A stretch of 63,757 nucleotides of DNA, filler included, from Rhabdomonas costata (lineage: Eukaryota), in assembly GCA_019059605.1 (NCBI GenBank). It is 55 parts of 55 records of this genome, joined end to end, with 100 filler letters (N's around TTAATTAATTAA, not from the genome) between each part and the next. Parts side by side here need not be neighbours in the genome. Positions count along the whole stretch, not along the records: positions 30,199 to 31,259 come from JAHMHO010030715.1; positions 31,360 to 32,420 come from JAHMHO010030716.1; positions 32,521 to 33,572 come from JAHMHO010030717.1; 52 more parts are not named here. One strand, written 5' to 3'. Below are positions 1 to 63,757 of this stretch, in pieces. The notes beneath the pieces are model-generated. The model ran no database searches. It saw nothing but the letters and a program-made list of their open reading frames with translations, and was not told where the DNA came from. Made by a program: the position numbers and the translations under genes. Position 1 is the stretch's first letter. Each line of letters begins with the position of its first letter.

Positions 1-1062
1 TGTGGGTGGTGAATACTGCGCCCAGGAATTCTGCCCATGACGGTAAACACCTGAACCCACTGACAACGCCCTTGTATGGCATCCTCAGTAGTCAGAATCC
101 TCAGAAAAGTCAGAAAAAAAGCCCACATTACCCCTATCCAAGGGGTTTTGGCGCACTACCATCCACATCCGCCGTCATGTTGCTTGAACCCACGCGGTCA
201 TCCTCATCCCCCTTCACACTATTTCACTTACCCCATGCCAGTGAACAGCCTTCCTGATCTCAAACTGTCTCCGCACAGCTTCTACAATCTTGGAAACAGA
301 ATTTACAACCCAAAACTCAACGCCGTTCTCGGTGTGCTTTCCAGCCACAAATACCCTTCCAGCAGCACTATTCACACACCCACACCCACACCAACACCAA
401 GGTGACCCAACACCTCCAGCAGCAGCAGATGCATATGCAGATGCAGATGCATGGGCATCAGGGTTGTCATCCTGCGCATAGCAAACCTCACGCACGACAG
501 CACGCAGACGCTGCATCTTCATTCTTAAGTTGTGCGCGTTCCCACCCACGCCCTGTGCCTCATAGTGCGCTTCCATAGGGAAGGGTGCAGCAGCAGAGGC
601 AGCAGCAGCAGCACAAACCCCTCAAAACACACACGCATTCGGGAATATAGGTGGGAATGATTCACCAAAAGAAAATAAGCACGTCGTGGGTGCTGACGTA
701 AACCCTCCGGTGTGAGGGGCAAGAAGGGATCAAGGTGCACCACAAACGACAGAGGGTGAAAGGTCCAGAAACTCCTGACTCCAAGAACCAACCGCCGCAG
801 CGTTTCTGGAGGCCTGCAGTGTAAACAAAAGACCCCAGGCCTGGTTCGGCTTAGCCCTCTAAACCCGAAAAAGCAGCACAACACAAACAGGTTAACAACC
901 ACCACCAACAGTACAACAGTTCGGTTTCACGTGAGATATAAGGCGAGAAGGCCAGAAGCTGGATGAGACACACATGCAGTTTCACAGGGAAAACTATTTC
1001 GGGCCCCCCATCTCTCCTCCGCTTCCAGGGGAAGGTTTCTAAATCCTTCCCCTTCACACCCA

Positions 1063-1162
1063 NNNNNNNNNNNNNNNNNNNNNNNNNNNNNNNNNNNNNN
1101 NNNNNNTTAATTAATTAANNNNNNNNNNNNNNNNNNNNNNNNNNNNNNNNNNNNNNNNNNNN
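1063..1162. other. Artificial contig-joining spacer (44 N + TTAATTAATTAA + 44 N), first of 54
   Basis: The identical 100-nt spacer with stops in all six frames recurs about every 1,160 nt. 55 x ~1,061 + 54 x 100 accounts for the window length. Confidence 0.99.
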
Positions 1163-1280
1163 GTTTTGTGTTTCACAACCAAAATAGCTCGGAAGCAATA
1201 CTTGTGAAATGAAAAATAACTGACACAGCCACCTTCCAAGAACGACAATTCCCGAGCAAAACAAGGGTGCAGCGGAAAAC

Positions 1281-1630
1281 CTGAGAAAATCACTCAGCTT
1301 TTCCTCCGCATAGCTCTCCGTGTCCTCCTTCGAAAACTCCTCCGCCATTTGCCGTTCGATCTCTGTGAAAGAGAATCGCGGGGCCGTTGCTGTCTGCTCG
1401 GACAGCTCCGGGGCTTTCGGCTTGGGAGGCGGAGGGAGCTTGCTGAGCAAAGCCGTGGTCGACTTCACGAGTAGATTCAGGTTCACAACTTTGGTCTTCT
1501 TCGCTGGCCGTTGATCAGATGGGGAAGCTTGACGGTTGGTGTTGCCTGACGCGGCCAATGCGGGAGCATCGCGTGCAGGCTGGTCCGAAGGAAGCTTATC
1601 TTCGTCAGAATCGTAGCTCACGAGACTCAT
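1281..1630 (-). CDS. First exon of a proline-rich protein, PRCC-like N-terminus
   Basis: Starts MSLVSYDSDED, similar to PRCC MSLVAYASSDES, followed by LSKLPPPPKPK. Probable donor CAG|GTTTT at 1280. Confidence 0.4.
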
Positions 1631-2466
1631 CTTCAGATTTGCCCCAAAACAAAAATATAATCCGAAAAACTTCTACAGCATTGCAGAGCATCGCGATCCC
1701 TTCAAACCATATCAGCATACACACAAAACAGCATTCGGACATAGTGCACACACACGGAAAAAACATGCAGAGTCCTCGCAACCAGATCTGTTCCGCGAAA
1801 GCGGATTTTATGTCCGACTTCTCCAAAAACATAATCATGAGATGCCTCGTTTGCACATCTAGCAAGCCCTCGTTTTTCTCTCGTTTTTCTCGTTTTAAAA
1901 CAAGATAAAAAGCCCTAACCATAGATGCAGTTCAGTTTTTGTGAATTCATCCATCTGTGTGGTCTCCTCAGCAACGAACACAGCGGAATGAAGCAATGCA
2001 TTGATGGAAGAGTTAACAGTGGCCGCGCACCGTACGATTAAAAGAACAGTTCCGAGCATAGTACTATGCCGGGAATGTTGGATCGAAATGAATCCAGACG
2101 GACACAAAGCGCTGGCTGAGACACGAGACAAATTTTGAGGAGACAAGATGCCTGGATTCCGTAATGTTTCATGTTTGATACAAAAATTAACCGTACCAAC
2201 AAAAATGAAGTGTCCCAAAAAACANNNNNNNNNNNNNNNNNNNNNNNNNNNNNNNNNNNNNNNNNNNNTTAATTAATTAANNNNNNNNNNNNNNNNNNNN
2301 NNNNNNNNNNNNNNNNNNNNNNNNGGTTGGTGTGTTTGGGTTGTTGGGGTAGGGAGTTTATTGGGCGGGAATTTTGAATTCTTCTTTGCCGTTCTTTTCC
2401 CAGACGAATGTAAATTTTTTGTTTTTCTTTCTTCTTTCTTGAACCTTTGGCTGAATTGGGGCAAAT

Positions 2467-3063
2467 ATGCGTGGGTCCCGGTTGAAATGGGTCGTCCGCG
2501 CGGTCTTCCGCCCGAGGCAGATCAGCGAGCGAGTGCTATCCTTCCCTCTGTCCGTGGCCCGGCAGATCCCTGCCCCTGTCCCGACCACGCAACTCAGCGT
2601 GACCGATTGCCAGATCGTTCCCTTTGCTGCAGCACCTGAAGCTCCCCAACCCCTCACGGAGATGGTGGGGGTGGTGGAGCTGGAGAGCCCCGAGGAGGTT
2701 GCTGAGGTCGTGCCCTTCCTCCGCCGCCTCACAGAGCACAACCACTTCATCACAGTCTCCGCGATCAACTTCGACCCCAAGCGAGCCTCCAAGAGTGCCT
2801 GGGTCGTGGGGGAAGTCCAGGCAATTGCTATCCACTGTGCGCCGGAAGTCAGCCTTTTTCGCGGCTGCTCTGTGGTGGTGATCAACAACCGGGCCGACAT
2901 ACGCACTCTCCTCCCCTTGGCGCCGTATTTCGCTGACCAGGAGGTTCGCAAGGTGTACCACAATTACAGCGTTTGCAAGGCTTTGCTGGGGCGGTACTTC
3001 CTCTCCGATGCTTACGAGCAGGAGTTGCCCAACCTCTCGGAGCTTGGGGATGACTGGCACAAG
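2467..3063 (+). CDS. POP: POP-type (plant/protist organellar) family A DNA polymerase, N-terminal exon with degenerate 3'-5' exonuclease domain
   Basis: GEVQAIAIHCAPE...APYFADQEVRKVYHNYS aligns with POP GELICFSIYCGPE...PYFED..IRKVWHNYSFD. The Arg-rich N-terminus resembles a mitochondrial presequence, and a pyrimidine tract lies upstream (2415-2440). The 3' exon boundary is approximate. Confidence 0.7.
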
Positions 3064-3623
3064 GTCCTGACGTGTTCGTGTATGGTGGCTAATGCTGCAG
3101 TTGAAGACTCGATGTTGTGTGTGTGTGGATGTGTGGATGCAGACCAGCGAATAAACGAACGCTCCGTCTTGAGGCATTCTTGTCTCCCCCAACGGGAAGA
3201 AGCACTCACGGGTGCAAAGTAATCCAAGGCACGGTGTGGTTTGCGTTTCGGTGTAACTTGGCACGTGTGGTGCAGTTGAACGTCCGAAAGGAAAGAAAGT
3301 GCTTTGTCCTGATCTGCTTTTCCGTTATAATCGTGACGCTTAAAGATGGATGAGTCATTTTTTTTGGTGCATTTCGACAACAAAAANNNNNNNNNNNNNN
3401 NNNNNNNNNNNNNNNNNNNNNNNNNNNNNNTTAATTAATTAANNNNNNNNNNNNNNNNNNNNNNNNNNNNNNNNNNNNNNNNNNNNTTGTTTTCTTAAAT
3501 ATTTTAGCTATCCCATACCTAAAATATTTAAGAAAATAAACGCACAGAAACTCTCTGGAAATCAGACAATGAGGCAAAGAAGGGCTCTCTGGGAAAGAAA
3601 GTGAAGGGAGAAATAGACCACAC

Positions 3624-4055
3624 CTTATATCGCATGTCCTCGGCGCCACTGACGATGAGGTTGGTCACGGGGCTCCAGTCAACCTGTAGCACAATCCCGT
3701 CGTGGGCTCTCCACTGCAGCTGCTTGCTAGCTGGGGCCAAGGGCTTGATCACGAGATCTCGCCCGCAAGTGTGCAGCACCTGAAATCAAACCACGGGCGA
3801 CACTGCTTCAGCTTAATGAAATAGCAAAACTTCTTCGGTTATTTGCTTGGCGCAGTAGTTTTCAGCTCAACATTGGGACCAGAAAGACTCACGGGATTGC
3901 GTCCATCCGACAAGCAGGTACCTGATCGCTCTCGGGACTCCACGCCAGACTGTGCACCGCCTGTCCGTTGGTGTTGGCCAGTGTGGAACGCATCATTCCA
4001 CTCTGTGACCAAACCTTCACCAGGCCATCTTCACCACCCGTCACCAATGCGGTGC
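3624..4055 (-). CDS. IFT80: Intraflagellar transport protein 80 (WD40), exons 4055-3922 and 3779-3624
   Basis: [27 protein letters not shown] and [44 protein letters not shown] closely match IFT80. GT-AG intron at 3921-3780 keeps the frame. Confidence 0.93.
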
Positions 4056-5844
4056 CTGTGCGAGCGGGAAAACATGAGAACACCGCAATGAAAAGGCAAA
4101 GGCAGGTGTGCGCTGACGGAGCGTTTCATCAGTGGAGTTCTCGTTGCTGGCGCAGTTTCTGGACTGCGATTACGGAGACCCTAGCGTGAACTTCCCAAAG
4201 AGATTGCATCCTTCGCTGCAATTATGCTTGCGGCGTCTGCCATGGTCGTTCCCGTGGATGCGGGCTCGAGAGCATCTCGAGTCAAAAATAGCACAGCCTC
4301 CTGTCCATTTTAAATGCACTGGTGTGCAACTTTGCCATAACGCAACACCAATCGGAAAAACGGAATAGCAGAGATTTTCAATGTCTAAAAAGGCCGGACG
4401 AGACCGGTTGAGAACAGCGTCCAAAGTGCTCACTCTCATTTTCATTTCGCAAACAAAAAATTCCGAGAAGTACTTTGCTGTGGCAGAACAAAAAACATGC
4501 CCAGTTTGCAATGTCAACAAGTCCACCAACACAGTTGAAAAACACACCNNNNNNNNNNNNNNNNNNNNNNNNNNNNNNNNNNNNNNNNNNNNTTAATTAA
4601 TTAANNNNNNNNNNNNNNNNNNNNNNNNNNNNNNNNNNNNNNNNNNNNTTGTTTGGGTTATGGCAGAGTGCATGTAGTGGTGCAAGACTGCTGTGTGTTA
4701 TGAAGCTAACTTAGCATTGGTGGTGGTCAGCTGTGGCATGGTGTCATCCCTGGTGGTGTAAGTCGTATACGGCCTTGTAATCCTTGTGGTGGTGGTGTCA
4801 TGTCGTGGTCAGCCAAGGCACAGCATCACGTTGGTGGCAAAGGTGTCATAGCCTCATTAGACACTATGTGTTGTTGTGTCGTGGCGTTGACCTGCTGCCT
4901 GGTGATGGTTGGCATAGTGTCACATAATGGCATAGCGGTAATAGCCTCGTAAGACCACTATGTGATGTTGTGTCAGTGCCGCTACGGGGTGGTTGCTGGT
5001 GTAAAAGCCGGTGTAAGCCCTCAAGGTGGCATGCCATGGCACCGGCCTGAGTGCTTTGATTTTATTTGGTACTCTGGCTGTATGTGCTGGTGATGTGTGC
5101 TTTGATGGCACCCCTTGATGCGAACCCAAGGTGGGAATTCCTCACCACGGAGGACGGAGAGAAACGAAGTGAAGCGAAGTGACACGTATAGTAGGCTGCG
5201 ATGATACGCTGATACCCCACTCCTAGTGTGGGGCCCCTCGAGTGAAGAATAGCCGGTCACTCCGCTACGTTCGGTATTGAACCCACTGCTACGCGCATGA
5301 TCCCTCCACTCCGCTCTGTGACCATGCGCTCCGTGAAGAAAGCGGCCTCTGGTGCACTGAGAGACCCAGCATCAGCGTAAGGCCAATATCCCTGTGGCAG
5401 TGGTGGCATAAGGGCAAAGGCTACGATGCTAAGCCCAACCACTACCACAGGGTAACCACTGCGCTCATGGTCCCGGCCTCCAACCGCAACCATGTCCCTA
5501 CCCTAAACCCCAAGATGCCAATATGAACCCAAAGGAAGGGAAGTGATGCAAAGTGGAGGCCGCCCCCTGAAAAAGTGAGAGAGGACTGCGAAGTCATCCC
5601 GAATGTAGGAACCACCCAAGGGCAAGAAAGATGCCTCCGGGGCGGTTGCTGCTCGCACCGCTCTTCCACTACCGTTACGTCGCACCGCTCGTAACCAAGA
5701 ACCCCCAACCNNNNNNNNNNNNNNNNNNNNNNNNNNNNNNNNNNNNNNNNNNNNTTAATTAATTAANNNNNNNNNNNNNNNNNNNNNNNNNNNNNNNNNN
5801 NNNNNNNNNNGTTGGGGGGGGTTGAGGGGGTGATGAGTGCTCAC

Positions 5845-6724
5845 CTTGTTAAACGTGAAGGTGATCGGGGCGCTGGCCAGAGTTAGCGCGCCCTGGACGC
5901 TCAAAAGCAAGGCGCACGCCGGGGCACCGTTCATTGTAATGGAGGAGGAGGACACGGTGCAGGAGTACACCCCAGTCGATATGCTACTATCTGAAGACAC
6001 AAACACATAAAAAAAAACACCAGGGTTGGCCAATTCTCTACTACATCTTCTTTTGCACCCAACTCAGGCGAACGTGTACACCGGATCCCACCCTCCGGTG
6101 CATCTTGGATCCCCCTTCGGAGAGGCTTGGCAGAAGCACCTAGGATTTGGACCACTCCGCTGCGCTGCGCGGTGCAAGATATCCTGGAAGAAAGCATCGG
6201 CAAGCGTGCATAACCCCATGAAAACGCCTCTGTTGGAATCCCAGGAGAAGCTTGCATCGCAGCCCCTGCAAAAGCTTGCAGTTTACTTCGGTCGGGGAGG
6301 GCTTGTACCCGACCTCCTTTTCAGGCTTTTTTCACGTTCTTGTCTTTTTGCGATATTCTTGAACCGTTTTGGACGCCGTTATCTCCGCCGTTAAGGCACC
6401 AACAGTTAACTAGAGCAGCACCAGCGCGCGCCCCGCTCCCCCACACAGTCATTGGGCGCGGACTTGTCGTTCGTCTACCCCGGATCCTGGCTGGTCAAGG
6501 TCACACCCTCTCCCGCCTGTAGAGCGTTTCATATGCCATAATCGGAAACTATGCCGCGGTTTGAAGCGCTCTAACCTTAATGGCACAGACAGAGAAACAA
6601 GCACACAAACCAACAGGGCAGTTCGTCGTGGCGGGGATATTGACGCCAGCGAAGTCAGGGCACTGCCCCGCGGCAAGCAACAGCGGGAATACTACGGTGG
6701 CCTCCGGGTTCCACTGCTGGCCAG
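5845..6724 (-). CDS. Exon fragments of an unknown Cys/Ser/Thr-rich, probably extracellular protein
   Basis: GC-rich exons AGQQWNPEATVVFPLLLAAGQCPDFAGVNIPATTNCPV|GTTTG and SSISTGVYSCTVSSSSITMNGAPAC...FTFNK|GTGAG, with AG acceptors. Confidence 0.4.
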
Positions 6725-6735
6725 CTGAGAAAGAG

Positions 6736-6739
<4 letters not shown>

Positions 6740-6800
<61 letters not shown>
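6740..6800 (+). repeat. (GA)n / (GACA)n microsatellite in an intron
   Basis: About 20 AG units followed by CAGA units. Confidence 0.95.
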
Positions 6801-7462
6801 AAAGGAGTGTGAGAGCGCACAAGATAAGTGATGGTCTAAATTCTCCAGCTGCAGACACCTACTCCCCACCACANNNNNNNNNNNNNNNNNNNNNNNNNNN
6901 NNNNNNNNNNNNNNNNNTTAATTAATTAANNNNNNNNNNNNNNNNNNNNNNNNNNNNNNNNNNNNNNNNNNNNTTGCTGGGCAAAGGGACCGATCTCTGC
7001 TGGTCAGCAGCCCCGGGCAAAAGTTTAGGCTACAGAATGCCAAAAAGGAAGTCCAAAAAGTGCGTCTGGGGCTCTAAAAACTATTGAAGTGCAAAATCGC
7101 ATTTGAAAAGACCAAAAAATAAAAAAGACAAGTCCGAGATATCCGATCCAGTCCAGTCCAGGTAGGAAGGAGTGGCATAAATTAGTGGTCCCTCCCCCAA
7201 TTCCGGTTGGCCGGCTTTTCGGTTTGGTTTACAGTAAGACGTTGAATACACCCTGTACTAAGAAAGAATCGGTCAGATAAAAACGCCACACGCATCTGTA
7301 CATGTCAGCGAATTCAACCCGGCATCAAATGCACAAAAAACCGCCTTGTGCCACTACGGAACGACCCCCACAGCCACCCCCCACCACCAAGTGGAACACA
7401 TAGAGGAAGAGAGAGAGAGGGGCCAAAACACAACGAGGATGCTGGTGCGGAAATGTCCACGC

Positions 7463-7672
7463 CTGACAGAAGAAAATAGCGCCAGGGTAGGCCAGCTGGT
7501 ACCCGCCCACCACTTGCTTGCCAAGCAGGAGCATTGCCACACTGCACCCCAGGTATGCCAACACGGAAAGCAGGGTATCCGAGGACCCCCCACCGCGGGA
7601 CTTCCCGGAGTCATCGTCCGAGCTGGCCGGCCCCCGCGAGGAGGGGTCGTTGCTAACCGTGCGGGAGTACAT
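7463..7672 (-). CDS. Nucleotide-sugar transporter (SLC35D/Vrg4/LPG2-like), first exon
   Basis: SVLAYLGCSVAMLLLGKQVVGGYQLAYPGAIFFCQ matches the TM1-TM2 pattern of GDP-mannose transporters. The 70-codon exon ends at a putative GC donor, CAG|GCGTG. Confidence 0.65.
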
Positions 7673-8417
7673 TGGGTCCTTCCAGCCGCAAACCACCGGA
7701 AGGTTTGGACAAGCAGAAGGGGGCAGGGCACAGCCCCCCTCAATACATCGCTTCACACAGCCCCAGACCCCGGCAAAAAGGCTACACCACTGAACAACAA
7801 CGGGCGAAGCACCAGAAGAAAGAAATCCAAGAAAAGCTGTTGTGGAAGAGAGAAAACATTGTGTCCGGGGAATCCACTTGAGAAGGAAAAAACTTGTCTG
7901 CTAGATCTTGGCACGCCGAAAGAGGCGCCTGTCTCCAGTCAGGGTTCTAACAGTGGCTGAAAATGTGAGATTCTCACACTATGGCACCGATTCAGCAGAA
8001 ATACCAGGGCTCGATGCCGACGACGACCAAACAAANNNNNNNNNNNNNNNNNNNNNNNNNNNNNNNNNNNNNNNNNNNNTTAATTAATTAANNNNNNNNN
8101 NNNNNNNNNNNNNNNNNNNNNNNNNNNNNNNNNNNTTGTTGTTTGAAGAGAAATGGTATGACACTGCTGCTGGGGAGTTCAGCGCAGTATCGCCAAAGCA
8201 AACCAAAGAACAATTTTTCCTCCGCGCGGAGAAACCATAAGTGAAGTGCGAACGAAAGGCTGGAGTGAAACTCAAATTTGCTGCCGTCTTTTATCCGGCA
8301 AACAAACCTCCACTGTTCTGCAGGGTCAGGACATGATGACATGGTGATCCCAACAAGTCTTGGAACACAAACAGGAGCCCTCATGTGTGAAAAGAGGGGG
8401 GGAGAAAACAACGTCAC

Positions 8418-8992
8418 CCATGAGGCAGTTCTGGAACTCCCCTAGGGTCAAGTTTCCGTCCGTGTCGTAATCAAACTTTCGGAAAATCTGCTGACACTCC
8501 TCGAGCATTTCTGAGGTGACCCCGCCCTTCTTTTCCGCCTCCATCGCTGCCTGAAGGGCGCCCTTCTTCTTTTCAATCGCGGAAAGCAAGGCTTGCTGGG
8601 GAAAATGACACACCAACAAAAAGAATCAATAAAATCGGAGGGAAAAATCCATTTTCGGTGTTTGCACAAACTGAAAGTTGGCGTGCAAGTGCAAAGAAGT
8701 GGCTGCAGGGTCAACGAGCCAAACAATACCGCCATGGCATAGCTCCGTGCGCACCGTGGAACTTTGCCTTTTAAAGAGTTTTCTGTTGTTGTTGTTTTTG
8801 CAGAGCAAAAGCGATTGCCTTCAAAAAGTGCGGCACATTCCATCAAAACCCACCATGAACAAAAACCATTTGCCACTCCAGCTCATCCCACTGGTGAGAG
8901 GTGTCCGCGATGTCGTCAATGTTGACCTGCCCACGGTGCAGCTGGTCCGCCAGAAGGGACACCCTGTCATAGAGCGCACGCTCCTCTGCCAG
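8418..8992 (-). CDS. Alpha-actinin-like protein: last spectrin repeat and C-terminal EF-hand (exons 8992-8867, 8595-8418)
   Basis: KKGGVTSEMLEECQQIFRKFDYDTDGNLTLGEFQNCLM matches the alpha-actinin G[IV][ST].EQ..EF...F.HFD....G.L...EF..CL signature. A helical segment (SHQWDELEW) precedes it, and the splice phases are consistent. Confidence 0.65.
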
Positions 8993-9297
8993 CTGTGGGA
9001 ACAGCGGGAGAAGCCACAGAAAAGAGACAGAATGCAGGCCGATCTACCGGGATGCGACAGCTTGACGACAGGAGTCACGCACCATGAAAACATCTCTCAA
9101 TTGCGCCCAAACCGGTATAGAAAGCCGCGGGCGCTTCCAAGGTGCGACAAAGCAGCTATCCAAAAGAGAATGCTCAACCGACCAAGAACACCCCACCNNN
9201 NNNNNNNNNNNNNNNNNNNNNNNNNNNNNNNNNNNNNNNNNTTAATTAATTAANNNNNNNNNNNNNNNNNNNNNNNNNNNNNNNNNNNNNNNNNNNN

Positions 9298-10359
9298 GGT
9301 GTGGTGTGGAGACTGGAACAGCTGAAGTTAACGGACGGGAATTTACAGTTCTAGCACTAGCAGTTTGTTACGGGCATCAACCTGCTAAAGGGAACGATGT
9401 TTGACAACGAGCCTTTGCAGCAGTATTTGTTCGTCCGAGGCTTGGAAGGAGATATAAAAGCTAAAGTGATGTCCAAGCACCTGCGGACGCTGCACGAGGC
9501 CATGGAATTCGCGTGGGAGTATTTTCGGAAACCAAGATCAAGAGTGGAAGTTTCGGAAGCTCAGCTACACAGGACTTTCGCAGAGGGTGGCTATTCTATG
9601 GATTTAGATGCTATAAGTTACGGATAATACCAGTTTTCTGGAAGCACAGCGTTTCTGATATCAGGAGATAAAGATGACTCGGTAAATGACCTGTGTTCGG
9701 AAGGGGACCAAGTTCAACGACTGTGAGCCGGAGAACTGGATTGTTTGCGGTGTCATCCCCGCCAAATTTGTCCCAAAAAGAGCGGTGATGTTTACCGAGA
9801 GATGCAGGTAAACTCAGCTCGAACGACCTCGCAAGCTTCCTTTGGTGAACACGCCTCCACATGAAAATGAAGTGGAGAGCACATAAAGTTGATATTTTCC
9901 AGTCAATTGTGGATAAATCGGACTTGGTATCAGTTGAGACGGAGTTGGGCCAGCGGAGGCGGAATAAGTCACGCCAACCAAGCAAGATAATCTCGCTATT
10001 GTAAGGGCTTAGGAACCAACGTGGAAGATAAAGCGAAAGTTACGGAACTCGCCCAAAAACTATATCGTATGTCACCAGCTGAAGATGGTGAGATGAAGAA
10101 TCAGCTAAAACGTTTTCAGGAGATCGGTTTCATAAAGCCAACAACCTCTCCTCACGGAGCTGGAGTGCTGTTTGTTCCAAAAGCCAACGGTAAAATGAGA
10201 CTGTGCGTTGACTACAGACAGCTAAATGGAATTAATGTCACGGATTCGTACCCCATGCCACGGATAGACGAGACGATTGATCACGCAGGCAAAGCTAAAT
10301 GGTTTTCTAAGTAAGACTTGAAAGCAGGATTTCAAAGGATTATGGTACATCCAGACCAC
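9298..10359 (+). mobile_element. Decayed Ty3/Gypsy LTR retrotransposon (gag remnant and start of RT)
   Basis: Gag-like YLFVRGLEGDIKAKV and RT SPHGAGVLFVPKANGKMRLCVDYRQLN...YPMPRIDETID...KWFSK*DLKAGF with an in-frame stop. Confidence 0.92.
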
Positions 10360-11621
10360 NNNNNNNNNNNNNNNNNNNNNNNNNNNNNNNNNNNNNNNNN
10401 NNNTTAATTAATTAANNNNNNNNNNNNNNNNNNNNNNNNNNNNNNNNNNNNNNNNNNNNCGACCCAGACGTCGCTTCTTACCGCAAAAAAGTTGGATGTG
10501 CGTGGAGCCACTGGTGCCAGCTTCAATCTCCACATTCACGAATGCTGTCAGATACACATGCAAACACAAGGCCTCATTTTTAAATAGCTTTTTCGAGCTT
10601 TTAAAGAAAATTTCTGGAAGTGGATTTCAAATGAGCCATTATCCAACGAAGATGTCCCGCAACACCAGGATGAACAAAATGTGGGACTTGACTGGGTGCT
10701 CCTTCCACAAAAACCTTTTTCATGCGGCTGTTAACTTAGTCCGTAACGTTTCGAACTGAAGTCTTTTTGGACTGTATTTACGCCACTGGGCAATGGTAGC
10801 ATATGCTGTCTCTTGGTGAATACGCAAAGTTGCAAACTCTCGATTTACGGTGTAGCCTGCTATACAAACTGTCCTAGTCACCCAAACCAAAAGTGGTGGT
10901 AATATCGCGGTGGACAGTTTCATGTGGTGAACTTGCGACATCTTCTTTGTGTGCCTTTTTGCCCCAACAATGACATAATTTCAGACTTAGGGTATAGTTT
11001 TTTGGGGAGAAAAATTCCCACTGTGGTGGATATGATCGTGGCATCTCTTTCTTGAGAGAATTACATGTCGACAGAAACATCGTCACCCGAGCGACTAAAG
11101 CACCGTTTTATAATCCGTATTCTTTTTGACCCAGAAATTCGTTTTGCAGGAGTTTTCCATGGGACAAACTCGATTTATGTGTGTTTTGTATTGATTGTAA
11201 TCTCAATTTCTGATTTCGCTAAATAAGTGTCCACTGCGATATCACTAAACTTTTGTTAAAAGCACTCGCAATTATATTTCAAATCTCTGCAGATTTTCCA
11301 ATTCCATTAAAATATTGTCCGCGTCACCTCAAAAACCCCTGCCTCCTGCCAAGGCAACTCCAGCGTTGTCCAGGGGGCATCAAGGTGCTCAAAAATCAGA
11401 CAGTATTGGACAAAAAGGAGGCTGGCTGAAGGACAAAACGTGCACCATTTGTGCGTCAGAAGCAATTTTTGTGCGGTGAACCGCATGTTGTTGCACATGT
11501 TTGTCCACGTCACCACAAAACNNNNNNNNNNNNNNNNNNNNNNNNNNNNNNNNNNNNNNNNNNNNTTAATTAATTAANNNNNNNNNNNNNNNNNNNNNNN
11601 NNNNNNNNNNNNNNNNNNNNN

Positions 11622-12549
11622 GGGGTGGGGTGTCCATCACGGAGGCGGGACGGGTTCACCGCCGCCTGGAGAAGCTCATGAAGACGGTCCTTACGCGTTT
11701 CCCCACACAGACCCGTTCTCCATTCCACCTGAGATGAAAACCTCACAAGTTTTTATGCCAATTTCTAATGATATTCATATTTTGTCCCGCCCCTGGGCGG
11801 CAGGGTTGGGCCCTTAATTACCAAATCGATCTTCTTGTTTTTGTCTGGGGATCTGGCTTTTTTTTCGGGTTCGCACTTTTTCCTTCATGACAGTGGTCGT
11901 CATAAAATCCCGTTGTCTGAGCTCTCTGTTGTCGACCTCCATTTTAGGCCTTGACCATGATGATCGCTTATCGCTTGAACGAATGAGCGCAGTATGTTTT
12001 CGTTTTCACGTCACATCAGTCATTACCCAGTTTACGGTTACCATGCCCCCATGCCATGTTTCTTTTTACTTTTTGGCATTAAGCATTGATGCTGAATTTT
12101 GAAGTTGTTCGAGAATGTTTATGAGGGAAATATGTTTTTTCGGTTAGGTCCCCACCAGCCCGCTGGGGCAGGGGCACCCTCTGACCGAGGTCGAGGAGGA
12201 GGTCCAGCGGCTGCGCGAGCAGTACGGCCACCTCCTGAAGGTGATGCATCACTGCGCTTTCCGCATTTACTGATGTTAACCTAAAGGCATCTGTGGAGAC
12301 GCACCCCCCACATACCTTTATGGACTGCGGTTTTTATTATTTCAAGAAGCACATATCAGCATCACGACCACTACCACTCCGTCTCAAAATCCCACTCCCA
12401 ATCAAAATCCCACTACCACCACCATCACCACCACCACCACTCCCACCATTACCACACATGTCGCCCTATCGCAGCGTTTGACCTCTCCAGAAGACTGTGC
12501 TGTTTGCAAATCAGGGGAGTACACTGCGTTATCCGAGACCACAGCGCGG
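11622..12549 (+). CDS. Three exons of an unknown protein (to 11686; 12149-12240; 12475-12549, approximate)
   Basis: Phase-0 exons bounded by AG/GT: ..HRRLEKLMKT | VPTSPLGQGHPLTEVEEEVQRLREQYGHLLK | RLTSPEDCAVCKSGEYTALSETTAR|GTGTG. Confidence 0.4.
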
Positions 12550-13986
12550 GTGTGTCTATCTTGCACTGCATGTGATTTTTGTGATTTTCACTCCTTCAGG
12601 CACCTTTCAAAAACCAAAAACCCTCAAAACGAAAAGGGTGAGGCTGGAGGCCAGGCCCCCTCCCCACCAAACACACCCACCACNNNNNNNNNNNNNNNNN
12701 NNNNNNNNNNNNNNNNNNNNNNNNNNNTTAATTAATTAANNNNNNNNNNNNNNNNNNNNNNNNNNNNNNNNNNNNNNNNNNNNTAGACGCCCGTGACCCC
12801 TCCCCGACTGTACATATCATGTGGTTGATGGTTTTTTTGGAAGAGGGTGGGAGAAGTGCGTGCTCCTTGCTTACAGGTGCCGTGGTCTAACTCCCTGTTG
12901 AGCTTTCCGGAATGCTTGGTGGAATACGATGATGGTCAGGGGACCGAGGACCACACCCCTTTGTGGTGTGGGCTTCGGGTGCGGATTGGGGTGCACATGG
13001 CGTTTTTTTTGTGACACAGCGTCCGTCTCCCGCCGGTTCTTGCCCTACAATACTCCAATTTCCTTCGCCCGCCCTGCTGCTCAACCTGTATTTTTTTGTA
13101 CCGTTTCCGGCCGTTACCTACTATCCTCCAGGTATTTGCGCCGCCCTATTCCCGAACTGATGCGCGGCAGTGGTCAAAAAAGCGAAGCCCTTCATCCGTA
13201 ATCCCGAAAGTATTTACGAGGAATTTACGAGGATTTTTAAGGACCAAGACCAGAAAGAATATGGAAGAACTCGGCCCAGCATCCTGCCAGCTGAGCGCAC
13301 TTGAAGGGTGAAAAGCGGAAAAGGGTGGGAGGGTGAAGGGGCCATGTTAGTGGTCGGAATGTTGGCAAAAACGGTGGCACCCGTGACCCGGGGAATATGG
13401 TGAGGTTTTGGGTGGAAATAGGCTTATTTTCCATTTGAAATCCACCGACGCTGGGCGAGTTTCGGGGTTCATTGCCTTTCAATCTCCGTTTCCGCCTGAT
13501 TGGCAGAGGTTGTGGGGTGGATCTGAATGGGAACGTATGTCTAGTGTCAATCTCAAGTGCAGCGTCCGTGCTGACATGATGTCGCTTTTCTTTCACTTCC
13601 GCAAACCAGAAAAAGACACGTTGCCTCTGCCCAAGGACAACCCTTTCCCGGGCACAGAGGATGAATAATGCCAGTTCTGAGGATAACCGAAAAACACACC
13701 ACTCCACTCCACTCCAATCTGAAACAGTATGTGAACATGTGAAAGTGCCGTACACTTCAGTGTGTCTCCTCTTCGGGGGTATATAAGAAAGCTCAAACGC
13801 GCAGAGATAGAACCCCCACCCCCCTTTGACTGCACACGTACACAANNNNNNNNNNNNNNNNNNNNNNNNNNNNNNNNNNNNNNNNNNNNTTAATTAATTA
13901 ANNNNNNNNNNNNNNNNNNNNNNNNNNNNNNNNNNNNNNNNNNNNGGGGGGGGTTGGCTCAGCACCTTCACATTCCTCCTCCGCAG

Positions 13987-14608
13987 TGGGGGGCCCGCCG
14001 CGAACCACTGCGTGCTGCTATGCAACCTTCTGCTGGGTGTGTGCGCGGGGTGTGTCTTCGACCAACGGCCGTCACAGGTTGATAGCCCGAAAGTGTCGTC
14101 TGCCAACTATGCAACAGGTTCTTGCATTTGCACGCGATGTCAACCGCACTAGTACGTTTTGTGGCATCAATGGTTTTCTGGTCTCAATTTGCTTGTGAGG
14201 CCTGTACTCCGGAAGACTGACGAGAGCGCCTCTGTGTGTGATTGGTAATAATACTGCAAACCTGTGCTCACAGGGTTTGGGTTGGATGCCTACGTTGTGT
14301 TTGGCCGTGACGAGGGAGGCCCCCACAGCTGGGTCCTCACCCGCTCCGGAGCCGGACCCTCTGCGGAGGTGACGTTCTGGGAATCCACCACGGGGTCCCG
14401 GTACGCCCACGTCCCGGGGGGATGTCCCGGGGGCGGCGCCGCGGCCCACCCCTACACCCACATCGGGTGTGTGTTCTCGGACTGCAGCTTCTACGCCAAC
14501 ATCGCCACTGACGACTCCGTCCACGGCTGTGTGTTCGACTTTGAGGACGAGCGGCGGTGGAAGCCCATGAGCACAATGAAGCTCCGGCTCGTCCGCAAGC
14601 AGCCGAAG
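13987..14608 (+). CDS. CEP76: Centrosomal protein CEP76 (transglutaminase-like region), exons 13987-14036 and 14274-14608
   Basis: NHCVLLCNLLLG|FGLDAYVVFG...PHSWVLT...VTFWESTTGSRY...HPYTHIGCVF...CVFDFEDERRWKPMS matches CEP76. GTGTG...CAG intron at 14037-14273. Confidence 0.88.
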
Positions 14609-16432
14609 GTGGGTGCCAAATTCTTGGCTGTTTTTGGGTGATTCTGCTCACCGATGAGCCCCTGCCGTCAATGGTGGACACTTGTTTATTATCGGCCATT
14701 TTTTGATGGTGGCACTGTTTTGTGGAACTTCTTCCAGACCAATTTTACCTGCTCTACCGACAACGAGGGCTCAGCAGCGGCATCGGAGTGGTGGGGGGTA
14801 TCATGACAGGGGTTGCGGAAACACCCATTCCACGGATACAAGGCCGGGCCACCATTTCTGGTGGAGCTGTGGAGTGACGCCAAATTTTTGGAATCCAAAA
14901 GACCCCCCCGGTCCTGCTTCGCCCTCTGACCCCATGCTGTAAGGCTAGTAAATTTTGGTGCCGATCAACATGTCAGGTCGTTTTAAGGGCACATCTGACC
15001 CAACACCNNNNNNNNNNNNNNNNNNNNNNNNNNNNNNNNNNNNNNNNNNNNTTAATTAATTAANNNNNNNNNNNNNNNNNNNNNNNNNNNNNNNNNNNNN
15101 NNNNNNNTTTTTTTTTTATATTCCATTGACATGAATGTTCTTCATGCTCGGTTGTTTGGGATGAATCATCGGGGTGTTGTATGCTGCACCACCCGATAGG
15201 CAGAGTCACTGTCCTGGATACATTCGATGCTTGTTTTGGAAACCCGGTTGCCAGCGGCATCCTCGATATTGTCAAAAAGCTGTGCAGGCTGAAATGGGTA
15301 AGTGGTGGATCAAACCATGATATCTTCAAAATGATGGTAAGGTTCACTGAGGTTAAGCAACACTGGACCATTCCCAACACGGAAGTTCCTCCTACTGGTA
15401 GCGCACGTTGTTAAATTTGTTAGTAAAATTATATTGCTCTAAAAGTCATGATTGTGCGGCCTGGAGTCCACAGACGCATGACCTTGAGGTGTGCTAGTGC
15501 CCATTCATAAACCCTCTCTCCCCTCAGCCTCCCCTCAGACCTCCACAGCGTCACTTCCAGGAGGCCGCGGCGGTGGAGGGTGGGCTTCCGACCGTGCTGC
15601 GTAAGGCCGCGCTGGTGATGATGCAACCGTTGTGGAGTGGGCTATGGTTGGCCATCGACTCTTCTGGAACAATGGTGTGGACTCGCGACATTCGGACAGA
15701 ATGCCAACCGCGAAAGAAAAATGGAATGCTTTTGCATGATGAAGAAAATTGGATGGCTTTGAATCCAAGGGAGGGGATGAGTATAGAATGACTTGATCGG
15801 AAAAATGTAAGGAATTTGCCATTGGATTTACATTTCTTACCTTACATTTCCAACCAATTATGAAATGCAAGCTATGAGGGACAACCTCTAGATCGGTGCG
15901 TTGGGTAGGCAGTCCGCATGGCCTTTCTCCTTTTGTCGCTTCGATGACATAGTAGAATGTGCGTTTTTCATGCACTGAGCGGTGCAGGGATGCATGCTCC
16001 TTTGAACTTTGCAGGTCGTGTTTAACCCCCAGAACCGCAGCGCCAACAGCACAGTTGTCCCTAAGCGCCTTCGGTTTGTCGCCAGCCAGGCAGTGGCCTT
16101 CCAGCCCACACTGCCCATCCACTACCCCGACATCCTTCTCTTCCCCGGACGCGGGACACCCCCAACCACNNNNNNNNNNNNNNNNNNNNNNNNNNNNNNN
16201 NNNNNNNNNNNNNTTAATTAATTAANNNNNNNNNNNNNNNNNNNNNNNNNNNNNNNNNNNNNNNNNNNNTTTTGTTCTGGTTCTCAGAGCAGCTCCGGGA
16301 GCCAGAGCAAAGCGAATAAAATATAGCGAAACACAAAAGGATGATTAGAAAGTGCAAGCGAGCCAACAGGACAGAAGGAATAGGGTGCAAAACAGCTCGA
16401 CCTGTGAAAGAAACATGTGACATGCAAACCTA

Positions 16433-16612
16433 GTGACGACAAGTCTGCGAAAAGGTATCATGTCGAACGGACATAGGCGGTGGCGTGACATGGAGTGGGC
16501 AGCTGAATATTTGATGCAATTCAATCTCTGCGCCCAAATCATAGAGGGCAACCGTGTAGCGCAGCAACCCACTATCTATGCTATCATCCAACTTTTACAA
16601 GAGAAAAAGGCA
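16433..16612 (+). mobile_element. Possible hAT transposase remnant
   Basis: WRDMEWAAEYLMQFNLCAQIIEGNRVAQQPTIYAIIQLL resembles the hAT W......FL.PF...T..LEG...PTI motif. The surrounding frames are broken. Confidence 0.35.
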
Positions 16613-17480
16613 CCTTCGAAGGCCCAAACATCATCATCAACTATTCAGCAAAAGCAAAACCAGTGATGCAGGCCCCCTAATCGTTGACCAACCCAAGAGT
16701 GCACTAACTCAATCGGCAGCAACTCGTTCGCAGTCACCTCGACAAGAACGACCGTCAGAGGAACCGCAAAGAAGCATAAAATCAAGGGTGATTGTACAGA
16801 TTAGGTGTACAGTCCGCAGAGTCATCCGAAGTCATCGGGAACCACACGTGCAGCCTCGAATCATCAAGGATATTGTACGAGCGCAAGTTTCGCTCCTGAT
16901 CTCCAAGAAGAGTATCCCGGTAAACCAGAGCCACTGATGAGGCACTCCCACGCTTCCGAATCTGAAGAACAACAAAACCACGAAGGAACTAAGGAAACAA
17001 AGAGAGTTTCTCGCTAGTGCGATTCGAAAAGAGCCGGGTCAGTGCATGCTGTATATGCATGCCCAAGACGGTACATTGTAAGTTGGGGACCTGGTGAACC
17101 TTAGGATATTCTCACACATCGAAGGTGTACACTGATACATCGAAATTCCTCCTGAGAGTTTAAACGCCAAGGAAGCCACTCAAAAGACTCTCAGCAGGCA
17201 TGGATGCCACAACTTCCATCCCTTACAAGAGAATTTTCGGACGTCAATTGACCACGTCAGCAAGTGGGAACAGCAGTTGCCAATTCCACGCCCAAAGAAA
17301 ATGGATGTGAAAGATTGAAGCAAACACAACCNNNNNNNNNNNNNNNNNNNNNNNNNNNNNNNNNNNNNNNNNNNNTTAATTAATTAANNNNNNNNNNNNN
17401 NNNNNNNNNNNNNNNNNNNNNNNNNNNNNNNTGTGTTTGGGGGCTGGTCTTGGCTCCATGAAAATTTCCCATCCAATATC

Positions 17481-18037
17481 TTAAGCGCCTTCAATGGTGA
17501 CAGGGTTCTTCTTGGCAACTTTGTGAGCGAGCCAGGACTCCATGCCTTGCATGAAATCAAAAATCAAGTTGGGTGTACGAAAGCGTTTTGATAGGGCATC
17601 CACGTGTGTTTTGAACTTAGCTTGGTAGGCAGGGTAATCTCCGTTGTACAATTGACATTGTGCGTTAGCTCGTAGATGAGTTGGTAATGGTGGTGCTTCG
17701 TTAGGTAGTGCGCCTTTTTTAGCATGTCTGTGAACTTGTCCCATGAGGTGAAAGGTTGCCCAATAGCGAAGATGCCACGTCCCGCGTCTCCAAAGGCCAT
17801 CTGGGCGTAGCGGATGGCAACCTGGTCTGGGACTTCTCGCTGGCATTTTCTTTCGTTCACTCTAACCAGCCAGTCCATGAAGTGTTTTAGCTTTCCGTAG
17901 AACTTTTCGAACTCAGGATCTTTTTCCTGTAGTTTCCTGAGTCCTGAACGTGATCCTAAGACTGCTTGGAAAGAGGCACCGGTAGGTTGCACGAAGTTTT
18001 GCATCATGGTCATTAGATGGGTATGGTTCTGAGCCAT
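17481..18037 (-). mobile_element. Ty3/Gypsy gag pseudogene (frameshifted) with putative 5' leader upstream
   Basis: KFYGKLKHFMDWL...AIRYAQMAF.DAG...TSWDKFTDMLKK, then after a frameshift YQAKF...LIFDFMQGMESWLAHKVAKKNPVTIEGA*; this is the Retrotrans_gag pattern. Confidence 0.75.
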
Positions 18038-19104
18038 TAGTGTGATTGCTTCTCCTAGTAGTTCTGGGGTAAAGGGTCTGGTTCGTTAAAAGAAGACGGG
18101 GTTGCATGGGGCACGGTAGGGACTGCGGTGGTGCGCTCATTTATATCTCGGTATGTATGTGTGTGTGGGATTCCCTTGTTCAAAAGAATTTATTCTTACT
18201 CGAAGCCGGTAGTGGAAAAGCGGTATAAATAAAACAAATCTTCAAAATAAAGCCTTTTCTTTCAAAGTCGGTAGAAAAAACCAAAATTGGACACAAAAAG
18301 TCAAAAAGTTACATCAATTCAATGGCCCAAGTGTTTGGGTCAAATCCGGTAGTTTTGTATGGATGGGAGTTTTGTTTAGCAAAAGGGGGTTTCCAATTAG
18401 ATTCATTTAGTTTTGGTCTTATGCGGTAGTAAAATAAAACAAGCCGGTAGGGTCAAGTGGCCAAAAGGTCCGCGGGGGAAAAGCGGGACAAAANNNNNNN
18501 NNNNNNNNNNNNNNNNNNNNNNNNNNNNNNNNNNNNNTTAATTAATTAANNNNNNNNNNNNNNNNNNNNNNNNNNNNNNNNNNNNNNNNNNNNTTGTGGG
18601 TTGTTTTCCATTTTATTGGTGAGGGTTACTGGGCTGCTCTCTTATCCTTTTTGTTTCCAAAAGCAAACATATAACCGTTTGTTACAATGCGTTGGACTGT
18701 GGAAGAGAGTGCGGTGGAGGTCTATCATTGCTGCGGCTCAGAAGAAGGAGCTTTACGAGCCATGAAGAGACAATGAGGGCAGGAGCTGCTGCCTGCAAGC
18801 CAGAAATTGGTTCACAGCCTTCCAGAGCGCATGAAGTGTGCCTGGGGCATCGCTCCAGGTGAGTGCATGGTGGACTGATTCGGCCGCAGCGGTGGCTGTA
18901 CAGTGGGTAATTCGGATGACCCCACGGCTGTCTGTGTGGCGGTTGATCGCAAAGACGTGAATCATCCGGTTCAGGGTCCAGAGCGTTTCGCGTCAGCAGC
19001 TGCGGCTCTACCACTACACTCTGCAGCTATATCAAAGACTGCATTGCTGGGATAGGGCGAATTGAATTCATTTCTGTAAAAGTGTGGAAGTCCATTCTTC
19101 CGGC

Positions 19105-19639
19105 ATTCTTTTCTCTTTACGGAGGAAGCCAATTTTATTTAAACACAAACGTCAGCAAAAAACCTGCCGTGTATGTGGGACAAAAAACAACACGCCATCG
19201 TGGAGCAATGCCAGCAATCACCTCACATTACGGTGTGGTGTGGTCTTTTTTCACGGGTGATCGTTGGACCCTACTTTTTCTAGTGATGTGGAAGGACTGT
19301 TAATGTGGACGGAGCCCTGTACACGTGGATGCTGGACGAGTTTCGTCTTGTTCCGTCTTTAAGCCGACGCCATATTCCCATACACATGGTGCTACGGTGC
19401 TGGTCCCCACACAAAGCGTTGTGTTTTTGGCCCGACTTTACAGTCTCTTTCCTGGAAACGTTCTTTCCCAGTGGTGTACTGTCACATTTGACACCAATGT
19501 TACCGCACCTCTACCACTGGACTTTTTATTGTGGGGCCAACTCAAGGAGACCGTCTTCGCCCAACAGGTGCGCACGCTACTGCAGCTTCAAAGCCGTGTG
19601 ACTCACGCCCTCCGCCACTTTCAAGAAGGCCATGGATAA
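19105..19639 (+). mobile_element. Tc1/mariner-superfamily transposase pseudogene
   Basis: Across frameshifts: SQFYLNTNVSKK (cf. FSDEAHFHLNGYVNKQN), VVWSFFTGDR, GALYTWML and LPLDFLLWGQLKETVFAQQVRTLLQLQSRV (cf. LTPLDFFLWGYLK..VY...PRTL.EL). Confidence 0.75.
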
Positions 19640-22297
19640 CGTGGCCACACAAACANNNNNNNNNNNNNNNNNNNNNNNNNNNNNNNNNNNNNNNNNNNNT
19701 TAATTAATTAANNNNNNNNNNNNNNNNNNNNNNNNNNNNNNNNNNNNNNNNNNNNTTTGTTTTTCCCTTTCACCAAAAGGAAAAAGGAAAAAACTATCCG
19801 AACTATCCCTTGCCTTTTCAGCTCACAAGCTGTCGTTGTTTGTGATTGTAATTTCTCAGCAGGTCACCAACCCTTGGGGGAGGGAGTACATTTAAATCAC
19901 TTCAATACTGCGAGTAATAAATGTTCAGCAAACTGCTGCAGCGTAGCAAGAATAACGAGAATATCAAAGTTCCCAGTCAAACTGTCCACATCGCATCGCG
20001 TGTTCGAAGCTTCGTCATGACCAGTTATTGAAGGCGTTTTGAGAGACAAGTTGCCCAACGAAGACACCCCACCCCCTAAAAAAACGCCTGCCCACAGTCC
20101 AGCTCTGCTTCCCAGAGCAAAACAATGATGAGAATGGGGAAATTCTGCCAGGGATCCACGAGCCCAATGCATTTTTTTTCATCTACGACTCACGCGAGAA
20201 AAACGGGCTGCTAGGTAAAAGAAAGAACCCAAAACTACCTTTGAAATCTACTGATGAGCAAAGGTGGTCGTTGAAAAAAGCCCCAAAAACAAACGCCTGC
20301 CCTTTGTCCAGCGCCATTTATCACTCCTCATTTTATGACAAGGGCGAAGCCTTGCACACCTCACTTTCAGAGTGGCCCTTTGGGGGGAATGTGGCGGGGG
20401 TGAACCTGGTTTCCCACAGTGCAGGGGAATTCTCGAGTGGGGTGGTAGACAGGCAGCACCCCAGAAGTCGGGTACCGCAGCACCGCCGCGGGGAGACACT
20501 GAATCTGGCAGTCAACCTGTCACAAGAGGGGAAGACCAGGAAGCAGATCCTGGGAGTCACCAGCCAGCATGTCGGACACCGACAATCATTATGGCATCAC
20601 GCACCTGCCCTACGACGATTTTCAGATTTTCAGATTTTCCGCGCGGTGCTTGCAGGCAGAAACAGGAGGACTACAGGAAAACTCTGACCTTTATCCAAGT
20701 GGGGAAAGAGAGCACAGGCCCTGCGAGCAACTCTGACAGTTAACCCCACCAAGGGTGGGAAACGATGAGAAACCCGCAATTAACCAAGAGCACGTCGTTT
20801 ACCATTCACACACAACCNNNNNNNNNNNNNNNNNNNNNNNNNNNNNNNNNNNNNNNNNNNNTTAATTAATTAANNNNNNNNNNNNNNNNNNNNNNNNNNN
20901 NNNNNNNNNNNNNNNNNCCACTAAAACATGAGGTTTTAAAAATTGGGAGGTTTCCCTATGCGTTCTCCCCAATTATCCTGTCACCAAGTTGGGGGGACTC
21001 GTGTGGACATTTGCGCAAAACGATCGCGGTTCATGGTACCCGGAAAAAGCGCCATTAATGTGAGCAAGTTCTTGTTGACCAGCTTTCTAATTGCCGTTCG
21101 CCAGATTGCGGTAAGACGGCCCTGGATGAACGAGTAGCGTCCCTTTCGCACTTTAAATGCAGTGGATAGTTGAGTCAAATTTCCCATCAAAAAGGGGTAT
21201 GGTGAAACTCCGGCAAAAAAATTCCGAAGGCGATAGACGGCATCCTGAACATACTTTAAGTCAGTCGCAGCCGGTTAAGTTTGTTAAATGGCCAAAGGGC
21301 ACATGGAGGGCAAGGGATCTCGATGAGGAACATCGTTGCGAACGTGATGAAATCTGCACGCTGTTTGGTGCTGGCCTATGAACCATTGCCGCGGTGTTTA
21401 GATTATTTCTTACATGTTCGGGTTTGTTTCTCTTCTGAATTCTCATTCGAGGATGGGATGTGACTTCGCATTAATTGTTCTGCAAATTTTCAATTAAAGG
21501 CGGTAACTGGGCAACGCTTTTTGACACCTGGAAAAGACGACGGCGTTCGCTATCATCTTGTCATTTGTCAAAAAAAACGATAGCGACGAAAAAAAATGTC
21601 GATGCCGTTCAGGGAGGGGTGATGGACCAAGAAGACCTGAGTTAGAATAAAAGAAGGGAAAAGTAAAATCGGAAACAAACAATGGAAACAAAAATTACCG
21701 TCAGTTGCCCGAAGTATGGCACAGAAGGGCAACAAGTAAGATGCGAAATGCCACGAAGAAAAGAGAAAGGCCTGGCGCCTGTTCCTTTCCTCTGGTCTGC
21801 ATGCGCTGTTCCAGGTTCCCAGTCCCAGGTTCCCCCTAGGACAGGTTCATTTAGAAGCAGGGGAGTTAGGTGAACTTTGCAGTTCCCACCTACAAGGGCC
21901 GGACAAAAAAAGCAACGGCAAGGTAATTCAGACTCTCGTCAAGACAAACACCCCCAACCATAGAACCAAACAGNNNNNNNNNNNNNNNNNNNNNNNNNNN
22001 NNNNNNNNNNNNNNNNNTTAATTAATTAANNNNNNNNNNNNNNNNNNNNNNNNNNNNNNNNNNNNNNNNNNNNTTTTTTGTGGGGCTTCCAGTACGCCAA
22101 CTCCCGCACGTACTGGAAGCCCCACAAAAAAAAAATAAAGGCAGCAGGTGCACGGCAAAAGAAAAGGGCGGGGCACAATGCAGCGCAGTGCGAAGTTTCA
22201 CGCATTGAGAAATCCAAACGTTGGAGCAGGGGACGTCACCACCCCGCGTTCAAGAATTTTATTGTATTGAACGAAAATGCAAGGGAGGAGTATTCAC

Positions 22298-22875
22298 CTT
22301 GTCCAAGGAGGTGCCATCCCCAGTGAACTCCGCGTCGTGGGTGCCCGTGGAAGCCAATAAGTCCAGGTGCTGCCGGTTCAAGCTTTCTAGCTGGGACTGC
22401 AGATTCTCGTTCTCCCGCCGCAGCCGCTCGGCCCGCTCGGAGGCCTTCTGCTCATGAAGGTGAGGTGAGGTGCAGGGAAAGTTCGCTCACGATGGCGTTC
22501 ACAATCTAAATCGCACACTGGATGTTGCTTTCAAGAACACACTCAGAATGCCACTCGGTCGGAAGCGGGTTGCAAGATGGACTGAAGCAGCAGTCTCCAG
22601 AAAGAGGGTCAGTTGGATGAAGCAATTCGCTTCGCTTTCTTGTGTGTCACTTATCCACCCGCGTTTAAATCAAAACTCGAAAGCAGCCAAGCAACAGTCA
22701 CGCAAGAAACACAGCCAGCGAGCAGACCTCTCCGTAGTGGAATGTCATGCGGAGCTCCGCAATGTGGCGCACCGCGGAGGCCTTCTTCAGGTCGGACTCT
22801 GTCGGGGTCTTGACCTCCTTGCGGGAGGGCACCTCAGAGGGCCACCCCACGGTCCGGGTGAAGTTCGGGGTCATC
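22298..22875 (-). CDS. Two exons of an unknown coiled-coil protein
   Basis: MTPNFTRTVGWPSEVPSRKEVK...FHYGE|GT...CAG|KASERAERLRRENENLQSQLESLNRQHLDLL...LDK|GTGAA. High GC3 and consistent phase. Confidence 0.45.
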
Positions 22876-23739
22876 CTGAGCTCGGGAAGCCGCTGCGGGA
22901 CTCCGGGGGTGCTGAGGGTGGCTCAGGGGAGACTCCAGGGCCAGGGCGAGTCCTGCGGAGACAGTTAGAAAAAATTTCAGCCATTGTCCAAGGTCCAAGG
23001 AGAAGAGTTCCATCCTTACCGCGTCCGCTGGACAAAGCACAACCAAAATACAGTGCTGTAATCTCAGGACACGCGAACTCGCGACCAAACCACGCACCCA
23101 AATGATGTTCGCTCCTTTGGAAAGCACCCAAAAAANNNNNNNNNNNNNNNNNNNNNNNNNNNNNNNNNNNNNNNNNNNNTTAATTAATTAANNNNNNNNN
23201 NNNNNNNNNNNNNNNNNNNNNNNNNNNNNNNNNNNGGTGGGGTGGGAAGCAACGCTGCCTGAAGACAAAGCTCTCTGAAGCTCTCCACGATTCTCCGAAG
23301 TGATGCGATGTTTTTACATTCATTTACATACATTTTTGTGCGCCAATACTAAAATGCTCAGCCCGAGAAGTGGGGTTAGAGTTAGAGTGGATTTTTATAC
23401 CTCTTTCCCTGGACAAGAAAACTTTGATTCGCGATGTGCGTCATCATAATGACCCACAATGAGCATTGCTCGCCGTAGCACCGTTGCTTCCCACCCACTT
23501 ACTTATTCGCTTGTCCTCTTAAGTTGCTCGGTGTTTTTCTTCTCTCTCGCTTCCCCATCCCATTTTCACAGCGCTAGTAGTGTTTGCTTCGACTCCGATT
23601 CTCCACCAAATTCTTTTGGTTGTCCAGATCTTGGACCTCAGGCACAACAGCGTCACTGATCCGCAATGCCCACAGACAACGGTGAGGTGGGTCCACCCAT
23701 GGCCGCCCTTCCTCAGCTCGGCAATAAAAAAAGCCATAC

Positions 23740-23961
23740 GTGGCGGCGGTCGTACTCCGCCTTCGCAGCGTCCATGTCCTTCTTCAGCGCGGTCAGCGCG
23801 GCCGAGGCCGCGATCTCCATCGCAAGCACCTCCTCGTCGAACTTCTTCTGCAGCGTCTCCATGTCTGCTTCGGCCTGGTTCACCCGCTGCTGAGCCTCAG
23901 AAAGGTACTGTATCAGACTCTGTGAGACCTGCTCGTTCTCCTCGCAGTGCTTCTGGTCCTC
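23740..23961 (-). CDS. Coiled-coil protein exon
   Basis: EDQKHCEENEQVSQSLIQYLSEAQQRVNQAEADMETLQKKFDEEV...AEYDRR shows heptads and ends at a GTATG donor. Confidence 0.55.
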
Positions 23962-24396
23962 CTGACAACCACACCCACACCCCATGGGGTTGAAAACCTG
24001 GCGAGAGTTGAAGGCCTCGCTCTCACAGCTTTAGGGCCCTTCGTTGACAGATCAGATGGCAATCGCCTAGTGCCGCGCGGGGTACCTCGGTCTTGAATTG
24101 AAACCCCCCCTTTTCATGTTTCTTCTTGCATTTAGCATTCTTTGACAAGGAAAAGCCCGCTAAGTTCTCGAAACATACTGAAACGCAACAACACAGTATT
24201 TTTATAGGTCCCAATGCTTCAGAAAATCAAAAATTTCCAGCGATATTGCCGACTTTAATGTCTCCCCCTAAACAGCTGCTTCGTTCAAACGAACAGNNNN
24301 NNNNNNNNNNNNNNNNNNNNNNNNNNNNNNNNNNNNNNNNTTAATTAATTAANNNNNNNNNNNNNNNNNNNNNNNNNNNNNNNNNNNNNNNNNNNN

Positions 24397-25221
24397 AGAC
24401 ACATCCAAGGCCATGCGGATGCTGGAGGACGAGGGTGGGGTGGACGTGACCACAGACCTGCCAACGAACGAACGAACGAACAACGAGAGAGTGGAAAACA
24501 AAAAGGAAGAAGGACGCGAAAAACGAGGAGGGTGCGAAGGGGGGCGCGCGTCTGCCTAGGAATGATTCCAACTTGCTGGCGCTGCCCTGGGATGTTGTTG
24601 TAGGCCTTGTGCAGGGCCTTGAAGTCGTCGTAGAAGACCTGCGAGGCCTGCTCCCCGAAGACGTCGCTGAAGTTCAGGGAGTTGCACAACGGGAAGCGCT
24701 GGCGGCCAGGGGCCGTGACGTTCAGCGTGGGGTCCCCACACGTCCCCATCCCATTCGGCCCTGTCCGGATTTCAGTAACAAAAGAACACAGAGAGCGGTC
24801 GGGGGGTTGAACATATGAATACAAATACAATACAAATACAATTGCTATAAAGGTAACCTTGACATCCGGAGATAGCTTTACGTGCGAGGAAAACCAAACA
24901 CACGAAATGCGCGCAAGTGCCCAGGAAGCGTCAACGCTACCCTCCCCAACATTTGTAGCGCATTGTTCTGGCAGTGGCAGCCCCCCCCCCGGGCAGGATC
25001 CGGTCTTCCGCTGGTCAGCACCGTGAGCTTCAGAAAAAAGAAGAGAATTGCGAGCTGAGGGTTGGTTGCAAAAGCAAGGGCATGCCAGAAATCATTCGAA
25101 CGTTGCGCTTCTTGGCCTCTTCGAAAAAAGCGGCGACGGCATCCTTAAAGATGACGTTGAAGAACAGCCCTGAGGTGGTCCCCGAGCGGGCCAGCATATT
25201 GAACAGTCGGACTGCATTGGC
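24397..25221 (-). CDS. guaD: Guanine deaminase (amidohydrolase family), exons 25221-25086, 25027-24941, 24760-24556, 24457-24397
   Basis: LFNMLARSGTTSGLFFNVIFKDAVAAFFEEAKKRNVRMIS matches GuaD LLRNGTTTALVFGTVHPQSVDALFEAA...NMRMIAG. FYDDFKALHKAYNN...VGIIPRSVVTSTP matches Y..SK.LIE.WH...YAITPRFAPTS.P. Exon lengths 136/87/205 keep the frame. Confidence 0.8.
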
Positions 25222-26260
25222 CTAAAAGCGGATGCCAGAGAGCGGGAAGACGGGGCGTCGGCGGAGCGACTCGTCGCGATGGATTCTGGCAAACAAAACG
25301 AAAGTCGGTTAAAGAACCCATACCAACAAAAGAAGGAGCAATGGTCTTCACAAGTGACGGATGTTCCGCAGCAGAAAGCGAAAAATACAAAGCACAGAAA
25401 CATAGCACGATATCAAAGGAGGAAACAGCAGAGCCCGCCCCACCCTTTCCCCACAAACNNNNNNNNNNNNNNNNNNNNNNNNNNNNNNNNNNNNNNNNNN
25501 NNTTAATTAATTAANNNNNNNNNNNNNNNNNNNNNNNNNNNNNNNNNNNNNNNNNNNNCGAACAGAGTACTTTTCCCCACGCGCACTGACATTGCACCTC
25601 GTCTGGAAGGCGGACAGTGCTTTCTTCGAAGTGGATGGGACCCCGGAGAAGCAGGAGGAAGAGGAAAGCCCCTGTACTACTGGGCTTTGACCTTGTCGGT
25701 TTGCCTGTTGGTTGATTTCAGTGTCATGTTTTCTTAGCTCTTAGGGTTCAGCGCGTACCCGGTGTTTGCCTTTCTCTGTTAGTGTCAAGCCCCGAAACTT
25801 GAGGCTTCTAGGGGTTTTGAGAGCTGCTCAGCAACTATTACCTGCCCTCGAGATGTCACCGACCCTTCAGCACGTGCTGGTTCCGTTGATCTTCACTATA
25901 GGTCCTGTCCTTCTCTTTATGTTTCCAATCTTCCACTTCAAGACCTGTGCATCGTCTACCGATGCATTTCAAGTTCAGAATCTGAATCTGGGTGCAGAAG
26001 AACCTTTTCATTCAGTTCTTTGTTGGAAAACTAGAATAATTGTTGGAATTTGCATCCCCACCCCCACCCCACCAGATTTCGATACACCACGTCCTCATAT
26101 ACGCCAACCGCCTTTTGGTTTTACTTTTTTTATCTGCATGTATATCAGTGGCATTCACCTTTGTTCGGAGGGAGCGACAGTGGCAGTGGGAGGACTTTTC
26201 TTATCACGGGAAAGGAGCTGTGGTACGAGGTTTTTTCTCTACGCAATGCTGTTCCCTCAG

Positions 26261-26419
26261 CAACCTCTGCCTGCAGTCTGCCCAACCCCATGCCTTCGGG
26301 GTTCCTGTGCAACAGCAGCGGCTCAGTTCCTGCATGCACGTGTGGCTCGGGGTACCACGGCAGCCCGAATGTGACCTGCAGCGCATCCGACGCAACGTTC
26401 ACCCTGTCGGGGTGCACCG
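26261..26419 (+). CDS. Cys-rich extracellular repeat module (phase 1-1 exon)
   Basis: CSLPNPMPSGFLCNSSGSVPACTCGSGYHGSPNVTCSASDATFTLSGCT; a 159-nt exon bounded by CAG and GTACG. Confidence 0.6.
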
Positions 26420-27569
26420 GTACGTGTTGGCTTTGATGGGTGCAGTGGGGACCGGGAGGAGGAGGTTGGTGGGAATGCCGTGGTCCGTGTGGAAAAGAAA
26501 ACGGAGCGATCAGACGCAGTGGCATATGCACCTTGTTTCGGAGTTAGCGGTGGTGGCAGTGGCGTGGGGCGGGGCCTGTCTTTGCGACGGCGAAGGTTGT
26601 GTGCGGTAAGAGGTGAAGGGNNNNNNNNNNNNNNNNNNNNNNNNNNNNNNNNNNNNNNNNNNNNTTAATTAATTAANNNNNNNNNNNNNNNNNNNNNNNN
26701 NNNNNNNNNNNNNNNNNNNNTTGTGGTTGGAAAAGGAGGTTGGGCAGCTCCCCTGCACGTTGCGCCCGAGGGTATACTGTCGTGCTTTCTCGTGTTTTCG
26801 ATTTTAGCTTTCCACCGACCTTCTGACGACAGCTTGCCGGCACTACAAGGATTGGCTGGAGCTCGCCAATGCCAGCCACAGTGACAGCAGGGCATGCGCG
26901 ATTACCTTTTTGTGTCGTGACGCACATCGCTCACTTGGAACGGTTTCAGTTATTAGCACTCACTTGTGTGAAGCGAAGCTCCCGTTTGGAGTCCTGCTTG
27001 TATTTTATTCTGTTTTGGGGCAACATATCTGCAGCATTAGCTTTTTTTCTTTGAAATTGAGTCACTGAAATGGGGTGCGATTCGAGCATTGGTTTTTGTA
27101 TTGTGGTTGACAGCCGGTTTCGTTTTCCAGTAAAACTGCCAACTTTGCCAACAGGAGCTGATCTGCGGTGACTCCTTCCAGTCCTTTGCGGACCGAACTT
27201 CAGCCCTCCAGCTGGTACGCTCTGCGAGCCTGTCAACCCAGAACCCAGCAGCTAGCCATTATACAAATCATCAATTCCCCGCTTATAGCAACGCTCCAGT
27301 GACATAAAACTGTTTTGCAGGCTGTTCTGCGGATTTTCTTCAGGTATGTAAGAATTCTTTCAGCGTAAGCTGTATGTACCTAACGGGACGTTCATGGCTC
27401 AGCCGGCCGTTCCGGCCGCCGCGGAGGTGGCCTCCGCTCCTGAGCCAAGTCCTCCTCTCGTATAGGCGTTTAAGATGTCAAACTGTAAGGCCGTTAGATG
27501 CGTTTTCGACCCATATTTTTATGGACACCGTTGTTTCCTTTGGAGAGACCCTTACCTCCTTGAAAAAAG

Positions 27570-27720
27570 GTGGACTTTCGGCTCCTCACGGAGCTGGAGG
27601 ACCGCTTGGCCTTCTTTGTCAACCTTTTCAACGTGCTGTACATCCACGCCATCTTCGCTGTGGGCACGGTTTATGACATGCACGTGCAGACGTTTACCAA
27701 CACCTCCTGCTATGTTGTGG
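27570..27720 (+). CDS. DUF547 domain protein exon
   Basis: EDRLAFFVNLFNVLYIHA matches the DUF547 EKLAFFINLYNAL.IHA motif. Ends YVVG at a GTGTG donor. Confidence 0.75.
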
Positions 27721-27984
27721 GTGTGCGAGCCCCTTTCCAGCAATGCCCAACGTCAAGTGCACACCTACACATACACACCACANNNNNNNNNNNNNNNNNN
27801 NNNNNNNNNNNNNNNNNNNNNNNNNNTTAATTAATTAANNNNNNNNNNNNNNNNNNNNNNNNNNNNNNNNNNNNNNNNNNNNGGGGGGGTGTGGGAGAGC
27901 CTGGCCATCGCCTCCCTGGGAGACACCTGCACAAGCGAAGGACGGAGAATACTTCCGGTACCAATGAAACGTACAATTATACTC

Positions 27985-28926
27985 ACGACAATCCTGGCAA
28001 TGATGGGTGAACGGAGAAGCGAGGCGCGTTGACGACCTGCAGTTGCATCATCTGAAAGGCGATGTTACGTATTTTCCCAGAATGAGATTCGCCCCAAACT
28101 TACCTCTCGATCCACTCGTTGTGCACACCTTGCGGCTTTTGCGGAGCCTGAGCACGGCCAAGCTCCTGAGTCTGGACCAGAACCTGGGCCTGGGTGAGGC
28201 TCTCCTGCAGCGAGTCCCGTTGCTCTCTCACCCCAGTGAGCGCTGTCAGGGCGTCTTGCAGCTGCGAGCGGGCCGACCGAAGGTCTTCCGCTGTGCTGCT
28301 GCACTATGCGTACGTTTGGAATGAAACTGTAATTGTATGTAGATGGAGAAACTGATTTTACTGGTGGGGCAGGGAAACAGAATCGCTTTAGGTTTTCTCT
28401 GTTCCTGCGCTGGGTCTACACTGAACAGACATCGTAAATCCGTATTCGTTCGAATCAAGGGCATCCTGGTCCTGTTTGCTATCTCCGTGATTCTTTCTCG
28501 TTGTGGGACCAAGCATGGGAATGAGCAGAGTGTGTACATCCGGACGTACGGGTGCCGTATTGAGGTATTGAACTTGGCTAACTATTGATTTTGCTTGCGG
28601 GCAAAAATGCCCAAGGACCACGTTTCAGCAACAGATTATGAGATTTTGTAAGTGCTGCCGCCACTGATTGTGTGCTAATTGGTTTTTGAGGAAGCGGTTG
28701 CCTTGACAAAGGAAAATATGAAGACTGTTTTCCGAGCAGGAAGCTGTCACCATATACGCAATCAGAGCGGGGCAAGCAGTACACCGGGCAGACCTGAGCC
28801 TCCAGCTTAGCCTTCTCGGCTCTCACCAGGGACAAACCCTCGTCGGCCTTCCGGCACAGGGCTTGCAGGGTGCCCACAGTGCGCTCAAGCTCCTGAAGCT
28901 CTTGTTGATGCTCCTTCTTTCGCTCC
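27985..28926 (-). CDS. Coiled-coil protein, several exons
   Basis: ERKKEHQQELQELERTVGTLQALCRKADEGL...LEAQ| and CSSTAEDLRSARSQLQDALTALTGVREQRDSLQESL...|GTGTG. Confidence 0.5.
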
Positions 28927-29229
28927 TAAAAACAAACNNNNNNNNNNNNNNNNNNNNNNNNNNNNNNNNNNNNNNNNNNNNTTAATTAATTAANNNNNNN
29001 NNNNNNNNNNNNNNNNNNNNNNNNNNNNNNNNNNNNNTTCCTCCTGCTCATCCTTGCAGTTTGAAGAAGCGCTGGTGTCAGACGTAAGACACTGGACTAT
29101 TGCGTTGGTTTAGCCCATAATGAATCAGCTCCCAAATGAAGCCAGTTCGTTAAGGATGCAAACCTTTTGAAGCACAACCAACCCGTCAGAAAAATGGCTC
29201 AACGATGCTTTTCTCAAAACTTAACATAC

Positions 29230-29787
29230 CGTCGTCTTGGAGGAAGCTCTCGGTGCGCCAGTCTTGGCGGAGTCCTCCAGAAGCTCCTCCCTCAGCTGCT
29301 TTGCCCGCCGCATCCCGCACTTCTTCTCGTATACCTGCAGCTGCTGCTCCAGCTCCATCTGGAGGTTGCCCTGCTCCGCTTGCAGGACCAGTACCCTCTG
29401 CCCATCATCGCGGTAGTCCACCCCACCGGCTGCCCTCCGCGGGCGCGCAGCACCACTCCCTTGGGTGGATCCCTCAAGATTACCCGGGCCTAGTGGAGAG
29501 GCCGCGCGCTGGAGCGCCGCGGTTGCTTTCTGTAGCATCCGGTGAGATTTCATTACAGCCTTGCGGAGCTCCTTCTCCTTGTTGTGCCGATGGCGCCGTG
29601 CCCGGATGCGGGCAGTCCGTTTCCTTGCCCTCTCTTCGACATCAGGGCGTGGCTTCTTCTCGGCCTTGCCAGCAGAAGCCTTCTTTTCTTTCTTCGGCCT
29701 ACTCTGCTTTCTGGACTGAGTATGGCTGTGCCTGATCTTCTCAGGAGGAGGTTCCCACTCGCGGTCCCCAGACAGCCCGAGGCTGTC
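29230..29787 (-). CDS. Unknown Lys/Arg-rich protein, 558-nt exon
   Basis: Open 186-codon phase-0 exon between a TAG acceptor and a GTATG donor: DSLGLSGDREWEPPPEK...RARKRTARIRARRHRHNKEKELRK...LQMELEQQLQVYEKK. Confidence 0.55.
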
Positions 29788-30245
29788 CTAAAGAGCGCAA
29801 CAGCACACGTTTTCATGCGCCGAGTTAATCACGGCAAAGCTCAATTTTTAAAAAAGCGTTTTTGGGGTCAATAATTCCCAATTTTCGAACCCACTGGTTC
29901 AATGGTGAAATATAGTATCTGCGTGCCCGAAATGAAACATCATTAATAAGATGAGAGAACCGGGAAGCGCATGCTTAAACAACAACCGTAAAAGAGCCCA
30001 AGCCAGCTTCGGGACAAAGATCAGAAAAGAAAAAAATTGTGATTGGGCATATTTAATTTATATATAAATCGAGCATTTTCAAATGTCTCCCAACAACANN
30101 NNNNNNNNNNNNNNNNNNNNNNNNNNNNNNNNNNNNNNNNNNTTAATTAATTAANNNNNNNNNNNNNNNNNNNNNNNNNNNNNNNNNNNNNNNNNNNNTT
30201 GTTTTGGTAAGATCCCCCCCCCCTCTGGGAAGCAACAGCGCACAC

Positions 30246-31255
30246 CGACTGAATGTGGGTAGATCCCGCACCGGCCATCGACTCGCTTCCAACTAAAGCA
30301 AAGGTACAGAAAGCTCCACCAGGCGATGCCTGATCTCTCTCTTGACTTTTTGTACAACTGGTTTGAACCCCACAAGACGGACACAGGTTTGAACCCCACC
30401 AACAATTTACAACTCACCAGGAAGGGGAATCAGACGGAAAGGATGAAAGGGCTCTCTGTCGACCTTCCGGCATTTTATTGGGGAGCGGGTTGTTCTAACA
30501 TTTTGGAAAACGTTGCCATTCCATCAGTAAGCTGATCCACCACCACTTCCGGCCATCTGTCATAACGCAGGCAGAAGCGGATGAACCAACTCTGAATAAC
30601 GGATCTGAAGTGGACCATTCAGAATTTACCGGTTACAAAAAGAGATGTCAACCCAAACACGGAGACACAGGGGCTCACCAACTCACCAACACTTCGACAG
30701 CATACCCTCCTCGTGATCGAACAGGCACACCACCCTGCACTGAGGGTCCTCAGCGAGTCCATCAGCAGAAAGAAGGGCCTGTGCCGTCCACCCCCAAACG
30801 CTCACAAACATACTAGCAACCGGAGTCAGCAGCATGAAAAGCAAACTCTGCATTTGAAGCAAAGGCAGCACGCATTCCAAAGATAAGGCTTTGGTGGTTT
30901 TTGAATCACCCATTTCACACACGATGCGAGTGCGGTGGTAACGGCGCCATCCCTCCGCAAACAGCCCCGCTTCTCATTGACATCATTCAATGATTCAATG
31001 AATTTGCCCGAGCCATCATAGGCAGTCCGTCAGCGTGCACTCTGACGCTCGTCGGGGAAAGATTCCCATACTGGTAGCCAAATGCTTCGGCAGCCATGCC
31101 TTTCCTATAAGGTAAGGGGTTGCCTCAGAAGGGTAAGAAGACAGTAGTGAGACCTCCAACGCACAAAAGCATGACGCCAGGTTGTCCAGCCGCGGGGCAA
31201 ACAGGAACTCCTCAAACACTCCCCCAAGCTGAGCAGGCTGCGAGTCCACCACCCA
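30246..31255 (-). CDS. DNPEP: Aspartyl aminopeptidase (peptidase M18), exons ~31255-31154, 30778-30706, 30292-30246
   Basis: [27 protein letters not shown] | ALL...[10 protein letters not shown] | [11 protein letters not shown] contains the M18 motifs RLDN and DxEEVGS. Phases are consistent with GT-AG introns. Confidence 0.92.
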
Positions 31256-31402
31256 CCCCNNNNNNNNNNNNNNNNNNNNNNNNNNNNNNNNNNNNNNNNN
31301 NNNTTAATTAATTAANNNNNNNNNNNNNNNNNNNNNNNNNNNNNNNNNNNNNNNNNNNNGGTTTTCTTTATATGAACTTTTAATAAATTATATACACAAA
31401 AA

Positions 31403-31698
31403 TTAAAATAAATTTTTTTTACCAATTTGTTGATTTCTATATTTTGGATGTGTGAATATATATTGTATGAAAAATACATATATGCCGCCTTCTAATAACT
31501 TCTTTTCTCCAATTAAATAACCTAGCATAAGAGAATTATCATTTTTGTAATAAAATAGTCCGTAATATTCGTCTGATGACAATAATTTTTTAATTTCTTA
31601 TAACATTTGTGTTCTTTGATAAATTTATAGAATTCTTATAAATTGTATTTGTTTGGATCTATTTTTATTATATTGTAATTTGTTGATTCATAGAACAT
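31403..31698 (-). pseudogene. GNAT acetyltransferase pseudogene on an AT-rich, virus-like contig
   Basis: EIKKLLSSDEYYGLFYYKNDNSLMLGYLIGEKKLLEGGIYVFFIQYIFTHPKYRNQQIGKK contains GNAT motif A. The N-terminal part (IYKNSINLSK) lies in another frame, and in-frame TAA stops are present. Confidence 0.7.
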
Positions 31699-31751
31699 AT
31701 ATAAATTATTATTAAATACGAAAACTTTTATTCTATATTTTTTCTATTTTT

Positions 31752-31978
31752 TCAACTGTTATTATCTCCCATTATTATATATTCTTTTTTATCTGTATCT
31801 GGTTTTTGTGTATTATTTATTTCGTTTGAAATTTTTTCTTGTAATACATCTAATATTGTTAAACCTGTAGATGGTAATTTATCCTTTTCTAATTCTTCAA
31901 TATATATATTGAATATATTCAATATATAAAGTTCATATATATGATATGATATATATTGAATATATATACATCATACAT
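31752..31978 (-). CDS. Small ORF with TGLTILDVLQ motif, interrupted by an inverted duplication
   Basis: Reconstructs as MYDVYIFNIYIEELEKDKLPSTGLTILDVLQEKISNEINNTQKPDTDKKEYIIMGDNNS* when the inverted insert is removed. Confidence 0.45.
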
Positions 31979-32015
31979 TGAATATATATCATATCATATA
32001 TATGAACTTTATATA
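31923..32015. repeat. Perfect 35-bp inverted repeat with 23-nt loop
   Basis: TATATAAAGTTCATATATATGATATGATATATATT (31923-31957) is the exact reverse complement of 31981-32015. Confidence 0.95.
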
Positions 32016-32054
32016 AACTTCTATTTTTTCAAAAACAGAAATTTACAGTTTCCT

Positions 32055-32307
32055 TCAAAACAACATCATCATACAATGCTTTTCTGAAAACGTACACGTA
32101 TTTACAGCAAATGCATCTTTCTGTAACACATCTAAAATTGTAAGACCCGTCTTTGTCGGAATCCGTTCTTCTCGTTTTGTGACTTCTTCCATTATTTCAA
32201 ATTGTTCCTCAATGAAATCTGATGATATTTTGGATATCAGTGGAGAACTCTGATGAAGAGTCGTCGGAATCCGGATCCGGACAACTATCCAAATTCAACA
32301 CAAACAT
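32055..32307 (-). pseudogene. Acidic small ORF with TGLTILDVLQ motif, probably frameshifted
   Basis: MFVLNLDSCPDPDSDDSSSEFSTDI / frameshift / SSDFIEEQFEIMEEVTKREERIPTKTGLTILDVLQKDAF...*. Confidence 0.4.
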
Positions 32308-32861
32308 TCGTTCTTCACACGTGTATTCTGTTCTGTTTGTTGGATTTTGACGTTGTAAAAATCAATTTTCAACATGATCGTGTTTTCCATGTTTGGTTTG
32401 TCTGACACCACAAACAACCCNNNNNNNNNNNNNNNNNNNNNNNNNNNNNNNNNNNNNNNNNNNNTTAATTAATTAANNNNNNNNNNNNNNNNNNNNNNNN
32501 NNNNNNNNNNNNNNNNNNNNTTTGTGTGGTGGAATGGATAGTCGTCTTTTTTTTCTGGGGGGGGGGGGGCGAGCCTCATACAAAAGCTATACTTTCAGGT
32601 GGTGCAACGAACAGGGTCCATGATGTCTTAGGACGCGGAACACAGCGGACTCTTGACCGTGAAGGGTGATAAACAGAGGATTGCAGTACAAAAGGGACTG
32701 AATTTTTTTTAGGTGCGAATGCCGTGACGTTGTTATACGTCTGACGAAATATAAGGACAACCGCTGCCCCCCCCTCACAAAATATGCTCTTGGCTGCAAA
32801 ATGACGAGGAAATGAAAGAAAACTCAGGTCAGCTCACAAACAAAAACGCGCAAGTCAAGAC

Positions 32862-33257
32862 CTTCCACGAGGCTTGCGTAAATCCTGTTGCTGCTGACAT
32901 TTCAGGGGCACCCTCCTCTGAGGGTTGTGATGAGGACGTTAGTGGTCCTGGTGCCGCTGTTGCTGAAGAAGCTCCCACCTCAGGCGGCCTCGATTCTAGT
33001 TGCGATGCTTGTGAGGCCTTTGAACGTGGAGTGACCGTCGATGGAGGCGGCTGGCAGGCGGGGTGATACCATGACACTTGTCCTGTCCGAGGGTTCCAGA
33101 AGTACAGGGCCCCAGTGCTTGGATCCGTGGTTTGCTTCCAGCCTTTCGGCAGCGGGGGCCACTGCGCGGAAGGACCCACTGCTGGCGCGGGCTCCGGTAC
33201 AGCAGCCATAGGTCGGGACCCTCTGGCGGCACACCCTCGCGACCACCTCCGCAAAAA
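32862..33257 (-). CDS. WW-domain protein exon
   Basis: PLPKGWKQTTDPSTGALYFWNPRTGQVSWYHP is a canonical WW domain. Confidence 0.85.
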
Positions 33258-34039
33258 CTACAGGTGAGTGGCAAAGAAAGGGAGAAAACCAGAACAGAGA
33301 AGAGAAGGAGGATAGCTGTTGAAGGAAGCGCAAATTCCGTACCTACGACCCCAACCGCCTGCTAGGAACTAAGCATTTCCCATTAAGCATCCCAAAACTT
33401 TATTCTGATTGGCTCTTCAAGCACGGTTGATTCATCACCCCATCAAATTGTCATATTGAGCCAAGGTGTCCAAAAAAACGAAATTTGTCATACATCCACC
33501 CCCCCCCCTCCCACTGTATAAAGATCGTTAAAAAGTTGCTATAACGATCGTTATAACGGTCATTACAACAAANNNNNNNNNNNNNNNNNNNNNNNNNNNN
33601 NNNNNNNNNNNNNNNNTTAATTAATTAANNNNNNNNNNNNNNNNNNNNNNNNNNNNNNNNNNNNNNNNNNNNGTGTTGGGTGTGGTTGGGGTGTGTGGTT
33701 GCCATTAGAAGCTTTTGCAGCGGGTTGGGAGGAGATGACCATGTCCACGGGCCTTTTCCAGAAGATTTGTGCGTTCACCATTTTTCGCATTCGTATGATG
33801 TAGAATACACAACAATGATTGATGATTGTCTTGTGTGTACTTGCACAGCTCGAGGTGATTCGGACTCCCGGTGGGTGGTTAGGTGTATGGCATTCGAACT
33901 CACGCTCAGAAGTTATGCACCCATGTCCTGCGTCAAAGTGCACACCACCCGACCACAAAAACAACAATGTGGAGAAAAAGCAAGACAAGGAAAGAGATTT
34001 ATAAACATAATGAACAAACGAATTCACAAATTCACACAC

Positions 34040-34391
34040 CATTGCATGGCGTTGGAATCCACCACGGCAGTGTAAGCGGGCAAGCCCAGGAGTTCCCCGA
34101 AAGTTCAACGGTGACGTTCGAAGAGGGCATGACCCCATTCGTGGCATTCACCCATACAAACTTGTTGTGTGCCAGGCGGAGTATTTGGAGAGTCGGAGGA
34201 AGCCCATTCAGCACCACTGTGCCCCCAAGGCTGTTGGAAGAGAGGTCCAGCTCCTCCAAGGCGGGCGGCAAGGCGGTGAGGTTGGGCGTGCCGCTGAAAT
34301 TGTTGCCCGCAAGCGAGAGCAGCCGCAGACCTCGGGGGGCATGGCTGAGGTCCACCTCACCCATGGAACAGCACCCACGCACCGTCAGCTC
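34040..34391 (-). CDS. Leucine-rich repeat surface protein (GP46/PSA-like) exon
   Basis: LRLLSLAGNNFSGTPNLTALPPALEELDLSSNSLGGTVVLNGLPPTLQILRLAHNKF...LSGNSWACP; CAG acceptor and GTGTG donor. Confidence 0.85.
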
Positions 34392-35077
34392 CTGCCGAAA
34401 ACAGCAATGAGCGAGAAAGTATTATGGGGACTGCCGCGGCGCGGGATAAGTGCCAAAGTGGAGTCTGCTTTGCTTATAACCTCCACATGCATACAAAAGA
34501 GAACGTCTTGTCAAGAAAAGTTATGCGCAAGGAAAGTGTCGCCACACGCCACAAGGGTGGTTACGGAAGCGAAAAAAGCAACAAGACCACCGCCACTGCT
34601 CACCCGGAGGCACACCCTCCCCCCTGACAACGCCCTGTATCCGAGTTATACATGGTGATACAACTTTCATCGTAAGCCAAAGTAAGGCTTTGCCGATTGG
34701 GCTACGGTGTAGCATGGTAGCGGGCAAAGCAGTNNNNNNNNNNNNNNNNNNNNNNNNNNNNNNNNNNNNNNNNNNNNTTAATTAATTAANNNNNNNNNNN
34801 NNNNNNNNNNNNNNNNNNNNNNNNNNNNNNNNNGGGTTTGCTGGCGTCCGAGTAGTCATTTTTGGGAGGGGGAGTGGTAACAGCTACCAATGGAAACAGA
34901 AGAAGAAGAAGACTTACCAAAAAAATCTAACTAAAATTCTAACTTAAATTCTAAGTTGCAATTGGTTAGGTAGCTTATTTTACTTTTATTTCAGTGAGAG
35001 GGGGGTAGATGACCTGTGCCAGTCTTCCCAAGGTGATTATTCTTGATTTGCACGTGCTGGTTAAGAACTAACCTATA

Positions 35078-35538
35078 GCTGGAATTTGGGCGTACGAGCA
35101 GGACAGCATTTGCATTGAGGCGAAGGCCAACGACGCGGAGGCCAGAGCGGGGGGCTGGGACGTGAACGTGACCTGGGGTGCCTTTACTGTGTTAATATTG
35201 TGTCCGATAGGAAAAATTGTTACCCCCTCCCTAGAAAAAACGTCAAGTGCAACCAAGTCGTTCGCAATCACCATTTTTTTTGAGCGCTGTAATGTAGTGC
35301 TTATGAGAAGGTGTCCTCTGCTGTGTGCGTCATGGGTGGGGTGGGGTTTGTGTCCGCCCAGGCCGCTGTCGCTGCGGGGCTACATCCTCGCTGCCACCTT
35401 GCACGGTAACGACGTGTTTGTGCAGAGGCAGCGGGAGCGCACCCTGCCCGCCACCCTGGCCTTTCCCAGCCGCAACAGCACCGTGGTCAGGTCCGCAGCA
35501 AACCCCGTCCCGACGGCCTATCTCTGTGACAGGGAGTG
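35078..35538 (+). CDS. Two exons of an unknown protein
   Basis: GIWAYEQDSICIEAKANDAEARAGGWDVNVTW and RPLSLRGYILAATLHGNDVFVQRQRERTLPATLAFP...CDREW|GTTTG; high GC3. Confidence 0.4.
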
Positions 35539-37602
35539 GTTTGGGTCCGGGTTGAACCGATTCGCAGACCAACACCCATTTTTCCTGCTCTTCCCAAAAC
35601 CGACTTGGGTACTTGAGCCGCAGCTGTGACCTGTAGGGTGGGTGTACCACGGTTGGGGTTGATAGTTTGGACCTAAAACTGCCGCCGGTGTCCAAGTATG
35701 CCCCCAGGCCGTAACGGCATTTAGGTCGGTCCACGTTGTTTGGTTGGAGCGGTTGGAGCGAAAAGAAAAGAGCGTGTGGGGACAGATAGAGGTGGAGGCG
35801 CGCGGGAGCTGAGACTCGTGAACAACAACCACTCAAAAGAGAGCATGCCTTCCCCTGTCCTCACCACACAAAACCAAACACACACCCAAAACCNNNNNNN
35901 NNNNNNNNNNNNNNNNNNNNNNNNNNNNNNNNNNNNNTTAATTAATTAANNNNNNNNNNNNNNNNNNNNNNNNNNNNNNNNNNNNNNNNNNNNTACATCC
36001 TTTTGCGCGTCCGAGTGCAGTGGCTGTGTTGGAGCAATTGCGCTTCCTCGAATAATGTTTCCCCACATTTTTTAATTTCGTTTTTTTCGGGCAAGTAGCT
36101 TTTCCGATTTTTGTCGCACGCGTGTCCCTTCAGGAGATTGGTGCACGGAGACGCGAATAGAAGGCTGAGAATGCGTCGCGTATTCTGTGATTCCGCTCAG
36201 TTCAGCTTCCTTCTTTCCTTTTAACTGGGTTTCTCCAGCCCCGTTCCTCGAGAATCTGCTCTGATTCTGCGCCCCTTTTTTGTTCTCTTTTCTGATACCA
36301 ATTCTTGCCTCACTGGGGTGGTGGTGGTGGTGGTGGTGGTGTGGCCAACTCGAATTCCCAGAGCTCGTGCGCGCTTGAGTTCATGCTACATGGCAGTGGC
36401 AAGGACTTTTAGAGCCAGACTCCGCTTTATGGCATTCCGTTTGCCCTGAAGCCGGGTCGCCTTCTGGTGGACAACCTGTTCTCTTTGTTTGTATGTGCTT
36501 GCTTTGTATGAGTTTTTGCTGTATATCTGTTTGCGTGTGCTGCTACACTGTCAGCTTTGCGCTCCCTGCGTCGCGGCACCAGAGAGGACTGCAAAAGCTA
36601 CACACTGCTACACAGTGTTTTGGGGCAGAGTTAGCCACGCCACACGCGCACACGACGGGAGATTGCCCGCGCGCGACTCGGTCCGTGCGAAGGTGGGGCG
36701 GGGGGCATTTTGGCGAGGACTCCCTTTCTGAGCCCCCCACTGAGCTGCTCCACTCTCCTCAATTTCCCCGCGCTTGCATGCAGATGTATGCATGTGTGCG
36801 TGATTGTGTTTTTCCTTTGAGGGCTGTCGGAAGTGCAGTGGTGGCTGCCTTCAGTGATGGCTGAAGTTTTTTTTACAGTTTGTTTTGGGTGGAATTAGCT
36901 GAATGTGGGAAAAGATGATGCTCCGTTTTGTTTACTGCTTTTTTCTTCACTTTTTTCCCATTTCGTTTTGGTTTCATTGCGACCCATAAGCAATGTACTG
37001 TGGGGAGCGAGACGATCAATTTTAGTCAGCACAGCGCACGAAGAGGAGAAAGCANNNNNNNNNNNNNNNNNNNNNNNNNNNNNNNNNNNNNNNNNNNNTT
37101 AATTAATTAANNNNNNNNNNNNNNNNNNNNNNNNNNNNNNNNNNNNNNNNNNNNGTGTGTGCCTGTGGTGCACACATCCGCATGCACACACTCATCCACA
37201 CGCATTCACTCATGGGACGGACTTGGGAAGGAGGAAGCGCACCACTGCACCACCGCTGTGGGCGAGCTTCCTGAAAGACTGATTACGACGACGCCTGTCC
37301 TTCTTTGTCGCATTTCTCGCAATCTTTCTTCGCGAAAGGAAAAGTGAGAAAAATGTCTGTTTTAGTCCCCTGTTCGGAGGTGTGCTTATGACACGCGGGA
37401 ACACGGGTGCATTTTTCGCGGGGTGGGTCGGTGTTAACGATAGGGTACGACATGAGGCACGTGGGGCTGAACGATCACGACGGACGCGGCGTTGTGTGGG
37501 ACTGGTGTGAGGCAAAACCGTATTGCTGGAGAAAAGGGAAAGGGAATAGTCCTAAAGTGGTGGAAGCGCGTCGAGGGGAGAGGGAACACTGGCACACAGC
37601 AC

Positions 37603-37803
37603 CCGAAGGCTCTCAATGAAGGCGATGACGTCGACGCCTTTCCCGACGCGGGGAAACTCACACAGGAGCTCCTGGACCTGTCTCTCCGTGATGCCCAGGT
37701 TAAACTTCTGCAGCACAACCAGAAGCTCAGCCTCGTCCACGGTTCCATCAGAGTTGTGGTCCAGAAAATTCCTGGAAGCGAACATCATGGCAAAAAATGA
37801 CGC
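37603..37803 (-). CDS. EF-hand protein exon
   Basis: FLDHNSDGTVDEAELLVVLQKFNLGITERQVQELLCEF is an EF-hand loop plus linker. Confidence 0.7.
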
Positions 37804-40120
37804 CTGCAACCACACCACAGCATTGCTAAGAACATAAGTCCAGAGTGTTAAGAGGGATAAGCCGAAGCAGGCCTGGGGTCTTTTGTATATACAACAGGTC
37901 TCCCTAAACGCCGCGCGGCCCGGTACTTGGGGTCAGAATTTTCTGACCCCCTTTCACCTTCGGCCGGTTGTAGTCTTTCTTATCCTTTTGTGCTGCACCT
38001 TGTCCCAGCAGCGGCAGGTTTGCGACATAAGTCTTTTAACTGCCTTCAAGGGCGGAAACCCGTGCTGTACTGGCCCACGCTCGTGCCCAAGGAGTGAGAG
38101 GCACCATCCGGAGGATACAGGACCATAGAAATCAGTGATCTGGACGTGATTGGTGCATACTTTAGCCCCTCAAGGCTGAGGTCCGCCTTGAGGGGCTAAA
38201 GTATGCACCAACACCNNNNNNNNNNNNNNNNNNNNNNNNNNNNNNNNNNNNNNNNNNNNTTAATTAATTAANNNNNNNNNNNNNNNNNNNNNNNNNNNNN
38301 NNNNNNNNNNNNNNNGTGTGGTGGTAGCTGGGTAAGTTGGGGGAGCTCAGTCCCCCGAGACAAGTGCATTAACCTTATCTCACGGCAGTACAGGTCTCCG
38401 TGCGCGTTGTTGCCGCAGAGCGGGAAATACTGAGGAACATCCCAAGTTGAGCTTGGGATGCGCATATCCATGCATGTGTGAGACACACGCCAAGGAGCAT
38501 GGAGGAGGGGAGAATTTGTTTAACTAGCCACAAACCTATGGGCAGGAACTTGCTATTAATCAGAATACAAGGGGGAAGCGAAGACACACATCAGCAATAC
38601 ATAAGCCCCACGTGAATACAAGCCCCTATTAAAATGCCGGTAAACCTCCCGTCCAAGATATCTAAATACCACTGACTGATCATCATGCCTTTGTGCTTTC
38701 CCAGTTTACCTTTAAGCCCTCCGTATGCAAACACTGCTGAAGGAAAGCAGGGAGCTCGGCAACGAAGTCCGATAGACAACATGCTCCGTCCACATCCTCC
38801 CAGTTCCTACAAGGCAAACCATCACAACTTCAAACGGCAGCAAACCCCAGCACTGCCGACTAAAAGCGGTCTTTCCTTCCTTGCACGACTGAAAAGACAA
38901 CCTCGCACGGCCCCACCGCGCACCAAACGCTATATACTGTCCTGCCAGGCCCAGTGGAGGGCGGAGAGATTCCTCCCCTCCCCTCCCTCCAAAGGGGCGG
39001 GAATCAGAACGGGATGAGGTGGTCGAAGGGGAGGAAGAAGAGGAAGAAGACTACTACAGGTACACCGACGGAGGGAGCAAGCACACTGGTCGGCCAGAGA
39101 GAAGAGCGGAGCACTCACCGCGGTCCACTCACAAGCGACGAGGCCCACACACACTCTCAACCCCCCCACCCCCACCCTGTCTGACAAAAGTTTCCACAAT
39201 CAGCCACTGGTGGGTGGAGGTACCGCACTTGTGTGTCTGGTGGATCTGGAATTTCTGTGCAAAAACCCCCCAAACTCCCCAAAGACGACGAGTTGGGTTC
39301 GCTTAAAAGAGTGAGAGGAGGGGGGAACGAAACCCCCCCCCTCCTTTCTCTTCCCCTCTTTCTCCTAAGTTACTCCNNNNNNNNNNNNNNNNNNNNNNNN
39401 NNNNNNNNNNNNNNNNNNNNTTAATTAATTAANNNNNNNNNNNNNNNNNNNNNNNNNNNNNNNNNNNNNNNNNNNNGGTGGTTTTTTGTTCAAATTAATT
39501 TTTTTTTGCTATTTTTTTGCTGGCTGGAGTCATGGGTGAATTCCGCTGCTGTATGGGCTGCAGGGTGGCATGCCACCGATACCCTACTGTTCGGACGCGG
39601 ACCCCAATCTTGTGGAAAAATACGCCTAGCAAAAAAATAGCAAAAAAATTAATTGGAACAAAAAACAAGAGCAGCATTCCAACGTTCGGCTTTCAACCTG
39701 ACGGTGATGGACAATATAAAAAGGCTCCGCTGCCCGCAAAGAGAGACGCGCGAGCACGCCCGCTCGCTGATTCTGTATGTGATAAGTTGGCGCGACTTCA
39801 GCACTTGTATAAGTGGCGCTTTCTGCGCTCATATATGATCTGTCGTTGTTAAGTGGACAGAAATAGTGAGTATGCGCAACCTGAAGACGTTTGCTCTCAT
39901 TCTGGTATGTAATTTTCCATCGTCTTTCCGCTGGGGAATGGAACCGCCACGCAAGGCACTCGCATGTTGTTTCTTTTCGTAGTGTGCATGTAGTTTCTTT
40001 TCGTCTCTTCCGCATCGCGTCGTTTCTGCTTCCATTTCAATTCATCATTTCGAATGCAGTGGATTTTCCTTTCCGGGAAAAAAACTCAGCGTTCGCATAT
40101 CCCTCTCTCCGGGTGCACAG

Positions 40121-40351
40121 AGTTTGAAGACGGGGATGAGCATGTTCCGACAGTGTCTCCTGGCACGGCTCCGCGAGCTGCTTCTTGGCGAGCTTCCCGA
40201 GGATGTCGGCTCCACTGCGGCGGAAGCCCTGGCGGCGTGGATCGAGGGTGCGGTGCAGCACCGGTGCCACGGCTTCCTTAGGCCCCGCTACCGAATTCTT
40301 CACGCCAGGAAGGACAGGCAGCTGGTGCTTGCCATGGAGTCCGTCGCCGTG
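40121..40351 (+). CDS. Unknown helical protein exon
   Basis: Open 231-nt exon between CAG and GTATG: SLKTGMSMFRQCLLARLRELLLGELPED...RKDRQLVLAMESVAV. Confidence 0.45.
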
Positions 40352-41453
40352 GTATGAGATCTGCGGTCACCCGCATCTCTTCCCATCATTCCCCCCATAC
40401 GCTTGGAGAGCTACGGTGAAGTGCATAGTCTTGGGTTGTTCGAATTGATTTTTTCTCTTGTGGGCCGAAGCCGAAGCGCCTCGGGTATACAAATGAGCCA
40501 AAAAGGCTGTCGGGCCGTCCTTGCACACACCCCCNNNNNNNNNNNNNNNNNNNNNNNNNNNNNNNNNNNNNNNNNNNNTTAATTAATTAANNNNNNNNNN
40601 NNNNNNNNNNNNNNNNNNNNNNNNNNNNNNNNNNTGATGATGAACATGAAAATAGGTAAGGGGAATTGCTTTGGGCATCTTTATATCAATGTTGCGGTCG
40701 CGGGGGACGGATTGAACTCAAGGAAGCCTTCCCGGAACCCTGAGCCCCAACGTTAGCACACTTGCCCTGCGCCTCAGCCTAACACTCTTACCCTGGGCCT
40801 GAAAAATTACTCTCTTACATCACAAACCTACACCTCAAGCGGAGTGTCGATTCACAGCAGAGGGCTGAGCTTTCACCAGGTCATCGCCTTGCTTGCAAAT
40901 GGACCACGCTGCATAGCTAGCACGTGTTCCAGGGTTCTTGCGCATGCCCCTGCACAAATGTCATGCTGGCTTCGAGACCGGTGGGCGATCCCCGTCCGGG
41001 GCGCGCTACTGGCGAACGCGTGGTCATCACTCAACAGCTTGGAACATGCCAATGTGGAGTCGAGACTCTCTGTTTGCGCGAGGCAGTGGTCGGTATTGCC
41101 TGCTTTCGGCTGTTCATTCTGGTTGGTGACTGATGTCTATCCTATCGGGTTCAGTCTCCTGTACAGCGAGGCCCTGAAGTGTGAAGACGCTGGAGCTTTA
41201 AAGGAGTGCTTTTCGGGGGTCTTCGCGCTACACAGTGGCGGCACCTCCGGTAAACGACACGGATGAGTACTCGGTAGAGACGATGGCTCGTTTTATTGCG
41301 CAGATGCGGAGAGAGCAGGCCATCTGTGCCGCCCGTTTCTCCGAAGTGTAGGTCGAGCTTTGAGCCCGGGGTGGCGTCAGGAAGGCTGGCATCACACACT
41401 CCTATCTTCCGGTATGGGCAGTGCATCGAGGAGTTCACTGCTGGCTGCATCCC

Positions 41454-41533
41454 TTCGTTCGTTCCTTCGTTCGTTCTTTCCTTCATTCGTTCGTTTCTTC
41501 GTTCGCTCGCTCGCTCGAATGTTACTTCGTTCG
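41454..41533 (+). repeat. Degenerate (TTCG)n microsatellite
   Basis: Run of TTCG/TTCC/CTCG units; the complementary (CGAA)n occurs at 24463-24482. Confidence 0.8.
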
Positions 41534-41811
41534 AAGGCCAGCCGCCGCGTAAACCTTGCTGACGTTCTATTGGGAGCAGGGGGTTAGGTGCAGTTTTCCA
41601 GGTACCCTTGGCCACATTCATCTGGAAGCAGGCGACCCAACTAACCGACCTTTTTCGATGAACGAGGACCTTTCAACAATTCCTAAAAGCGCAAGCNNNN
41701 NNNNNNNNNNNNNNNNNNNNNNNNNNNNNNNNNNNNNNNNTTAATTAATTAANNNNNNNNNNNNNNNNNNNNNNNNNNNNNNNNNNNNNNNNNNNNTTGT
41801 GTGGGGGGTGG

Positions 41812-42040
41812 GAACAACACAGAGTGTGGACTACTTTGGTCCGTGCGTCAACTGCGCGGCGCGGGTGGAGGCCCTGGCCTCTGGGGGGCAGATCCTGATC
41901 TCCGAGGAGACCGCGGACATGGTAGCCCCGCTGATGGAACCCGGGGCGGTGCAGTTCGTGCACATGGGCTCGTTCAGCCTGAAGGGCATCGTAGCCTCAG
42001 TGGGGATTGTGCAGGCCGTGCCCACCCGACTCAGCCTCAG
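41812..42040 (+). CDS. Class III adenylate cyclase catalytic domain (C-terminal part), receptor-type-like
   Basis: VDYFGPCVNCAARVEALASGGQILIS...MGSFSLKGI has the N and R transition-state residues. The D of DYFG favours adenylyl specificity. Confidence 0.9.
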
Positions 42041-42961
42041 GTTTTGCTCTGCGTCTGACTGCGCTCTCCTCTTCACGGGGCGAGGCGCTTTTTTCTCATC
42101 CATGCAATTGAAGGTGTTAGAATTGTGTGGCCGATTGTGTTCAAAAAGAAAGCCGGCTCTCGGTAGGAGGAAGGTAATGCAACGCGTGCAGCGTGCAGAA
42201 GGAAAGAATGCAGGGTGGTGGTTGTCATCGATATTCTGCCATTTTAGGGACACGACGGGGGGCACTTTTCACACCGCCCAGGAAAAAATCCAAACACAGC
42301 ACAGCTTTAAGGGACCATACCTGCAGGGTGAAAATGAGGAAGGTCACGCTGAAGGAAGGGGGGGTGGGGTGGAAGTGGTAGCATTTCCATCCGGTTGATC
42401 CGTTGATGTGCGAGTTTGTTTTCCCCCTTGTATTATGGTTATGGTGGTGGTGCATCCACAGGGAGTTCCCCCCGCTGGCGCCAGCCTCTGTGGTGCTGGA
42501 GGAGCCCCGTCGTGACCCCGCGGGGTTGCAGATCTGCGAGAAGGTCCTCCCCCCTGCTGCCTTTTGTCCTTGTCGTGTAAACGAGGCACTTGGTTTGGTG
42601 TGATGGATGCCGGTGGCAATGCGTGCGCTACCTCAAGTCGGGCGTCAGCATCGGCGTTCGGTGCCGAGGCCGTAACAAGAATATCATGGAAAGCCTCTTT
42701 CTCAATGCATGAAGTAAGGATTGCACCTGAAACGATGGTACATAGCGCCGCAGCCTCCTAGGGCGAAATGTGAATAAAACTCGGAAAAGTCCTTTTTTAG
42801 TATGTCTGAGAAAGGTCCACGAAAGTCAGACAATCCTGACCCCCACCCCCCAAACCANNNNNNNNNNNNNNNNNNNNNNNNNNNNNNNNNNNNNNNNNNN
42901 NTTAATTAATTAANNNNNNNNNNNNNNNNNNNNNNNNNNNNNNNNNNNNNNNNNNNNGTTG

Positions 42962-43643
42962 GTGGGTGTAGAACAGCCCGGGCAGCCTGGAGTGCAGCCC
43001 CAGACGCTGCCGGGTCGAGGCCACGGGGAGGTCGGGGTCCCCAAAGGCAAAGTCGTCATACTCCGCGCGCTTCACGGGGTCGCTCAGGAGCATGTAGCAC
43101 TCGTAGATCTCGTGGAACTTCACCTTGGTCCGCCTTTTTTGATTTAGCAGCGCTCAAGAGCTAGGCAACTGTCCACCGTCCAGCGCTCCCGTGCTGAAAA
43201 GAAGGCGACAGAGTCTATTGGCCTACCAGGTGGCGTTCCCTTCCCAATGTGTAAGTGTTGATACAAATGAGTGGGATAGACCAGGGCAGCAGTTTTTTTG
43301 GTTCTTAGATTCGCGCGTTCTCCCCATTTTGTTTTTCAAAAAAAAGCAACCCCGAAAGAAAACCCCGGTTGAGGTTAGTCGCATCAGTGTAGCAGGAAGG
43401 TGGCCACACCTCTTCTCCTCGTCCGACTGGCTCTGGTGACGGTCGGGGTGGTACACGAGCATCAGCCGACGGTAGGCCTGGCTGATGGTGCGGGCGGAGG
43501 AAGACGGCGAGACCCCCAGGACAGCGTACAGGTCGGGAATGCACTGCCTTAGCGTGGACAGCATTGCCTGGGCCTCCTCGTGGCCCGGGTCCAGCTCCAG
43601 AATCCGCTCGCAGTCCTCAATCGCCAAGGCGTTCTCATTAGCC
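42962..43643 (-). CDS. TPR + DnaJ domain co-chaperone, exons 43643-43410 and 43133-~42962
   Basis: AIEDCERILELDP (TPR), then DLYAVLGV...AYRRLMLVYHPDR (HPD motif) and KFHEIYECYMLLSDPVKRAEYD. GTGTG donor. Confidence 0.9.
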
Positions 43644-44899
43644 CTACAGGATATGTCACAGCAATTTGGGGCGTACTTTTTCAGGCTGCGCTCGGGGTTT
43701 GGAAGTGGTAGGTCTTTGAGGGCAAAGCCCACAATTCAAGCACCCCCGCCCCTAAAAACGTTTTCTGACACGTGGTCTTATCCCAGACTACACAAAGGGA
43801 AAAAATTGTTTCATTCTTTTCGAAAACCCAGCAGCACAATCACAATGCGGGCTTGCAACTTCTTTGGGTTAGCAGGTGAATCAATTTCAAAGCCAAACTG
43901 AAGGAAAAAAGAGCAAAGAACCTGGAACTCCTGGAACTAGAACAGACCTAAACTGCAGACATCCGCCACATGCACACGCAGCTCAAAAGGTCACAAAAAC
44001 ACCAACCACACCCAACACNNNNNNNNNNNNNNNNNNNNNNNNNNNNNNNNNNNNNNNNNNNNTTAATTAATTAANNNNNNNNNNNNNNNNNNNNNNNNNN
44101 NNNNNNNNNNNNNNNNNNGGGGTTGGGGCTGCGAAGGACCCGAGACAGATGTGAAGATATAAAACGGCTGTGAGAGACACCCGAAGTGCTTTGGGGACGG
44201 ACAAAACGTCAGTTTTTTCTGCCGCGTGGTGACCATTGCACAGGAACAATTGTTTTTATCATTTCTGTGATGTCTTTCGTCTTAGGTGTCGTCATGTGTG
44301 ACTCCTTCATGCTGACGCTCATTCTTGCACCGCTTCTTCCAGTGCTTTGCTCGTCTTGGTTTTGCAGCAAATCGCGGGTCCCTGACCTCCGCAGACATCA
44401 CTGCAGCCATCTACGGCTTGGGAGCTCCCCAACGTCTCAGGTTTACTATTCTGCAAGTGACTTGTCGTGTTTCCGCACGTCCGGCCGGTTTGAATCGTAA
44501 AGAAGGATTGGCTGTAAAGTGAAGCAGCGCGAGTTCCAGGGCTCTGCTGCTGTGAGATTGCTACCGGTTTGAAAAACTTGTGTTTTTTTTATGAAACTGT
44601 AAAGTGTCTCGCAATGAACTTTGAGGTTTGGGGTTTTTGGGAACTTTTTGCTGACGCTGACCATTTCCCCCGAGGGAAGGAACCGGACGACATTGACACT
44701 GATTTAGTCCACTCTGAAGCCCGTGTCTTGTGCGGAGCGGAAAGATGTCTGACTTCTGTCGCCAGCAACCGCCATCTATCGCCATCTACCGGGGTCCCGA
44801 AACGGAAGCCGCTTACCCACCCTCGGGAGCCAAGCGTTGCCTTTGGGACATTTGGGATGCCTGGTATCAGCAAGTGTTGCCATCTGGATTTTTTATCCG

Positions 44900-45170
44900 C
44901 GTTTATATGGTAGATAGACACCTTTCAACTTTGTGATGATGGTTGCTGCAGCTGCGTCTATTATGTGGAAGGACGAAGAAACACCTCTCTACACGTGTTC
45001 CGGGGTGATCTCTTCTTGTCAAGGTGTGCAGCAAGGCGCCCCGCTGGGGCCCGCACTCTTTTCTGTGGGCACCCTCCCCGTGGTGGAAACTGCGCATTTT
45101 TTTTTGCACGGTGGGGTGTGTGGTTCCTTGATGACGGCCACCTGATGGGCACACCCACTCAACTCTCCCA
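44900..45170 (+). mobile_element. Non-LTR retrotransposon RT remnant, CRE/SLACS-like
   Basis: ISSCQGVQQGAPLGPALF followed, after a frameshift, by VWFLDDGHLMG; cf. GVQQGDPLGP.LF and WYLDDG. Confidence 0.7.
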
Positions 45171-45480
45171 AACCCACCNNNNNNNNNNNNNNNNNNNNNN
45201 NNNNNNNNNNNNNNNNNNNNNNTTAATTAATTAANNNNNNNNNNNNNNNNNNNNNNNNNNNNNNNNNNNNNNNNNNNNTGGTGTGGTGTTTTTCTTGTGT
45301 GCTTTCTGTGGACACCTGTGCATGATAAATGTGCGTTTATCTGCGGGAAGCCCTTCTCGCACGCAACTTTTTCTGTGTTGTTTTGAGGGGAAGTGTTTGC
45401 AGCTATGGGACTTCGATAGCCAGACTGCATTTTCCTGGCTTCATACACACAAAAACCTGCCTTTGCTTTGGATGTCATAG

Positions 45481-45703
45481 GCTTGTGGTGTCGTGGCCGA
45501 CCCACCTGCAGAGCACCTCCCACGCCCTGGCCGCAGGACTGGACCTGTTCTACACCCGGCTCTCACCCAGCCGGGCCTACGACCTCCTGAACGCGGACTT
45601 CGGGTACTGGCTGCTGCTGCTCACCCTGGTGGGTCTGCTGGGGCTCACTGGGGTTGCCCGGAGGCTGGCACAGCGCTCCGAGTTGGACCGTGCGTGGAGC
45701 TGA
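45481..45703 (+). CDS. EMC1: ER membrane complex subunit 1, last exon
   Basis: PTHLQSTSHALAAGLDLFYTRLSPSRAYDLLNADFGYWLLLLTLVGL...RRLAQRSELDRAWS* matches the EMC1 C-terminus. Confidence 0.92.
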
Positions 45704-46619
45704 GACGGATGGGGAAGAGGACGAGGAAGGGGGTTTCGTGTCGGTTGGAAGGAAGAGGACTGTGGGGGGAGGGGTTCTATGGGAAGGGGTGAGATTGGGG
45801 AAGGTCTGTAGCCATGGGTTTGAGGTTGGGAGGTGGTCGCAGCTCCGCGGATCATACAGGATCTCTAAAGGGGTAGACAACCAACCACTGGCGAGAGTCA
45901 TCCCCCCTCCCCCGAGGCTCATACCGCTCCAGCCGCACCTCAGCTGGGCTTCCTCACCAAAGCCAAGCAACTGGCTAGACCTTAAGCAGTGATTGGGGGG
46001 TGCTTGCCTCACCAGAACCCATGAATGCAGAAGGAGTCGGGACAATTCAGTTAACCCCTTGTGTACAACCATTTTGAGGGTGCTGGCACAGTTAAACAAA
46101 AATCGGGACTCTGTTTGAAAGGCTTCAAGTGCTTTAAAGAGTTACAGTTTCCAGTGTAGTCGCGATGGCCATGCCAACCTCAGGCCTTGGCCTCCTTCCT
46201 TTTGTCCGCTGCTTTTGTTTTCTCACTTGCTGACGGCACCTCGAGCCGAAGGGCAAGGAACGGAGAAAAATCGCCTCGGTGGGAAGTTTGCGGCTCTGCG
46301 GGGTGAGGTGTGCGGTGGGTGATTGCTCACCTTGCCCAANNNNNNNNNNNNNNNNNNNNNNNNNNNNNNNNNNNNNNNNNNNNTTAATTAATTAANNNNN
46401 NNNNNNNNNNNNNNNNNNNNNNNNNNNNNNNNNNNNNNNACCGTGGCGGGACCCATCAGGGAATTTCAATGTCAAAGCGGTTCCCTTTTAATCTTTGGCT
46501 GTCCTGTTGCTTGCCTTCGTGCTCTGTGGTACGCTGTGCACCATTTTGATGGTAATAGTCACCCCCGTTTGTTGCCTTCGACTTCGTCTTTTTCAAGGCC
46601 CTTCCGGGCCCGAATGAGC

Positions 46620-47400
46620 TAGAGAGAAGGAGAACCACAGGGACTTCGAGTCAGAAATTGAAAGTTGTGGGTGATCACTTTGTGGCACACTTCCGTTTTC
46701 CAAAGATGTTGACCACTAAAGTGGAAGTCAAGCGACGATGCGCTGGAAAAAGGTGGAGGGATGGTATTGCAAAAAAACGGTGCAGTCTCACAGGAGCATG
46801 GCTGGTGGTTATCATACTCACGGTCTACGGTCTGAGGCGGTGGGTTGCAGTGTATGTTGAGAAGGAAAACATAAGGTGTGTGTTGATGGAGAGGTCGACT
46901 CAGGAGTTGTGTGTATGCGGGGTTCGGAATCGTGTGGTCCACGTATGCACCGTCTATGTCGTCTTTGCCTTCGGGACAACTGAAGAGTGGAAAGGCACAA
47001 AGAAATTGATAGTAGGTGGTTTCCATGGCACTTGGAATATTAGAATTCCCACAAGAGAAAAAGTTTACACTGTTACTTGCGATAGGGCATCTGCAGATGA
47101 GTTCAGCCGCCATGAAATGTGGGTAATTTTGCGTGCGTAGGCCTGAAGTTTTTGATGATCAGGGTTCTTTTGTAGGTATCTAATAGTAGAGTTGTCGGTG
47201 TACACATGGAAGTCTGCACATAAGTGGTAGTGTACCCAAGCGTCCATAGAACCCACAAGCACAAGCATTTCATTTTATTGAACTGGATAATTTTCTTCTG
47301 CTGGTGAAAGTTTTCTGGAGCAACATGCCACCAATTGGATACCACCTTTCTCGTATTAGTACGTAAAACCTTAGCCATTGTATTCCATGAAGTCTTGCGA
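46620..47400 (-). mobile_element. Decayed Ty3/Gypsy pol (RNase H region)
   Basis: LVLVGSMDAWVHYHLCADFHVYTDNSTIRYLQK...ITHISWRLNSSADALS matches the Gypsy RNase H W.HYL...F.VYTDH..L.YL...N..ADALSR pattern. Confidence 0.75.
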
Positions 47401-48174
47401 TTTGATTGGCACGGCTGCCGGGTAGATATCGATTGGCGATGTAGCGGCAAACCGCAATGGACCTTACGGGCCCGAGACAGTATGCCTGCGCCCCCAAACC
47501 NNNNNNNNNNNNNNNNNNNNNNNNNNNNNNNNNNNNNNNNNNNNTTAATTAATTAANNNNNNNNNNNNNNNNNNNNNNNNNNNNNNNNNNNNNNNNNNNN
47601 GTGGGGGTGTTGCTCGGTCTTCTTCTCACTGTGCTGTTGCTTGGGCAATCCCCGAAGTGGAAATTCGTCCTCTATATCGCAGGGTGTGGCTCCTCCAATC
47701 CCCTCACTCTCTTTCAGGTTTGTTGTGCAACTGCGTCGATTTCAGAGTTGTGTAGCACAAGTGAAGGGAGGTGGATTCCAGACTGCACCCTTCTATTCTT
47801 CTTCTGGAGAATGCCTTTTCTATTTGAATTTGAGCTTAGGGGAAAGCGCACAAGCAAGCTGAAAAGTAGACTTAACAAGCGGAAGAAAAGGGGAAATTTT
47901 TCTACGAGGAACAGAGATTTCCCAAACACACTCTCACCTTCCACTGGTTCCTGGAGGAAGACGACCGTTTTGTTCCGTTCGGGATGGGGAATCAAGTTGT
48001 GTGACTATACCCCTTGCTTTGCTCTGCTGGCCCTGCAACCTGCATAAGAGCGGTGCGGAACTGTGCAAACCCCGGATATTCCAGGGCATCAATCGCGCAG
48101 CTGTACGACTCAAAATGAACGAAATAAAGACGCACGTACACAGGCGCACAAAAAAGAAGGGAGGGAGCACATAC

Positions 48175-48486
48175 CCAGCGTTGCGGTCGTCGTCGGTGTT
48201 CTCTTGCAGCTGACCAGGGTCCATCCCCAGGAACACCCCAGGCACAATTGGCATGCAGTCGCCGCGCAGCTTGCCCTCCGAGGTGGCGTACTCGGTGAGG
48301 CGGTGCAGGGGGACCAGCTTGCCCGGGTCCCGTGGGCCCCCCGTGAAGTAGTACGGGGAAGAGCCCGCGAGGGGCCGGTTGATCGCCACAGCCATTGTGC
48401 CAGACCGCGGGCAGTGCTCCAGCACGAACAGCACGGTGTGCGCGAAGAAGGGGTCGGTGCAAGCAGGATGGGCGACCAAGAAGCAC
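48175..48486 (-). CDS. YqgE/AlgH (DUF179) family protein exon
   Basis: FLVAHPACTDPFFAHTVLFVLEHCPRSGTMAVAINRP...YFTGGP...LH...IVPGVFLG; phase 2-2 exon with a GTATG donor. Confidence 0.85.
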
Positions 48487-48761
48487 CTGCGAATACCGGA
48501 GGGAGATGCATGCGGGAGGGGGAGGGGTGCCGACCAACCGGACAAGCCACCACCATAGGCTTGGGCCAACGACGTGTTGATGCCAGAAAACTCACGTGAA
48601 TTCCTCGGAACCAAGAAAGCACAAAAAAGCATTGCCTTCCATCCTTCGCTAGCAAGGAAAANNNNNNNNNNNNNNNNNNNNNNNNNNNNNNNNNNNNNNN
48701 NNNNNTTAATTAATTAANNNNNNNNNNNNNNNNNNNNNNNNNNNNNNNNNNNNNNNNNNNN

Positions 48762-48951
48762 CCCGCCAGGGTGAAGTTGGTGGAGTTGTTGCATGCCTCC
48801 CAGAATAGCCTCTGGGTGGTCACGTCGACGTCCACCCCAAGAAGCTCCCCCGTAGGCAGGCCCAGCGAGATGAATGACCCCAGGGTGAAGTCCGTGGTGC
48901 TCATCACTCGAGTTAACATAAACTGCCGCAGCTCCACAGGAGCTGGATTAT
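48762..48951 (-). CDS. Unknown protein exon, possibly an extracellular receptor domain
   Basis: CAG acceptor then NPAPVELRQFMLTRVMSTTDFTLGSFISLGLPTGELLGVDV...NNSTNFTLA; high GC3. Confidence 0.4.
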
Positions 48952-50114
48952 CTGGAAAATAAGAAAGGGAAGGACTTTCTTCGTCCGGCTCTCCCCCTTC
49001 CTTCTTCTCCACTACCCTTTCCTGTTTATACTCCTTTGCGCTCCTCACAGACTGCTACTGCGCCCTCTTTTTGTCACCTTCCGCGCAACCTCCGATTTCT
49101 TTTTCCAATAATAGTACCGTATAATACCGTATAAAAACAGTATACTTATAATGCCATTTTGAATAATATATAATAAGGGAAGTTATATGCCGAACCTCAG
49201 AATTTAGTATGTTACGAGTTTCCCATTGAAGTCCTGAAGTGTGTGGATCCATACGATATGTTTTAAACGTTTTCATGCTACTGAGGCTAAAAAACACGTT
49301 TTCTGCGTTTACGATGAAACGTGCTAAAACAATAATGGAGACAAAACGATTTTAAATTGCAAGGGTCAATAATTGCCCCGCTCGAACCCCCCCTTTCCCT
49401 CATTGGGTCAATGTTGACTTTTATGGTAGGCTGGGTGCCCCATTGTGAAACAACATTGACTACAGGGGGAAAGGGGGACACACGCTTCGCACAGCAACCG
49501 CAAAAGTCCCCAAATCGGCCTTTTCCAGCTAAAAGCCCCAAAATTAGGGGCAAAACGATGGTTTTTAGGCCAAAATTGGTGAAAAAAATACAAGTACAGG
49601 CGGATGAGTGGAGTAGCGAAGACCCAAAAAATTACTTGATGGTAAGCCTCGTCTTGAGGAGGGCAAGAGTAGTTTGGGTGACGGAGAAGCAAAGAAACAA
49701 ATCTGGAATTAGTGACCCTTTTTTTTACTCCCCCCCTTTTCACTGTGTACTAGGGCATTTTACAATCGAGCTTTGTCAGAATATCAGCTATAACACTGTA
49801 CTGGCACCCCTCCCCCACAACCNNNNNNNNNNNNNNNNNNNNNNNNNNNNNNNNNNNNNNNNNNNNTTAATTAATTAANNNNNNNNNNNNNNNNNNNNNN
49901 NNNNNNNNNNNNNNNNNNNNNNTGTTTGTGTGCAGGGTGGATTCAACAACGCTTACTCAAACACCCAGAAGGCCAGCGACGAAGGTACCCTAACCCACCC
50001 GTCTGGGTGTTTGAGTAAGCGTTGTTGAATCCACCCTGCGCACTTCACCTCATTCCCGACGTGACATCCCTTTCGGACTCCCCGCCCCCTGAGCCGTTCG
50101 GTAACCGCTCTTAG

Positions 50115-50965
50115 GAAAGGACGCAAACAAGGCTCAGGCGGAGTGGATGAAGGCTGCCAACCTGAAGACCTACCCTGATGCGGTCGCCGACGTGCTGAAG
50201 GCCAAGGGCCAGGCGGACAAGGCGGCCGAGTGGATGAAGAAGGCGATGCACCTTGGGCACCCGGAGGCAAAGGCCCTGGCAAAGAAGGACTACGGGGTGG
50301 AGATCTTCTGGTGCATGGAGGCTCCTCGTGCCCGCGAGGGCTATTACCGCATCAAGGTTTGCATTTTTCTGCTGATTTGGTGAGTAAAATTAAGAGGACA
50401 ATCCAGGCACGTCTTTCTTCTGTTGTCCGTGTATAGGGCGGTGTGGAATTCTGCGTCCACCGTGCCTGGGCTTTTGCGCCGTACGCTGACCTGATTTGGA
50501 TGGAGTGTGCCATGGCCAACGTGGAGGAAGCCCGCGAGTTTGCCCACGGAGTGCACTCCAAGTTCCCCAACCAGATGCTCGCCTACAACTGCTCTCCGTC
50601 TTTCAACTGGGACGCCTCGGGTTTGCTGCGCTCCTTTTTTTTTTTCACCTTTCAACCTGTTTTCACTGAATTAGGAAACGAATGGCATTTAGTTGCCTGA
50701 GAACGTGACCTAGCTTGACTAGAGCAGTGGAAAAGTGAACCTCTGAAACACCAGGCATGACCGACAAGGAGATCGAGAACTTCCAGAACGAGATCGGGAA
50801 GATGGGCTACGTGTGGCACTTCATCACCCTGGCCGGCTTCCACCTGGACAGCCTGATGGCCACTCGCTTCGCCCGAGACTTCGAGAAGCGCTGCATGCTG
50901 GCCTACGTGGAGATGATCCAGCGCCCGGAGCGCCAGGAGAAGGTGGAGACACTGACCCACCAGAA
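50115..50965 (+). CDS. ICL: Isocitrate lyase (eukaryotic type with domain II insert), exons 50115-50356, 50437-50620, 50755-50965
   Basis: APRAREGYYRIK|GGVEFCVHRAWAFAPYADLIWME...LAYNCSPSFNW|...GYVWHFITLAGFH...MLAYVEMIQ...TLTHQK are diagnostic ICL motifs. Two GTTTG...AG introns keep the frame. Confidence 0.96.
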
Positions 50966-51440
50966 GTACGTGCGCCCACCCANNNNNNNNNNNNNNNNNN
51001 NNNNNNNNNNNNNNNNNNNNNNNNNNTTAATTAATTAANNNNNNNNNNNNNNNNNNNNNNNNNNNNNNNNNNNNNNNNNNNNGGGGTTGTGGGAGGTTAC
51101 CATATGTGGAATGTTCTGCGGTGAGCCGGTTCCGGTTCCCCACGGCACCGTTCGCTCCAACGGCACCTCGCGAGCACCCGTGGCTAACAACGCGTGCGCC
51201 AGTCACCAACAACCGAGCAACCAGGCAACAGCCAGCGCACAACAGCCAGCTCCCAACACACGCACGCACACACACCACCGCAGTGAGGTTCATACATTTT
51301 TTGATACAAAATCACGAAATTCTGGAAACCTGATCCCCCCGACTTAACTGTCGGCGGGGGGGGGGTTGACTGTATGTTCTGACGTCTGGGTGTCGCCTCA
51401 GGCCCAAACAAAAATCATTCAGTGTGCAAACACTGAGACT

Positions 51441-51480
51441 GCTGCAACTCGGTTGGGAGTGCTGCAACTCGGTTGGGAGT
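51441..51480 (+). repeat. 20-bp perfect tandem duplication
   Basis: GCTGCAACTCGGTTGGGAGT x2. Confidence 0.9.
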
Positions 51481-51913
51481 GGGGGTGACTTCCTTTCCCC
51501 AATAAGGCTGTGAACAATAATGGCATTTTGAGGCCCCACCGCGTTTCTTTTTGGAGGTGGGAATCAGGCTGGTAATGGCTGGTACTGGTGACCGAAGTTT
51601 CCCCTGCCGATTTGTGATGTTCCAAAGTGCCATGCGTGGGAGGTTTGGTTTGCGGATCGGTTTGGATTGGTATCCTGCAGCTGACCCTTCGACGGTTTCC
51701 AACAAACATTCTTTTCTTTTTTGGTGAGCTTGCCCCACTCTTTTGAGGGCCTTTTGTTTCTGAAGCCCCTCCCCTCACTGTTTCCTTCTACTGAAGTATA
51801 TGCTCTGCGTGAGTCGGAATAGTTCCGCTGGGGGTAGCCTTGTGTAGGGAACCTCCGGGGCGCAGGAGCAAGAGAAAAATCTGGAGTTTGGACCCTCCGG
51901 CTCTGTGTAGAGA

Positions 51914-52051
51914 ATGGCGCTGCCATTTTCGGAGCCCGAGTATCGGCAGCTATTGCAGCTGTTTGAAAAGTATGACGAGAAGGCCGCCGGAAAGCTCTCG
52001 TGGACGGAGGTCTCAGACCTGGGCGCCGCTATTGGGAAGAAGATTGACCAG
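51914..52051 (+). CDS. Calmodulin/light-chain-like EF-hand protein exon
   Basis: MALPFSEPEYRQLLQLFEKYDEKAAGKLSWTEVSDLGAAIGKKIDQ|GTGAA, with an AG acceptor just upstream of the ATG. Confidence 0.65.
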
Positions 52052-52483
52052 GTGAATGGCAACGCTTTCGTCTAAAAGCGTCTTCTAGTTTTCGAGGGGG
52101 AAAGGGCCAACGCCGAAACCGAAAACAAAAATACAAAGCACACNNNNNNNNNNNNNNNNNNNNNNNNNNNNNNNNNNNNNNNNNNNNTTAATTAATTAAN
52201 NNNNNNNNNNNNNNNNNNNNNNNNNNNNNNNNNNNNNNNNNNNAGAAATGTGCAAATGAAGGTGCTCCTGACCTCAAACCCTCCGCCAAGGACCGAAAAT
52301 CTTGGGCCGCGGACTCAGTATTGCCTTGGGGGGGGGTTGTAGCACAACGTACGGATAAATCCTGGGGGTTTGAAAAGAGGCCATGAGCGAACATATGCCA
52401 CGTCCCACTATTGCGCCTCGGGACGGTCTGCACCGCACATCGTATCTACCTGCGATGTCCCAAAGGATACTCGACGACGCATA

Positions 52484-53300
52484 CTTGCGGCTTCCGACGG
52501 TCCCCAGACGGTGCCCCCTGGGGCGTCCGGGCCCTGGCTCCGGCAGCCTCTGAGCACCGGCTTGCTGGGCGGCGGTGGGATGCCGCCGAAAGCGACGACG
52601 AGGGCAGGAAAGACGCCAACTCGTCCTCAGCCTCCCACTCCGAAAAAGTCGCTCCTCCCGCAGAGTCCCCCAGGGTAGGGTCTGCAGGGAAGGCCGGGGC
52701 GGCTGTCATCCTGCGGGCACGTCTCCACAGCGGGAGCAAGTCCCGGGTTTGCTCATCGCAGGGATCCTAAAAAAAAAGGACCACAAAACACCGCAGCCAA
52801 TGGTGCTAAAACTCGCGCCTTACGCTCCTGCACAGCCTTCAACGCCGTTTTTTTTTTGTGTATTTTTGGTGTCTCAGTGCAAAAATGATGTCCTTGTCTT
52901 TGGCTGCATGAAACACTGCGGTATCAACAATATACACCCGAGGTGATTTCTCAACATCACGCTCTGCGGAAGAAAAAGAATACGCGTCATCATTTCCTGA
53001 AGCAGGGGGGAAAGACATAACCATTCCACTACAAATGCACCCTTCAGCACACGTCCCAGCAAACCAAAAAAAACCGAAACCAAAAAAACCAAAAAGAAAA
53101 GGAACTGAATCCAGCCAAACCGGATGCGCAGAGAAGATCGTTGCGGGTGATTTCGGTGGGGATCCAGGGTGCCCAAAACACACATCCGCGTCTGAGCCTA
53201 ACATGCGCCCAGCACTGGGCCCCGGCCGCCTCGTTCCCGTCTCTGCCATCGGAACGGCCTGTCGAGGCAGCTTGGGGAGCTTAGGGTTACTCCTACCCAC
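52484..53300 (-). CDS. Several exons of an unknown low-complexity protein
   Basis: Exons GNDDAYSFSSAERDVEKSPR|GTGTA and DPCDEQTRDLLPLWRRARRM...RKPQ|GTATG. Confidence 0.35.
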
Positions 53301-54810
53301 ACCCNNNNNNNNNNNNNNNNNNNNNNNNNNNNNNNNNNNNNNNNNNNNTTAATTAATTAANNNNNNNNNNNNNNNNNNNNNNNNNNNNNNNNNNNNNNNN
53401 NNNNGTGGTTGGGGGTACTGAGAATTTCCCCAGCATATTCTCAGTACCCTCTACCCACAAATTATCTGGACATTCAACTGGCCACTGCCGGCATGGCTTT
53501 TTGTTTGTTACTGACGTGAACGTTTGTGGGAACAGAAAACTTTTGAGGCGACCAGTATCTGCCCTTTAACAACAACAAAATGAGGAGTTTCAAGGTTCAT
53601 CACAAACCAAAGCAATATGTGTTGTCGTTCACCATGGAATTTGTGCCGAGAGGCCCAGAATGTCCTGCGTGTGTATGGGAGGGGGGGGCGGTAAAGAAAT
53701 ATTGCCTCCTCCCAAATACAAACGAGGCATCTTTCCCCTCACCCTGAGTGAGGGATTCTGAGGCCAACGAGAGCTCTGTTGAACATTTCCATAGCTAGTG
53801 ATGAAACCCGCTCAAATCTTGCATGTGATGTTATGCGCTTTCGTAGTCATGGATTGGATTCAGACCATTCTTGTTCATTGGTGATGAATTTAGCGACACC
53901 CAGCTTCGCTTCGCACAATTCATATATCTACATTCACATATCTACTTTTCGGTCCGTGGTTGGTGATGAGACTTTGGCTGTGATCTTTGCTCATGTGGTC
54001 GTTATGGATTGCGTGTTCGCAGACCTTGGAACCGTTTATTCGACATTCAACTTCATCCGAAACCACTATTCAAATTGTTACTTCTCTCGTCTATATTTCC
54101 GGAACATCCCTCTAGCTCTCCACCGCCCTTGAAAATGGGACATCGAAGTACCAGATCGACCCAACAACAATTTGGTGATTACCACCTGAACCAACGCCCA
54201 ACGCTTATCTTGATAATCTCATTGGATTTTCGTCTTCCTTCCCTTGCAGAGATTTTCTTCCAAAAAAAAGACACTCATAATGTACCCATTCAACCATCTT
54301 TTCGTGCCCAAAGCGAAGTCTTTCTTTGAGTGCTGTCTTCTGAGCGTTGTGCTAGTTGTTCTCTCCTGGGTTTACACTGCATCTGCGCCCCTCTCTGGGG
54401 TGCTTCCCTCGGTGCAAATTACTGGTTGTTTTGTTGACCCCAGCCTTTTGTAGCAGTTTTGAGAGNNNNNNNNNNNNNNNNNNNNNNNNNNNNNNNNNNN
54501 NNNNNNNNNTTAATTAATTAANNNNNNNNNNNNNNNNNNNNNNNNNNNNNNNNNNNNNNNNNNNNTAAATGTACGCTCTAGACCCCAGAGAAAGCACTCT
54601 ACTTAGGTATGGGGTGTTGTTTTTGGATGCAAAAGTGCACTTTTGTTTCCTGCGTAGTGTGTTTTGAGGCTTTCTGCGGGCTTTCCAACACACTTATGCT
54701 GTATTGTAGGTTACAGGGCAAGTTTTAACGTGTCGAAAGCCTTTTAGCGGCATAAATGTTGGGGTTTTCAGGTTTGTGTGATGGGTGAGGCATTCTAGGC
54801 GTGTTTTTGC

Positions 54811-55011
54811 ACGGTGCCGAGCTCATTTTGCACGATGCCCAACTCATTTTGTACGATGCCCACCACGTTGCCCGTTATTTTGACGATGCCCAGCATTAAT
54901 ATAAAGGTCTAATTATTTATAACCCTTTACACAATACTGGGCATCGTCAAAAAATAACGGGCATCGTGCTGGGTATCGAGGAAATTGTGTTGGGCATCGT
55001 TTGGGCATCGT
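54811..55011. repeat. Foldback with five ACGATGCCC motifs facing five GGGCATCGT motifs
   Basis: Motif copies (some with 1-2 mismatches) at 54811, 54832, 54853, 54865 and 54883, and inverted at 54939, 54959, 54971, 54992 and 55003, around an AT-rich centre. Confidence 0.85.
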
Positions 55012-55140
55012 GACCAATCGGTTATTGGTAGGAAGAAAACGCAATACAGTGAATAATTAGGGCTGGTTGTTTCCGTTTATATCAATTTAATGTTCGCTTT
55101 ACCCTCGTTTCGCGTGTTTAGGTCTTACTTCAGGCTCTTT

Positions 55141-55181
55141 CGGGCTATTTTAGGCCATTTTAGGCTATTTTAGGCTATTTT
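55141..55181 (+). repeat. 10-bp tandem repeat (TAGGCTATTT) x4
   Basis: cgggctattt taggccattt taggctattt taggctattt. Confidence 0.85.
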
Positions 55182-55414
55182 GTCTCTGATAAACCCCCCC
55201 AAAATGTCGATTTTTACTTCTTTCAGTGTTGATTCGCGCACAATCGCCATTTAAGTACATGCCTGTCTCTCTTTTCAGCTTTACTTGTGTGCTTCCGCCA
55301 TAGTTTAGCACGGAGCGGAGCGACGCCGTAGGCTTCTGTGTCACCACCCTGTGGGGGGCGGTAAAACCGGGAGGTTTAGGTGCTGGGAATCCGCCGTTGC
55401 GAAAAAGTCATTTT

Positions 55415-55566
55415 CAGACAACGTTTTCCATAATGGAATTGAACAACCCCCCCTCCCCCCCTCATTTTTCAATGTTGGTTAGCAAAACGGTCTTACCCAA
55501 CATTGATAAGGGGGGGAGGGGGGCCAAAACCTTGGTTGTTCAAAGTATTTTGGAAAACGTTGTCTG
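55415..55566. mobile_element. MITE-like hairpin element
   Basis: 16-bp perfect terminal inverted repeat CAGACAACGTTTTCCA...TGGAAAACGTTGTCTG, with nested TTGAACAACC/GGTTGTTCAA and TCAATGTTGG/CCAACATTGA arms. Confidence 0.65.
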
Positions 55567-56701
55567 GGTGACGGCTTGCGGGAGCGTAGTGAGAATGAGC
55601 ACCAAGAACAGTCTTGTGCATATTGAAAAGNNNNNNNNNNNNNNNNNNNNNNNNNNNNNNNNNNNNNNNNNNNNTTAATTAATTAANNNNNNNNNNNNNN
55701 NNNNNNNNNNNNNNNNNNNNNNNNNNNNNNGTGGGGTGTGTGGGCCGTTTAAGGCCCCGCAGCGGTTCGGGGTATCGCTGACGAAAGAGGGGCATCAGGT
55801 TTGGACATGACGTGTGCTCTGTGCGAGGGTTGAGTTGGTATGTCCATGGGCAGGGGGGTAATTCGACGTTGTGAAGGACTACGTTCCTGTGCCTAATTGC
55901 GTTGGCGACGCCGCCCACTTTCTTCGAATCCCCGAGTTACCATATGGCAGTTTAGCGTCGTTGTTCTGCGTCGTTTGTCTGCAAACTTTCTTGCATTCAG
56001 CCGTTGGTATTGATTGAGGTCCAAAAGGGTTCAAGCCGTTGACGTAGGACGCGAATTCGCTCAATCGACATTCATCTTCGTGACCCTAAGATCGGTGGGC
56101 CTAGGTGGAGCCTGTGAGCAACCCCTCTTAGTCAATCACCGGGAAGTCTTCAATCACAATGTCTATGCAAATGTTCCAAGGGGTTGTGCTGGGAAACAAA
56201 GAAAAGACAACGTTCACTGCTCTGGGCGGACAGGAGAAATCCTGGCAATCTTTTTTTTTGTGAACTATCCTGGCTTCCGAGTTGTCCATCCGTCTGCATT
56301 TCATTGGGGACGTCGGGCAGTTCTTGGGCATAATGGCATAATGTTTGAGCGAGTTTGCTCCTCCCACGTTCCGCAGAGGCCTGTGCGGGTGGGTGATATT
56401 TTCTCGCTTGCTTTGGACTGAAGTGGTTGACTTGAGACACGAAAGAAGCTAACATTCTGTCCGGGTGGACTGGAGAATAATCTCGGTTAATCGTGAAGTT
56501 CTCTTTCTTTATTTTTCAATGTATGTGGGCTCCCGAGTTGTCCGCCCGTGCAGTCTTTGCATTTTTTTTGGAGACGCATTCCTCGGGCACTTTTTTGGTC
56601 ATAATGTGTGATCCAGATTGTTCATTCCGCAGAGAGTTGTGCGTGGGAGGTTTTTCCGCGGCCGGAGCGGGTGGCTTGGGCGGGGACGTGACCTGGAGGG
56701 C

Positions 56702-56751
56702 CACGACTTTTTCACGACTTTCACGACTTTTTCACGACTGTCACGACTTTT
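56702..56751 (+). repeat. Tandem repeat (TCACGACTT[TT]) x5
   Basis: cacgactttttcacgactttcacgactttttcacgactgtcacgacttt. Confidence 0.85.
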
Positions 56752-58083
56752 CTTAACACTGTCACCACCGTTAATCGTTACCCACCCACACNNNNNNNNN
56801 NNNNNNNNNNNNNNNNNNNNNNNNNNNNNNNNNNNTTAATTAATTAANNNNNNNNNNNNNNNNNNNNNNNNNNNNNNNNNNNNNNNNNNNNGGTGGGAGG
56901 GGAGGGAAAGCGGTTATGCCACGTTAAACCATAAGGTTCAAGATAATGCCGCGGTACGCTCGGCCGCCTTCATGTGTTGCTTTTTGGGGAGCGTGATTAC
57001 GAAAACTACCGCCCATTCCTTTTTCTTTCTTTTGTTTGGAGGGGGAGGGGAGGGTAAGCGTTAAACCGTAAGGTTCAAGGTAGGCCTGTAGAAACGCCTG
57101 TACATGGAGATTCATCACCACAAACGCCAAGAACCAGCTGTAGCATCACCATCCTTGTCTTCACGCTAGATACCTCAGCCCCTTGCTTATATCGCCCAAC
57201 ACAGATCGAGAGACCGATACCGAGACCGAAATCAGAGAGCGAACCCGGAGCAGAAGACCGAAACCGAAACCAAAACCCTGCCTACTAAATACGGCTACCT
57301 CGTCGCTCGAATAGGCGTTCCACCCCCTTAACCAGAACCAGAACCCGGACCCCGAACCCCGAAAACAAAACCCCATGTACCCACGCGAGAAGGCCAGTTT
57401 GCCCAACATGGGATCGAGTGATGTCCGTGCTTCGTGCCATTTCTACGACCGTGGTGTCTGCATCCACGCTATCAGCCTTCCAACGGTGACGTCGCAGGTC
57501 GTACACATCTAGTAGGAGGTCAAGTAGTTCGATGGATTTAGCTGGGACCTACCGACCGATGCAAATTGAAACAACCCCGTCAAAGGACTCTACGCATATC
57601 ACACATGGTACACCCTATCCCAGCATCACCCCACCAGCTTCAAGGTAAAGCATCACGTCCTCAATCCAACCCTAGGTGTGGTGGTGTTGGCATCATGGCA
57701 TAGGGCATTCTGGTGTCTCAACATCAACCAGTGTGTGTGTGTGTGTGTGTGTGTGTTACCATGGTAGTTGTTGGTGAAAGCCGAGGTGATGCAGGTGGAG
57801 AAGATGGTGGTCAAGGAGAGAAGCACTGACAGGTCCCTGGGGACAACCTGGGGGAAACCCTGGCGCGGGTGCAGGGCCTGACACGCCCGCATCCAGCCAC
57901 CAGAACCGGAATAATCGTTACTCATGACAAAACCACCCAAACACACCCACCACNNNNNNNNNNNNNNNNNNNNNNNNNNNNNNNNNNNNNNNNNNNNTTA
58001 ATTAATTAANNNNNNNNNNNNNNNNNNNNNNNNNNNNNNNNNNNNNNNNNNNNGGGGGGTGGTGAGGGGTTCTCTCTGTGCAG

Positions 58084-58862
58084 TTGTCTCCAAAGAAGCG
58101 TGAGGGGCCGCCGGGAATCGCGCCTCAGCTGATACAGTGCGCAAAAGACTTCTGCTCTACCCACTTCAGCTCCATGCCCAGCGGGGGCGATGGCTCCGAC
58201 CTGCTCTGCAGCGAGGTTGCTCGCCGGCTTCACAGAATTGGTGCGTCTTCAGTATCTCTTCAGTAATGATCCACTCGCTCTTTGCGAATGACCTTCTTGT
58301 TCTTGCCGAAGATATCTCTGCCGCATGCGCAGTTTGATACATTTCGCTGTTCGAGAGGGGTTGTGATGGACCGTGGCCGGGCGGACACACGCACACGCAA
58401 CCCACTCGTTTTACCTCAGCGGAGGACATTGAGACGTATGAGACCAAGAACGGGGACCAGCAGGAGGCCGCGCTGCGGGAGCTCTGCTCGGTAATGGCCA
58501 GCGAGGAGAGCGTGAGCACGTACGAAGTGCTAACTTCGGGCATTATCGAGGCCCTGATGTTCTTTCTTTCCCACAAGAGCAAGTCCGCCGACCTAGGGCA
58601 GTACGATCGGCTGCTGCGTGCGGGAAGGTGTGCCCCCACAAACAACTGTATCATCATGTGGCTTTTCATGATCCGGGGATGCGAACCCATCTATCATGAC
58701 TTGATTCCTTCCCTTTGCCACCATTTTAAGCGGAATAAAAATAACAGGCTCCTGCGGGTGATGGGCCGAACAATGACCACCGTCCCCTCGGATGGAGGAC
58801 TCGCCGCTCAGATGCAGCAGTCTCAGAGCGAGGCGGGCAAGAACAGCTACCTCCAACTGCTG
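58084..58862 (+). CDS. HECT E3 ligase of the TRIP12/UPL3/Ufd4 family, exons 58084-58240, 58420-58627, 58748-58862
   Basis: CAKDFCSTHF and EESVSTYEVLTSGIIEALMFFLS match UPL3 AKAFKDKYF...GVSTFEFIGSGVVAALLNYFS. Three exons in consistent phase. Confidence 0.75.
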
Positions 58863-60375
58863 GTTTGCAGTGATTAGGGATGGTGGGATGGATAGGTGGA
58901 TGTGGCATGCCCCCCCCAATACCACTCCCCGCTCGCGTTTCTTCTTTACGCTGCACATTGTGTTGCACATTGTTGCCTGCTGTGCAATGCTTGTCCTTGT
59001 GTTTAGCTTTTTACTGCACTTTCTGGCAATGTCATGGGCTGCGCCGTTAGTTCTGTGTATGTGTTGAGGAAGAAACATCCTCATCCAAGCCTCTACCCCC
59101 CCCCCCTTCCCCCANNNNNNNNNNNNNNNNNNNNNNNNNNNNNNNNNNNNNNNNNNNNTTAATTAATTAANNNNNNNNNNNNNNNNNNNNNNNNNNNNNN
59201 NNNNNNNNNNNNNNCCATACTTCAATGAGAAGCGCCTGGAAGTGACGCGGCAAGCCTCCGCTGCGATGCTGGAGTCGAAGCTGCTCACCTGATCATCAAA
59301 GAATGTTGAAAGGGTGGAATGGGGGACCCAACGGTGCAGGCTTCTTTTCTGGATGCCGAGCAGGCAAGAAAGAGGAATTCCAAACCTTCGCGCGCTTGCC
59401 GAAGCCCGGCAGGCGGGGTAGTTTCAGGCCCCTCCACCACTGTACAAGAGAACTGGGAGCCGCCTGAATATGAAAAACAACAGAACAAACAGACCAAAAA
59501 AAAAGAGGAATGCGGGTGGGGGTGGGGGTAGAGAGACCGCATTGCACACTCTGCTGCTTCTGAGAACTCTGACTTCAGGCTCCGCATCGGACATTGTGCA
59601 ATTCTGCCGCTTCTAAGTTTCTTCTGTGCAACCACCACTCTGTCCAGGGGGTGTTCGTGAGGCGGTAAAAGACACATACTCTGCAAAAACAATTCGCACA
59701 CCTCAGACTTGAAGGGTCACCAAACTTTTATGTGTCTTGGAGTGGTTTCCTAATTTCTATCCCCCCCCCCCTTTTTTTTGCCACTTTTGGTCGTTTTTTT
59801 TTGCTCTATCTGGAGATACAACGTGTAGTGAGCGCAAATACACATAAATGCTAATTGCTCAACATTGCGTGGGAACTGGCCCCCAGCTTTTCGAGCAAGA
59901 CAGAGAAATATAATCGAAGACCGTCTTTTTTCCATCGAGACCGTCACTTTCAAAACGGGAGGATGATACCTTTTTCTTCTTGAGCACAGCGCCATATTAA
60001 CACATGAAGACAGGTTGCTTCTCCAATCGCACTGCATAGAATCTGCTGGATTTTCGGACGGGGAGGCCCACCACCACTTGGTCACAGAAGCAAGCTAGAA
60101 AACTCTTGGGAAGAGCACTAACAAGAGCATGCAAAAACCTTCACAAGACAGCCATACTTGGATGGGCGGTTGCGGGGCTGGGACCTCCTCTGCAAACCAG
60201 CACGCCGCTGGGGTCTGGGCAACGACCACCTTGCCCCGCTCCATCCTTAGGTCCATCCCCGAGAGCAGGTCCTCCNNNNNNNNNNNNNNNNNNNNNNNNN
60301 NNNNNNNNNNNNNNNNNNNTTAATTAATTAANNNNNNNNNNNNNNNNNNNNNNNNNNNNNNNNNNNNNNNNNNNN

Positions 60376-61028
60376 TTCCACACAGCCCCAGAAAGGCAGC
60401 TCCCGTGGGAAGCAGCAGGAGCAGCAGGGGGCACGACACCGCTCGTCCCACCGCTCCGAAGTCACCCCTCAGCGCAGCGCCGTGCAGACGATCTTCTTCG
60501 GGGTGCTGGGCAGCAATGTCAAGCATAGAGGTTTGCACCCAAGACCATTATCATAGTCGTCGCCATCGTGCTGCAGCAGAGTCAGCACAGCCCCACCATA
60601 GTTTTTCGTTTGTGGGACGACTTGAAACTTTTTTTAGTATTGATTTTGGCAAGTCCAAAAAAAATCGTTCATCGCTGGTCACGAGCGCACGGTGCCGACT
60701 GTTGGGTGCAATGGGCTATATTGCGCCAGGCCATCGCCCTGACTGAGAGAGCGCACAAAAAAATCGGACAAACAAACGGACATTACGTATAATTCTACAA
60801 CCAAGAAGGGTATCTCACCGCCGCTGTCAGTTGGGAACATTGCGAATGGGAACTTTCTTTGCTCGTTCGTTGTAAGTGTGTTGTGGGGTGGGGGGGCGCT
60901 TCAAGGCAAGCCCGCGAGCGTCACCAAGCAGCCGTTCAACGTGCTCCCCGTGGACATCTCTTCGCCCTCCGTGCAGACGCTGGAGCAGGCCCTGTGTGCG
61001 ATCGCTCAGGGGGACTACCTAGATGATG
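60376..61028 (+). CDS. Ubiquitin-specific protease, USP10/Ubp3-like, exons ~60376-60530 and 60906-61028
   Basis: SAVQTIFFGVLGSNVKHR|GKPASVTKQPFNVLPVDISSPSVQTLEQAL matches USP10 TPITGIFGGHIRSVV...[27 protein letters not shown]. Confidence 0.75.
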
Positions 61029-63757
61029 GTCAAGGTATCTCTCGATCTTTCATCATCCCCACACCCTCCACACCATTTCAACTTTAGTGGGTGGTGCACC
61101 AGCGGTTGCTCTCGAACCCTGTGATGTCCAAAATCATGGGTCCACGAAAACGGCATAAAGCTGCGGAAAAATTTCTTAACAAACCCGAAAGCTTCAGAAA
61201 AGATTCCTACGGAAACTTTCTAGAGAGAGACAGGGTTGGAGAGGGTTGGAGAGGTTGGAGGGAGAGAAAACGAAACATTGCGAATGAAATCATTCCGAGG
61301 AAAATATGGTAAGGCTAGCTCCACCCCAAAACTGAGAGATTAGTCTGTAACATTCCGAACAGAAGTCTTTTTACCCTGTTTTTATGCCGCTGGTCTCAAA
61401 AATGTAGTGTACGTGGAGATGAGCGCAGCCCGTAGANNNNNNNNNNNNNNNNNNNNNNNNNNNNNNNNNNNNNNNNNNNNTTAATTAATTAANNNNNNNN
61501 NNNNNNNNNNNNNNNNNNNNNNNNNNNNNNNNNNNNGGGGTTTTTGGTCCTTCAGTGTTCTCATACTTCCTCCACGTCCGCCAGTTCGCCAACTCTCAAA
61601 CGTTCGTTTCAGCGATCTTGACTCCTTGGTTGCCCGATGCTGCTTGCCTTCAAAATAACCTTGTTGGGCTTTTGTTCCTCTTTTTGCGCCGCGAATCCTC
61701 TCTAGCTCTCAAGAGCTGTTGGGCTCTCAAGCTCTCAAGAGCTCTCAAGAGAATGAGCTGTTGGGCAGTCGGCCAAGACAGCTAATAATATGGTTTTGGT
61801 TAGTTCTCAAATTGGTGTGTTTTGCTCCAGTACCAGTTTGACAAGAGTCACGGCAAGACAAGTAAATGAAATAGCAGCGCCCTGTGCGTGGACCGTACGT
61901 CCTTCCGAGCTGATGGTGAACCGAATAGGATTTTTCTCCATGCATCGATCTTGTCGATGTTGATTTTAGATGATTGGCGTCCGCAGGCATTGGGCCATTC
62001 ACATGGGCCATTCACAAGGCGACCGGTGCCCTTCCCAGTAAGCATATCTTTTTTGCGTCGGCATCTAGGGGCTTTCGCGTTGACTGTAACTGCTCCTTTT
62101 TTATTTGCTTCTGTGATTTTTTTCACCCAGCCGGTGTTTCTTGTTACTGCGCAGCTGCTTTTCGCGTTGCGGGCTATGGCTCTGCAGAACTGGGCGGAGG
62201 AAGCCCGATCTCAGGGGCCACAGCACTGGCCTTTGCAAAGCCACCTGAATGAACAGGCATGCTTCTTCAGTATCTGGTCTGACGAGCTTTCCCACACTGC
62301 GCTCTGCTCTGATTTCCGCCGTGGTCATTGCGTCATGGACAGGATTTGCGTTTTTGTTGTTGCTTTCACATTACCCTCCTCGCCGCCGTTCTGTGCTCTG
62401 TTCTGTACAAGAAGAATACACGAAGAGGTTATGGTGAGCCAGACCCCAGGCCCCTGCCAATTCTTGCCGTCTCTTTTTTCTTGGCAGGCGAACTTCTACC
62501 CGTTTCGTGCGGACCGGTGCATGCCTGAAGTGTACCCCTCCCCAACTCACCTGTCACCTGCAGCGCCCTCCACCCTCTACCAGGCTTAACCAACCACNNN
62601 NNNNNNNNNNNNNNNNNNNNNNNNNNNNNNNNNNNNNNNNNTTAATTAATTAANNNNNNNNNNNNNNNNNNNNNNNNNNNNNNNNNNNNNNNNNNNNGGG
62701 GTTTGTGGTAGGCGATGCGAGTGAGAGGGACAGGGCAGCGCAATAGACGATGTGCTGTTCTCTCTCCTTTTTCCTCTCGTTCTCTCTTTGTGCTTCATGA
62801 TTTTGTGTCTGTCCACAGCTCTCTTCTTCTGGCGTGCTGGCTGCTTCCGCACTGCTCTCTCCCCTCCCCCTCTCCCGGTCCCTCTTCGTTTTTTCTGCAG
62901 TTACCGCCTTTGTTTCGGAAGTACATAAAAACCCCGGCTGTGTATATCCGTTCACTGTCTTTCGGTTTCTCTCAATTTCTCCGCCTGGCTCTCGTCACGC
63001 TGTGCCGTTCACGTTCCCTCTTGGCCCCTCTCAGGTCTCTCCGTCTATCGAATTCATTACCGCCTTGGATGTCGCTCGAAATATAACAGGTTATCTTCTG
63101 TTGGCCCAAATGGAAGTTGAATAAACCACTTATCAGGTGATCGGGTCTGAGCTATCTTTCGCAAATCTTTTGCAGGCACCGTCGTACGGATTTTACACAG
63201 ATTCCTCGCTCCTCCTTGTCCTCTTCCTGGGGCTAGACATCTTTTCTGGTACGAAAGAGAGGAGGAAGCCAAATTGGTGTTTAAACTGCAATTAGGCTTC
63301 AGACTCAGCCTTACAACGCCTTTTGCAGGTAGGCATGCCTTATAGCCGTCTTAAGACTTGGGAGGGGCTTTACCATCACGTTGTTTCCTCAGTCTGATTG
63401 TCCTCTGTTCTTAGTGCAATCTCCATCGCTGTCTCCGTCCTCTCTCTGTTGGCTTTTGGGCTTCTCTGTGGATTTGGACCGCTCTTGTGCAGCGGCAGTT
63501 GGGAAGGGCGGTGATCCGCCTCACCCATTTCCTGCCGTGGTTTTGCTCTTCTCACACTCTGTTTGTACTCACTGGGAAAGACCTTTAGACCCCCTCCTTC
63601 CTTGTTTCACTACTCTCTGTACTTCGAGTGCTGCTCTTCTCCTCCCCCCGACCCGAGACTCCCTTTTTCTTATCTCACTCAAGGGAGCCATCAAAATGAA
63701 TACAGGTTACAGCTTCTTCTCCCTCACACCTCACTCACACCCCAACCACCATGACCC

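What the first reader, a model, noticed from the sequence alone, without database searches (positions are those of the whole stretch)
31360..32420. Candidate decayed giant-virus (Mimiviridae-like) fragment in a euglenid assembly
Seen: this contig is far more AT-rich than all others (roughly 20-25% GC by eye). It has no apparent introns and holds three compact ORF remnants on the same strand. One is a GNAT acetyltransferase (IYKNSINLSK / EIKKLLSS..YG.FYYK....LGYLIGE..LLEGG.YVFFIQYIFTHPKYRNQQIG) broken by frameshifts and TAA stops. From memory, this IY.N...L...EI..LL.S...YL.GE...L..G..V..I.Y.....YRN..IG layout is that of GNATs in Mimiviridae genomes. Established: mimivirids infect euglenozoans (Bodo saltans virus), and NCLDV DNA can integrate into protist genomes. 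Inference: the multiple disabling lesions fit a decaying endogenous viral element better than a live virus or a bacterial contaminant.
Basis: partly seen in the sequence, partly recalled or inferred. Interest (0 to 1): 0.8.

Follow-up and report, generated by a model that had tools for sequence, protein, structure and literature searches.

The report
Eroded giant-virus-like DNA fragment
A 1-kb, very AT-rich contig carries a broken acetyltransferase gene whose nearest relatives sit in giant-virus genomes, so it is most likely a scrap of decaying giant-virus DNA of a kind already reported in Euglena.

Summary
The window is 55 joined contigs of about 1,061 bp. Contig 31360-32420 has 25.2% GC; the other 54 have 43-58%.

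Its minus strand carries a 64-codon GNAT core. The best of 53 matches among 1.84 billion proteins has E 2.6e-9 and 45% identity. These matches form a family of about 155 aa. The only members I could place are giant-virus ones:
- the GNAT of 'Mimivirus LCMiAC02';
- two GVMAG contigs;
- a 377-kb IMG/VR contig with mimivirid-type neighbours.

The gene is broken. In-frame TAA/TAG codons flank the core, there is no usable start, and a frame change is probable but only modestly supported. A ciliate-type code does not rescue it.

Upstream lie two short paralogous ORFs with no relatives, separated by a palindrome with 43-nt arms.

Integration into the host, the viral order and the identity of the host could not be tested. 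Giant endogenous viral elements with 25-37% GC and signs of erosion are already published for Euglena gracilis, assigned to Asfuvirales (PMC12455990). This is therefore a real but largely anticipated finding, and the 'Mimiviridae' label rests on one accessory gene.

The parts
31360..32420 (.). The whole AT-rich contig (1,061 bp, 25.2% GC). GC steps up at about 32060, from 14-24% to 34-41%.
31406..31597 (-). GNAT core: 64 uninterrupted codons (EIKKLLSS...YRNQQIGKKNLF). It covers profile positions 37-101 of a family of about 155 aa and includes the acetyl-CoA loop region (YRNQQIG).
   Evidence: In the covered part, 6 of 7 invariant or nearly invariant family columns are kept; the Arg of 'DGR' is Ile here.
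31599..31691 (-). Probable N-terminal piece of the GNAT, in another frame. It runs from the ATG at 31691 to TIYKNSINLSKNTNVI and carries three in-frame stops (TAA 31670, TAA 31667, TAG 31661). The frame changes near 31598-31600, and the piece is shorter than the family at this point.
   Evidence: 4.5 bits; 31 of 3000 shuffles reach it. The alternative, staying in the core's frame, is not excluded.
31360..31405 (-). Tail after the core, in the core's frame, with TAA at 31405-31403 and at 31390-31388. The contig ends before the C-terminal third of the GNAT (profile positions about 119-156).
   Evidence: 14 of 53 phmmer alignments pass the first of these TAA codons in frame.
31752..31901 (-). Short ORF A (IEELEKDKLPSTGLTILDVLQEKISNE...), paralogue of ORF B. 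It has ATT where B has ATG and ends in TGA.
   Evidence: Protein similarity to B scores 58, against 23.2 +/- 4.3 (maximum 44) in 500 shuffles.
31923..32015 (.). Palindrome with arms of 43 nt (95% complementary) and a 7-nt loop. It lies 39 nt after the stop of ORF B and 21 nt before ORF A. Hairpin energy is -54.9 kcal/mol.
   Evidence: (z -10.3; 0 of 200 shuffles fold as well).
32055..32192 (-). Short ORF B (MEEVTKREERIPTKTGLTILDVLQKDAF..., 45 codons, TGA stop). The frame is open upstream to 32294.
   Evidence: No relatives found.
32295..32420 (-). 3' end of a further open frame that runs off the contig (41 codons, TGA stop). No match found.
32362..32369 (-). One copy of AAAATTGA (mimivirus early-promoter octamer, motif recalled from memory), 54 nt upstream of an ATG at 32307. 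Not significant on its own.
   Evidence: 1 seen, 0.29 expected.

Best explanation
The contig is a piece of DNA from a large AT-rich DNA virus of eukaryotes (Nucleocytoviricota). It is no longer functional.

On one strand, with short spacers, it carries:
- the end of an unknown gene;
- two small paralogous genes with no known relatives, separated by a long hairpin-forming palindrome of the kind that marks transcript 3' ends in mimivirids;
- a small GNAT acetyltransferase gene.

The acetyltransferase has lost a readable N-terminus, has stop codons on both sides of its still recognisable acetyl-CoA-binding core, and is cut off by the contig end. It cannot make an enzyme.

The most economical origin is an eroding endogenous giant-virus element in the host nuclear genome, like those described in Euglena gracilis.

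Shown: the foreign composition, the giant-virus affinity of the GNAT, the lesions and the hairpin.
Inferred: integration into the host, the hairpin's role, and the viral order.
For: Composition:
- 25.2% GC against 43-58% in the other 54 contigs.

GNAT core and its relatives:
- 53 relatives at E<=1e-3 among 1.84 billion representatives; best E 2.6e-9 at 45% identity.
- Family profile scores the core at 64.5 bits, against 18.6 bits for Pfam Acetyltransf_7.
- Of the 30 relatives looked up, only one carries an organism name: 'Mimivirus LCMiAC02'.
- Of 5 relatives scanned in IMG/VR, 2 were found, both on giant-virus contigs. The other 3 were not found.

The giant-virus contigs that hold relatives:
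- They have 18-24% GC.
- They carry RFC, asparagine synthase, photolyase and AP endonuclease.
- They also carry topoisomerase IIA with an intein, DUF5767, DUF5901, an A22-type resolvase and a TBP.
- AAAATTGA lies 32-61 nt upstream of 6 of 15 and 6 of 13 ORFs.
- In L003, 11 of 19 inverted-repeat sites are centred in the 8.6% of DNA that is intergenic.

Erosion:
- Five in-frame stops and a probable frame change within about 111 codons.
- One nearly invariant Arg is replaced.

Literature:
- E. gracilis has eight giant endogenous viral elements at 25-37% GC against a host at about 51%, with signs of erosion (PMC12455990, Results read).
- E. gracilis is listed among assemblies holding NCLDV core-protein hits (PMC5294986, passages).
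- Mimiviridae polyadenylate their transcripts at hairpin-forming palindromes (PMC4402537, abstract start in the listing).
Against: - No hallmark gene (capsid, PolB, A32, VLTF3) lies on this 1 kb, and no host junction.
- The assembly and its reads could not be searched, so integration is not shown.
- The viral signal is one accessory gene of a superfamily that moves between genomes.
- 29 of the 30 relatives looked up are unnamed metagenome proteins. The two contexts of the best hit are 1.3-2 kb and show only a metallophosphoesterase-like neighbour by eye.
- ORFs A and B have no relatives anywhere.
- The core has no stop in 64 codons and keeps 6 of 7 conserved positions, so decay is not uniform.
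- AT-rich palindromes arise easily in any AT-rich DNA.
- That the host is a euglenid is unverified.
Confidence: 0.6

Rival explanations
1. The DNA is not integrated. It comes from a free giant virus, or from another AT-rich organism, that was present in the culture or sample and was co-assembled.
For: The contig has no host-like flank. No coverage or read-pair data could be obtained. The GNAT's relatives are all environmental sequences.
Against: A replicating virus would not be expected to carry five in-frame stops and a lost start in one small gene. The related giant-virus loci have intact GNAT genes and compact intact neighbours. Low-GC endogenous elements are documented in E. gracilis (PMC12455990).
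Confidence: 0.2
2. The genes are intact, but the source organism reads TAA/TAG as an amino acid. An example would be a ciliate-like contaminant, or a virus of such a host.
For: All four stops in the 109-codon frame around the core are TAA and disappear under table 6. 17 of 53 phmmer alignments pass the upstream TAA codons in frame, and 14 of 53 pass the first downstream TAA. The three upstream ORFs all end in TGA.
Against: - Table 6 lengthens all six frames alike; the longest are 97, 110, 69, 79, 109 and 179 codons.
- The Pfam alignment does not grow when the stops are read through.
- The read-through frame has no ATG before the conserved N-terminal block.
- The read-through N-terminal peptide scores no better than chance: 1.6 bits, reached by 657 of 3000 shuffles.
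- The related giant-virus loci end 41 of 45 ORFs in TAA and none in TGA, so the family's bearers use TAA as a stop.
- TGA is the commonest stop triplet in all three minus-strand frames of 31890-32420, so the TGA ends are not special.
Confidence: 0.05
3. The DNA is plastid or mitochondrial. Euglenid plastid genomes are recalled to be about 26% GC.
For: Only the base composition.
Against: No tRNA. No Rfam family at gathering score. No organelle-type gene. The only recognisable gene is a GNAT whose placeable relatives are on giant-virus contigs.
Confidence: 0.02
4. It is a host or repeat-derived AT-rich region unrelated to any virus. The GNAT would then be an old horizontally acquired or cellular gene remnant, and the palindrome a foldback-type repeat.
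For: GNAT genes are widespread. The family's profile also matches cellular N-terminal acetyltransferases (Naa50, ARD1) at E about 1e-10. The palindrome region is also a low-complexity AT tract.
Against: The core matches the giant-virus-associated family far better than generic GNAT models (64.5 against 18.6 bits). A GC 18-33 points below every other contig is hard to reach in place. The compact same-strand gene layout with a hairpin between genes resembles the related viral loci.
Confidence: 0.1

Closest known systems
Giant endogenous viral elements (GEVEs) of Euglena gracilis (Jivaji et al., J Virol 2025, PMC12455990; Results and Methods read)
   Same: Low-GC islands (25-37%; one element, CP87_12, at 25.4%) in a host of about 51% GC. 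Signs of erosion. About half of the genes have no match. The contig's 25.2% GC, broken gene and unmatched ORFs fit this description.
   Different: Those elements were placed in Asfuvirales by marker trees. This contig's only informative gene finds its placeable relatives on mimivirid-like contigs. The paper's main text does not mention an acetyltransferase (0 occurrences); its supplements could not be seen. I could not test whether this contig lies in one of those elements, or even whether it comes from that species.
Small GNAT family of giant-virus metagenome genomes (e.g. QBK89318.1 of 'Mimivirus LCMiAC02'; genes on GVMAG-M-3300020187-22, GVMAG-M-3300004277-10 and IMGVR_UViG_3300035703_001659)
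   Same: Same block order: IY.NF..L / H...I..LL.S / GYL.GE...L.DGR.V.FI.Y.Y....YR...IG. 35-45% identity over the core to the placeable members (43% to P0006, 35% to P0012, 37% to P0030; 45% to the unplaced best hit P0003). Same very AT-rich coding.
   Different: The window's copy is interrupted and truncated, lacks the conserved Arg of DGR, and has no relative above 49% identity.
Hairpin-type transcript ends of Mimiviridae (PMC4402537, abstract start seen in the listing; the original 'hairpin rule' paper is recalled, not read)
   Same: A strong palindrome sits in the spacer just after a stop codon and before the next gene on the same strand. The related viral loci show inverted repeats concentrated in their spacers.
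   Different: The arms, at 43 nt, are longer than any of the 40 inverted repeats listed for the two related loci, whose longest is 40 nt at 75% complementarity. No transcript data exist. No hairpin follows ORF A.
N-terminal acetyltransferases Naa50 / ARD1 (PDB 6yzz, 4pv6) and RimI-type GNATs
   Same: The family profile matches them at E about 1e-10. Members hit TIGR01575 rimI weakly. They share the GNAT fold and the acetyl-CoA loop.
   Different: All scores are far below the equivalog cut-offs (29.8-33.1 against 86.4 bits for rimI). No substrate can be inferred. The window's copy is not functional in any case.

Membership tests
GNAT acetyltransferase superfamily | Significant match to a GNAT profile | tested here: inconclusive
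   The fragment alone is below Pfam's cut-offs: Acetyltransf_7 18.6 against 27 bits, Acetyltransf_1 15.3 against 20.7. Its full-length relatives pass: P0012 scores 45.6 bits against Acetyltransf_1. The fragment matches them at up to E 2.6e-9.
GNAT acetyltransferase superfamily | Acetyl-CoA loop (R/Q-x-x-G-x-G/A; motif recalled) after strand 4 | tested here: met
   YRNQQIG aligns with the family's YR..GIG. The Arg and the second Gly, invariant or nearly invariant in the family, are kept. The first Gly is also absent in the closest relatives.
GNAT acetyltransferase superfamily | Complete domain of about 150 aa in one reading frame | tested here: not met
   Only profile positions 37-101 of 156 are in one open frame. 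Stops lie on both sides, and the contig ends before the C-terminal third.
Giant-virus small GNAT family (about 155 aa) | Best matches and block order are those of the family | tested here: met
   64.5 bits to the profile of 49 family members; alignment.
Giant-virus small GNAT family (about 155 aa) | The family is specific to Nucleocytoviricota | tested here: inconclusive
   1 of 30 members looked up carries an organism name, and it is a mimivirid MAG. 2 of 5 scanned are on giant-virus contigs. A strict DNA pattern found 4 sites in 185,579 prokaryote genomes, and none of the 4 encodes a member. That pattern also missed a known viral member, so the control is weak.
Endogenous giant viral element (GEVE) | Composition distinct from the host | tested here: met
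   25.2% GC against 43-58%.
Endogenous giant viral element (GEVE) | Nucleocytoviricota hallmark genes in the region | not testable with these tools
   None lies on this 1,061-bp contig. The assembly is not held.
Endogenous giant viral element (GEVE) | Physical continuity with host chromosomal DNA | not testable with these tools
   There is no junction in the contig. No reads or assembly were available.
Endogenous giant viral element (GEVE) | Erosion of genes | tested here: met
   Five in-frame stops, a lost start and a probable frame change in the GNAT. ORF A has ATT where its paralogue has ATG.
Imitervirales / Mimiviridae origin | Placement by marker-gene phylogeny | not testable with these tools
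   No marker gene is on the contig.
Imitervirales / Mimiviridae origin | Hairpin after genes and AAAATTGA upstream of genes (both features recalled) | tested here: inconclusive
   One strong hairpin lies after ORF B and none after ORF A. One AAAATTGA is seen where 0.29 is expected.
Asfuvirales GEVEs of E. gracilis | Sequence lies within one of the eight published elements | not testable with these tools
   The chromosome assembly named in PMC12455990 is not in any collection I could search.

The most novel reading that the evidence does not exclude
The fragment descends from a mimivirid (Imitervirales) virus. That would be a second giant-virus lineage, distinct from the Asfuvirales elements already published, that has left DNA in a euglenid nuclear genome. 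Euglenids, like the kinetoplastid Bodo, would then have been hosts of mimivirids.
Probability: 0.2. Interest if true: 0.5.

Novelty: new member of a known kind. Interest (0 to 1): 0.25.

Why it matters
If this is a euglenid assembly, the contig is one more trace of past giant-virus contact in a lineage where such traces were first characterised in 2025. Its only added value is a hint. The one informative gene points to mimivirid-like relatives, not asfarvirus-like ones. That could mean a second viral lineage in euglenid genomes, or only that this accessory gene is shared among orders. A 1-kb fragment cannot decide this.

For annotation, contigs like this should be flagged as virus-derived. They should not be called host genes, and they should not be discarded as bacterial contamination.

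Tried and rejected
- Close relatives of the fragment. None was found in IMG/VR (47 pattern matches, none confirmed), in phage genomes by blastn, or in the 90%-clustered protein collection among longer proteins (23 candidates, none at E<=0.001).
- Profile search with the family alignment. It returned 19 proteins, none with an organism name.
- Family alignment as an IMG/VR query.
- ORFs A and B. No word-sharing candidate. No Atlas hit. PDB matches only at E>=0.27. PHROGs gave one family of unknown function for A at E 5.6e-4 and nothing for B. Pfam gave nothing below E 0.08.
- Degenerate DNA pattern for the motif shared by A and B. It found one IMG/VR site. That site is antisense inside a 1,608-aa ORF and encodes G-F-T-I-F, not G-L-T-I-L, so it is a chance match.
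- AlphaFold model of ORF B with A as the only other row. Mean pLDDT was 63.6 and pTM 0.27. I did not fold-search it because the model is too poor.
- Rfam on the contig. Only sub-threshold microRNA-model matches to the AT hairpin (22-30 bits against gathering scores of 75-100). Not meaningful.
- Host identity. A recalled euglenid spliced-leader motif gave 0 matches in the window, and Rfam on the whole window gave 0 matches. Other contigs carry eukaryote-type gene pieces: an adenylate cyclase domain, DnaJ and an AlgH-like domain. Nothing is diagnostic of a euglenid.
- Tools not available. No whole assembly. No sequencing-run search. The records behind the viral loci are not held. Earlier notes of this scan returned nothing.
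- TGA as sole stop. Considered because three ORFs end in TGA. Rejected because TGA outnumbers TAA in every minus-strand frame of that part of the contig.
Full report
WHAT THE WINDOW IS

The 63,757-base window is not one locus. It is 55 contigs of 1,052-1,065 bp joined by N...TTAATTAATTAA...N spacers. The finding covers exactly one of them, 31360-32420 (1,061 bp).

Its GC content is 25.2%. The other 54 contigs range from 43.0% to 58.0%, so the compositional outlier is real. Inside the contig there is a step: 31360-32060 runs at 14-24% GC per 100 bp, and 32060-32420 at 34-41%. Anything that needs other contigs, coverage or reads was therefore out of reach.

THE ACETYLTRANSFERASE

All recognisable features lie on the minus strand. 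The longest open stretch in the relevant frame is 64 codons (31403-31597 including its stop; EIKKLLSS...GYLIGE...YVFFIQYIFTHPKYRNQQIGKKNLF).

Evidence that this is a GNAT:
- Pfam sees it only weakly: Acetyltransf_7 at E 0.0025 and 18.6 bits against a cut-off of 27; Acetyltransf_1 at 15.3 against 20.7.
- A feature search in the ESM Atlas pointed to GNAT clusters at 0.90-0.94.
- The decisive search was phmmer against 1.84 billion representatives. It gave 53 proteins at E<=1e-3 and none at 1e-10. The best hit has E 2.6e-9 and 45% identity. Nearly all hits are 150-170 aa.

A profile of 49 of the hits scores the window's core at 64.5 bits over profile positions 37-101. The profile was built from proteins found with this query, so the score is somewhat favoured, but the gap to the generic Pfam scores is large. 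In the covered stretch the fragment keeps 6 of the 7 invariant or nearly invariant columns. The Arg of 'DGR' is Ile.

WHERE THAT FAMILY LIVES

Thirty family clusters were looked up.
- Only one carries an organism name: QBK89318.1, the GNAT of 'Mimivirus LCMiAC02'. This MAG appears in a deep-sea giant-virus paper (PMC6401483, search listing only).
- Five carry only generic JGI names (RimI-like or GNAT superfamily).
- The rest are unnamed metagenome proteins.

Five members were scanned in IMG/VR. P0012 lies on two giant-virus MAG contigs (L001, L002) and P0030 on a 377-kb viral contig (L003). P0003, P0025 and P0018 were not found.

Properties of these three loci:
- They have 18-24% GC.
- L001 carries RFC, asparagine synthase, photolyase, a family-2 AP endonuclease and ClpP beside the GNAT.
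- L003 carries a topoisomerase IIA with an intein, DUF5767, DUF5901, an A22-type resolvase and a TBP. By my recollection this gene set is typical of mimivirids.
- In L001 and L002 the octamer AAAATTGA (mimivirus early-promoter motif, recalled) lies 32-61 nt upstream of 6 of 15 and 6 of 13 ORFs.

The best hit's own contexts are only 1.3-2 kb and add nothing. A profile search of the 90%-clustered collection gave 19 proteins with no organism names.

As a rough control, a strict DNA pattern for the GYL.GE...L.DGR block found four sites in 185,579 prokaryote genomes. None of them encodes a family member. The same pattern recovered only the two GVMAG loci in IMG/VR and missed L003, so this control is weak.

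In sum, every member that can be placed is on giant-virus DNA of mimivirid type, but most members cannot be placed.

HOW BROKEN IS THE GENE?

In the core's own frame, a TAA stands directly before EIKK (31600-31598). Two TAA follow the core (31405-31403 and 31390-31388). The contig then ends, before the last third of the domain.

Upstream there are two readings.
Another frame offers an ATG at 31691 followed by ...TIYKNSINLSKNTNVI, which matches the family's IY.NF..L block. It scores 4.5 bits, and 31 of 3000 composition-matched shuffles reach that score. It contains TAA, TAA and TAG in frame. It needs a frame change near 31598-31600, and it is shorter than the family there.
- Same frame throughout. 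This reading keeps the family's spacing, and 17 of 53 phmmer alignments extend that way. But the peptide scores at chance level: 1.6 bits, reached by 657 of 3000 shuffles. It crosses two TAA and has no ATG before the conserved N-terminal block.

Downstream, 14 of 53 alignments pass the first TAA in frame. Those are therefore nonsense codons, not a frame change.

Either way the gene cannot be translated into a GNAT domain. The minimum damage is four or five in-frame stops, loss of a usable start or a frame change, and loss of one conserved Arg.

The core is not random sequence. Its frame has 28 stops in 353 codons, so a 64-codon gap has a chance of roughly 0.005 (my arithmetic).

ANOTHER GENETIC CODE?

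Under table 6 (TAA/TAG = Gln) the core's frame opens to 109 codons.

Evidence against this reading:
- All six frames lengthen alike under table 6; the longest are 97, 110, 69, 79, 109 and 179 codons. This is expected for DNA at 20% GC.
- The Pfam alignment does not grow when the stops are read through.
- The read-through frame lacks a start codon before the N-terminal block.
- The related giant-virus loci end 41 of 45 ORFs in TAA, 4 in TAG and none in TGA, so the bearers of this family use TAA as a stop.

The three upstream ORFs of the contig all end in TGA, which looked suggestive. However, TGA is the commonest stop triplet in every minus-strand frame of 31890-32420. I give the alternative-code reading about 5%.

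THE REST OF THE CONTIG

Upstream of the GNAT on the same strand lie two short ORFs.
- ORF B: 32055-32192, MEEVTKREERIPTKTGLTILDVLQKDAF..., 45 codons.
- ORF A: 31752-31901, IEELEKDKLPSTGLTILDVLQEKISNE....

They are paralogues. Their local protein score is 58, against 23.2 +/- 4.3 (maximum 44) in 500 shuffles. Within TGLTILDVLQ all nucleotide differences are synonymous. That argues for past coding constraint (read off the sequence), although the opposite strand shares the same wobble positions. A has ATT where B has ATG. Of the 16 differences between them, 9 go from G/C in B to A/T in A. A therefore looks like the more decayed copy.

Neither ORF has any relative. A two-row AlphaFold model was poor (pLDDT 63.6).

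Between them lies a palindrome with 43-nt arms, 95% complementary, and a 7-nt loop (31923-32015). It folds at -54.9 kcal/mol with z -10.3, and none of 200 shuffles folds as well. It starts 39 nt after B's stop.

In Mimiviridae, transcripts are polyadenylated at hairpin-forming palindromes (PMC4402537, abstract start in the listing). In L003, 11 of 19 inverted-repeat sites are centred in the 8.6% of DNA that is intergenic. The hairpin therefore fits a mimivirid-style transcript end. This is a resemblance and not a test. AT-rich spacers make palindromes easily, and no hairpin follows ORF A.

One AAAATTGA lies at 32362-32369, 54 nt before an ATG at 32307, where 0.29 copies are expected. This is not significant.

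The contig has no tRNA and no Rfam family, which speaks against an organelle.

COMPARISON WITH WHAT IS KNOWN

A 2025 paper reports eight giant endogenous viral elements in Euglena gracilis (PMC12455990; Results and Methods read). Its main points:
- The elements are 86-311 kb long.
- They have 25-37% GC against a host at about 51%.
- They show erosion by duplication and mobile elements.
- About half of their genes are unannotated.
- They carry heavy cytosine methylation.
- Marker trees place them in Asfuvirales.
- One element (CP87_12, 25.4% GC) shares under 50% amino-acid identity with the others and is suggested to derive from a distinct lineage.
- Twenty-eight candidate regions were found before curation.

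A 2017 survey already listed the E. gracilis assembly among those with NCLDV core-protein hits (PMC5294986, passages).

If the window is from E. gracilis, the simplest reading is that this contig is a shard of one of these low-GC regions. I could not verify the host. The other contigs' GC fits, and they carry eukaryote-type gene pieces, but nothing diagnostic was found.

VERDICT

'Giant-virus-like and decayed' stands. 'Endogenous' is plausible but untested. 'Mimiviridae-like' rests on one accessory gene and on two soft regulatory resemblances, and it sits beside a literature that places the known Euglena elements in another order.

I rate this as a new member of a known kind, with low to moderate interest. 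The boldest reading still open is that a mimivirid lineage, separate from the published asfarvirus-like elements, also left DNA in a euglenid genome. I put that at about 0.2.

Noticed in passing
window 1-63757: The window is a chain of 55 separate contigs, each about 1,061 bp, joined by N/TTAATTAATTAA spacers. Neighbouring 'regions' are therefore not physically linked. No other contig is below 43% GC.
   Followed up: yes
window 32050-32420 versus 31360-32050: GC steps from 14-24% to 34-41% inside the contig. The richer part holds ORF B and the poorer part holds its paralogue ORF A. 9 of the 16 differences between them run from G/C in B to A/T in A.
   Followed up: partly
window 32295-32297, 32055-32057, 31752-31754 (minus strand): Three successive minus-strand ORFs all end in TGA, whereas 41 of 45 ORFs in the related giant-virus loci end in TAA and none in TGA. 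TGA is, however, the commonest stop triplet in all frames of this part of the contig, so I read nothing into it.
   Followed up: yes
window 32362-32369 and 32307 (minus strand): One AAAATTGA lies 54 nt before an ATG that opens a 32-codon frame overlapping the open frame of ORF B. If this motif were a promoter, ORF B may once have started here and since changed frame. One copy was seen where 0.29 is expected.
   Followed up: partly
window 31369-31387 and 31999-32017: A 19-nt copy (17 of 19 identical) of the outer end of the palindrome arm lies near the left end of the contig, just after GNAT homology stops. It is at chance level for this composition. It could also mean that the contig breaks at another copy of the repeat.
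   Followed up: no
L003:2884-7920: The giant-virus contig that holds a family member encodes a topoisomerase IIA interrupted by an intein (Hint and homing-endonuclease domains).
   Followed up: no
L004:6942-6968: The only IMG/VR match to the degenerate pattern for the motif shared by ORFs A and B lies antisense inside a 1,608-aa ORF of a giant-virus MAG, and it encodes Phe where the motif has Leu. It is a chance match.
   Followed up: yes
window 41799-42398, 43223-43735, 47934-48659: Other contigs carry pieces of an adenylate/guanylate cyclase domain, a DnaJ domain and an AlgH-like domain. This is consistent with a eukaryotic nuclear genome, with exon-sized open stretches.
   Followed up: partly
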